From Macrostomum lignano (taxonomy: Eukaryota): a stretch of DNA of 64,000 bases. The stretch is taken from assembly GCA_002269645.1 (NCBI GenBank), contig NIVC01001967.1, positions 1-64,000 on the forward strand, read 5' to 3'. Made by a program: the position numbers and the translations under genes. Of the stretch, positions 1 to 64,000 are shown in pieces. The notes beneath the pieces were generated by a model, which was not told where the DNA came from, did no database searches, and saw nothing but the letters and a program-made list of their open reading frames with translations. Every line of letters begins with the position of its first letter. Within the stretch, counting starts at the first letter, position 1.

Positions 1-695
1 CTACATTTATAGTTGAAAACTACCAAAATTTACCACAAAGTATAAACTACATTTGTTCTCTTAATTTTATCAAACTAAATTACATGTAAATAATCTTTTT
101 ATCTATATAAATTTTGTCTTAGATATTTTGTCTAATAGCTTTTTTGTATGTTCTTAGAGGCCTATTTTACAATGCAACACATTTACCTATACTTCTGATT
201 TAGAGTTCAGATGATTGCTTAAAAAGTATATATTATCCAACAAATTATTTTATATGACTGTGCTCTTGGTAAATGGTGGTAGTAACTTTAACTACCTTAA
301 AAAGATTAATTTAAGCCTTGTAATGAAGTAGGCAATAGCTACTGCGTGCAGACTTGAAATTGTATTTGTAGAGAGCAAAAAGTTCTTAAAACAAGTGTCT
401 GCATACAAACAGGTTAAAAAGGCCAACGCGCTAGTTAGTCAGTCAACCCCAACCGCCACACCCATCGTAGCTCAGGCTGGGTGGGCAAACCCCACCCTTA
501 ATCTCCAGGGTTGGTGATGCATAGATGCGGCGTGATGTGCAGGTGGTGCAAAGGCCTAAATGGCCATCTTCATGTGCACTTGCACTTGTCTGCCACAGTA
601 ATCTAATAAGTATTGCTACAAATTTCAAAATGATTGAATTATATTTTTCTGTTGATAACAAAGTGTACATCTATACAAATTGAATTGATTTTATA

Positions 696-3600
696 ATGCG
701 AATATCAGCTGGCAAGATAATTAAAGGCTTGGCCTGTGTAAGCATGCTATGGTTTTCGCTGTCACTATGGTATAGCATATCGCAAAAAAATCAACAGTCA
801 GCTTCAATGGACGATGCTAGCTCATCTGAGCTGGAGTCGTTGAATTCTGGTATAAAGCGTCTTCTAGTGCCCAGAGTGAGTGGTCTGCACTACCATCCAC
901 TTGTTGGCGGGTCTGGCAATGCCAGCGGCAGGTCCGCTGCTAACTCAGACTGGTCCTATGGAGATCCAATGCAAGAGAAGCGACAACTCAGGGAATGGCG
1001 CTCATCTGAAAAGCACTATTGCTCACATAATTTGCTCACTGTCCCGCCGGTTTTGCCCGCCTGAAAGGTGGAGTTATTGTCGATTCTAGCAAAGGCGCTG
1101 GTCGAAAAGGTGGCGAAGAGATCTCTGAGGTGAATCTCATTTTTTAATATTTCAAAACCATTACAATCTACATGTTTTTTTGTTCTTGTTAAATCAAGGT
1201 AAAAGTGCTTATTCTACTACTGAAAAAGTAGCTGAATTATTAATCTCTAAAAAATAAATACATAATTTGATTATATACACCTGTCCTATTAGGCTGATTT
1301 GCAACCGACAACTCAGCCACAGGTATTCAGTAGTAAAGCTGTTCAGTCCAAGATCTGAGGGGTCTGGGTCGCCACACACACCCTCAACTACCCCAGCTAA
1401 TGCTGGCACCCATTTTTAAGCTGGGTGAACTGAAGCAATGCAGAGTAAAGTGTCTTGTTCAAGGACACAAATTGCTCCGAGTGGGTTGAGAATCCTTTCA
1501 GTCGGGAGTCCGACGCTCTAATCACTAGGCTAAAACCCTAAAAATTAGTTTCAAGCTACTTAGTAACAGTAGTTTGTAAGTATATTCTTACCGAGATTTA
1601 TTTAAATCGTTTACAAAAATCATGCGAAATTCAGTTTTTATTATACCGCTTCTCAACAGGTGCTCAACCAGTCCGAGAACTCAGAATACTGGACCCTCAA
1701 ACCGGGCGCATTCCGCGTCGTCTGTCCAGAGAAACAGCCTGGCATTCAGCTAAAAGATTTTGTTGGCGCATTCCAAAATCCGAAATCGCATCTGAATCTG
1801 GTTTACCTGCCCGGCAGCACTACAATTAGCGAGTCTGAACTGCATCAGCTGCAATCCGATACCCAAACTAAATCTCAACTGGCAGGGCCTGTGCTAGCCA
1901 TTACCCGATACGAATATGCTAATCTGTATCACACTATGACGGACTTCTATAATGCATTTGTTGCCTGCGTCTATTATGGTATTGATCCGGCTAATGCTAC
2001 AGTGCTCATTGTTGATGGCCATCCTAAAGGCTCGTTGGACGGTATCTGGTCCACTTTGTTTGGTCGGGTTGTACGAATTGGCGAGCTCAAGTCTTTACAG
2101 GTTGGTTTTTACCTGCTCGTGTAGATATATTAATAGATTTGAGATCAGTAATGAGTGGCTGTTTCCATGGATTTGAGATCAGCAATGAGTGGCTGTTTCC
2201 ATGGATTTGAGATCCGCAATGAGTGGCTGTTTCCATAGATTTGAGGTCAGCAATGAGTGGCTGTTTCCATAGATTTGAGATCAGCAATAAGTGGCTGTTT
2301 CCATAGATTTGAGATCAGCAATGAGTGGCTGTTTCCATGGATTTGAGATGGATTTGAGATCAGCTATAAGTGGCTGTTTCCATGGATTTGAGATCAGCAA
2401 TAAGTGGCTGTTTCCATAGATTTGAGATCAGCAATGAGTGGCTGTTTCCATAGATTTGAGATCAGCAATAAGTGGCTGTTTCCATAGATTTGAGATCAGC
2501 AATGAGTGGCTGTTTCCATGGATTTGAGATGGATTTGAGATCAGCTATAAGTGGCTGTTTCCATGGATTTGAGATCAGCAATAAGTGGCTGTTTTCATGG
2601 ATTTGACATCAGCAATGAGTGGCTGTTTCCATGGATTTGAGATCAGCAATGAGTGGCTGTTTCCATGGATTTGAGATCAATGAGTGGCTGTTTCCATGGA
2701 TTTGAGATCAGCAATAAGTGGCTGTTTCCATGGATTTGACATCAGCAATGAGTGGCTGTTTCCATGGATTTGAGATCAGCAATGAGTGGCTGTTTCCATG
2801 GATTTGAGATTGTTGTAAAAATAACAATTAAGAAAGAGCAAGGTGCTCGGGCCAGTGGCCTCCTGACTGATTTATATTTGCTGTCTAGCTGGGCAGTCTA
2901 CAAGTACGTAGCCGCCCTCACAAGTGCGTACATAGGAAAAGACTGACGGAGAGGGTGGTTATAGGCTAATAATAAAAATCGATAATAGAGTTAACCACTC
3001 CACTAGCATGCATGCACCAAAGAACGCGACAGAGATCAATGAGTGGCTGTTTCCATGGATTTAGATGGATTTGTTTCATATCTTATTAAAGTTTGAGTTA
3101 TTAGCCCTCATAAGCATAAACCTCACAAGTGGCCTGATTCCACCGCAGGTTGTGGACGACCTGATCTGGGTGATGATGAGTTACGACGCGCCGCTGCACC
3201 AGCACAACCGGCCGAGTTTGCCGCTGCACGAGCCGTTCCGAAGATTCTTCCTGTCCCGCCACGGATTGCCGTTTGCCGACACTGTTGGGGCGCGGCGGCG
3301 TCTTCGCTGGCTGGCCGCAACTGCACCGGCCTGCGCCTGTTGTTTGTCTGGCGCCGCAACTACGTGGCGCATCCGAGGAATCCGCACGGCAGCGTTGTAC
3401 GAAAAATCGCTAACGAGGAGCAGCTGCTGGCTGAGGCTCAGACCGCGTTTTCTAAATTGCATTTGCGCGTGTCCAGCGCGGCACTGGAGAATATGGACTT
3501 TAGACAGCAGCTGAAACTTATTTCTGGCGTTCAGGTGCGAATCTATTGTCTGATTCATGCGAAGAGCGGAGAGGCAGATTCAAGACCTGAGGAAGAAGAG

Positions 3601-4235
3601 CGGAGAGGCAGATTCAAGACCTGAGTGAGAAGAGCGGAGAGGCAGATTCAAGTCCTGAGTGAGAAGAGCGGAGAGGCAGATTCAAGGACTGAGTGAGAAG
3701 AGCGGAGAGGCAGATTCAAGGACTGAGTGAGAAGAGCGGAGAGGCAGATTCAAGGACTGAGTGAGAAGAGCGGAGAGGCAGATTCAAGTCTTGAGTGAGA
3801 AGAGCGGAGAGGCAGATTCAAGTCTTGAGTGAGAAGAGCGGAGAGGCAGATTTAAGTCTTGAGTGAGGAGAGCGGAGAGGCAGATTTAAGTCTTGAGGGA
3901 GAAGAGCGGAGAGGCAGATTCAAGGGCCAACTGGGAAGTCAATAGCAAAGCCTCACCAATAAACCGCCTTCAGATTCTGGCCGGCATGCACGGAGCGGCG
4001 CTGTCGCATACGCTGTTTCTACGCCGGGCTCGGCTCTGATGGAGCTGTACCCGAACTACTGGAGCCCGGGCAACATTCACTTCCGAGCCATGGCTCGCTG
4101 GCGCGGCTTGGCCTACGATCGCTGGGTGAATTCTGACCCGGCTAACGAGCTGCGGATCATAAAACTCGTGTGCCACAAGGCGTTGTAACCCGCCTACTAA
4201 ACAATTTGCTTCTCCAGATGGGCTGCTCAATCTAG
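696..4235 (+). CDS. Glycosyltransferase family 61 (EOGT/xylosyltransferase-like) type II membrane protein; 4 exons, 3 apparent 1-bp frameshifts
   Basis: Exons 696-1129, 1660-2100, 3149-3534, 3974-4235 with GT/AG ends. N-terminal signal anchor. Motifs GRKGGEEISE|VLNQSENSEY, TRYEYANLYHTMTDFYN, LFVWRRNYVAHPRNP..RKIANE, ILAGMHGAALSHTLF and MELYPNYW..HFRAMARW. Frame breaks near 1043, 3282 and 4021. Confidence 0.8.
1278..1533 (-). mobile_element. tRNA-derived SINE family A (CORE-like domain), copy 1
   Basis: Reverse complement reads tagcctagtgattagagcgtcggactcccgactgaaagg...gtgtccttgaacaagacactttactctgcattgcttcagttcacccagcttaaaaatgggt, and its tail matches the 4462 copy. Confidence 0.75.
2137..2810. 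repeat. 34-bp minisatellite (gatttgagatcagcaatgagtggctgtttccatg) in GT61 intron 2
   Basis: Direct tandem units; one detached unit resumes at 3032. Confidence 0.95.
2811..3031 (+). mobile_element. 221-bp putative solo LTR
   Basis: TGTTG...CGACA termini, GAGAT duplicated on both sides (2806-2810, 3032-3036), AATAAA-like signal near 2970. It interrupts the 34-bp array. Confidence 0.6.
3575..3925. repeat. 34-bp purine-rich minisatellite (gagaagagcggagaggcagattcaaggactgagt) in GT61 intron 3
   Basis: About 10 tandem units. Confidence 0.95.
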
Positions 4236-4461
4236 CAGGTGTTGCTCATCGCAATCCGGAAAGCCCGTCTTATGCTGCAGAGCCACGAAATAGTGTATAG
4301 AAAACAACTAATAGATCGATAAATTAAAAATACACGATCGATTTATAACTACTTTACGGAGCATTTTCTTTATACTTTACTTATAGTAAAAGTAGTAGAA
4401 TATTACACGTATAAAATTAATTGCAAAATAAACTCATATATAATCTACTATGAAGTAGTAA

Positions 4462-4708
4462 GAGGTTGTGGCCTAGCGGTTAGAGCGTCGGACTCACGAC
4501 TGAAAGGTTGGGGGTTCGAATCTCGACCCACTCGGAGCAATTTGTTCTTGAGAAAGACACTTGACTCTGCATTGCATTGTGTGTGTGTCGACCGGGGGGG
4601 GGGGTCCCAGTCCTTGGACTGAACAGCCATACGCAGCCTTCAGATGCGCCGCGCAATAGCTGGGACTGCTGAGCTGTCGGTTGCACATCTCCCCGTCAGG
4701 GCAGGTGC
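4462..4708 (+). mobile_element. tRNA-derived SINE family A, copy 2
   Basis: A box (tggcctagcggttag) and B box (ggttcgaatct), followed by ttgttcttgagaaagacacttgactctgcattg and the tail shared with 1278-1533. Confidence 0.75.
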
Positions 4709-5824
4709 TTTCAAAATGTTCAAAACATCTACTATTACTAGAAATTTCTAGTCAGTTAGTGTTTAAATATGCGAGTACTACTACAAATATACCTGCTTTC
4801 ATATTTTGACCCAGCTATTTTCACTTAGTGGCTCAGATCAGTCAATTCAAAAAGGAATCCTTTGCTTTCTATAATTCTTTTTAAAGCCAAACTTTTATCT
4901 TGTGAATATACAAGAAGAATTATTGAATGAATAAGTTTACTTTTATGAATTATTTTGCTTATAATATTTAATTTTAGGCTTATTATTACAAATGATTTTT
5001 ATCTACTAATTATCACACAAGTTATTCTATGTATGAAGTATTTCCTGTATTTTGACCCTGTTAATTAATAGTACAAGACCTTAAGTAAGGTATGGTATTA
5101 ATCGTTATAATAAGTAGATAAACACAGCTTGTGAGAGAAGATTTTGCTTCTCTTATGCCATTGGTGCAAGGAAAATGGTCGACAAAAATTGAATAGTCTC
5201 ATTTGCTATTTTTGTTTCAACTGAAATTCGCTGAACAATTTTTTTCCTCACAGATTTCTCAAGTCGCTAATCTCTCTAATGCTGATTGTTGCCGAGTCAA
5301 AAATTATTGTTGGTAAATTTAATAATTAAATATTTTTCAATTATTCTCTTGTGCCTTATAAAATGGTTCATTTCTTCTATTTAAGCTTAATTCAAGGCTA
5401 AAATTGTTTTTCAGTGTTCTCTTCAATTTATTTTCTGTACTCTAATATAATATCCATAAGGAATGCCAGACACTTCTAGTTTTGAGTGGCATTGACATTG
5501 TACAGTATGGTATGCAAAACTGCTTTTAAAAGCTTAGCAAATGTTCTTTTCCATGAATATTCAGTGGAACACTCACAAAACACAAAATAACAAACAAAAT
5601 CTCCAGTATATCAATATCAGTACATATGCCCCATAAACTATAAATATTTAACATAATAAGCAAAGAACTTAATTCTCTGCAACTCTCCCTCTGCAAAGCT
5701 TCCACTTGCTCTGGCACCAAACTATCTTGACACCAAACTGTCTGGCTTCCTCCGTAAGAAAAGTATATTTTTGTATATTATCTTGCTCATGCTTTAAATC
5801 TACTCTCGTAACGAGGCTTACTGG

Positions 5825-7039
5825 TGTTATGCCGTGGCTTTCGCCTGAGATAGAACAAGGATTTCCCTGGGTGGTCGGGTAGGTCTTGTTATCCCACCGC
5901 TGCCACCAGTGTAATGGCTGTGCCTACTGCTTCCTCTGTCTGTCCTCGCTATCTAGCACGGCCGGTAGCTGGCCTGAGTGGTCTAGCACTATGGTCCGAA
6001 ATAACCCCTCTTAGTCTCCACTGAGTACAGTTAGATAATAACCGAGTATTGGTAGTTGGGTTGCTGCCACCTTGTAGGTCTACAGGTGATATCCTCGACA
6101 GGTTACCCCTAGGTAGGCCTACTGATAAGTAGAAAATAAATAAGACAAACAAGTCAGTTAAACGTTTATTAATGTGAGTAACGGTCACAGGCCGATCCTA
6201 AAATATCGTTTAATAGCTCAACTGGTGTCGCAGTAACAAGTCCCAACCCTATTAGGTGTCACTGATGTTGCCCAACAGCGTAGGTTGTAGGCCACGAGAC
6301 CAGGTCCAGACGGTGTCGAAGGTCTGGCGAGCTGATGACACAAAGACCTGCGGCAATCTTAATGAGCAAATGGCAGCTGCAACAAGGATTTGTTAGCAGG
6401 TTATCCCTAGGAAAAGCGTCTAGCGATCTGCCTAAGCTAGTTCGTCTAGGAAAAGCATCTAGGAATACTAGCCTTTGCTCGAAGCCAAGCAGGCGGTCTC
6501 CGAGAGGATGGTCTCTTTGGGCCTTCACCTACTCTGTATTTATACTAAATTCGGGGGTCTCAGGGCCAATGGGAAGCTCAGAGGCAGTTCCGTGGCAGAT
6601 CCCATGGCAGTTCCGTGACTACCCGGAGCCAGGAGCGATCTTGGAGATGTCCATAAGACATCTGCCTCATCATGCAGCCTCCGCATGGCCTGCTGGTACA
6701 CTGCTTGCATGTTGCGGCATGCAAGGAGTGCACCAAGACCCCACGAGAGCCTACCCCGGGCGGAGAGCTATGCTCTCACTCCCGCTGACTAAAAGCCTGT
6801 ACTAAAGGAGAAATATCCCACTGACTAATGTTTCTATTTTTAGCCCATTGCAGACTGCGCCAGGGGGAGAGGGGGAGAGATTTCTCTCCCTGTCCCGCGA
6901 CAGCTGCACACCTGAGCCTGCACAAGGAAGAAGGGGAAAGGACAGCCCTATGCCCAGCTCCCACTGCTGCAGCCCAAGCACTAACTGACTAAAGGGGGAT
7001 CCCAGGAGCAGCCTATGCTAGCTACGCTGGATCACCACA
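5825..7039 (-). repeat. 3' LTR (core 5910-7039 plus PBS 5891-5908 plus 66-bp spacer 5825-5890)
   Basis: Matches 13685-14901 except for one substitution and two 1-bp indels seen by eye. AATAAA on the element strand at 6165-6170. Confidence 0.95.
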
Positions 7040-7051
7040 CCCACCCCACCT
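7040..7051 (-). promoter_or_regulatory. Polypurine tract (AGGTGGGGTGGG)
   Basis: Immediately precedes the TGTGGTG start of the 3' LTR on the element strand. Confidence 0.75.
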
Positions 7052-7517
7052 GAAAAAGAAGAAGCGACACCAGGAGGTTCTTCATCAAGTAAGGTAAGTC
7101 AATGTATTTAATAAGTCATGTAGGTATCAATTAGAGAAAGGCCATAGGCCAATACACAGAAGCTGATAGTTATACTGAAAGGCCTGAGCCAATACGCCTG
7201 TGAGGCCATATGCCCCACAATGAGCTACTGTAGACGAGCGTCTCCATTAATGGGCCGGCCTCGCCGTATTCAGCAGAGCGAGGGCCTCGGCTGATAGGGC
7301 CGGCATGCGGCCGAGATCTTGAGCTGCTCTGCGTACTGCGGCCTCCAACGCCACGGCGTAATGCCGATATGGCATGAGCAAAGAGCGCGTTCTCGTGAAG
7401 GCTTCGTTGATGAGGGCGCGCCGCTCATCCTCGCCATAGCCTTTAGTGCAATGGTTTGCGGTGTGGACCAGGCCGTTACTTCTCCGGTATACGCGGCTTT
7501 CAGCAGAATGGCCGCGA

Positions 7518-10500
7518 TCATCTGCTTGATAGGCTCCCTGGCCGGCTGCGACTGGCTGCTACAGGCCGTCCCGCCACTGCTGGCCGGTGCCACCTTGCTA
7601 GGAGGGGAGCGGCTTCGCCCTCCCAGCCTTTCCAAGGCCGTCGGCCGTCCAGCGGGCTGCCAGTTGGCCGCGCGCTGCCGGGAGCGACTCCTCGATGGTC
7701 CTGCCGCTGCCCGGCCTCTGGCCGGGGCTTCTCCAACAGGGCCGTCTTCCTAGGGGTTGGCTCTGTTTGAGGCCCGGCCACAGCCTGGACGTTCGTGTCG
7801 ACTCGCAATAATGTACGGCGGGTAATGCCGATGGGCGCTGTAACCGGCGGGCCAGACGGTATTGGCGTTGGCTGGGTCTTCACCCGCCCTTCATCGGGAC
7901 GCGGTGATGATGACTCGATCGGCTCGAAAGAGTCGTTCGAAGCTGACAGAGAGAGCTGCTGCTCTAGAGGCATCTCGTCCTCGCTCATGATGGTGCTGGA
8001 ATGCGGAAAGAAGCGCCTTATTGAAGAGGCGAGCGCATCCCTGATCCTAGCAACATAAGATTTAGCTCTAGGATTCATTATTAGTCTATCTGGGGCTCGG
8101 CGGTCTCTCCGCGGGCGCTCAGCAACAGGCTGAGGGTCCGGGGGCACCGCTTCGGGCTGTTCTATGTCCCTAGGTGTTTCAGGTTGCTCATGAACAGCTA
8201 CCCCATTTTTATTCATTTCAGGTTCGGCGACTTCTGGGATCGCTGCTAGTGCTGCGGCCGGACGCAGAAAGTAGCGCGGAGCCCAGTCGTTATTATCGTC
8301 ATCGAGCTCGTCAACGTCATCGGCGACTTCGCCGGTATTCTGAGAGGCAGTGGTTTCTATGGCAACGCGAGGCTTACGCGGCGGCCCAGCACGGTGCTCA
8401 GCTGCCCGGCCAGCTGGCTCTGGATAGTCAGCTTGCGGAACCGGTAGCATATTGCGACGGTGCACCACCAACTCCTCTCGACGAGCCCTAGGATTCCGGA
8501 GGCGAGGTCTGATCTTGTAGACAACTTCTCCTTTGCGCTCTACTACTTCATACACAGCCTTGCGCGGTCTGTGAAATTTCTGCGCTTCCCAAGACTGATC
8601 TAAGACTGGATTGTTCAAGAAGACTAGGTCACCCGGTGAGAGCTGCTTGGCCTTCGGGCGATTCTCATAATGTTCATCGCGAAGTTCTTGATGCAGCTTC
8701 ACACGGTCCTGGGCTAACTTATTAGCTTCCTCTAGTCTCTTCTGGAAGTCTTGGACGTACGTTGGCAAGTCCGGATATTCAGGTGGGACCCGAAGCTCAT
8801 TATCAATGGGCATCCGGAATTCTCTTCCAAAGACCAAGAAGTAGGGCGTAAACCCTGTAACCGGGTGAACGCTAGATCGCAGAGCGATCATGCATGCTGG
8901 GAGGAAGGTATCCCAATCTTGGTGATTCTTCTCCAGCAAGCACGTGAGTACACTCTTGATTGTCTTGTTGAGATTTTCCACCTGGCCATTCGAACTAGGA
9001 TTATACGGCGTTGTAGTCGTGTGCCTAATGCCGTACAGCTCACAAAACTTCTTAAAGTCCTTTCCAGTGAAATTCGTTCCTTGGTCGGTGTGCAGCCACG
9101 CTGGTACACCGTACTCCGGAAACAATCTTTCCTGAAGAATCTTGACTACGGTCTTGGTCTTCTGGTTCCGCATAGGGAACGCAAAAGGGTATTTTGAAGT
9201 AGCATCGCATAGCGTCAGAATATAGCGGTGGCCAGCTCGCGAAGGCTGCGAGATTGGGCCGACAACGTCGCAGTGTAGCCGCCCCATCACTTCACAGACT
9301 GGGAAGCTCTGCACAGGCACGGCTTCGCGACGGCGAGTCTTGCTCTCCAGGCAAACTCGACATCGGGCCACGTAGGCCTTAACCGCTTTGCTCAAAGACG
9401 GCCTCCAAAACCTTTGTCTAACCCGAAGATAGGTCTTAGTTTCGCCAAGGTGTCCACTCAAGGGAGCATCATGGAGCTCTTTGAACACCTGGTCATCTAG
9501 ACTCTTCGGCAGCACAATGCGCGGTGGACGGTCTGCTATGTCTTCATCGTAGACGAGCAGGTTGTCTACTAGCCGCAACATCTCAAAGTAGCCTAGTAGG
9601 TTGCGCGTATCCCTACTAAGACGTAGTCGGGCGTCAAAGGACGGCTTGGGCGAACTAGTCGCTAAAAGATTTCTGACGAACTCAATGTCCGGGTCCTTCT
9701 GCTGCTCGAGGAGCAGTTGGTCTCGCTTCAGAGGTTCGGACAGAAAATCACTAAGCAGAACACGACAGCGTGGAGGAACATCCTCACTAACGCTACGGTT
9801 CGCTGATTCCGTTATTGAAGCAGATAATGGCCTTGCTGCGTCGTCGGTCCGGATTCCTGCGGTCAGGTCACCTGAGACACGAGGGCGAACAGCTTCTATG
9901 GCCGTAGGTGCGGTAGTGTGGCGTCCAACTGGGGCAAAGTCCACAGCTAAACCAGCAACCTTGGCTGCCCATTCTGAGCGGCGGTCCACTGAGGGACAAC
10001 ATGTCGCATCAGTCTGGCAGACAGCCTCGGACGCTCCAGCCGAACAACGGTTCACTGAGGAACAACATGTTGAGTCGGCAGAAACGGCCGCAATAACGGG
10101 TGTCGGACATCGGTCCACTGAGGGACAACATGATGAGCCGGCGACGGCAATACGAGATCCTGCGAGGCAGAACTGCTGGATGTTACTTGGTCGGCGTCTT
10201 CGACTAATCCGAGGGCTGAGGGTACAGTGGCCTCATTTTCTGTCTGGTTGGGTGTCCGTGCTCCAGGACGACAGTCATCGAACTCCGGACCGTCCGGCTT
10301 TCTTGATAAGCTGTCTGCGTTCTGGTGCAAACTTCCCTTCCGATGAATGACAGCAAAGTCGAATTCACTTAGCCGTTCGACCCAACGACCCAAGATCCCT
10401 TCGGCTTCAGTCTGGCGAATGAGCCAAAGAAGAGCCCTGTGGTCTGTTCTAACCTCAAATCTCTTGCCGATTAAGTAGTAACGAAAGTGCCTCATCGAGT

Positions 10501-12616
10501 CAACAACGGCCAAAAGCTCACGCTTGGTGTTGTTGTACCTCGTTTCAGGCTCGCGCAATTTCCGACTAAAATAGGCAACAGGCCGCTCCGCACCATCGGA
10601 TTGGCGCTGGCCTAAACAGGCGCCGATTCGGAAACCTGAGGCATCACAATCCAGGACGAAGACTGTGTCTGGGTCTGTGTTGTACTCTGGGTACGCGAGG
10701 ACCTCAGTAGAGCACAGCTTCTTCTTGAGCTCATCGAAAGCTTTCGAGTGTTGCTCTGTCCATAGCCCCTTGAACCCAACAAGGTTCTTCCGAGTCAATT
10801 GATGCAACGGGGCAGCAATTTCGGCGTAATTCTTAACGAATTTGGCATAGTAGTTACAGAGACCTAGAAAGCTCTGCAGCTGCTTGACTGTCTGAGGACG
10901 CGGCCAGTCTAGTATCTGCTGTACCTTGTCTTCATTAGTCCTAATGCCTCGTCTATCGACTACATGTCCGAGATAGTGCAACTCTGTCTTAAACAGATGG
11001 CATTTGCGTGGCTTTAGCTTAAGATTGGCTTCAATGAGCCGCCTGAACATTTCGCGAAGATGTTCGAGGTGCTCCTCGAAGGCAATACTATGAATGACAA
11101 TGTCATCCATGTATCCTAAGCGAACTTAGTGATACCGTCTAGCAGCATATTGATGCATCGCTGGAAGGCTCCAGGGCTATCGCGAAGCCCCATAGGCAAG
11201 ACGTTGAACTCAAACTGACCTCGATTGATCACTGAGAAGGCTGTGCGAAAACGATCCTCTTCACGCAACGGGATCTGATAAAATCCTTGAGCAAGATCCA
11301 AGCTGCTGAACCATTGAGATCCACGGAGACATGCAAACGTCTCCTGGATAGATGGCAACGGATACGGGCGATATTCGCATCTCTCATTCAGCTCGCGATA
11401 GTCATGGACTATGCGGACAGATTTGTCCTTCTTAGGCACTACTAAGATAGGAGAGCTGTAGCTTGAATAAGATGGCCTGATCAAGCCCTTCTCTAGCATC
11501 TCATCTAGCAGCTGATTGACCTGATCTTGTAGGTGCGGGGGAACCCTGCGAGCTGGGATCCTAACTGGAGTCTCGTCCCGCATGACGATCTGATGGGTCA
11601 CCAGGTGAGTCAGACCGTGATCAAGAGTGTGCGTGGAGAACGCATTACGCGACTCTCTGATCAGCTCTCGAACCTGGGACTTCTGGTCCTCCGTGATCGA
11701 ATCGCCTATCTCTATCTCATTGATCCAATCGTCACTGGCTGAATTGATGTTATCGTCTAGGTGCAACTTGCGCACAGGTGTTGCTTTCAGTTCTGGATAG
11801 TACTCGAGGTCTTGCGTCGGAGCGGTGTGGCAAGGCCCACCAAGGCTCCTTTGGCTATATTAACTGGAAAGTTGTTAGGATTAACAACTTCCATGCAGCC
11901 TTTGCCTTCATGCATCGTTACCAATGCTGCAGATGCGCGGACCTGGGAAAGCCCAGCGCGGAGTCCAGATCTGAGTGGTTCAACCACTGCTGGCACTCCA
12001 TAATTCGATTCTTTGCCACGTGCCAGTTGCACAGATATGAGGCCAGAACTTCGAGCAGGAATCTGATGTTTTCCGGCAACATAGACTCTGCACGAGGTTG
12101 GCTCACGGCGCGTATAGCGCACGGGTACACAAGTACCAGTAGTGAGGGTAAGCATTCCTGTCTGGAACTCCAAGGTCCGACAGTGCTTCCTCATAAAATC
12201 AATGCCTAGGAGATTCTCCTGATCGCCGCTTACAATGTAGAATTCAGCTTCAGCTGAGAAATCTCCGAAGACAACATCAAGCATAACCTTACCGGTTAGC
12301 TGTAATTCAGAACCATCATAGGTTAGAATACGATCAGAATAAGTAGGCGTAACTACGCATGCATGTGCAGTACTGCGCGATAACAATCGCCAAGTAGAAA
12401 GGCCCATCAGGTTCAGTCTGCTCCCGCTGTCGAGAAGCAAGGGAACCTGTTGGCCGAAAATAAGCGCAGTTACATAAGGATCAGCACCAGAGTTATATAC
12501 ATTATTTACAAAGAAGAGTCTACGGTATCGCCAGACTCTCCAGACTGCTTTAGTGCGACTTCGGGGGTTGGCCCTGGAGAGGGTCCTGGTTGGCAACCCC
12601 CGCCCGGACGTTTCCC
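7518..12616 (-). CDS. Gypsy pol: protease, RT, RNase H, integrase (split over 4 ORFs by frameshifts)
   Basis: PR LLLDSGS; RT LDLAQGFYQI, LPMGL, (Y)MDD; RNase H LDCDASG, TKRELLAVV, TDHRAL, NADSLSR; INT H-H-C-C zinc finger, LHCDVVGP, HTDQGTNF, NGQVENLN and a GPY/F-like segment. Confidence 0.95.
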
Positions 12617-13515
12617 GGCTTCTGAGCCTTGAACTTAGGACAGTCAGGCCTCTTGTGGCCTGGTTTACCGCACTCGTGGCACACAATGCCTTGCAGCCTA
12701 TCTCTGACAGGTGCGGCTGGCGTCTGCTTGAGAAGCTGCTCAAGCATCTGCTGCTGCTTCTGCAGAACCTCATTCTGATGCCTGATTAGATTCTTAAGCT
12801 CATCGTCCTGTCGGGGAACCGTAACTTTGTCCCCACCAAGGCTGCGACAGGGTGCGTCTTTGCTGCGGGCAGCAAGCTCACGTGCTGTCTCGATGCGCTT
12901 GAAGGCGAACTTGGCGTCCTGTAGAGTCTCTGGACGACCCCAGTACAGCCGTTCTCTCGCCTCAATTGTAGTTCTGACACCTTTCAGGAACTGATCAACA
13001 AGTTCTGATTCGAGCTGAGCTGGCAAGAGATAAGGATAAGCGAGTTCTCCGAGTTCGCGGAGAGCATCTGCAAACTCGTCAATGTCCTCGTTCTTGCGCT
13101 GAGTTCGGCAGCGGAAATCTTCTCGGAATTCCTGTGAGCCGCCTCTCTTTGAGAATCTCTCAATCAGCGCTTCCTTAAACTCTTCGTACTCCAGATGGTC
13201 TGGCAAGTTCAGGCGCAGGACCGAAGCATACGCCGTGTGCACGTCAAGGTTGGCGAGCAACTCCGCCTTCCTGTGGCAGGCACGAATGTCTTCGGTATCG
13301 CAGCGAAGATCGAAGGCTTTGATCCACGTGCGGATGTCTTGGGATGGCGTGTATTTAGCCATCTTGACATGCTGCCTGACTTGGCCTATACCAAGCTGGC
13401 GCTCCAGTGCATCAGCGAGACGATCAAGACGTTCGCCTAGTACCGGTTCCTCAGCTCCTGCTCCAGCACCATCGTCAGGTGGTGCCATTGAAGCACGACT
13501 GCTGGCAATAGACAT
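12550..13515 (-). CDS. Gypsy gag with CCHC zinc knuckle
   Basis: 321-aa ORF containing CHECGKPGHKRPDC, located downstream of the PBS. Confidence 0.93.
   Translation of the reverse strand: MSIASSRASMAPPDDGAGAGAEEPVLGERLDRLADALERQLGIGQVRQHVKMAKYTPSQDIRTWIKAFDLRCDTEDIRACHRKAELLANLDVHTAYASVLRLNLPDHLEYEEFKEALIERFSKRGGSQEFREDFRCRTQRKNEDIDEFADALRELGELAYPYLLPAQLESELVDQFLKGVRTTIEARERLYWGRPETLQDAKFAFKRIETARELAARSKDAPCRSLGGDKVTVPRQDDELKNLIRHQNEVLQKQQQMLEQLLKQTPAAPVRDRLQGIVCHECGKPGHKRPDCPKFKAQKPGNVRAGVANQDPLQGQPPKSH
12562..12616 (-). promoter_or_regulatory. Putative -1 ribosomal frameshift signal
   Basis: In-frame G GGA AAC heptamer (12616-12610), 7-nt spacer, then a 9-bp stem cgggggttg/caacccccg (12602-12594 with 12570-12562). 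Confidence 0.7.
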
Positions 13516-13580
13516 TGCTATGATTACTAAGTGAGACTAAGACGTAGGTGGACGAAGGATTGACGTGGTCGTTTTACCGG

Positions 13581-13769
13581 ATCCCACCGCTGCCACCAGT
13601 GTTATGCCGTGGCTTTCGCCTGAGATAGAACAAGGATTTCCCTGGGTGGTCGGGTAGGTCTTGTTATCCCACCGCTGCCACCAGTGTTATGCCGTGGCTT
13701 TCGCCTGAGATAGAACAAGGATTTCCCTGGGTGGTCGGGTAGGTCTTGTTATCCCACCGCTGCCACCAG
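13581..13769 (-). repeat. Tandem array of 3 tRNA-Leu primer-binding sites with two identical 66-bp spacers (85-bp period)
   Basis: PBS TGGTGGCAGCGGTGGGAT at 13581-13598, 13666-13683 and 13751-13768. It is complementary to the eukaryotic tRNA-Leu 3' end AUCCCACCGCUGCCA plus CCA. Confidence 0.93.
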
Positions 13770-14901
13770 TGTAATGGCTGTGCCTACTGCTTCCTCTGTC
13801 TGTCCTCGCTATCTAGCACGGCCGGTAGCTGGCCTGAGTGGTCTAGCACTATGGTCCGAAATAACCCCTCTTAGTCTCCACTGAGTACAGTTAGATAATA
13901 ACCGAGTATTGGTAGTTGGGTTGCTGCCACCTTGTAGGTCTACAGGTGATATCCTCGACAGGTTACCCCTAGGTAGGCCTACTGATAAGTAGAAAATAAA
14001 TAAGACAAACAAGTCAGTTAAACGTTTATTAATGTGAGTAACGGTCACAGGCCGATCCTAAAATATCGTTTAATAGCTCAACTGGTGTCGCAGTAACAAG
14101 TCCCAACCCTATTAGGTGTCACTGATGTTGCCCAACAGCGTAGGTTGTAGGCCACGAGACCAGGTCCAGACGGTGTCGAAGGTCTGGCGAGCTGATGACA
14201 CAAAGACCTGCGGCAATCTTAATGAGCAAATGGCAGCTGCAACAAGGATTTGTTAGCAGGTTATCCCTAGGAAAAGCGTCTAGCGATCTGCCTAAGCTAG
14301 TTCGTCTAGGAAAAGCATCTAGGAATACTAGCCTTTGCTCGAAGCCAAGCAGGCGGTCTCCGAGAGGATGGTCTCTTTGGGCCTTCACCTACTCCGTATT
14401 TATACTAAATTTCGGGGGTCTCAGGGCCAATGGGAAGCTCAGAGGCAGTTCCGTGGCAGATCCCATGGCAGTTCCGTGAACTACCCGGAGCCAGGAGCGA
14501 TCTTGGAGATGTCCATAAGACATCTGCCTCATCATGCAGCCTCCGCATGGCCTGCTGGTACACTGCTTGCATGTTGCGGCATGCAAGGAGTGCACCAAGA
14601 CCCCACGAGAGCCTACCCCGGGCGGAGAGCTATGCTCTCACTCCCGCTGACTAAAAGCCTGTACTAAAGGAGAAATATCCCACTGACTAATGTTTCTATT
14701 TTTAGCCCATTGCAGACTGCGCCAGGGGGAGAGGGGGAGAGATTTCTCTCCCTGTCCCGCGACAGCTGCACACCTGAGCCTGCACAAGGAAGAAGGGGAA
14801 AGGACAGCCCTATGCCCAGCTCCCACTGCTGCAGCCCAAGCACTAACTGACTAAAGGGGGATCCCAGGAGCAGCCTATGCTAGCTACGCTGGATCACCAC
14901 A
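13685..14901 (-). repeat. 5' LTR
   Basis: Direct repeat of 5825-7039. Confidence 0.95.
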
Positions 14902-15420
14902 CTGGGGTAACTGCTGAGATGTCGAGGCTTACTGGGGGAACTGCTAAGATGTCGAGGCTTACTGGGGGAACTGCTGAGATGTCGAGGCTTACTGGGGGAA
15001 CTGCTGAGATGTCGAGGCTTACTGGGGGAACTGCTGAGATGTCGAGGCTTACTGGGGGAACTGCTGAGATGTCGAGGCTTACTGGGGGAACTGCTGAGAT
15101 GTCGAGGCTTACTGGGGGAACTGCTGAGATGTCGAGGCTTACTGGGGGAACTGCTAAGATGTCGAGGCTTACTGGGGGAACTGCTGAGATGTCGAGGCTT
15201 ACTGGGGGAATTGCGTAGATATCAAGGCTTACTGGAGGCGTGGGGGGATTGCTGAGATGTTACGGCTTCCTGGGGGGGGGTAGTTGCTGAGATATCAAGG
15301 CTTACTTGGAGGAACTGCTGAGATGTCGAGGCTTACTGGAGGAATTGCCTAGATATCAAGGCTTACGGGTGCGATTGTTGAGATATCAAGGCATACGGGG
15401 GAATTGCTTAGGTGTTAAAG
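14902..15420. repeat. 30-bp minisatellite (gaggcttactgggggaactgctgagatgtc)
   Basis: Tandem units that degenerate to the right. The first unit (acgaggcttactgg) lies left of the retrotransposon at 5811-5824. Confidence 0.95.
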
Positions 15421-16475
15421 CAAACGGGATTCACAACAAAATATTTGTTCCTTGCTTATGGGGCGCCCCGAAGGGGGCACTAGATTGCTACATGTAGTTT
15501 GTAGTTATGTCAATAATAATTAAAATTTTAAGCCTTGACAAATTTTTGTGCAACATAATATTACAATAAAATCGTTATTATAAAAATTATGCAGTTTATT
15601 ATTATTATTTATTAGGAAAAAACAATTTATAGATTATGCAGTCTGTTAAGAAAAAGGAATAAGTGTACAATGTAGCGAGTACGTTGCTCTAAAATAATTA
15701 TTTATAACCAAGTCAGTAAAACATGACTAATACTACGAGCTAATATTAGTGATTGATAGCGAAGTCTTTTATTACGCGTTCACACACAATAAGAAACAGT
15801 AGAACAAAAAAAGTTAGGAATATAGAAAAAAATAACGCATCATTTAAGCATCGTGCACTAGGAAATTTCAATAAAAAGTTCACCTCTAATTAGAAAAAAT
15901 ATAGTAAAACCGTTTTGGAGATCCAAAAATTATCAAATTGACTAGTGCTGTGCAAGCGATAAGTTGAGAGTTAAGTAAATGGAAACGGTCGTTTGCATTG
16001 CGTCTTCTTTATTTAGTATAGTCTACTAAAAGTAATAAATAACTTTTTTTCTAAAAAATCTGTCTGTAAAACTTCTAAGACAGCTGCTATCACTATAGTC
16101 AATAGAATAGAATAATAGAATATAGTGTAGAACAGAATTAATGACAACGCAAAAGAAATACGGTGAATAAACTATAGATGTACCTATCTAGTTAATAATG
16201 AAATTGATTTTACATGCACGAGTACGCTTATAAAACAGCTATTAGCAGTGTATATAATTGGTGTGCTTACTACTAAAAGTAAAAATTCAAAACAATAGTG
16301 CCATACAGAGAATGCAATTTAAAAGATCGAATTGAATTGGTAACGTTTTTAATTGGGTATTAGTATAATACTACATGTATAAAGTTGTGGTAAAACAATC
16401 GTTAAAAAAGAGGTAAACAGACAGCAAAGTTAAGCTCCAGGCTGCAACAAGCACGCAGTGTAGACAACTGTTGTC

Positions 16476-19400
16476 TCATTTAAGCACCAAGCGGTTCACT
16501 GAGCCGTCCATATTGCCAACGTAGATTTTCGATGCCAGCTGAATGAACAGGCCGGTCTCGATCACGCCTGGATTGATTTAACGGGCAGACATAATCAGTA
16601 AACTAATTATTTGTTGTCGCAGGAGTTTTTTTATTAGAGGCAGGGGGGTTGTGTGCACCCTGGCGCACTTTAAGCATCATAGGCACACAACCGGCGAGAG
16701 GCATTAATGCCCATTCCGCCGACTCCCCTGAACAGGCATACAAGCGCGCGGATACGTACGCAGGCACACACTCACACAGGAGTGTACAGCGGCCCTAACT
16801 TTATATTATCGTTAGGCATGTACACTTCACTGCGCCTTTGGGGGGTTGGCTCTCAAGGCCGTTAATTGCACGAGCAGAGCCAAGCCGAGATTCCAATTCA
16901 GCCCCAAATTAATGTGACTGCACTTGGAATCGAGCCTGGGTCGCTGGCACACCAGAGCAGCTGCGCTACCGCTGGGCTACGCCCCCCCCCCCTGTAATTG
17001 TAGGTGTAGTTCCATTTTAAATGTTTACGAGCGTACTAGCAGCAAATTCTAGACTTGTCTAGATAATAAAACGAAGGCAATGTTACCAATATCATTCTTT
17101 ATATTGTTGTTGATCTAGTCTAGGTCAGTTATATACGAGATATTTAAGCTTTGTACATGAACAAAGCTGTTTAACGTAGATCCTAATCGGGGTTTATTGC
17201 TGTCTTTAATAAACTAATGAAGCCATATATGCGCAACAGTCGGCCAAGTCGGCCGATCCGGCCGACTGATTTGGCAGCCAACCAAGGAAGTCGCAAAAAT
17301 GCCAACCCTAATAAATACCCAAGTAGTAGTACTAAGTAGCTGACGAGGCATTTCGGCCTTATAAGACAGTCATAGTTACTCCCGCCGTTTACCTAAAGTT
17401 GCGTTAATTTTGCTTTAGGGTTTTTTTACATGTAAGTCGCATTTTTGGCCAAAAACTACGTCGCATTTTTGTTAAAACTAAGTCGCACGGCCGACTGAAT
17501 TTTGGAAGTTGCACATGTATGAATGAAGCTAATATGATAGGAAATCACCTGGCATCTGATGCAGCTGGAAATCCACTTCTTCCCAATTGTGCTGCTGATC
17601 GAAGTGCCAGTCGAGTATAAAATTGCCGTTATCAGTGACAACGGGACCCTGAAAATATTAATGTTTTTTGGGAGTCGGCTTTTCGATTGGCGTTGGCAAC
17701 TAGTTTTACTAATAGCTAAAACTTAAAACGGAAAATTATGCGAACATTGATATGATGCAAAATTCTGACGACAGCCCCATAAAATGCTGATGACAGCCCC
17801 ATAGAATACTGATGACAGCTTCTATGTCACCAGCTCACCAGCTTTCCCAGAGACTCCCTCAGCAGGGCACTGCCACCGAACTGGCACTCGACCCGGCGTT
17901 TAACCAGCGACCAGGCCATAGGCACAACCTCGAGCGGGATGCCGCCCTTCCACTTGTGCCCAAACTGGACGCTATACTTGCTCTCGTCGCACACAATCAC
18001 CAAAGTGTGAGCGGCGGTGTCAACTATTTTCTCTTGCAACAGGCAGCCGCCGCCGCCTTTGATCAGGTTTAGCTCGGAGTCCACCTCGTCTGCGCTGTCC
18101 ACCGACCAGTCCAGCTCTTCGTCGCAGTGCTCCAGCTCGAATAGGCGGAGTCCACGCTCGAGAATTAGCTGCTTCGCCTTTGGCGCATGTGGGAGTTTCG
18201 GTTCAGTAGCGTGAACGAATGCGTAAGTTGTTTTATAAGAAAGCAAAAGCAGTTGAAGCTACATTAGCTACGAGCGCTAGCCAGCCGCCAATGAAGTTGT
18301 ACATGAAAGAGATTTTGTGGAGAGAAGGGAGAGAAGAGAAGGGAAAGGAGAGAAGGGAGGGGAGAGAAACGAAGGGAGAGAAGGAAGAGGAGAGAAGCGA
18401 GAGGAGAGAAGAGAAGGGAGAGAAGAGAGGAAAGATGAGAGAAGCGAGAGGAGAGAAGGAAGAGGAGAGAAGGGAGAGGAAAGAAGGGAAAGGAGCGAAG
18501 GGAGAGCAGAGAAACGAAGGGAGAGAAGGAAGAGGAGAGAAGCGAGAGGAGAGAAGGGAGAGAAGAGAGGAAAGAGGAGAGAAGCGAGAGGAGAGAAGGG
18601 AGAAGAGAGAAGCGAGAGGAGAGAAGGGAGAGAAGAGAGGAAAGAGGAGAGAAGCGAGAGGAGAGAAGGGAGAAGAGAGAAGGGAGAGGGGAGAAGGGAG
18701 AGGGGAGAGAAAGAAGAGAAGGAAGAGGAGAAAAAAGAGAGGAGAAAATGGAGGGGAGAGAAAGGAGGGGATAGAAGTTCGAGAAGAGAAGGGAGAGAAG
18801 AGAGGGGGAGGAGAGAGGGGGAGGAGAGAGGGGGAGGAGAGAAGGAGGAGGAGAGAAGTTCGAGAAGAGAGGGGAGGGAAGGGAGAGGAGAGAAGGAAGA
18901 GGAAAGAAGGGAGAAGAGAGAAGAGGGAGGGAAGAAGGGAGAGGGCCGAGAAGGGAGGGGAGAGAAAGTAGAGAAGGAAGAGGAGAAAAAAGAGAGGAGA
19001 AAATGGAGGAGAGAGAAAAGAGAGGAGAGAAGGGAGAGAAGAGAAGGGAGAGAAGAGAGGAAAGAGGAGATCGAAGGGAGGGGAGAGAAGGGAGAGGAGA
19101 GTTGAAAAGAGACAAACATTGAGCTGGTTGGATTGCTACTGTGACGTTTTAAAGGACCCGAGGGCCGGATTATAAAGGCTTGGCGGTCCGGAGTTTGACG
19201 ACCCCTGACGAATCGTGGTTGGTAATAAAGGCAGACGTACCTGATAAGAAGTAGGAATGCAGCGCACCGACCAGCCCCTCTGCCGGATTAGTTCGGCTGA
19301 AATTGACGTTTAGAAGACTTTATGCAAGTTTTAGCATTAAGAAACAGGCGAAGAGAGCGAGTCTGATGGTTTACTGGCTAGATGGGGTCCTGCACAGCTA

Positions 19401-20345
19401 TTGATTTCCCAACATAAGCAATTCCGCTAACACGAGCTAGAACTCAATCATATCCAAGCATGTACTTGCAAGTCTTCGCTGAGAGAAGGAAAACCATAAA
19501 CACATCGCAGGAACTAGAAAAGTAGCCTTAAGAAACCCTATGGGCAAATATGGAGATTAAGAGAGATGGGGAGAGTGAGAGGCTGACTCGCTCAAATGGT
19601 TACTATTGGCTTGACTTATTTATTGTAGTTCGAATATTGCGTTCGAGTAGAAAGTGCAGATCGAGCTCTTCTTTGCTTTGCTTCCCTATGCCCCCCCCGG
19701 GACTATTTTTGATTGGTTTTCTGTAAAGTTATCAAGTTATCAACGAGAACTAATTTATAAGAAGACAACACAACTACTGCCAGTTTTTCAGAATTTGCTG
19801 TTTTTTTAAAAGCACACGAACAGCAAAATCAAATTTATGTACATTTTTTCTATACTTTTGATGTCCATAAAGTCCATTAAGCTGATAATAGTGTGAATTC
19901 AATCAGCCAATGGCTCGGGGGATTTCATATCTCCAATCCAACACTTGATACAATTTAATTAGGGTTAGGGTTTAGGGTTAAGCTTGTCTCAACTTTGCTC
20001 TAAAAATGTGGCAAAACTGCTAGGGCAGATTCACCTTTTAGGTCTAAATATGGGGATAAAAAGCTTCTTTTTCTCAGTAGAAACTCTTACCAATCCTGTC
20101 AATAACATGAACCATTGTTTGTCCAGATCCAACTCCTATTGTCTGGCAGTTCTGAAAAATCATTCCAATTGAAAAATCAATGAACTAATGAGACTGGAAC
20201 ACAGTTACAAATTATTCATTATCATGACAGACTGTTTGCAGATAACATTTTTATTTACCAGAAGATGCTCCTCAACTGCAGCATAAGCAGCCTGTTTCCT
20301 AGCAATATCTTTCTTATTATCAACAGAGTTGTGCACCGAATTCAT
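16476..20345 (-). CDS. RPIA: Ribose-5-phosphate isomerase A, 6 exons
   Basis: Exons 20345-20259, 20151-20091, 19296-19241, 18177-17839, 17648-17549, 16567-16476, all phase-compatible. Motifs [70 protein letters not shown]. Confidence 0.95.
16639..16990 (-). mobile_element. tRNA-derived SINE family B, copy 1
   Basis: Reverse complement begins ggggcgtagcccagcggtagcgc...caggctcgattcc (A/B boxes) and aligns along its length with 27189-27555. Confidence 0.75.
18310..19110. repeat. Purine-only (GA-rich) low-complexity tract in RPIA intron 3
   Basis: About 800 bp made almost entirely of A and G on the + strand. Confidence 0.95.
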
Positions 20346-23300
20346 TTTTACTGGCCTGGTTAGCAGTTGATTGTCATTACACTAGAACTAGCTGAAAGAT
20401 GTTAAGTTATAGGAAAATCATTTTAACATAAAAAAGTTTTAGACAATATGAATATCAAGATAATTAAATTTGTTAAGGCTTAATGCCCAAGGCTCAAAAT
20501 GGATCGATTTAAAAACAGTTCAGCAATAATTTGCCTGAAGAAAAGCTTAATTCTGAAACTTTTAGGATAAAAATAAAGAACTATAGTCTAATGACTACTG
20601 TTTTAATTTGCTGAGTCATCGAATGAGAGATAGAAACTTAAAGGTAATTTAAGTTTAAGCATACCATTTATGTATGTAAAAACAATTTACCTAAATGTTT
20701 CATTGAGATTTTGTTCTTATTATTAAAATAAAAAGCTGTATTAACGAAAAAATCTAGTTTTCAGAACAATCTACAGAATGTAGAAGTTTATATTTTAGAG
20801 ATCCTATAAATTTAGGCTATACCCATTTATTTAGCCATTAATTAACGCGGATTGTAGTTTGTAGGTTTGCTCTTTCTATTGTAGAATTTTCTTTAATTGA
20901 TTATTGAATAAGAGCAAGGCGGTGGTTCATTTAGTTATTTACCAACGGAACTTAGATCAAAGAGAAAACAAGGGGAGAGTGAGTGGTTTGTCTCACTGCC
21001 GCCGCCGTGTATTTATAGCTTTTTTATTGTCTTCCGGAAATTTCTAGAAAGATTTAGCTAATTTTAACAAAGCGAAATAACCCTTTAATTATATACATTA
21101 CGTAAATATAATTAGAACATTAATACTTAAGTGATAATTAATTATTTACTATTTATATGCGTATGTTATAGATTAGCTGCTAACTCAAAGAGGTTTCTGG
21201 AAATAGTTTTTGACTTTTAGAAATCTGAAGAAATTTCGGGAAAGTTATTAAAGTACGCTACACTATCTAGGCCTACTTCTAGTCTTCTACTAGCCGATAA
21301 TTAACCAAGTTATTAGCTATTTTTTTAAACTTTAAACTTTAATCTTTAAGGTCTCGAGAGTGGAATCAAAACAATATAAAAGATCTTTATTTTCGAAAGA
21401 TGCTGAAATTTGACCAATTACGTACAAAAAAATATCGAAAGCGCAAACTGTTCGAGCAATGAAAATAAGCGTTTAAAAATGTGCACCACGGTTTTTAAAA
21501 TGCATAACATTTTTCTAAAAAAAACGCATTTAATATTCTAATAGAAAACACGTGACAAAAAATTAACATATAAACTTGTATGTGTAGACATAACTTTTGA
21601 CTGCAGTAAGTTTTGTTTTGTTAAGTAAAATTTTCAAAGATTTAAAGCTTAGGACCGATGCGATGCCAATTAAAAATTATAAATTCACGAAGAACTAACT
21701 TATTGCTAGTCTGATAAAATAGCAATAAGCAAGACAGTTGGGTAAAACATAGAACATTTATGGACATGGAGAACAAAAATATCAATCTTGGGATTTGACA
21801 GAATACAGGATTTTGTGACCCCTACTAATTATGATTGTTTTAAATACTTAAATGCTTTACATGTTTTGAATACCTAAAACTTTTTTAGAAAAAGAATATT
21901 GTGACATTGTCAGTTTAAATAGCCTTGCCAAGGGCTGTTTTGATATATAGTACCAATATATAATATTGTTAGTTTTGTTCTCTCATGACTCACATCTGCT
22001 TAAAGTAGTGCCCAAAGAATTTTAATCAGCTGCATACATTTGTAAAGCCTTTATACAGTGTATGATTGATAATTTCTGTTTTTCTTAGCTAGCCAATAGA
22101 AAAGCTGCGCATTAATTATACTAAGTTCTCATATGCCTACCTACCCCCCTAGCCCACTCTTTATCATTTCTGTCTAGCCGTGCACTCAGGCCTCCCTCAG
22201 GGTTATTCTTGGGATCCTGGCTATGCATCCCCACTTGTAGACCTTTGCCACCTGGCACTCTTGTTTGGTTGCCTTCTTTTCCTGCCTAGGTTTATTTTTA
22301 TGCATAGAGTGTGCATATACACCTTAAATTTTAAATTTGCACCCTGAAATTGAAATGTAAATGTGGTTTAAATGTGGTCTCATAACCTATTTTTCAATTA
22401 AAGCCTCATTCGCAATGCCTTAAAATAAGAAAAAAGAGAAATTGCACTTTAATTAAGACTTAAAATCACACTATGAAAGTGAGCATAGGGTGCAATTTTG
22501 TACCTTGTCTTTGGCAAAAAAGAAAACCCTGCTTCTTGCCTCATTCTACCACAGCCCTAGGCCAGGCCTCTGTCATTCTTAGTCATGCCACTTCTACTAA
22601 GCTATCTAACTCATTTTTGTCAATGTTATATAGCTGCCAGTGCATCGTTACAAATCCAACTTGTATTTTGATTTGTCTCTGTTGACAATAGGCCTAAACA
22701 ATAAACTAAGTCTGCAGCCATTAATTGCATTAACTGATATAATTGACAAGTGCTAAAAAAGTAAAAACTGCTTCAAAATTGCCTTTGCCATATTCATTTG
22801 CCTTTGCTGGTTATTCTTGAGGCCACCACATTATTATGTCACAAATACTTTAAAATAAGTATATTAAAACACTATTTATAAAATTTCCAAAGGGTTATTT
22901 ACCTTAGTTAAAAGTCAATTTTAACTAGGCCTAAAACTGGCAAAAAAATTAAATTTAACAAATGGGTCTACATTTCTATATTTTAGTATGAGTCTAGATT
23001 CCATATTATACAAATGGCATATATGCACAACCTTAAGAATTACCCCACTTTTTCTATTAGCAATATGCAAATATAAGTTGTTATAAGTATAAGTTACTGA
23101 GAGCAGTCATATGACTAGGCATTTACTATTCTAAATCTATGCAATAGCAACTTGCATTTAATGTTTATTGCCAATAAAACTGCTAGCTGAAGCCCTAGGT
23201 TATGCCTAAGCATGTAATTAAGATCAGTTATTCTTTTTCTTTAATTGATAATCTTTATTGACTATTATCATATAATATATCTATTTTATTTATATTTTTA

Positions 23301-23477
23301 TAATAATTTAGTATAAAGTTCTGCAATAATTAGGCCTATGCCACCTAGATGTATCTAGATATACAGCCATAGGCCTAGGCTTAGCTATTAGAATAAATGA
23401 TAAATATAAAAGTTTTAGGCAAACTAATTGGATATACATAGTTATGGAAGCAATTTTTTTAATATATCTAATAATAT

Positions 23478-24236
23478 AACAAGGGGCATCCTAAAAGTCT
23501 GTTTAGTCACTAAATAAAAATGCAACAATGCAACAGGAAAGTTTAAAAACTTCATAGGCATTCAAAATAACTTCCATTGGCCACAATCATACATAGCCAG
23601 CATTCTGGTAGTTTCTTGACTCCGTCAGTAGCACCAGAATCACATAGGTATTGAAGGACTTGAACAATGATGCTGAAGAGTTCATCTAGGCAGTAGTAGT
23701 AGTGGCCTCATAGTTGATTTTTTAGCTTTGGAAAGAGATCAAAGTCACAAAAGAATAACCAACAATCAATTTTGAGGGTACCCTTTACTAGCTGAATGTT
23801 GGCATCTGATCAAGACTCCCTTGGCTATCCTGATTGCTGGCCATCCTTGATATCGAATTGCCTATCTTTGAAGTATGCATACCAATTGTACATAGATCGC
23901 TCAGTAAAGGCACAGTCTTTGAATGCTTAAATAAGTTGCTGGTGAACTTGTGCAGCTTTGTTCTTTGCAAAAAATTGGTTTTGATGCACAAGCATTGCTC
24001 AATATTGTTAACATCCTCTATCAGTTAATCAGATTGGCCAAGTTTAAAATCACTAGACTAGTTAATTTATTATAACACTTTAAATATTCAATAAATATTA
24101 AGCTCAAAATTTTATAAAGTTAGAGGGGGTTGCTCTAGCAATACCATAAGCAATTGACCATAAGCAATTGAGCTCTTTACTCATTGTTTATGTTAAAAAT
24201 GGCATATACTAAATGGACTTTCGGGATGCCCCTTAT
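23478..24236 (-). mobile_element. Degraded mariner transposon
   Basis: Inverted ends aaggggcatcctaaaagtc / gactttcgggatgcccctt. The minus strand encodes broken mariner HTH-like text (EQCLCIK..KNKAAQVHQQL..AFKDCAFTERSMYNWYAYFKDRQFDIKDGQQSG*P). Confidence 0.65.
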
Positions 24237-24813
24237 ATAGAGGCAGATCTAGAAGATTTTTAGGAAGGGGGAGGCAAGCTATACTAAGTACTATAACGCA
24301 ATGTTGGAAAATAGAACTTATATATAGTTATAGTTATAAACAAAAAAGTATAGGCAAATTTTTTTGGCCATGGCTTAGGGTGGCATGCATGGTCATGGCC
24401 CCCTAGATCTGCCCTTGGAATATTAGCCACTTAATAACTAGGGTTTAAAAGTCCATTAGAGCCCTGATGTCATGGTTAATTGGAAATAAAACACAGGAAA
24501 TGAATAAATTTTGCCATTTTCAATGCTTTTATAAATGAGCTCTCAAGTCTTTAAGTTAGGGGAAATTATTAGAAATTAATTAGCTATGGATATATGGATA
24601 TAGATAGGCTATGATGAAAATTAAATATGGCTACAGAAATAGATGAAAAAAGTTTGGTTACAGCAAAAATCTATAATTCAAATTTTCATTAAAATTATTG
24701 ATAATTGTTTAATATTATTGTAACTCTTTTGATATTAAGACATATCAGAGATGTTGATGTTTTATTTGATTTTAAATTTTTTGTATGACTAAAATTTTCA
24801 TGAACAAGCAGAG

Positions 24814-25026
24814 ATGCCCCGCGAAATCAAGGAGATCAAGGACTTCCTGCTTACTGCAAGGCGAAAAGATGCCAAATCTGTGAAGATCAAGACAAATAAG
24901 GGCAACATCAAGTTCAAGGTGCGCTGCTCCAGATTCCTCTACACTCTGGTCATCACTGATAAGGACAAGGCTGACAAGCTCAAGCAGAGCCTGCCCCCTG
25001 GTCTGGCTATCAAGGAGCTGAAATAG
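24814..25026 (+). CDS. RPL38: 60S ribosomal protein L38
   Basis: Intact 70-aa [29 protein letters not shown]...[32 protein letters not shown]. Confidence 0.98.
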
Positions 25027-25340
25027 AATGCACTGAATCACTTATCAGCATCGATTTTTCTGGATGCCATTTGTGCTGACAAGTGTATTGAATCATATAT
25101 AAATTCATATATATGTTTGCTGATTGCTGACTAAGTAAAGCGCTGGATCTGTGTGGCGTCTATTCGATGGATCAATTTCTTGTTTTTTTCTCTTTTAATT
25201 GCTTTTGCTAGATCTCTACTCATACATTGTTTAGAATAGAGGTTTTAAAATCCAAAATCCAGATACTAATCCCTTTATCCATAAGTATCCCTAAGTATAC
25301 TAAGATATCCATAAGTATCCCTTGACTACAGTAAATATAC

Positions 25341-26720
25341 TGTAGTCAAGAAGATAAAATAGACTAGTCAGGTAGATAAAATAGACTGTAGTCAGGTAGA
25401 TAAAATAGACTGTAGTCAGGTAGATAAAATAGACTGTAGTCAGGTAGATAAAATAGACTGTAGTCAGGTAGATAAAGTAGACTGTAGTCAGGTAGATAAA
25501 GTAGACTGTAGTCAGGTAGATAAAATAGACTGTAGTCAGGTAGATAAAATAGACTGTAGTCAGGTAGATAAAGTAGACTGTAGTCAGGTAGATAAAATAG
25601 ACTGTAGTCAGGTAGATAAAATAGACTGTAGTCAGGTAGATAAAGTAGACTGTAGTCAAGAAGATAAAATAGACTAGTCAGGTAGATAAAATAGACTGTA
25701 GTCAGGTAGATAAAATAGACTGTAGTCAGGTAGATAAAGTAGACTGTAGTCAGGTAGATAAAGTAGACTGTAGTCAGGTAGATAAAATAGACTGTAGTCA
25801 GGTAGATAAAATAGACTGTAGTCAGGTAGATAAAGTAGACTGTAGTCAGGTAGATAAAATAGACTGTAGTCAGGTAGATAAAATAGACTGTAGTCAGGTA
25901 GATAAAGTAGACTGTAGTCAGGTAGATAAAATAGACTGTAGTCAGGTAGATAAAGTAGACTGTAGTCAGGTAGATAAAATAGACTGTAGTCAGGTAGATA
26001 AAATAGACTGTAGTCAGGTAGATAAAATAGACTGTAGTCAGGTAGATAAAGTAGACTGTAGTCAGGTAGATAAAGTAGACTGTAGTCAGGTAGATAAAGT
26101 AGACTGTAGTCAGGTGGATAAAATAGACTGTAGTCAGGTAGATAAAGTAGACTGTAGTCAGGTAGATAAAATAGACTGTAGTCAGGTAGATAAAATAGAC
26201 TGTAGTCAGGTAGATAAAGTAGACTGTAGTCAGGTAGATAAAATAGACTGTAGTCAGGTAGATAAAGTAGACTGTAGTCAGGTAGATAAAATAGACTGTA
26301 GTCAGGTAGATAAATAGACTGTAGTCAGGTAGATAAAATAGACTGTAGTCAGGTAGATAAAGTAGACTGTAGTCAGGTAGATAAAATAGACTGTAGTCAG
26401 GTAGATAAAGTAGACTGTAGTCAGGTAGATAAAGTAGACTGTAGTCAGGTAGATAAAGTAGACTGTAGTCAGGTGGATAAAATAGACTGTAGTCAGGTAG
26501 ATAAAGTAGACTGTAGTCAGGTAGATAAAATAGACTGTAGTCAGGTAGATAAAATAGACTGTAGTCAGGTAGATAAAGTAGACTGTAGTCAGGTAGATAA
26601 AATAGACTGTAGTCAGGTAGATAAAGTAGACTGTAGTCAGGTAGATAAAATAGACTGTAGTCAGGTAGATAAATAGACTGTAGTCAGGTAGATAAAAATA
26701 GACTAGTCAGGTAGATAAAG
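25341..26720. repeat. 21-bp minisatellite (agactgtagtcaggtagataaa[a/g]t)
   Basis: About 65 units. The same family recurs at 29620-30083 and 30954-31060. Confidence 0.97.
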
Positions 26721-26839
26721 GTAGTTTCTTGAAGGGCCAACCCCCAAGGCACAGAGTGTGCATGCCCGATGGCATAACCATACACTGTAACTAGACACAA
26801 AAAATACTACTCAATATTTCTGCCGCCGCTGTCGCAACA

Positions 26840-29216
26840 ATGCCATTCTCTTCATTAAAGAAAGGTAGCAAAAGCGATCGACGACACTACAAAGAGCGCC
26901 AACAGCTGGGCAGACGGGCCCATCTTGGCCAGTTAGAGAAGCACAAAGACTACATAGTTCGGGCTAAAGACTATCAGAAAAAGTCGGCAACATTAAAGTC
27001 GTTGCGTCAGCGGGCCAGAGACAAAAATCCGGATGAGTTTTATTTTCACATGACTCGCTCTCAGCTGGTTGACGGTCAGCACTCTGAGACTGCGGCCCGT
27101 GTGGCAGCTGGTTAGCAAACTATTGCAATTTCTATTTTATGTTTGCTATTTATGGCGAATTTACAGGCAAGGAAAGTTAAAATCGTCTGGGGTGCCGTAG
27201 CCTACTGGTCCAGCGCGGCGCTCTCATCTGCCAGCGGCCCAGGCTCGATTCCACATTAATTTGGGGCTAAATTGGAATCTCGGCTTAGCTCTGCTCGTGT
27301 AATTAACACCCAGCTTGAGGGCCAACCTCCAAGGCGCAGTGAAGTGTACATGCCTAACAATAAATAAAGTTAGGGCCGCTGTGCACTCCTGTGTGAATGT
27401 GTGCCTGTGCATAAGACTTTGTACTGCGCACGTATCCGCGCCCTTGTGTGCCTGCTCAGGGGAGTCGGCGGAATGGGGGCAGTAATGCCTCTCACCGGTT
27501 ATGTAACAATGTCGCTTAAAGTACGCCAGGGTGCACACAGCCCCTGCCTATCTCTACTAAGGGTGGAGGTTTCGAACTTGGGAAATTTCGAGCTTATGAA
27601 GTTTCCAGCTTGTGAAGTTTCGAGCTTATGAAGTTTTAAGCGTATGAAGTTTCGAGCTTATGAAGTTTCGAGCTTATTAAGCTTCGAGCTTATTAAGTTT
27701 CGAGCTTATTAAGCTTCGAGCTTATTAAGTTTCGAGCTTATGAAGTTTCGAGCTTATTGAGCTTTGAGCTTATTAAGCTTCGAGCTTATTAAGTTTCGAG
27801 CTTATTAAGCTTCGAGCTTATTAAGTTTCGAGCTTATAAAGTTTCGAGCTTATTGAGCTTTGAGCTTATGAAGTTTCGAGCTTATTAATTTTCGAGCTTA
27901 TTAAGCTTCGAGCTTATTAAGTTTCGAGCTTATGAAGTTTCGAGCTTATTGAGCTTCGAGCTTATGAAGTTTCGAGCTTATTAAGTTTCGAGCTTATTAA
28001 GCTTCGAGCTTATGAAGTTTCGAGCTTATTAAGCTTCGAGCTTATTAAGTTTCGAGCTTATTAAGCTTCGAGCTTATTAAGTTTCGAGCTTATGAAGTTT
28101 CGAGCTTATTGAGCTTTGAGCTTATTAAGCTTCGAGCTTATTAAGTTTCGAGCTTATTAAGCTTCGAGCTTATTAAGTTTCGAGCTTATAAAGTTTCGAG
28201 CTTATTGAGCTTTGAGCTTATGAAGTTTCGAGCTTATTAATTTTCGAGCTTATTAAGCTTCGAGCTTATTAAGTTTCGAGCTTATGAAGTTTCGAGCTTA
28301 TTGAGCTTCGAGCTTATGAAGTTTCGAGCTTATTAAGTTTCGAGCTTATTAAGCTTCGAGCTTATGAAGTTTCGAGCTTATTAAGCTTCGAGCTTATGAA
28401 GTTTCGAGCTTATTAAGCTTCGAGCTTATTAAGTTTTGAGCTTGTTAAGTTTCGAGCTTATTAAGCTTCGAGCTTATGAAGTTTCGAGCTTATTAAGCTT
28501 CGAGCTTATGAAGTTTCGAGCTTATTAAGCTTCGAGCTTATGAAGTTTCGAGCTTATTAAGCTTCGAGCTTATTAAGTTTTGAGCATGAAGTTTTAAGCT
28601 TTTGATCTTTCGAGCTTGTGAAAGCGACTGTTAACAATGAGAATTCAATTGAACAAAAACTGAACAATTAGTCAATTATCCTTAGATAAAAGGCTAAGTT
28701 ATTAAATCTCTTCATGAATGCACTTTTACAGATCGGCAGCCGCCAACAGCGGACAACAAACGCATGCGCCAGATGCTACTAGAGGACTCCAATTATTTGC
28801 GTCACAAGTTGCAAATTGAACGAGCACAGCTGGCTAAATTAGAGGCCAGTCTAGCATTTGTCGGAACCGATAGCGGCAGTAAGAGCAGCCGGACAGTGTT
28901 TAGTAAAACCGATTTTAGACGTCTCAGTCGTTGTGAGTCGAGCAATGATAAAGAATTAGGTAATGATGGAGCCTGGTCTGCTCACCTGTCCAGCCTACCT
29001 GAGCAGGAAATCGCCCGCCTAGCCAAAGAGCGATCGCGCACGCTTAAAGCCGTTCGCCAGCGAGTAGCTCGAGTTGCCGCCCTGTCCTCCGCGCTGGCCG
29101 CGCTTGAAGCCAAACGAAATTTGGCCGCCGAAATTGGCCGGCCTCGCAAACTGATGGCCGAGGCGAGTGGCGACTCGCCGGCTGTGTGGAAATTCGCGTT
29201 CAAACGGAAACGATGA
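26840..29216 (+). CDS. UTP11: U3 snoRNP-associated protein 11, 2 exons
   Basis: Exons 26840-27110 and 28732-29216 (phase 1). Motifs [40 protein letters not shown] and the C-terminal [11 protein letters not shown]. Confidence 0.95.
27189..27555 (+). mobile_element. SINE family B, copy 2 (UTP11 intron)
   Basis: Aligns with the reverse complement of 16639-16990. Confidence 0.75.
27570..28628. repeat. 16-bp satellite (tttcgagcttattaag variants) ending in a TIR-like motif
   Basis: About 63 units. It terminates in cttgtgaaagcgac, the same motif as the right end of the 30084-30953 element. Confidence 0.93.
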
Positions 29217-29619
29217 AGTGAATAACTGCGGTACAGCTGAAGTAAAAGTACACTCGCAAATCGTGCAAAAGTTTGAATTTCAAAGTATTTTCACAGACTT
29301 GATTTGCTGTTTTGCACAGCGCTGAATGGGAAAACAAGCCTTCACATATTTTCCAAGAAAGGAAATTTTCCACTTGCTAAAAATTCATTCTAACCTTCGC
29401 TAGTTGTATGTAGTCTTTAATTTGGCATTCACTTTATAATTGATCTGTGCGAGTATCTCTTTGCCTGGTTTAATTCTGTTGCTTAATTATACCAAATGAT
29501 ATCTGGTGAGTCTGAAATACAGACCTAATGGTTTAAGTGTCCGTTAATCTTTTTTAAACGTAACTAGCATATTAGTAGTCTCCAGTGTGTTCTAGTAGAC
29601 AAAGTAGACACCAGTTAGG

Positions 29620-31060
29620 TAGTTAAAGTAGACTTAGTCAGGTAGATAAAATAGACTAGTCCGGTAGGTAAAGTAGATTCTATTCAGGTAGATAAAATAG
29701 ACTAATCAGGTAGATAAAGTAGATTCTATTCAGGTAGATAAAATAGACTAATCAGGTAGGTAAAGTAGATTCTAGTCAGGTAGATAAAATAGACTAATCA
29801 GGTAGATAAAGTAGATTCTAGTCAGGTAGATATAATAGACTAGTCAGGTAGATAAAGTAGACTAGTCAGGTAGATAAAGTAGACTGTAGTCAGGTAGATA
29901 AAAATAGACTGTAGTCAGGTAGATAAAGTAGACTCTAGTCAGGTAGATAAGGACAGTAGACTGTAGTCAGGTAGATAAGGACAGTAGACTGTAGTCAGGT
30001 AGATAAAGTAGATTCTAGTCAGGCAGATAACGTAGACTGTAGTCAGGTAGATAAAAATAGACTCTAGTCAGGTAGATAAAATAGGGTCGTTTCACAAACC
30101 CTAATTTTCACAACGTCGAAACCAGAACCTTTCATAAGACCTATATTTCATAAACCCTAATTTTCACAACGTCGAAAATAAGCAATGCAGCAGATTTCAC
30201 AAGACCTAAATTTCACAAGCCCTAAATTTCATAACACCTAAAAGGCATGCACAGAATTTCAAAAGCCCTAAATTTCACTATCTCTAATTTTCACAAACCC
30301 TAAATATCACAACGTCGAAAATTAAATTTGCTTCTATTTTCAGAAGCTCTAAATTTCACAACGCCTAAAAACACTATGGAGATCCAATCTTTCACAAGAC
30401 CTAAATTTCACAACGTCTAAAAGCACGTCTGAAAGATTGTATCTCCATAGTGTTTTTAGGCGTTGTGAAATTTAGGTCTTGTGAAAGATTTATCTCCATA
30501 GTGTTTTTAGGCGTTGTGAAATTTAGGTCTTGTGAAAGATTTATCTCCATAGTGTTTTTAGGCGTTGTGAAATTTAGGTCTTGTGAAATATTTATCTCCA
30601 TAGTGTTTTTAGGCGTTGTGAAATTTAGGTCTTGTGAAAGATTTATCTCCATAGTGTTTTTAGGCGTTGTGAAATTTAGGTCTTGTGAAAGATTTATCTC
30701 CATAGTGTTTTTAGGCGTTGTGAAATTTAGGTCTTGTGAAAGATTTATCTCCATAGTGTTTTTAGGCGTTGTGAAATTTAGGTCTTGTGAAAGATTTATC
30801 TCCATAGTGTTTTTAGGCGTTGTGAAATTTAGAGCTTCTGAAATACTGTGCACAACTTTTCGACGATGTGAAAATTAGGGTTTATGAAATTTAGAGCTTA
30901 TGAAAGTTTGTGTCTTGCGACGTTGTGAAATTTAGGGCTTGTGAAAGCGACCCGATAAAATAGACTGTAGTCGGTAGATAAAGTAGACTACAGTCAGGTA
31001 GATAAAGTAGACTGTATTCAGGCCAGGTAGATAAAGTAGACTCTAGTCAGGTAGATAGCC
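29620..31060. repeat. Second 21-bp family array, split by a foldback insertion
   Basis: tagtcaggtagataaa units occur at 29620-30083 and 30954-31060. Confidence 0.9.
30084..30953. mobile_element. Foldback-type non-autonomous DNA transposon (Mutator-like TSD length)
   Basis: Ends gggtcgtttcacaa / ttgtgaaagcgaccc, arms built of inverted aaatttcacaa subrepeats, internal 51-bp array (30430-30840), and gataaaata duplicated at 30075-30083 and 30954-30962. Confidence 0.8.
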
Positions 31061-31079
31061 TTGGCAGATAGACAATAAC

Positions 31080-32887
31080 ATGGTAGCTCTTGTACATACT
31101 ATGAAAGGCAGGTCAAGAATCCCAGACTCAGAATGAATACCTGTCAGTCATTTCCGCTTTCAGTCTTCCCTGAGACAGCAGATCCAATGCAGCCACTGGG
31201 ACACAGTGGACGGTGGCACTGGCTCCCCACCAGATGACTATAACTATGCCGTTGATTATTTTGCACCTGGCAACGATTCGTCAGCTGACAGAGGTAGCGG
31301 CTCTCGGTGTTGCATTCGCTATTGCTGGAAATTTTCCAATCGGCAGCTTGAGTCAGTTTGTACTTTTGTTGGCGTGGGCACTCAGCTGCTATTTGTAAGT
31401 AATTATCTTGTTCGATTGTAGTTAATCGGCACCTCATTAATATTAGTAGTATCACTAACCTACACAGACGGCGCTGGCCTCGGTTCACTTCTGGCTGCCT
31501 CAAGTCTGTCCAAACATTGTACAGTCGCTGCAACGCATACCGACAGACAATGCCACACAGCAGCAGCAGGAGAAACAGCAGCAACAGTTGTGCAGTAATT
31601 CCTGCTTATTAGCCTACTCAAGTGTAGTGCAGTGTCTGCAACTGACTGTACTGTTTGCGGCTGATCGCTGCTATGTCTGGTACTGCAATCGAAAATTAAC
31701 TGACGGCTATTTGAACCTGTTTCTAGCCTGCGCACCTATTGTTCGCCTACCTTTCTATCTGTTTGCATTCTGTAAGATATTATTTTCTATGTTTTGCTTT
31801 GAATTCCCGTAACTCCTAAAAATTTGTTTACGTAAAGTAGCTGGTACAACTTGAGTTAATGCAGTTTGGGTAAAATGGACTTAATTAACCCTAACTCTAA
31901 TAAAGTGCCGTTTGAGTAAAGTGCAGTTTAGATAAAGTGCAACTCCAATAAAGTAGTTTAGGTAAAGTGCAACTCCAATGAAGTTGAGTCTGGATAAAGT
32001 GCAACTCCCATAAGTGCAGTTTAGATAAAGTGCAGCTAAAGTAAAGTGCAACTATAATAAAGTCCAGCTTAAGTGCAGTGCAGTTTAGATAAAGTGCAAC
32101 TCTAATAAAGTTCAGTTTAGATAAAGTGCAACTCCAAAAAATTGCAGCTTGGGTAAAGTTCAATTCCAATAAAGTTCAGTCTGGATAAAGTACAACTTCA
32201 GTGAAGTGCAGCTTGGGTAGAGTGCAACTCCAATAAAGTGCAGTTTTTATTGACAAACAATGGCAATAAACAGGCCGATAACTGAAATCTAATCAATCGC
32301 CAACTCCCACAGCCTCCTCCATCATCGTCGCCGCCTTGATGGTCGCCCAGTCCGCAGCTGACGGCCCTATCGTTGTCGAGGCTGCCGTGTCGTACCCGCC
32401 ATCCGCTCAGACGGCTGCGGCTGCCGTAGCGTTCGGCTTGCAGACGGCGGCTTGTCTGGCTACCGGCCTGTTTGTTGTAGCCCGCCTGCGCGCCTGGGGC
32501 CGCCGCTCCGCGGTCCGCCAACCAGACGCCGAGCTGAGCAGCGGCGACGACTACAGAGCTGCTGACGACGACGAGGATAACGATGAAAAAAATAACGGCG
32601 CCAATGAGGAGGCTGTAACCGGTTCACTCAGATCCCGTCTGATTGTGTCTTCGCTATCGCCTGCTCGCATTCGAGGCCGCAACTGTTGTTGCTACTGTTA
32701 CCATGGCAACAGAAATTATAATAACAAAAATAGTTGCAAGCGCCGCGAACGAGTCGCTGCCAGGCAGTCGCTGCTGATTTTCTATCTGATGGAGCGGAAT
32801 GCCAGACTGTCGGCTGGACTGCTCAGGCTTGAGGAGGCTGCGGCTGCTGCTGCCGGACTGTCAGGCAGGCGGCGAACTCGGCACTGA
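31080..32887 (+). CDS. Orphan multi-pass membrane protein, weakly GPCR-like
   Basis: Phase-compatible exons 31164-31394, 31468-31771 and 32313-32887; start uncertain (possible ATG micro-exon 31080-31082). About 4 hydrophobic segments and an LTVLFAADRC (DRY-like) motif. Confidence 0.55.
31835..32250. repeat. Degenerate short-period array (taaagtgcaactccaataaagt...) in an intron
   Basis: Repeated aaagtgca / ttagataaagt motifs. Confidence 0.8.
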
Positions 32888-33940
32888 GGCTTAGTAGCCA
32901 ACCTTGCAGCTTTTTTGCGTTTTTCTATCTAAATTTCTTTTCTAAGTTAGCATTCTCATCCTGTTTGAGGCTCTCAAATCCAGTGAGTGCGCAAAGCGAG
33001 CAAGAGAGGGAAGGTGTGGCGCCCTTCTTTATCTTGCTGAAAGCAGAGCGTTCGATGTTTGTGTACATCGAGTTTAAATAATTATTGTTGTTCATTTTAA
33101 ATATGCTTATAAGGCCGCGCAAACCCCAGAGGAACTGGAATTTTTAATGCCAAATTAATTTTAGGTGACACTGCGCAGAATAACTACTGAAAACAGAGTC
33201 GAAGTTCTACATTTTCACAACTTTTAGTTTGTGCTCTAGATAATAAATCTAGTATCTGACCTATGCTTATCTACCTGAAAATCTATATTCATTCTTGGAT
33301 ATCTTTCCTTAAAATTGAATATTTCTTGTTCTCGTAGGGCCGGGGCTAATGTAATACATAAATATCTATTAATTTTGCTGTAAGTAATTCTTTTAAGCTT
33401 AGCTATTGTATTTTATCCAGCTGATTATATATTATTCAGTTTTATCTTAACGAAGCACAAGTGCTTTCATTGTTGTATGCCCCGGATCTCTGGCTGCATG
33501 CAGCTGCCAAAATAATTACCCGTCTGTAAATTCACCCCTCTCCCATTGTGCATTTCCTGCGACTTTCTGTCTCCTCAATTTATTCCTGTTATTTCTCGCG
33601 GTCAAACGCTCGTTTTCTAAAGGACGATATATTCGTTTAATATTAACGAAAATAAAATACTGCACATGGTTATTTATATATTTTGCCATTTTACACGCTG
33701 CTATAAATCCTGTCCTGATGGTGAAAAATGTTTTGGCGTTTTTAACTTTTAATAAGAAAAAACAATTTTTAAAACAAAGCACATAATTTCAACTGGAATA
33801 GTTAATTATTATATTAACAACAAACGTCACCATTGTGCTGCAGTCTTTAAATTGGTATATTTAGAAAGAATTAATTACAAGCATTGTATTATTAAAAAGG
33901 TTACAGTAGCACCACCATATTAGAAAATGCAGTTACCGCG

Positions 33941-36257
33941 TTAAACAATTAGCTCTCCCTGGGTGTACTGCTTAAGCAGTACGGCCGGTCGAATGCCTGT
34001 GGCGTGGTGCATAGCGTACAGAGTGCGCAGCACGCGGAACGACCTGGCGTCTCTATAGGGAGTCTGCGTTAGCGGGTCAAAGTAGCGAGCGGGCTGGTTG
34101 CTGATGGGACAGAACGGATTCCGCATTGGCGGCCGGCGGTTCAGAGACAGGCCGGCAGCCAGCGTCTCCTGGTGCGTGAAGGACACGAAGTTTCTGGTGC
34201 ACCTACGGTTTGGTGCATTGTCAGGCTCTAGTACCAGGGTTGGCTTCGGAGCGGTGTCTCCCGTGTCTGTGTTCACCTCAGTGACCTGCGAGGGATTAAA
34301 TAAAGCTGATGGTTAAGCTTTACAACTTAAATGGAGGTCGGAGTGCACAAAAACAAAGCTCAAATAAACACCTGATAGCCCAAATAGTTTTTAACAAGCC
34401 ATAAAGGACCATCGCTAACGTTAACTTCTGCATTAAAAAATCAAGGATCTGTTGTTTTAAAACAGTATTCTGCAGTTCGAGCTGTTGTTTCAGTTATCTT
34501 AGAGACTTAGACAATGATCCACAAAATGCGTGATCTCTACAAGTGTTCCAACCAAGTTTGTCAAGACAGACGTTATTGAAATCTACCTTAACCTAGCAAG
34601 ACGGAAGCTGTCAAAATACCCACGAACATACTCCTACTATACCGCTTTTGAGCGCCCATTATTTCACACTTCTAAAATTGATTTGATTGGACGAGAGATG
34701 GGGGGACGGGGTGGGTGAACTGATCGGTCACTTGGGCAGTGAGTATGATGTACATTGGTGTACATCAGCGAGGGACAGTTGAACCGACAATCAGATAAGA
34801 TAATAGGCGAGCCTATAACTTAGTCATAAAATTAATAAAAGCTTAATAATTTTAATAATAAGCTTAAAGCTTAAGCTTAATAAAATCACAGCAGTATGCC
34901 TGCTGCTATCGATTGGAAAAATCTGCCGGTGGAAAAGAAGTGTGCCTCTGACTAACCACATGGTAATAGTGACAGGGAGCAGATGCAAAAGTTTACCTTC
35001 GGGAGTCATCTGGTATTCATGATTTTTCTCTCATGAAATTAGAGAACTTTACATTCTTAACTCACGCATACTCACCTCAACTGGCACAACATCCTCGTCG
35101 AGCAGCCGGGTAGTATAAGAGTCAAATCGAACAGTTGGGCCCCTAGCAACCGGTTGCCTGGACCGGGCCTTCTTTTTCTCCACCTCGAGCCGTTGGTAGC
35201 GCGCCAGCGAGCGCAAGTTGACCTGCTCAGTCAGCTGCGCCTCTGCCAGCAGCTCCTCCTGTGTCAGGCGGCGCACAGCGTTGGCCGCATTCGAAGCGGC
35301 AGATCTTCGCCTGCCCGGGCCTTGGCCGGCCGTAGACGACGTCGACTGGCGAGGCCGTCGGCCAGCCGTGGCAGCGGCGGCGGTGGCGGCGACGGATGCC
35401 ACGGCGGCGGCGCGGGCCTCGCGAGACCGACGTTCACGAGCGGCGGTGGCTGTCAGTTTCAGCCCAGCAGCAGCGGCGGCAGCTCCTCGACGGGTGGCTC
35501 GCGTTGAGTTCGCGTCTGACGAAGCAGCGGCGGCGGCGGCGTTGGCTGCTGCCGATTTGCGGCCGCGCTTCGCCGGCGGCGGCCCGGCAGCAGCAGCCGG
35601 CCGGACCGGCTCCTTGTAGGCCTTCGTCACCAGCCGGCGTCGCTGACCGCCGCGCCGACGCGTCGACTCCTCGTCATCGTCGCCGTCGCTGCCTTCGTCG
35701 TCATCGCCTTCCCCGCCGCCGCCGCCGCCGCCAGCTCCGCCCTCGCCGATGTCGAAGTCGGAGTCAACCTGGTCGGACTCAGAGCTCTCCTCCTCGTAGT
35801 CGGCGTCGCTGGCAGTCTCGGCGAAGCCGCCATAAACAGTTTCGTAGAAATCGTCGCCACCCCCGCCGCTGCTGCCACCTCCGGCTTCGTCGCCATGCGG
35901 AGTGGCACGACGCAGTTGCTGGTGCACGCTGGCCCCGCCGCCGTCCAGCTCGTTCAACAGGCGAGCCATCCGGCTGCCCGCTTTGGCCCGGCGTTCTCGG
36001 GTTGCGGCCAGCGTCGGCGGGGGAGTCGCCGCCCCGTCGCTGTCAGAGTCGTCGTCGTCGCCACCGCTGTTGTCGCTGTCCTCATCGGCCTCTCCCGATT
36101 CCTCATCTGCTTCTGCTTTGCTGTCATCGCTGTCACCAGAGTTGGCATTGGCCGAGCCGGGCTCGTCACCTTCCTGCTGATCTTCGCTGGGCACTGGGGA
36201 CTCAGCTGCATCGGCCTCACCAATATCAGCTCCCGGTTTGCTTTGATTTCGCGGCAT
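33941..36257 (-). CDS. VPS72: Vacuolar protein sorting 72 / YL-1 (H2A.Z chaperone), 2 exons
   Basis: Exons 36257-35076 and 34285-33941. Motifs RERRAKAGSRMARLL, DDFYETVYGGF, DQVDSDFD, LTQEELLAEAQLTEQVNLRSL and YL1-C CPISNQPARYFDPLTQTPY. Confidence 0.95.
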
Positions 36258-36592
36258 TGTTGCGTTCTTATGCAAATATCTGAAAACGAATAAGAAATAC
36301 ACCGATTAATACTACTGTTATGACACAACCGAAAGTAGGCAAGTTGAGAGTTTCGTTTCTCAAATTTAAATATAGAAAATAAAAAAAATAAATGCAACCC
36401 CGCTTTCCAGATACCAACAGAATTTGCGAACAGTAGTGCATATTGTACTTTTTACCATAAACCTTGCGCAGTGTAGGTTCAAGATTTCACACAATCAAAT
36501 GCATGCGACTTGCTAAAATTGTCCATTGAAATAGAAAAAGTTTACAGAATTTAAAAAAGGGAAGGATGAATTAGTGATTAATTAGTGATTTT

Positions 36593-38347
36593 TCAGAGGC
36601 CGCCATTCTTAGCTAGCCAATCCTGTATAAGAGCAATGTTAGCCTCCAGATCGTCGGGTCCATTGCTCTGCAGCTCGTGCACAATCTCAGGCTTGTAGGA
36701 CTCGCGAGCTTCCTCTAGGAGTGTCTGCAATGGTGTTGAAGTTGAAGTTGGGCAAGCAAATATCCACAAGCAAAGTCCGATGAAAACGGTACCTAAGGTC
36801 TGAAAGAGTCACTGAGTCACTTGCGTTGTCCCAGAGTCGTCGCAGGTAACACAGGTAAAATAGGAAGCAAGTGATCCTAGACGACTCAAAAATGACGTGA
36901 CGTCACGCCCGTATAAAACGAAACGGTCACAAAGTACGGTAACATTGATCGGTAACATGTGACCCTGAACAAAACGGTCACAAAATACGGTAACAGTGAA
37001 CGGTAACATAGTTACCCTTAACAAAACGGTCACCAAGTACGGTAACATTGATCGGTAACATGTGACCCTGAACAAAACGGTCACAAAATACGGTAACTAT
37101 GAACAGTAACCTTGTTACCCAGAACTAAACAGTCACAAATACGGTAAAAAATGGTAACTGGTGACCGTAACGGTAAAAAAACACGGTAACAGCCCTCTTT
37201 TTGTGACCGTTTCGTTTTATACGGGACGACACAATTCGCCACAAGTCGTTAAAGAGTCGTATAAGAGTTCATTTGAGGCGTTTTTTTCTGCAACTCTGAA
37301 ACGACTTTGGGGATGTAGAGTCGTGTGGCGACTTTCCTAGTGTTTTCTTTAGCTCATCTGCATTCGTCTCTGTTTACTCTGTTTTCTTTGATTTTGGCCT
37401 GACGAAGAGCCAGAAGCTCGAAACCGGTAGCCTATTTTCTAAAAAATATTTTAACACGCCGTGACCTCTCTTCTCTCTTTGTCTATCTCTCTGTCCAGTT
37501 CATTCTTATTATTTTTTACTTTCTCTCCCTCGCCGCCTTCTGATAGGCTCTTAAATTTGGCCTGTTTACAACTCTTATTTAGCATTCGTAGTCTATCTTA
37601 ACTTTCTCTGAAAGTCGTAACTGAGACATGCCAGTCGCTGTAGAATCACTGAGTTGCGTCTAAAGCGCATCTGCATCACTTTATGAATTAGAATTGCATC
37701 CCGCATTTTTGACAGCTCTATTTAGCTTTCTTAAGATTCTGCAACTCAACTGATGCGCTCGTGACTCAAAACCTCTTAGTCACATTACAGTCGTTTGAAT
37801 TGTTAAAAAAGTCACAAGAGTCACCCAAGTGACCCTGCTATGACTCTAGCGATTCTGGTCACGGTAACATTTTCAACGGGAAGACTCAACAAGCAAGACA
37901 CGAATCGCCAATCGTACACCAACCTATTTAACAAAAAACTTTAATAATAACAACTCTAACCTGGAAAATCTCGCACTGCACATTCTGCTGCACCTTCGCC
38001 TCGGCATAGTTCCTCGCCTTCAGTCGCTGATAGAGCAGCGAGTTCTCTGTCCGCAGTACAAACACAGCCTGGAACCAGCGCTCGGGGAACAGCTCGGCGC
38101 TGTGATAATCAACAAGGCAGCCACCGTCAGCTAGTCGCTCTTCCAGGTCGTCTAGCAGCCGGTCCTCGTCTAGAAAGTGGCACTGCGTGGCCTCATCCCA
38201 GCCGTCGAAGTAATCATTAGCCTTGGCCACTTCGCCAACGCATACGTGCGTGACACTGGGCAGCCGGTTAGCCAGCTCCTGGCACAGGGTGGATTTACCT
38301 GTGCCAGGTGTGCCGGTGACCAGAATATTGGGCCGTTTTCCGCTCAT
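36593..38347 (-). CDS. AK6: Adenylate kinase 6 (hCINAP/Fap7 family), 2 exons
   Basis: Exons 38347-37961 and 36724-36593. Motifs ILVTGTPGTGKST, VDYHSAELFPERWF and NVQCEIFQ|TLLEEARESY. Confidence 0.96.
36776..37880. mobile_element. CCC...GGG non-autonomous DNA transposon (GAGTC-rich), AK6 intron
   Basis: Ends tccgatgaaaa / ttttcaacggg, AAG duplicated on both flanks, homologous to 38430-38900 and 41972-42484. Confidence 0.7.
36908..37225. mobile_element. 318-bp MITE nested in the previous element
   Basis: Perfect 26-bp TIR cccgtataaaacgaaacggtcacaaa, ACG duplicated on both sides, internal acggtaac subrepeats. Confidence 0.8.
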
Positions 38348-38429
38348 AGTTTACCTGCGACGATGTTTAAAGAGTTAACAATAATAATTCAAATTCTATA
38401 GGTTTTTCTTGTAAGGATTTGAACTGTGA

Positions 38430-38920
38430 AAACGGCATCTCAGGCCAAGAAGCGTCCCAGTCACCTGCATCGCCCCAGGGTCGTTTGAGATTCGTTGCAG
38501 CTAACACAGGTAAAATAGGAAATAGGTAACTCTAGACGACTTTAAAACAACGAGATGTCACGGTACAAGTAGTCATTAAATTCGTCAAAGAGTCGCCTAA
38601 GAGTCAATTTGAAGCGATTGTACTGTCTGCGACTTTAGAGCGATTCAGAGTTGCGTTGCATCTAAAGCCCATTCTGCGTCACTTAATGAATTAGAATCGC
38701 ACTTGGTATCTCTAGCAACTCTATTTAGTCTACGTGAGTTACTAGAAAGTTAGGCACGTTAACATGACTCCTGGACGAGATTCTACAACTTGCATGATGC
38801 GCTCGTGCACAACAGTCGCCTCTCTGTCGCATTGCAGTCGTTTGAGTCGTTAAAAAGTCACAAGAGTCGCTTGGAGAGTCGCTAGAGTCACTAGTGGGTT
38901 GTTAGCAATGATGTTTTTAA
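38430..38920. mobile_element. Diverged copy of the GAGTC-rich DNA transposon
   Basis: Shares gaaaacgg...ggccaagaagcg...acacaggtaaaatagga...gagtcg blocks with the other copies; ends unclear. Confidence 0.55.
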
Positions 38921-38987
38921 CATGACAGTGCTTTAGGCACAAACCAAAAACACTCGGCCCCTAAACAAGTAATATTCGACAACACAA

Positions 38988-39392
38988 TTACCTGCTAACA
39001 GCCACAACCTGATCGTTGATCTCGTCAAGCACAGCCAAGTCGCTACCAATAGCCTCAGTCTGCAGTGCCAAATTAGATGTCACCAGGGCCACTCTGTTCA
39101 GCGTAGCAGAGGTTTGCAGCACTGTAGTCTCTAACGCCGCTGTACTTTTAGCGCTCTGCAACAGAAGTTCGGAGGAACGCGAGTTCTTTAACAAACTGCG
39201 CGTCAAGGAGTTCAACTCCTCTAGAAATGTCTGCGTTCGTTGGCAAAGCCGATCTTTTGCTTCGCGATTGAATGTGTCGCTGGGTTTGGATTGTTGCTGC
39301 TGCTTTTGTTGTTGTTTCTGGTTGCTAGGCGACGACTGCTGGGCAGTTGATGAGCCCGACATGCATGCAACATTGTTGCCAGTGTCAAACAT
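38988..39392 (-). CDS. BORCS7: BLOC-1-related complex subunit 7
   Basis: Single-exon coiled-coil ORF with LLKNSRSSELLLQSAK, matching the BORCS7 KGSRSSELLGQAA-type motif. The start may be the ATG at 39362. Confidence 0.8.
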   Translation of the reverse strand: MFDTGNNVACMSGSSTAQQSSPSNQKQQQKQQQQSKPSDTFNREAKDRLCQRTQTFLEELNSLTRSLLKNSRSSELLLQSAKSTAALETTVLQTSATLNRVALVTSNLALQTEAIGSDLAVLDEINDQVVAVSR

Positions 39393-39465
39393 TTCAGCTG
39401 CTTGTGTTCAATTGAGGTTAATCAAAGTGATGCTTTAAAATGCTTGATTTGGGATATCTAAGCTG

Positions 39466-40130
39466 ATTGACCTGGGAGAGTGGAGATCCCAGCTGAACTG
39501 ATCTGAGAGATCCTAGCTAAACTGATTTGGGAGAGTGGAGATCCCAGCTGACTGACCTGGGAGAGTGGAGATCCCAGCTGACTGATCTGGGAGAGTGGAG
39601 ATCCCAGCTGACTGACCTAGGAGAGTGGAGATCCCAGCTGACTGATCTGGGAGAGTGGAGATCCCAGCTGACTGATCTGGGAGAGTGGAGATCCCAGCTG
39701 ACTGATCTGAGAGAGTGGAGATCCCAGCTGACTGATCTGGGAGAGTGGAGATCCCAGCTGACTGACCTAGGAGAGTGGAGATCCCAGCTGACTGATCTGG
39801 GAGAGTGGAGATCCCAGCTGACTGACCTAGGAGAGTGGAGATCCCAGCTGACTGATCTGAGAGAGTGGAGACCCCAGCTGACTGACCTGGGAGATTGGAG
39901 ATCCCAGCTGACTGATCTAGGAGAGTGGAGATCCCAGCTGACTGATCTAGGAGATTGGAGATCCCAGCTGACTGACATAGGAGAGTGGAGATCCCAGCTG
40001 ACTGATCTAGGAGATTGGAGATCCCAGCTGACTGACATAGGAGAGTGGAGATCCCAGCTGACTGATCTAGGAGATTGGAGATCCCAGCTGACTGACATAG
40101 GAGAGTGAAGATCCCAGCTGACTGACCTGA
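39466..40130. repeat. 30-bp minisatellite (ggagagtggagatcccagctgactgatctg)
   Basis: About 22 tandem units. Confidence 0.97.
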
Positions 40131-41541
40131 ATGAATTCAGTTCATCTGAATAAACTGAATGAAAAAAACACTTGCCCAATAAAACAAAAGTGTACACAAA
40201 CTCAGGAATGTCTAGTATATTTAGTATTTAAATATTAAAGCAAACGCATTTTAATTTAAATTTAGCTAACTTAGACGCGACTTGCGCAAAAAATACAATT
40301 AATTAATACACATTAATTGTCTGTGATGTAAGGAATGTCGTTTATGAAAAAACTAATACGCACATCTACTGGCTGCTCATAACATTTTGGAAGGACGGAA
40401 TATTTGAACTTGCTTAGGGAAATTTCGTCAAATAAAATTGTGCTATAATGAAGAATAATTTTACACAGCCAATTAATTTTACTGACGATTATGAAATGAG
40501 CTGATGTTTTATTTTATAGCTTGTGGATCACACTTGTGGACCTGAGAATCTACTGTAAACTTCAGCATAGTAATCGTATAAACTTACAGAAGTATTTTAT
40601 AAACTTTGTGACACTTCTTTAGGTATCTTCTGGAAGAACTGCACTTTATTATGGAAGTACTACTTGTACTAAACCAGTACTTCAGAGAACCTTTCATAAA
40701 AGTACACTGTGTACTTTAAAAAAGTACACTGTGTACTGTATAAAAGCACATTATGTACTTTAAAAAATACAGGGTGTACTTTTTGAAAGTACTGTATGTA
40801 CTTTAGTAAAGCACTATATGTAATTTATTGAAAAACCGCAAGTACATCATAGAACTTCATACCATAGGAGTGCTGTATATACTTTAAAAAGTATAGTTTG
40901 TTAAAAGTACTCATTACCTAGTCAAATTACACGCAAATGTGGTGATGTACACAGGCAATTTCACAGCGCAGCTGGAGAGTTGATATACAAGTAACTACAC
41001 AAAAGTTCAATAAAAAAGAGAAAATTCTGAGTCAATTTTGTATCATATCAAACGATACGGAATTATAAACATCTTGCGCTCTGCGCCGTACACAGTACGG
41101 TCTTGTTTATGCAATAATTCGGTTGGCATGAATAAATCGGAAAACAAAATATTACTTATAGTACTAATAATACGCCCAATCTAAATGTGTTGAATGAGTT
41201 TGGACAGCGACCACTTTCAGATTATTCAGTTTAATGCTGTTACGTAATTTGGCTTCATTTCTAAGAATCAATCCTGATTTCTAACACATTCATTTCGGGG
41301 CCTGTGTGCAGTGTGCGCTTTATACACGTACAATAGGTTGCTGTACACCCTGCGTGAGCGCGTGTATGACTGTTCAAAGGTCAGCGGAATGGACAGGACT
41401 GCCTTCCCGCTAGCTGGTTATGAGACGATATCGCTTAGCGCCCAACAGCCCATCCGCAATTATTGCTATCACTATTAACAGACTCTGCTAAATGAGGCTT
41501 TTTATAATAACTAACTAAAAACAGATGATGATAAACTCAGG

Positions 41542-44500
41542 TCACGAATAGTGCAGCGCATACGGCTGGCTCGGCTTCAGCTCATCCTGATCCTCGAATT
41601 CGAAATCGGGAGCGCGAGGCTCGATCCTCGGCCGCGATGCCGCCACCCGACCGGACCCGACGCGCTTGGACTGCATAGCGGCACGGTCTTTCGCAGCATC
41701 GCCACCTCGTCGCGCTGGGCTAACAGGCGTTCCAGATCTGCCGACATTCGATTCTTGGCCTCAGCTAGCCGGTTCCGATCGACCGCTAGCGACTCAAGTC
41801 GGGCCTCCGCCTCAGACAGCTGCTGCCTGTACAGGATTTGAATTTGGCTGCTTTTAGTAGAAGTTATTACTACTAGTGTGTTAGGGTTAGCATAGAAACT
41901 GTGCCAGGCGTCTTCAGTTTGATAGACACTCCAGCGGATGCTGGTCGTTCGATCTTCTTTTGACTGGACTGCCCGTTGAAAGCGTTATTGTGACCAGAAG
42001 AGTCTCTAGCGACTGTTAGGCGACTCTTTTGACTTTTTAACGACTCAAACGTTAATGCTGTAACTGTAATGACTGACTGTTGAGTCACCGAGGGCATCAC
42101 TGAGTTGCAGAATCGTAAACGAACCGCTAAAAAATGTCCAAGAGTCATTCTGCTAGCGCTTAACTTTCTGCTGACTCTCAAGTAGACTAAATAGAGTTGT
42201 TATAAATGCGAAATGTGATTCAAATTCATAAACTGATGCAAATGCACTTTAGACGCAACTCAGTGATTCTACAGCGTCTCTGGCACGCCTCAGATACGAC
42301 TCTACGGCCCCAGAGTCGTAGACACTAAACGACTCGAATAGTCTCTTGGGCGACTTTTTGACAACTTTTTGGTGACTTTTACCGCGACATCTTGTTGGCT
42401 TAGAGTCGACTATACTGAAACGACTCTGGGGGGGCGCAAGTGATTCTGGGGCGCTTCTTGGCCTGGGGTACCATTTTCATTGGGCTGATCTAAGAGCTGA
42501 GCTGAGTTCCAGCTGAGTTGGTTACAGATTCGTGAGTGGTGCCTTAAAGAGTGGTACTAACCGAAGCCAATTCAGCTTAACTTGAAGTCTATCTAAGCGA
42601 ATGCGATTAATTCCCACTACTAATCTCTATGATTATTAATTAATAATCTACTTTTTTACTCTGCTAAACGAGCAAGTACAGCTTGTACTTTGATTTTTGT
42701 TTGCTCAAAATCTTTGTGTCATGGATTCAAGGTATTAGGTAATCAAAATCTCCTTTACCTAGTCTTCTCCAATTCGGCATCGCGAGCCCGAATCGAGTCA
42801 ACCAAATAGCCGTAGGGCTGCTCAGCATCCGACAGCGTGGCCTCTAGCCGTTCAAATTCGCGCTTGTATCTGGCAGCCTCGCTGCGCTGCTTCTCCAGAG
42901 CGGTGTTGAGCTCAACTGACTGCCGCTCCAGCTGCAGCACTCGCTTGGCCAGCTCTACGGATTGCCGGAGTCGCCGTCTGGCTGTAGTTGGCATGGCAAC
43001 GCCTGCGGCGATAATCTGCGGTGGATACAAACAATTTGGACAGGCTATTACTTCTATTTAGCGGAATTCCAGTGACGGTGGAATCCCAGTCACAGGGGAA
43101 TCCTAATCAAGGGGAATCCCAATCAAGGGGAATCGCAATCAAGGGGAATCCCAGTCACAGGGGAATCCTAATCAAGGGGAATCCCAATCAAGGGGAATCG
43201 CAATCAAGGGGGAATCCCAGTCACAGGGGAATCCCAGTCACAGGGGAATCCCAGTCACAGGGGAATCCCAATCAAGGGGAATCTCAGTCACAGGGGAATC
43301 CTGTCACAGGGGAATCCCAATCAAGGGGAATCCCAGTCACAGGGGAATCCCAGTCACAGGGGAATCCCAGTCACAGGGGAATCCCAGTCACAGGGGAATC
43401 CCAGACACAGTAAACAGACCCGCTCAGCATAACAAATAACTCAAACCTGGTCCGGACTGCAGCCATCATCGCCAGGCTTGCCAATCTCGGCTGCTTGCAG
43501 CACAGCCTGATCCAGCTCTCGTTCAGCCGACTCGTACGCTTCCAGACTAGCTGTCAGCTGATCTATTTTAGCCTGCTGATCCAGCTGGTGCCGCCTGGAG
43601 GCCTGCTCTAGCTTAGCGAATTCCTGCTCAGCTGATTGTAGCTTGGCTCGCAGCCGCTCCTGCTCCAGTGCAGCCTCTTCTAGCTTGGCGTTGGCTTCTT
43701 TTAGTAGCAGAGTAGCTCGATCCTGAATGTTTCGGTTGCGAGAATAACATTGTTATACTTTTAAGGTGGTCTTTTATCGCTGACGCCGCTATTTTTTCCT
43801 GAACCCCCTTCCTTTGACCTGACCAACAGGTTCAATTGCTGACTCGCCTGTTCAAACTCGCGCACTCGCAGCTCTGCTGTGAGCTCTGTAGTGCGCTTGT
43901 CGGCGGCGGCCGCTGCACGAGCCAGCTGCTCCCTGGCATCCCGGAGACGGTTTTCGGCATCGTCTAGGCGGGCCACGGCCGACTCGCGCTCCAGCACGGC
44001 CTGGTCTCGCTGTTCTCTCATTGCCTTCACCTGTGCGGAGGTAACAATTTGGAGGTTTAAAATCCACTCAAATTATTATCCCTTGTGTGTAATCTGGGAT
44101 TATTCCCAATCAGAATCTACTCATATCAGTGATCACCTGTGTGTAATCTGGGATTAATCCCAATCAGAATCTACTCATATCAGTGATCACCTGTGTGCAA
44201 TCTGGGATTAATCCCAATCAGAATCTACTCATATCAGTGATCACCTGTGTGCAAATGTTGGATTATTCACAATCAGAATCTACTCATATCAGTGATCACC
44301 TGTGTGTAATCTGGGACTAGTCCCAATCAGAATCTACTCATATCAGTGATCACCTGTGTGCAATCTGGGATTATTCACAATCAGAATCTACTCATATCAG
44401 TGATCACCTGTGTGCAATCTGGGATTATTCACAATCAGAATCTACTCATATCAGTGATCAGCTGTGTGCAATCTGGGATTAATTCCAATCAGAATCTACT

Positions 44501-47261
44501 CATATCAGTGATCAGCTGTGTGCAATCTGGGATTAATCCCAATCAGAATCTACTCATATCAGTGATCAGCTGTGTGCAATCTGGGATTAATTCCAATCAG
44601 AATCTACTCATATCAGTGATCAGCTGTGTGCAATCTGGGATTAATCCCAATCAGAATCTACTCATATCAGTGATCAGCTGTGTGCAATCTGGGATTAATC
44701 CCAATCAGAATCTACTCATATCAGTGATCAGCTGTGTGCAATCTGGGATTATTCACAATCAGAATCTACTCATATCAGTGATCAGCTGTGTGCAATCTGG
44801 GATTAATTCCAATCAGAATCTACTCATATCAGTGATCAGCTGTGTGCAATCTGGGATTAATCCCAATCAGAATCTACTCATATCAGTGATCAGCTGTGTG
44901 CAATCTGGGATTAATCCCAATCAGAATCTACTCATACTATCCTCAGTAACACCTTAAGCCCCACCTGCGCCTCCTGCATGTCCAGAGTCTGCCGCCTCAG
45001 GCGGTCCAGCTCAGCTTCGCCCCCAGTCCTCAGCCTATCCAACTCGCTGTGCAGTCGGAGTTCGAATTCGCCGCGAAGTCGATCCCGTTCTGCTAGGCTT
45101 CGCTCGATGGCGGCCTCTCTAGCGGCCCGGGCGTCGTCCAGCTGTTTCTGAAGGCCGGCGCAGCGATCCTCGGCATGGGCCGCCCGGCTGGACAGCTCGC
45201 CGATCTACGGATGGGTGGCAGTGGCAATACATCTTGCTATATAATAAACTGAATACCATCCCGAAAAAAAGATACCCTATAAGCCAAGAAGCGCCCTGCA
45301 GGTACCACAGGTAAAATAGGAAAAAAGTGACTTAGGAAAAGAGGAAATAGGAAAATAGGAAAAGAAGAGATGTCACCTACTATTTCTACTATAAGTAGCC
45401 TGTTCAGACACAATCTACTAAATAAGCTACGCAATACAAAAAACCTTGATAACCAACCTGATTACTAAGATAAGTAGTATCCTGTCTCAACAGTTGAACG
45501 GTCTGCTGCGAACTGGCCAAATCCCTGGCTAGCTGATCTCGTTCCTTAGCAACCGAGGCCACCTGCTGTTCCAACGCTGACAGAGCGGATTGCAGCTGCT
45601 CGCACTGACTGCTAAGCCGGTCGCGATCGTGTTTCACCTCGTCGAAATGGGCCACCTTGTAATTGCCTGAATGCACCTGGGAGCGCACATCGGCTAGCTC
45701 TGATACTGCCTGCAAAAATTAGGGATTTGAGTGTAACTTTTGTGGCTCTGGCACGAGCGCGCATTGACAGAGATGCGCACCGGCACAAGCGCGTATTGGC
45801 GCTCATGTCTCAAGAAAACGCACTCATTTAGCTAGGGTCACGTCAAATTCAGCCAATCAGAAGGAATATATTTATTCTGAGCGATTATACAGAACAAATA
45901 CTGCAGATTGCATACAATACCTTCTGGTAAGACTCCTGCAGGGCCTGATGCAGGCGCCGTTCTCCAGCCAGGCAGTCGCGCAGTTTGTCAGCCTCATCGT
46001 ACAGCCTGTCCCGCTCCTCGGTGGCCACTTTGGCTCGCTCGCCAGTTTCTTCAAGCTGTTGACGAAGCGGCTGCAGCTGCTGGTGCAGTCGAAGGCAGAC
46101 CAGGTCGCGTACGCTCAGCTCGTCCTCTTGAAGCGACTGCAGATGACGGGCTCGGTCATCCGGGATGCTGAGACTGCCCTGAATTAATGGAAACCGGCAG
46201 GTCCAGAGGTAGCTAGATATGCTTGCCAGAGATTGGATAGTTGGGAGTTGGGATTGGAGTCCCGATCCTGTCTAACCGATCCTAGGTATTTCGGGACTTT
46301 AGGGGCGGGATCTCAGGATGTTGGGATCGAGATCCTGGAATTCAGGGGTTGGGATCCCGGGACTTTAGGGTCGGGATCTCGTATTTTGGGATCGGGATCC
46401 TGGGATTTCGGGGTTGGGATCCCGGGATTTTGGGGTCGGGATCTCGTATTTTGGGATCGGGATCTCAGGATTTTGGGATCGGGATCTCAGGATTTTGGAA
46501 TCAGGATCCCGGAATTTTGGAGTTGGGATCCCGGGATTTTGGAGTTGGGATCCCGGGATTTTGGTGTTGGGATCCCAGGATTTTGTGATCGGGATCTTAG
46601 GATTTTGGGGTCGGGATCTCGGGATTTTGGGATCGGGATCCCGGGATCGTGGGATTATTTTGGAATCAAGATACTGGGATTTCGGGATCAGGATCCCGGA
46701 ATTGCGGAGTTGGGATCCTAGGATTTTGGGAATGGGATACCGGGATTTTGGGATCGAAATCCTGGGATTTTGGGGTTCGGATCCTAGGATTTTGGGATCG
46801 GGATCTTAGGATACCTGTAAGCTCCGCTTAAGATCTCCAGTATAGCCAACAAGCTGAGCATTGGCCTCCTCCAGCCGTCTCTGTCTGGCCAGCGCCTCCT
46901 CCAAAGCGCGCCGGCTGCGGTCCTCTCGACGCCTTGTGTCGGCCCTGGCCTCCGCCAACTCGTGCTCAAGCTGCTGGCGTAGCTGAGCGCATTCTCGTTC
47001 AGCCGAGCCCAGCCGATCAACTAAGTCCTCTTCGCGCGAATTCCACTGCTCCTGACGGCTCTCTAATTCGGCAGTCCTCTGAGACAGTTGAATCTTGGCT
47101 AGCTGCAGTTCGTGCATCAGAGTTCGCCGGTCCAGAGGACCTTGCGGCGCCGATGAACCGGCACGTTTCGGCGAACTGTTGGCACTGTCAGATTGCTCGC
47201 GATCAGCCGAGGACACGGTGAAGTCTGTTGAATCGGCAGGGTCGCCACCAGCTGATGCCAT
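41542..47261 (-). CDS. PIBF1: Progesterone-induced blocking factor 1 / CEP90, 8 exons
   Basis: Exons 47261-46815, 46178-45921, 45709-45458, 45204-44965, 44030-43848, 43722-43447, 43015-42759, 41826-~41542. Motifs LDRRTLMHELQLAKIQLSQ and MPTTARRRLRQSVELAKRVLQLE..QPYGYLVDSIR. The 3' end is uncertain (stop near 41573, or 41542 if one base is missing near 41686). Confidence 0.9.
41972..42484. mobile_element. CCC...GGG GAGTC-rich DNA transposon copy in the last PIBF1 intron
   Basis: Ends cccgttgaaa / tttcattggg, with CTG duplicated on both flanks. Confidence 0.75.
43070..43410. repeat. ~17-bp minisatellite (ggggaatcccagtcaca)
   Basis: Tandem variants within a PIBF1 intron. Confidence 0.92.
44085..44935. 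repeat. 54-bp minisatellite in a PIBF1 intron
   Basis: About 16 units of tatcagtgatcagctgtgtgcaatctgggattaatcccaatcagaatctactca. Confidence 0.96.
46260..46810. repeat. Degenerate ~23-bp array (gggattttggggtcgggatctc) in PIBF1 intron 1
   Basis: Repeated gggatt/gggatc motifs. Confidence 0.9.
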
Positions 47262-47371
47262 TGTGAAGCTTCTTGGAGTGCAAATCTCTGAAATACATAT
47301 ACAGATGCTGTTTCTGCAGCTTTGAATTTGTCTAGCTTCCTGTAACTATACGGCAAATGAGTCTGTTGAGC

Positions 47372-48030
47372 ACCTCTGCCCCCTCCCCGATCCTTCCATT
47401 GAGCACCTCCGCCTCCTCCCCGATCCTTCCATTGAGCACCTCCGCCCCCTCCCCGATCCTTCCATTGAGCACCTCCGCCTCCTCCCCGATCCTTCCATTG
47501 AGCACCTCCGCCCCCTCCCCGATCCTTCCGTTGAGCACCTCTGCCCCCTCCCCGATCCTTCCATTGAGCACCTCTGCCCCCTCCCCGATCCTTCCATTGA
47601 GCACCTCTGCCCCCTCCCCGATCCTTCCATTGAGCACCTCTGCCCCCTCCCCGATCCTTCCATTGAGCACCTCTGCCCCCTCCCCGATCCTTCCATTGAG
47701 CACCTCCGCCCCCTCCCCGATCCTTCCGTTGAGCACCTCTGCCCCCTCCCCGATCCTTCCATTGAGCACCTCCGCCCCCTCCCCGATCCTTCCGTTGAGC
47801 ACCTCTGCCCCCTCCCCGATCCTTCCATTGAGCACCTCCGCCCCCTCCCCGATCCTTCCGTTGAGCACCTCTGCCCCCTCCCCGATCCTTCCATTGAGCA
47901 CCTCCGCCCCCTCCCCGATCCTTCCATTGAGCACTTCTGCCCCCTCCCCGATCCTTCCGTTGAGCACCTCCGCCTCCTCCCCGATCCTTCCATTGAGCAC
48001 TTCTGCCCCCTCCCCGATCCATCCATTGAG
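47372..48030. repeat. 33-bp C-rich minisatellite upstream of PIBF1
   Basis: About 20 units of gagcacctctgccccctccccgatccttccatt. Confidence 0.97.
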
Positions 48031-48279
48031 CATCGCTGCCGCCCTCACATTTTCAATGGGATTCATGTTTGAAACTCGACTACCCAACTAAATAATTAAA
48101 GTTACAGGTAAACAAAAAATTCCAAGAAAACCTAGATTAAAAAAATTCTAAACTATACAAAATTGTTTTACAGTGCTTTTCATTTATTTGAAAATGCCGA
48201 TTAACAAAACTCCACGCCTAGGTATTGGAAAGCAACAAAAATGCCAAAATTAACTATATACACTACTACTAAGGCAGCG

Positions 48280-48849
48280 CTAGCGTTCAGCAGAGGAGGC
48301 AGCGCCAGATCTGTGACAGGCGACTCCGCTGTTAGCTAAAAGTACAGCCGGATTAACGGCCAGCAATTTCAACTCTTCCGGCTCGGCCGTGTGAAGACGC
48401 GGCTTCTTCTTAGACGGTTGCTGCTTCTGCTCCTTCCGCTGCTCAGAAGCTGGCTGCGGCTGCACCAGACTGTCAAGAGTCCGAGCTGAAAGCAGCGCTG
48501 GGGGAGAACCCGGTCGTACAGCAGACCGGAGACCATCCCCTGAAGCCGGCTCTGTCGCGCTCCGGAATCGAAGTCGCTGCTCACATAGAGCATCCAGTCG
48601 TTCTTGCATTCGACGCCTGAACAGCTCAGGCGGGTTTAAGCTGCGATAATCTGTTACCATGGCAACCGTGTCCGTGACTTCTTTGCCAATTACATTAGTA
48701 TCAGTTGCAGAGCGTTTTGCAGTTGGTTGAAGATAATCAATCTGGGCTGCTTGGCGAATTTTATCATCTACTTCGGCATCGCCGTCACTTTCACTGCTGC
48801 TGGAACTGCTAGTACTTTTCCTTTGAGACTTTTGTTCTTTGTGTAGCAT
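48280..48849 (-). CDS. CUSTOS (C12orf43)-like protein, single exon
   Basis: 189-aa ORF. The segments SSSESDGDAEVDDKIRQAA, LNPPELFRRRMQERLDALCE and EELKLLAVNPAVLL resemble the three conserved CUSTOS blocks from memory. Confidence 0.6.
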   Translation of the reverse strand: MLHKEQKSQRKSTSSSSSSESDGDAEVDDKIRQAAQIDYLQPTAKRSATDTNVIGKEVTDTVAMVTDYRSLNPPELFRRRMQERLDALCEQRLRFRSATEPASGDGLRSAVRPGSPPALLSARTLDSLVQPQPASEQRKEQKQQPSKKKPRLHTAEPEELKLLAVNPAVLLANSGVACHRSGAASSAER

Positions 48850-51800
48850 GGTTCCTTTATTGCAGTTTTAATGCATGTGAGTGTCTTGTTCAAAGCAGAA
48901 TTCTGAAATATGACATTGCATATTTCCTTGTTAATAAACTAACATTAGAAAAAATGAAAAATATGTAGGACAAATGAAAAGTTAATAGCTTATAAACTTT
49001 TTGATGTAGCTATTTGTATAAATCCCAAATATTTTGACAATAGATCCCAAAAAGGCACATTTCATCTCATTAAAACATGGATATAACACTTTTGGGTAAT
49101 AACTGAATAGTGTTGAGATTTTGAAAAAAAACTGCATAAGATTGTGAATAATTATTACTCAAAGGCATTCATCTTGACTTAAGCACCTACTACAATTATT
49201 TTTTAAATCAGTTTAAAGGTTTTGCAATGTTAGCTTAATAAGTACATTAAACTAATAACTATAACACATTACTCAAGCTTAACTTTAAGTAAAAAAGCCC
49301 ATTATTCAAAATGTATTATTACTCAACTAGAGCTTGAGTTAGGCCTAAACAAAAAATCTAAGCTTTTTGTGATTCAAGTAAATATAGTTATTAAATATAG
49401 TTAAGCCTAAATATAGGCCTACTTGGATCCTTGATTCAAAAAAGAACAAAGCAAAAATTTCACTTATGGCTTATTTAGGCCTAGCTTGGCATATAAAATA
49501 AAAAGATTATTAAAATGAAACTTTTATTACACAACTATAGGATAGGCTTTATAAAAAATATACAGAGTAACATTGAATATAATTATTATATATGCTAATT
49601 GAAAGAAATGATAAACTTTACTACTTAGCAGATCAAGTACAATGTGCATTGCTGCATTGCAATTAGTGATGGATCCTTTTTTAAATGTCTCACAAATGTT
49701 TCAAATAGGAAATAAGAATAAGAAAGAATTATAGAATAATAATAAGAATAATAAAGAATTAAGTTCAATTCTAAGTTCAATTCAATTCAGATACTAGATA
49801 CATATACTATAATTCTAGTAGAACAGCACGCTTGATAATGAGATTCTGGTAGAACAGTACATATACTATAAGCCCAAGACAGATTGAATCTTGTTAGTAA
49901 ATTAATGCATAGCACCAATATAATTGTCAATTACTAACTAGATGACAAGGCATTTTTGCAACTGAAAGGTATCATAAGTACTCTTGCCATTTACCTTTTA
50001 CTTTTTGTCTACATTTGGAAACATATTTAAATTTGAATATTTGGATTTGGAATTTTTTTGTACATTTGGATTCAGTTTTGGAAACTTGCAAAAATCTATA
50101 TTTGGTCTATCACTAGGGCCTAATTGTAATCATTTATCTTATGATAAAAAAATGATTTTTTATTTTTAAGCTATTGTCTTTATACTATAAAGACAATTAT
50201 ATTTATATTTATATAATTATATTTATATTTAATTATATTTAAAATATCTTTTATCTGGGGGGACATGTCCCCTAGCTGTCCACCCGCCGGTGGCGACGCC
50301 CCTGGTTGGCAAACTCTGGCCTCCGGCCTCTGCCTCTCCGTCACTAAGGTCTTTTGAAACTTCTCTTTCACTTCTCTCCCACACTCTTCTCTTCTGTCTC
50401 CTCTCTCCTCTCTCTTTTTCTTGTTCTTGTTTTCTTGTTTTTACGGACAGCTGTAAAAATTAGTATTTGGGCTATATCTACGGCTCAGCCATAAAAATAG
50501 ACAAATTCGTTATACTTACAGCTCAGCCGTAATAATAACAACTTTTGACATTTCTATGGCCAGCCGTAAAAATTAGTATTTGGGCTATATCTATGGCTCA
50601 GCCGTAAAAATAACCACTGCCTACATGAAAATTGTAATGCAAATTAACAATTTCACGTAAAATAAAGGAGATTTGTATAGTCTAGAAAGTCAGTGATATA
50701 TTTTTTGCTTCTTTTAAATTAACAGTGAATAAAATTAGTATAAATTATCGCTAAAAATGTCAATTTTGCATTACTTTATTTGTAGGTATAATTTAAGTTT
50801 GTTTAAAATGAAAATATGCGTAACATTTTAAAAAGGTTTTTCGTACAAAGGCCTTTCTTAGAAAACTCTACTCGTGAAGAGTGGCGCACAGATGGCACAC
50901 AGACAGGCGCACAAATGGCACATAGACAGCGCACAAATTGTCCCAAAAAAATTATTCCGGTGCACACTGTGCTACCTTCCTGACTATGGATTGACTATAT
51001 AGTGATCCTGAGTTGGTATTAATAGTATGGGTTTTCCATATAGGTCCTAAATATTTAGAGTCTAGACATAGGCCCTAGGGCCTATTCAAAACAATTATAT
51101 AGGCTAGGCCTAGTACTGGCACTAGGCCTATGGGTATGGCTATAGTATAATATAATGGTTAGGCTTAAACAATAAACTGGGCCTATAAAGATAAATATAT
51201 TGATTTTTATCTGCAGTTACATTATATAATATATGCAGTCTAGTTAATCTGTCTAGTTAATGTCTAGTTGTCTAGTTAATAGAATAGTCTTAATCAGGCC
51301 TAAGTCTTGACTCTAAATATACATCATGTATAGAAACAGAAACCCATCCACAAAAACTAAATTAACCAGGCTTTTGATAGAGCCAAAAGGCAGAATGTCA
51401 GAAACTCACTGTCATGACTTGGCTTGCCGATCATGCCCCCTTGACTTGACAGTCACTCCCGACAGGAGGCCTAGTATAATAGTAGGGCTTACAGTCGACA
51501 AAGTATAAGATTACAGTATGAACATTGAAACTCTGGTATGGACTAATTATTTTGTTGTTCAATTTTCGTTGAACTATGCTTCAGCATGTTAAATATATAC
51601 TTTGAATCTTGATACTCAATTGCCAATTTTATACATACGAGCAATCCTAGCATAGGCCTACTGAACATCACTACAACATTACTCAACTCAAGCAAGCAAG
51701 TTAGAGAAATTTTAATCCCCTTGACTTGTGTTTTAAAATTTTGGCTTATTAGAAACGTTGAAGAAATCGTATATTAAAACGCTGCTTAGGCCCTATTAAC

Positions 51801-52838
51801 TTTAAAAATCCACAAAAAACAATTTAAAGGCGAAACTGATAGTTTAACGCGTATTTAGCCTTCATTTTTTTAATCAGTGTAAATCTATTTGTTAAGCTTA
51901 GCAAAAGTCGATCAAGCAAGCATACGTAACCGGTCGAATGCGTAAACGGGCGGCCTTTTTGCTGATTAACAGTAGAAATACCAAGCCATTTTTCCGCTGT
52001 CAAACTACCAAGGGATGGGGGAATTTTCTGACCTATTTTTTGCTGCGCTGGAATGGCGCAACGAATTAGGCACACGCCCACGAAATTTAAGAACACTGCA
52101 TGGCTAACTTTTTGTTTCCTACTCAAACAAGAATAAATTGCAAGTCGCTAGCCTCCGAACCGTCGAGATTCAACGATTCTGCCAGAAGGTCGGAAGCGCT
52201 AGTGTATTCAACACCACTGTTGCGCCTGCAATCAATTTACTGCACGCCTCAGTGCAGTCTTGCCAAGGCTTCCAAATTTCATCAGCACCTTCGATCACAT
52301 CTGTCTGCATCCTATAGCTCTCTGACTTCGTTGGTCACTTGCCTTCACCCAGGAGGAGCTTCTGGACCTTCAACTAAGCATGCGTTTACAGGGAATCCTT
52401 TGCTATACATTATAATATGTAGTCTCTCAAGCATTCCGGCATCCTCAGCGAAGTCGTCGGCATCTCCAAATCAGATTGCGCCAGGCGACTATTACACTCT
52501 GATGCGAATTTCTCTATTATTTCGTTGATCAAGCCTTGACAGTAGGCAATTGCCTCAACTGCTGGACATCCTTGGGATTTCCCTTAAGGGGGGGGCTTGT
52601 TGGGTATATAGTTTTACTGTTCATTGCGTTTGTGTTAAAAAATTAAGAAAATTAGCTTTCAACTTCTTAATAATCTAACTGATATACCAGAGAGGATAAA
52701 ACATAGTTCTTACATTACATGGACATTCATGTTTACTTATGTGTCACCGAGCAAAAAAGATGCAGCAGTTATGCGCGGACAGTGACTAGGTTTTACATTC
52801 GACCCCCTTCGACCCCCTTGCAAGTCCGTGTGTGGCTT

Positions 52839-52975
52839 CTGACTGACTGACTGACTGACTGACTGACTGACTGACTGACTGACTGACTGACTGACTGACT
52901 GACTGACTGACTGACTGACTGACTGACTGACTGACTGACTGACTGACTGACTGACTGACTGACTGATGACTGACA
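52839..52975. repeat. (CTGA)n microsatellite, possibly within a DINE/Helentron-like element (52740-52990)
   Basis: Pure tetranucleotide run. The adjacent gtcaccgagc...cagtgac short inverted motif gives weak support for an element. Confidence 0.9.
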
Positions 52976-54571
52976 AACAACTTACATATGTATGCATGTA
53001 CATTGAATTTTTAATGCATACACGATGGAACCATATGTTCATGTACGTCAAATAGCTTGACATCTTGACAGAATCTTGATGGAATATGCGTCAGCGTCTT
53101 TTCTGAGAAAATCAGAGAAAAAAAGCCAAAACATTTGGAAAAAAAGAAATTTAGACAAAGCGTGTATTAATTTTTTTCAAAACTAAGGCGCATGACTTAT
53201 ACGGCCAAAATATAGCCAAAAACCTAGACGGTTTTCATGTGATTAATTCTATTTTGGAAGATACGAATGTTTAAAAGCGATAGTGCGCATGCGCATAATA
53301 AACTTACTGTAAAACAATAAAAATCGATTAGAAGTAGACTATCGGTATTATTAAACGTATGTTGCATGCATAATCGGCTAATTAAATATTTTGTATTTAA
53401 AAAATCGAATAATTAAATAATTATCAGTTCAGAAGAAATTCAATGTTTGTAAGAGCTATAATAATAAAATGATGATATAAACAGTTTCTTCAATATATTG
53501 ATTTTCCGAAACATCACCTGTAGCTCGTACTACCTAATTAGATTATTGCAAGCCTTAGTAGCGTGGCTGACTGGAGTGGAGCATGCAAAAAATCAGTTAA
53601 ATAAATGAGCACAATATCGATCTGTAAAAGTTGAATAGGCTTCCAAATACAAAAACTTGCACGAAAAAAGTTTTTATAAGCAATAATAATTTGACAAGAA
53701 AATATTCAATAAAGTTTCTTGACATAAAAGTACATTTAAGACAGAATAACTCGTATTGCGATCTTCCCATTGAAGATACGAGCATGGAAAACGGCAGTAG
53801 AAGGACGCGCTTAAACAAACTCAATTTTCTTAGAAATGTCGAGCTGGAAGGCGTTAGAGAGCGTGTTTACGAGTACAGATTTTTCTAGCGCTGATTTTTG
53901 ACCATCTAGCGGGGTCACAAATGATACGATAAATATACGACGGTCGTATTACCGCGGTCGCCGGCTTTTTTCTAAGAAAATCGAGCTGTAGCGATGCGTG
54001 TCCTTCTACATTAATTGTCCATAAATACGAGCGTATATTATTGCGTTTAAGTTTCGAATTAGCACCAAAAATAGAATAATAAACACAAAAACTAATTAAT
54101 ATATTATTGCACCAATACATCAAAAGACAAAATAAAACATTGAGTGTAAACGGCTTATTTGACAGGGAAGACTGAAAAGGCAAATTATAGCAGTATCGAG
54201 AGAGTGGACACAAAACCGTGTAAAAGTTATTCATATGTGACAAAACGCTTTAAACCTATTGGGGACATTTGAAGGCCGAACTGTAATACTTGAAACAGCG
54301 ATGAATAAATTAGCCGAAAGTCAAACTTACTTAATTATCTAAACAAGATAACCAAATTTTAGGGTCTAATCATCAAGTCGTCACTACGAGTATCTAATCC
54401 TCTCTCCAAACCCCCATTCCGCTGTCATCAAGGTTGGTTTTAAGCTACAAAAAATTGCGTTTCTAAGCTAATCTAAGCATAAAAATTGAAGTTTTCCATA
54501 TTTTAAAGTTCAATAGATTTGAACTGTGTGCATCCTCTGACTACCTGTGGTCCTAGACTCGATCTTCCAGC

Positions 54572-59082
<4,511 letters not shown>

Positions 59083-61249
59083 TTTGTCCTCTTGGTGCTT
59101 GGCATAAAAGTTTTTTGAGAAATTGAACCAAACAGCTAAAAAATAAACATTGACAACTTAAAAAAAGCATGAAGTATTGGTAGTTCAAAATTGTGGATAT
59201 TTAAAATACAAAAAGACATATATAAACTATGGTATTAATTCACACAATCTATTTCTATTACTAAACTTTCTATTTGATATCACTTCTGTTTTGCAATATG
59301 CACTCAAAAACCCCAGTAGTATACAAAATAATAAAAATACTATACAATAAAAAGTCATTTAATTAAATCTCATTTATCAGATTCTATTGTAACGCCTCTC
59401 TTTGAATGTTTTAAATGTTTACTTTATTATTTATGAAAAAGATACAATAATAAATAGATAGCATAAGAGTTGCAGTAATAATAGCACCTAACCGCTAGTC
59501 AGTGGTAAGAGATTAAATTTGCTGATAGATGCTTTTCTATATAGTACTTTATACATAAATTTATTATACTTAACAATTTGAAGTCATAAAAATAATTCAT
59601 CACTTTATTTTAACTTTATTATTACATTATAATTATTACCAGATAGAATCTGTTTCATAAATATTTAATCAAATGGACTCCAGCTATCTTTCATACTGGT
59701 CCTGTTCTGCAAATGTCTTCAAAATTATTATACTGGATACAGACATACAAACAAACTAATCTTAGACATTTGGTATAGCTGGATTTTACATAGCATCATA
59801 TTTTATTCATGTTGAAAGTTGGACTGATGGGTTTTAGCTGTCGAATAAACAAAAAACAAACAAATCATTGTCCAGTTTTCTTGGCTTAAATTTTTATGTT
59901 ATCTTTTATAAATGATATTTATATTACTATAAAGCTTGAATAAGTTTACCCGAAATCGGGATTTTATAACAGGTTAAATTTATAGTAAGCTGAACCTAAC
60001 AACAAGATTTATTTAATTTTACAATTAAAGAAGTTGTTAAACAAAATTACATAACTCTCTTCTCATTTATAGTGATATAAGTTTAAACAGCTATCATTTT
60101 GCAATACTTTAGACATTTAATTTTGTTAAAACACTGGAATACCGGAGTTGCTATTCAGTCAGTGCTGGTTGCTAACCTGCAAAAGGCAGAGTAGGAAGGA
60201 AAATCAAATTAAGCTTTAACGAGGCTTCAGAAACAGCTAAAATATCTATAGGAGACTACTCAAGGAACATATAAGGATTGGATGAAAAATGTAACATGAG
60301 CAAGACGAGACGCTCACACGTCTCGGAAATATTTAATGAGGCTCACGCCGCATAACAGGCAGAAATAGACTCGTTTGAACTTTCATTACAGTGAAAGGTA
60401 CATATTTATGAAAATGCAAAGTGTATTAGATTAGTTCCAAAAATCTTTCAAAAGTTTTGTTTACACCAAAAGTTATACAAAAGTACCACACGGTACATTT
60501 CAAGTACATATTTACCTGCAAAAATACACGCTTACACATTTGTAAATGTCATAAACGACATTAATCCTTCTACACCCTACGGAACCTCCCGTCCCGTCAT
60601 CATCTGTTACCTATTTTAAAAGATAAAAAGCTTAACCATTTCTATTTTGATTTTTTGCTTCTGTTTGTGAAACTGTAATGCAAACAAACCCTAAAGATTA
60701 TGTATTTGTACACGTATGCTGTACGTATAGCTCGTAGTAGGCATGTAACTAAAAAAGACTTAGAAATCTGGAAATGACAAAGCTGTGGTGTGCGGTATTA
60801 TCTTCTACATGTATATCTATTGTGCTGACGCGACCACCACAGCAAACTTGAAGCTGTCATATCTGCTACCGCTGGATGCCTATTGCAATAATTAATTAAA
60901 GCGCGCCGTGCACTGCATGGATTACATGTAAGCCTTTGGTCTGGGGATCGAATGAATCCCCGATTCAAACTGCGAGGCCGCGCCGAGGGCCTCGCAGTTT
61001 GAAGATTGAAGTTATCTCGTAGCAACCAGAAGAGCTCTTTGATCTCAATCTCAGCAGCTTGGGTGGCAGATGCGAGGCGATAATTTACGAACTATGGGGT
61101 CAGGTGTTGCATCACTTGTCCCTACAGTAAGGCTGCCGTAGAGGATGCCTTGAATTTGACGCCTCAAGCCTCTTCATCAATTCTCTTCAATTTTTAAGGG
61201 GTCGCGCGAGGAGTTTGGGGGCCGGCTGAAATCTCATCTGGAAAAGAGG

Positions 61250-61850
61250 GGGAGCGCCAAGCTTGCTGGAAAGGGGGGCGCCAAGCCTGCTGGAAAGGGG
61301 GCGCCAAGCCTGCTGGAAAGGGGGGCGCCAAGCCTGCTGGAAAGGGGGGCGCCAAGCCTGCTGGAAAGGGGGCGCCAAGCCTGCTGGAAAGGGGGAGGCG
61401 CCAAGCCTGCTGGAAAGGGGGGAGGCGCCAAGCCTGCTGGAAAGGGGGAGGCGCCAAGCCTGCTGGAAAGGGGGCGCCAAGCCTGCTGGAAAGGGGGGCG
61501 CCAAGCCTGCTGGAAAGGGGGGGCGCCAAGCCTGCTGGAAAGGGGGGAGCGCCATGCCTGTTGGAAAGGGGGGAGGCGCCAAGCCTGCTGGAAAGGGGGA
61601 GGCGCCAAGCCTGCTGGAAAGGGGGGAGGTGCCAAGCCTGCTGGAAAGGGGGGGGCGCCAAGCCTGCTGGAAAGGGGGGAGCGCCATGCCTGTTGGAAAG
61701 GGGGGAGGCGCCAAGCCTGCTGGAAAGGGGGGAGGCGCCAAGCCTGCTGGAAAGGGGGAGGTGCCAAGCCTGCTGAAAAGGGGGAGGTGCCAAGCCTGCT
61801 GAAAAGGGGGAGGTGCCAAGCCTGCTGGAAAAGGGGCGCCACATGCTTTG
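61250..61850. repeat. G-rich ~25-bp array (ggcgccaagcctgctggaaagggg)
   Basis: Tandem units with a variable G run. Confidence 0.95.
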
Positions 61851-62029
61851 CCAGCCGATGGGAGGCGTAGCCCCCCTTGCCCGTGCTTCCAGATTTCTAA
61901 AAAACCGAGTTCAGCAGCGTTCAGCATCAGTTTTTCAGTGTCAGAACGTAGCGATTAAGAATAATCTAAATTCAAATGCAAAAGCTTTTTTCTCTTATAT
62001 TTTGCTAGTTCATAAACGGTAGAAACAGC

Positions 62030-62335
62030 GTGAACAGCATGAACAGCATGAACAGCATGAACAGCATGAACAGCATGAACAGCATGGACAGCATGGACAA
62101 CATGAACAGCATGAACAGCATGAACAGCATGAACAGCATGAACAGCATGGACAGCATGGACAACATGAACAGCATGGACAACATGAACAGCATGAACAGC
62201 ATGGACAACATGAACAGCATGGACAGCATGAACAGCATGGACAACATAAAAAACATGGCCAACATGAACAGCATGAACAGCATGAACAGCATGAACAGCA
62301 CGAACAGCATGAACAGCATGAACAGCCTGAACAGT
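62030..62335. repeat. 9-bp repeat (catgaacag)n
   Basis: Direct tandem units. Confidence 0.95.
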
Positions 62336-62582
62336 ATAATTGCCCCAGATTTCAAGTCAAACTGCTGCAATTCGTCAACACAACACACCATCAGCTTCCA
62401 TTGGTCGAATAGTTGCCGCCCTTGAATTCAGCGGCTTCAATCCTATTGGCTGAGGCCACCGCCAACAGGGAGTTGCCCATTTATTAATGAGATCGCCTGC
62501 AAAAAAAACTCGCAACAATTGAAGCAAGGCGCAAACTCGCAGCACTGCAGCTCGATTCCCTGATTTCTGAGTCCCTTCGCCA

Positions 62583-62851
62583 ATGCTGACTCTCCTAGAC
62601 GCAGAAGGTTGCCAGCAGCTGTTGTGTCCCGACAGCCAGTCGCAGTCGTCCGTCGTCACGTCGTTTCAGTCGCGTCAGAACTGCTCCGGCTGTGGCGAAG
62701 AAATCCGCGAGCGCTACTTTCTGCAGACTGGTGACAGCGGCTTCTGGCACGCCGAGTGCCTGCGCTGCGCCGCCTGCCAGACACCGCTGGCTCACGAGGT
62801 CACGTGCTACTGCAAGCACGGACTGGTGTACTGCAAGCAGGACTATGCTCG
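62583..62851 (+). CDS. LIM-domain exon, probably the first exon of a LIM-homeobox gene (Lhx2/9-like); partial
   Basis: CSGCGEEIRERYFL....FWHAECLRCAACQTPLAHEVTCYCKHGLVYCKQDY followed by the donor G|GTGAGT. The gene continues beyond the window. Confidence 0.85.
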
Positions 62852-62939
62852 GTGAGTGCTTGTCTGCCAATATAGATCAAGCTGATGTGTGCGATGTCAT
62901 TTATCATGCAAATATCGGGCCATGCCAGAAGAGCCAACA

Positions 62940-64000
62940 AGAGAGTCAGGAGTGTCGTGTCAGGAGAGCTGACTACAGAGTCAGGAGTGTCGTGTCAGGA
63001 GAGCTAACTACAGAGTCAGGAGTGTCGTGTCAGGAGAGCTGACTACAGAGTCAGGAGTTTAATGTCAGGAGAGCTGACTACAGAGTCAGGAGTTTAGTGT
63101 CAGGAGAGCTGACTACAGAGTCAGGAGTGTCGTGTCAGGAGAGCTGACTACAGAGAGTCAGAAGCATAGTTTCAGGAGAGCTGACTATAGAGAGTCAGGA
63201 GTATAGTGTCAGGAGAGCTGACTATAGAGAGTCAGGAGTATAGTGTCAGGAGAGCTGACTACAGAGAGTCAGGAGCATAGTGTCAGGAGAGCTGACTATA
63301 GAGAGTCAGGAGTATAGTTTCAGGAGAGCTGACTATAGAGAGTCAGGAGTATAGTGTCAGGAGAGCTGACTATAGAGAGTCAGGAGTATAGTGTCAGGAG
63401 AGCTGACTACAGAGAGTCAGGAGCATAGTGTCAGGAGAGCTGACTATAGAGAGTCAGGAGTATAGTTTCAGGAGAGCTGACTATAGAGAGTCAGGAGCAT
63501 AGTTTCAGGAGAGCTGACTATAGAGAGTCAGGAGTATAGTGTCAGGAGAGCTGACTATAGAGAGTCAGGAGCATAGTTTCAGGAGAGCTGACTATAGAGA
63601 GTCAGGAGCATAGTTTCAGGAGAGCTGACTATAGAGAGTCAGGAGCATAGTGTCAGGAGAGCTGACTATAGAGAGTCAGGAGCATAGTTTCAGGAGAGCT
63701 GACTATAGAGAGTCAGGAGCATAGTGTCAGGAGAGCTGACTATAGAGAGTCAGGAGTATAGTTTCAGGAGAGCTGACTATAGAGAGTCAGGAGTATAGTT
63801 TCAGGAGAGCTGACTATAGAGAGTCAGGAGCATAGTGTCAGGAGAGCTGACTATAGAGAGTCAGGAGTATAGTTTCAGGAGAGCTGACTATAGAGAGTCA
63901 GGAGTATAGTTTCAGGAGAGCTGACTATAGAGAGTCAGGAGTATAGTTTCAGGAGAGCTGACTATAGAGAGTCAGGAGCATAGTTTCAGGAGAGCTGACT
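62940..64000. repeat. 35-37-bp minisatellite (gagagtcaggagtatagtgtcaggagagctgactata) in the LIM gene intron
   Basis: Tandem units extending to the window edge. Confidence 0.97.

Follow-up and report, generated by a model that had tools for sequence, protein, structure and literature searches.

A Ty3/gypsy element of Macrostomum lignano with tandem primer binding sites and an integrated end that points to priming at the second site

In retroviruses and Ty3, the base before the primer binding site (PBS) that was used determines where the cDNA ends on the right, and the RNA upstream of that PBS is the template for the U5 region of both long terminal repeats (LTRs); a single PBS normally fixes the U5 end of the LTR. 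The DNA analyzed here, a stretch of 64,000 nt from Macrostomum lignano (contig NIVC01001967.1, positions 1-64,000; hereafter the window), contains an LTR element in which the same complete PBS occurs three times in tandem on the 5′ side and once within the 3′ LTR. This arrangement raises the question of which PBS primed the copy, and which sequence served as its integrated end.

The integrated end and the repeated units

The element occupies positions 5825-14901 of the minus strand, to which all element features given below belong, and is the sole LTR element described in the window. Its left junction reads ...ttaCTGG followed by TGTTATG, with CTGG at 5821-5824 and the element starting at 5825, and its right junction reads ...CACCACA followed by CTGG, with the element ending at 14901 and CTGG at 14902-14905; these two unstranded copies form a target-site duplication. 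At the core LTR end, the neighboring letters (5906-5909) are CCAG, not CTGG. The insertion site is the first unit of a 30-bp host minisatellite, inside which the right copy of the duplication also lies, and among duplication lengths of 0-7 bp only 4 bp restores the minisatellite phase (41/43 matches vs. 30-34), so the CTGG duplication is real. Junction letters and minisatellite phase together agree with the sequence-only reading, which had set the duplication against the spacer end at 5825 and not against the core LTR end at 5910. CTGG lies directly on ...ACA, in a register that matches the ACA-C-TGG junctions in the 5′ array; this supports the spacer end as a real integration end and is consistent with the proposal that the spacer's ATAACA was the end used by integrase.

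In element sense, the 5′ side runs core-ACA, C, PBS1, spacer-ACA, C, PBS2, spacer-ACA, C, PBS3, leader, and gag, and the 3′ side runs core-ACA, C, PBS, spacer-ACA, and host DNA. The exact 18-nt PBS occurs four times in the window (5891-5908, 13581-13598, 13666-13683, and 13751-13768), at positions that bear out the earlier description of one internal PBS and one spacer in the 3′ LTR, and of three PBSs and two identical spacers on the 5′ side. The repeated unit is 85 nt long (a 66-nt spacer, the 18-nt PBS, and 1 nt) and is identical at 5825-5909, 13600-13684, and 13685-13769. When each LTR is drawn with one unit at its U5 end, the 3′ LTR as integrated (5825-7039; 1215 bp) and the 5′ LTR (13685-14901; 1217 bp) differ by one substitution and two single-base indels. 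The 3′ LTR adjoins a polypurine tract (7040-7052) and consists of a core (5910-7039; TGT...ATTACA), a 1-nt linker (5909), the internal PBS (5891-5908), and the terminal spacer (5825-5890) with the integrated end ...ATAACA. The 5′ LTR comprises its core (13770-14901), PBS1 (13751-13768), and a spacer (13685-13750); directly after the LTR end as set by the integrated end comes PBS2 (13666-13683), the putative primer site, followed by the second spacer (13600-13665), identical to the first, and by PBS3 (13581-13598), beyond which the leader is unique. Allowing at most one mismatch, a 12-nt core of the PBS has 5 matches in the window against 0.23 expected, a number reached by none of 100 shuffles; an isolated 11/12 match to this core lies on the plus strand at 62729-62740.

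The spacer end and the core end have ACA in common and are identical at 10/16 terminal bases (P = 0.0016; 0.024 given the ACA), and their local similarity is not significant (3605/5000 shuffles). HIV-1 likewise has a single base between its CA and the PBS. An AATAAA near 14030 places the unit in the predicted U5, and since the unit lies downstream of this motif, the PBS of the 3′ LTR would not be present in the genomic RNA. All 18 positions of the internal PBS are complementary to the 3′ end of tRNA-Leu(AAG); the 18-mer appears, with its CCA, as that tRNA end in an excerpted primer table (PMC9161985), it equals tRF-Leu-AAG, and the tRNA fragment also occurs in two further literature passages. 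On the best explanation of the boundaries and repeats, this copy functions with a 1.2-kb LTR that includes an internal PBS.

By the sequence features tested, this is a Ty3/gypsy element: it is bounded by a short target-site duplication and has two TG...CA LTRs, a tRNA PBS directly after the 5′ LTR (PBS2, 1 nt after 13685), and a polypurine tract before the 3′ LTR, and its Pfam domains follow the Ty3/gypsy order on the minus strand (RVT_1, RT_RNaseH, Integrase_H2C2, rve). The putative gag frame (12550-13536) has a CCHC knuckle and weak Pfam matches just under the cut-offs, with its first Met ∼68 nt after PBS3. It is followed by a frame at the expected protease position (11787-12785; no Pfam match), frames for the N-terminal part of the reverse transcriptase (RT; 11116-11859) and for the C-terminal part of RT with RNase H (10052-11125), and an integrase frame with Pfam zinc-binding and core domains (7518-10232). 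Four frames that overlap make up the pol region (7518-12785), whose interruptions may reflect errors of the assembly. In a comparison with solved structures, the RT of Ty3 was closest (E = 1.5e-45, vs. 1e-18 or weaker for spuma- and gammaretroviral RTs). The closest named protein is from Macrostomum lignano itself (68% identical over RT/RNase H), a gag search returned one relative (51%; without DNA context), and no relatives of the RT/RNase H were found in viral_contigs. Elsewhere, the window contains two pairs of inverted dispersed repeats (1278-1537 with 4464-4707, tRNA-like by eye, and 16645-16958 with 27220-27544), and minisatellites are numerous throughout.

Alleles and PBS-like repeats in other contigs

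Parts of the stretch are present in 20/24 listed sequencing runs, which come from 8 studies and carry one organism label. Assembled contigs of four runs from four studies (X1, X3, X5, and X6) were compared with the window over 5300-7150. In X1, a contig (record 2) spans the flank into the spacer (5587-5853) and bridges the junction at 5824. Flank contigs in X3 (record 10) and X6 (record 26) run 33 and 25 letters beyond 5824, respectively, in sequence unlike the element, and a contig in X5 (record 18) ends exactly at 5824. If contigs break at 31-mers (shared 30-mers), the filled allele would be predicted to stop at 5853 and the empty allele 33 letters past 5824; these stops match X1 (filled) and X3 (empty), and that in X6 falls 8 letters early. 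We infer an empty allele at the host site in X3 and X6. The insertion at 5824 appears polymorphic, with X1 filled, X3 and X6 empty, and X5 branching; the assembly could itself derive from X1. Given a filled junction in one run and flanks that continue without the spacer in two, the spacer is part of the element and not of the host DNA. An empty site already holding the spacer, which the sequence-only reading had named as fatal to it, was not found, as the continuations in X3 and X6 are not spacer.

The loose ends of these contigs (judged on the best 24 of 179 rows) bear on other copies. At 5824, those of X3 show the spacer joined to the PBS, and those of X1 and X6 (two contigs each, in mixed rows) resemble a PBS joined to a different flank, suggesting that further insertions also end on the spacer. 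Among these best 24 of 179 rows there was no flank joined to the core end and no copy ending after two spacers, and among the matches listed for the four runs there was no joint of two tandem spacers, which was seen in this assembly only; at this coverage, neither absence carries weight. Summed contig depth over spacer and PBS exceeded that of the neighboring core bin in 4/4 runs (ratios 1.6-4.0), although contig depth is no copy number. Relative to nearly all contigs, the LTR in the window shows several single-base differences, with bases missing from the window LTR. Variant forms were also seen in short rows by eye: three contigs of X6 have, 37 nt upstream of the core end, an extra 12-nt match to the PBS with an ACA end of its own, and X1 and X3 contain a third kind of ACA end before the PBS. 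A form that leaves the window sequence at 5921 was observed in X1, X3, and X5 (loose ends, 5914-5931).

Beyond these runs, two tandem-PBS patterns had no matches in viral_contigs, and a scan of metagenome_contigs returned 33 loci, 28 of which were set aside by eye as codon-type or simple repeats and five examined. Three of the five represent one gypsy family with integrase before RT, the Gmr1 order (L003:5890-5977, L004:6001-6088, and L009). Its members have a 12-nt copy of a tRNA-Leu PBS 70 nt upstream of a full 18-nt PBS, the upstream copy being preceded by ACT-C instead of ACA-N, and the 3′ LTR is absent from the DNA examined. A fourth locus (L029:143-480) comprises eleven units of 31-32 nt, each with ACA and one base ahead of a 12-nt motif resembling a tRNA-Leu PBS; it was rejected as support because a retroelement gene is absent from its 3.1-kb contig, and the fifth (L032) was rejected as a low-complexity reading frame. 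Taken with the variant end-plus-PBS junctions in the runs, these PBS-like repeats hint at a wider occurrence of such units; an end integrated at a downstream module was found neither among the variant junctions nor among the repeats of other contigs.

Primer choice and its alternatives

With one unit in both LTRs, the PBS used for priming would be the second when counted from the 5′ end of the RNA, unless RT skipped a repeat. We hold, with modest confidence, that the copy was probably primed at this second PBS and inserted at the ACA before it, a reading that rests on one full copy. An enumeration of routes from parents with 1-5 PBSs yielded 10 that lead to the observed provirus, and the only one without an extra event is a three-PBS parent primed at PBS2. 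Of the earlier claim of priming at the middle PBS (13666-13683), the second position from the 5′ end is retained, on the strength of the single unit in both LTRs, and the designation as the middle site is not unique given ten routes. Nine other routes yielding the same provirus weigh against priming at PBS2, as do the lack of a doubled spacer outside this assembly among the matches listed and a predicted accessibility that does not favor PBS2. One of the ten, in which a two-PBS parent is primed at its last PBS, finished on a second RNA, and transferred to PBS1, produces the same provirus with one unit added, and this route offers a possible way for the array to grow.

Under priming at PBS2, tRNA-Leu would anneal at that site, and minus strong-stop DNA would copy the spacer, PBS1, the core U5, and R, so that both LTRs would gain one unit. 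The ACA end of the spacer would then be processed by integrase as the core end would be. The 85-nt units likely expand and contract through out-of-register annealing of plus strong-stop DNA at the PBSs, or through switching of RT between packaged RNAs, and over time the U5 boundary would likely shift by whole end-plus-PBS units.

Predicted folding bears on whether PBS1 would be passed over. The opening energies of the three PBSs are 11.3, 11.0, and 10.8 kcal/mol at the shortest span, with PBS3 or PBS1 lowest at other spans; the same predicted hairpin encloses PBS1 and PBS2, which have a similar opening cost, and predicted folding revealed no structural preference for PBS2. Because folding gives no reason to skip PBS1, and PBS1 is likewise perfect, a real choice among PBSs stays plausible. 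At three places (13642-13683, 13727-13768, and 5867-5908), a hairpin is predicted between a PBS and the 24 nt that open the adjoining spacer, and the unit folds with a z of -2.25 (3/200 shuffles fold equally well).

One alternative, the strong form of the sequence-only reading, is that all three PBSs prime at comparable rates, with copies and solo LTRs that would end after 0, 1, or 2 spacers and so record the primer site. PBS1 still matches at 18/18 and its ACA-C-TGG junction is intact, PBS1 and PBS2 share an identical downstream context in addition to their similar predicted accessibility, and HIV vectors engineered with two PBSs reportedly initiate at both. We consider it unlikely, however, as joints between a flank and the core end were absent from the best 24 of 179 loose-end rows, both hinted further insertions (X1 and X6) end on the spacer, and the excess contig depth over spacer and PBS (1.6-4.0 in 4/4 runs; contig depth being no copy number) runs against it.

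Alternatively, in the case that the sequence-only reading itself had named as refuting it, the LTR of the family may always carry one unit, with PBS1 never used and the third PBS a tandem duplication in this copy, through replication slippage after insertion or through an assembly duplication. The identity of the two 5′ units fits such an event, as does the lack of a two-tandem-spacer joint among the matches listed, although short contigs over the tandem junction could easily fall outside those matches. The single-base indels of the LTR relative to nearly all contigs point to an imperfect assembly, and the Gmr1-order element (L003, L004, and L009) provides a case of a decayed 12-nt PBS copy 70 nt upstream of a full PBS. 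An unused PBS in U5 should drift, yet PBS1 is perfect while the flanking ends differ at 6/16 bases, and we regard this explanation as quite improbable.

Priming at the third or a later PBS, with RT skipping at least one identical unit during strong-stop synthesis and so leaving one unit in the LTRs, accounts for 6/10 enumerated routes, draws on the common deletion of direct repeats by RT, and has PBS3 as the most open site in 2/3 folding settings, but it requires between one and three additional events, or else a parental array of at least four PBSs, which was not seen, and is very improbable.

Separately from primer choice, several sources of the spacer were considered. A read-through copy of a whole tRNA, for which 85 nt would fit tRNA-Leu, is ruled out, as the unit is not tRNA-like: ARAGORN predicted 0 genes, Rfam gave 0 matches up to E = 10 in 13500-13900, and the fold in tRNA sense has a z of -0.04. 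The same three results rule out a tRNA or tRNA-derived insert at the PBS. Similarity to the start of the leader, as expected of an old duplicate, is not significant (338/5000 shuffles), and the best sense-strand match of the spacer elsewhere in the element is no better than shuffles (223/300).

Significance and comparison with known systems

A natural element that has a complete PBS in both LTRs and is integrated before the next PBS indicates that a perfect site can be passed over in priming, and the same insertion indicates that integrase accepts a second end, the spacer ACA. An LTR annotated as ending at the first PBS would be 85 bp off at its boundary, and the duplication would be overlooked. 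Should copies differ in their number of units, genome sequence alone would suffice to count primer choice in vivo, and LTRs would have a way to acquire leader sequence; should all copies have one unit, the structure is simply an odd U5.

More broadly, and tentatively, some tRNA-primed Ty3/gypsy families may carry an array of interchangeable end-plus-PBS modules, any of which is able to prime, with the U5 boundary reset at each transposition; we see this generalization as possible and rather doubtful. Were it true, downstream priming would capture modules into U5 while older ones decay, such that the LTR end walks along the leader, and insertions and solo LTRs would be a readable record of primer choice. 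Spare sites might also buffer silencing by 3′ tRNA fragments.

The Macrostomum element shares with Ty3/gypsy elements (Metaviridae) the order of a putative gag followed by RT, RNase H, and integrase, the TG...CA LTRs, the tRNA PBS, the polypurine tract, and the 4-bp duplication, and it differs in that three complete PBSs each follow an ACA end of their own and both LTRs contain a complete PBS. A natural element with tandem end-plus-PBS units was not found in the literature covered, which lay mostly outside subscription papers, repeat databases, and supplements, and an earlier description may exist. In the sections available, the “two” or “alternative” PBSs of PMC3212995 and PMC6995185 are different tRNA types among copies. 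A Leu PBS and a 4-bp duplication are shared with Mdg3-lineage elements of Culex, according to extracts of PMC3286476, and the likeness to Mdg3/Micropia consists of these two features.

More than one tRNA-binding site per genomic RNA is described for Drosophila Gypsy, with two tRNA-Lys2 sites, and for Ty3, with a bipartite PBS; in the portion of the source at hand, the second site, located at the 3′ end, binds a different region of the tRNA and is unable to prime (PMC1635307). In the Macrostomum element, in contrast, all sites match the 3′ 18 nt of the tRNA, they are in tandem, and each could define an LTR end; a bipartite PBS of this kind is ruled out, as all four sites are the same 3′-end 18-mer. 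HIV-1 isolates of the MAL type also have a natural duplication at the PBS, but it is 23 nt long, partial, located downstream of the PBS, and without end sequence, and a shift of the LTR boundary is not described in the passages available (PMC3185550). In cqgypsy_1 of Culex, a piece of the LTR end (26 nt) is likewise duplicated around the PBS region, which the extracts of PMC3286476 attribute to an inserted pair of tRNA-like sequences. The Macrostomum unit differs in being without an Rfam match and in being repeated exactly. In retroviral (HIV) vectors engineered with two PBSs, Voronin and Pathak in 2004 are said to have found initiation at both sites. Those constructs are artificial, whereas the Macrostomum element is natural and has its integrated end at the downstream site.
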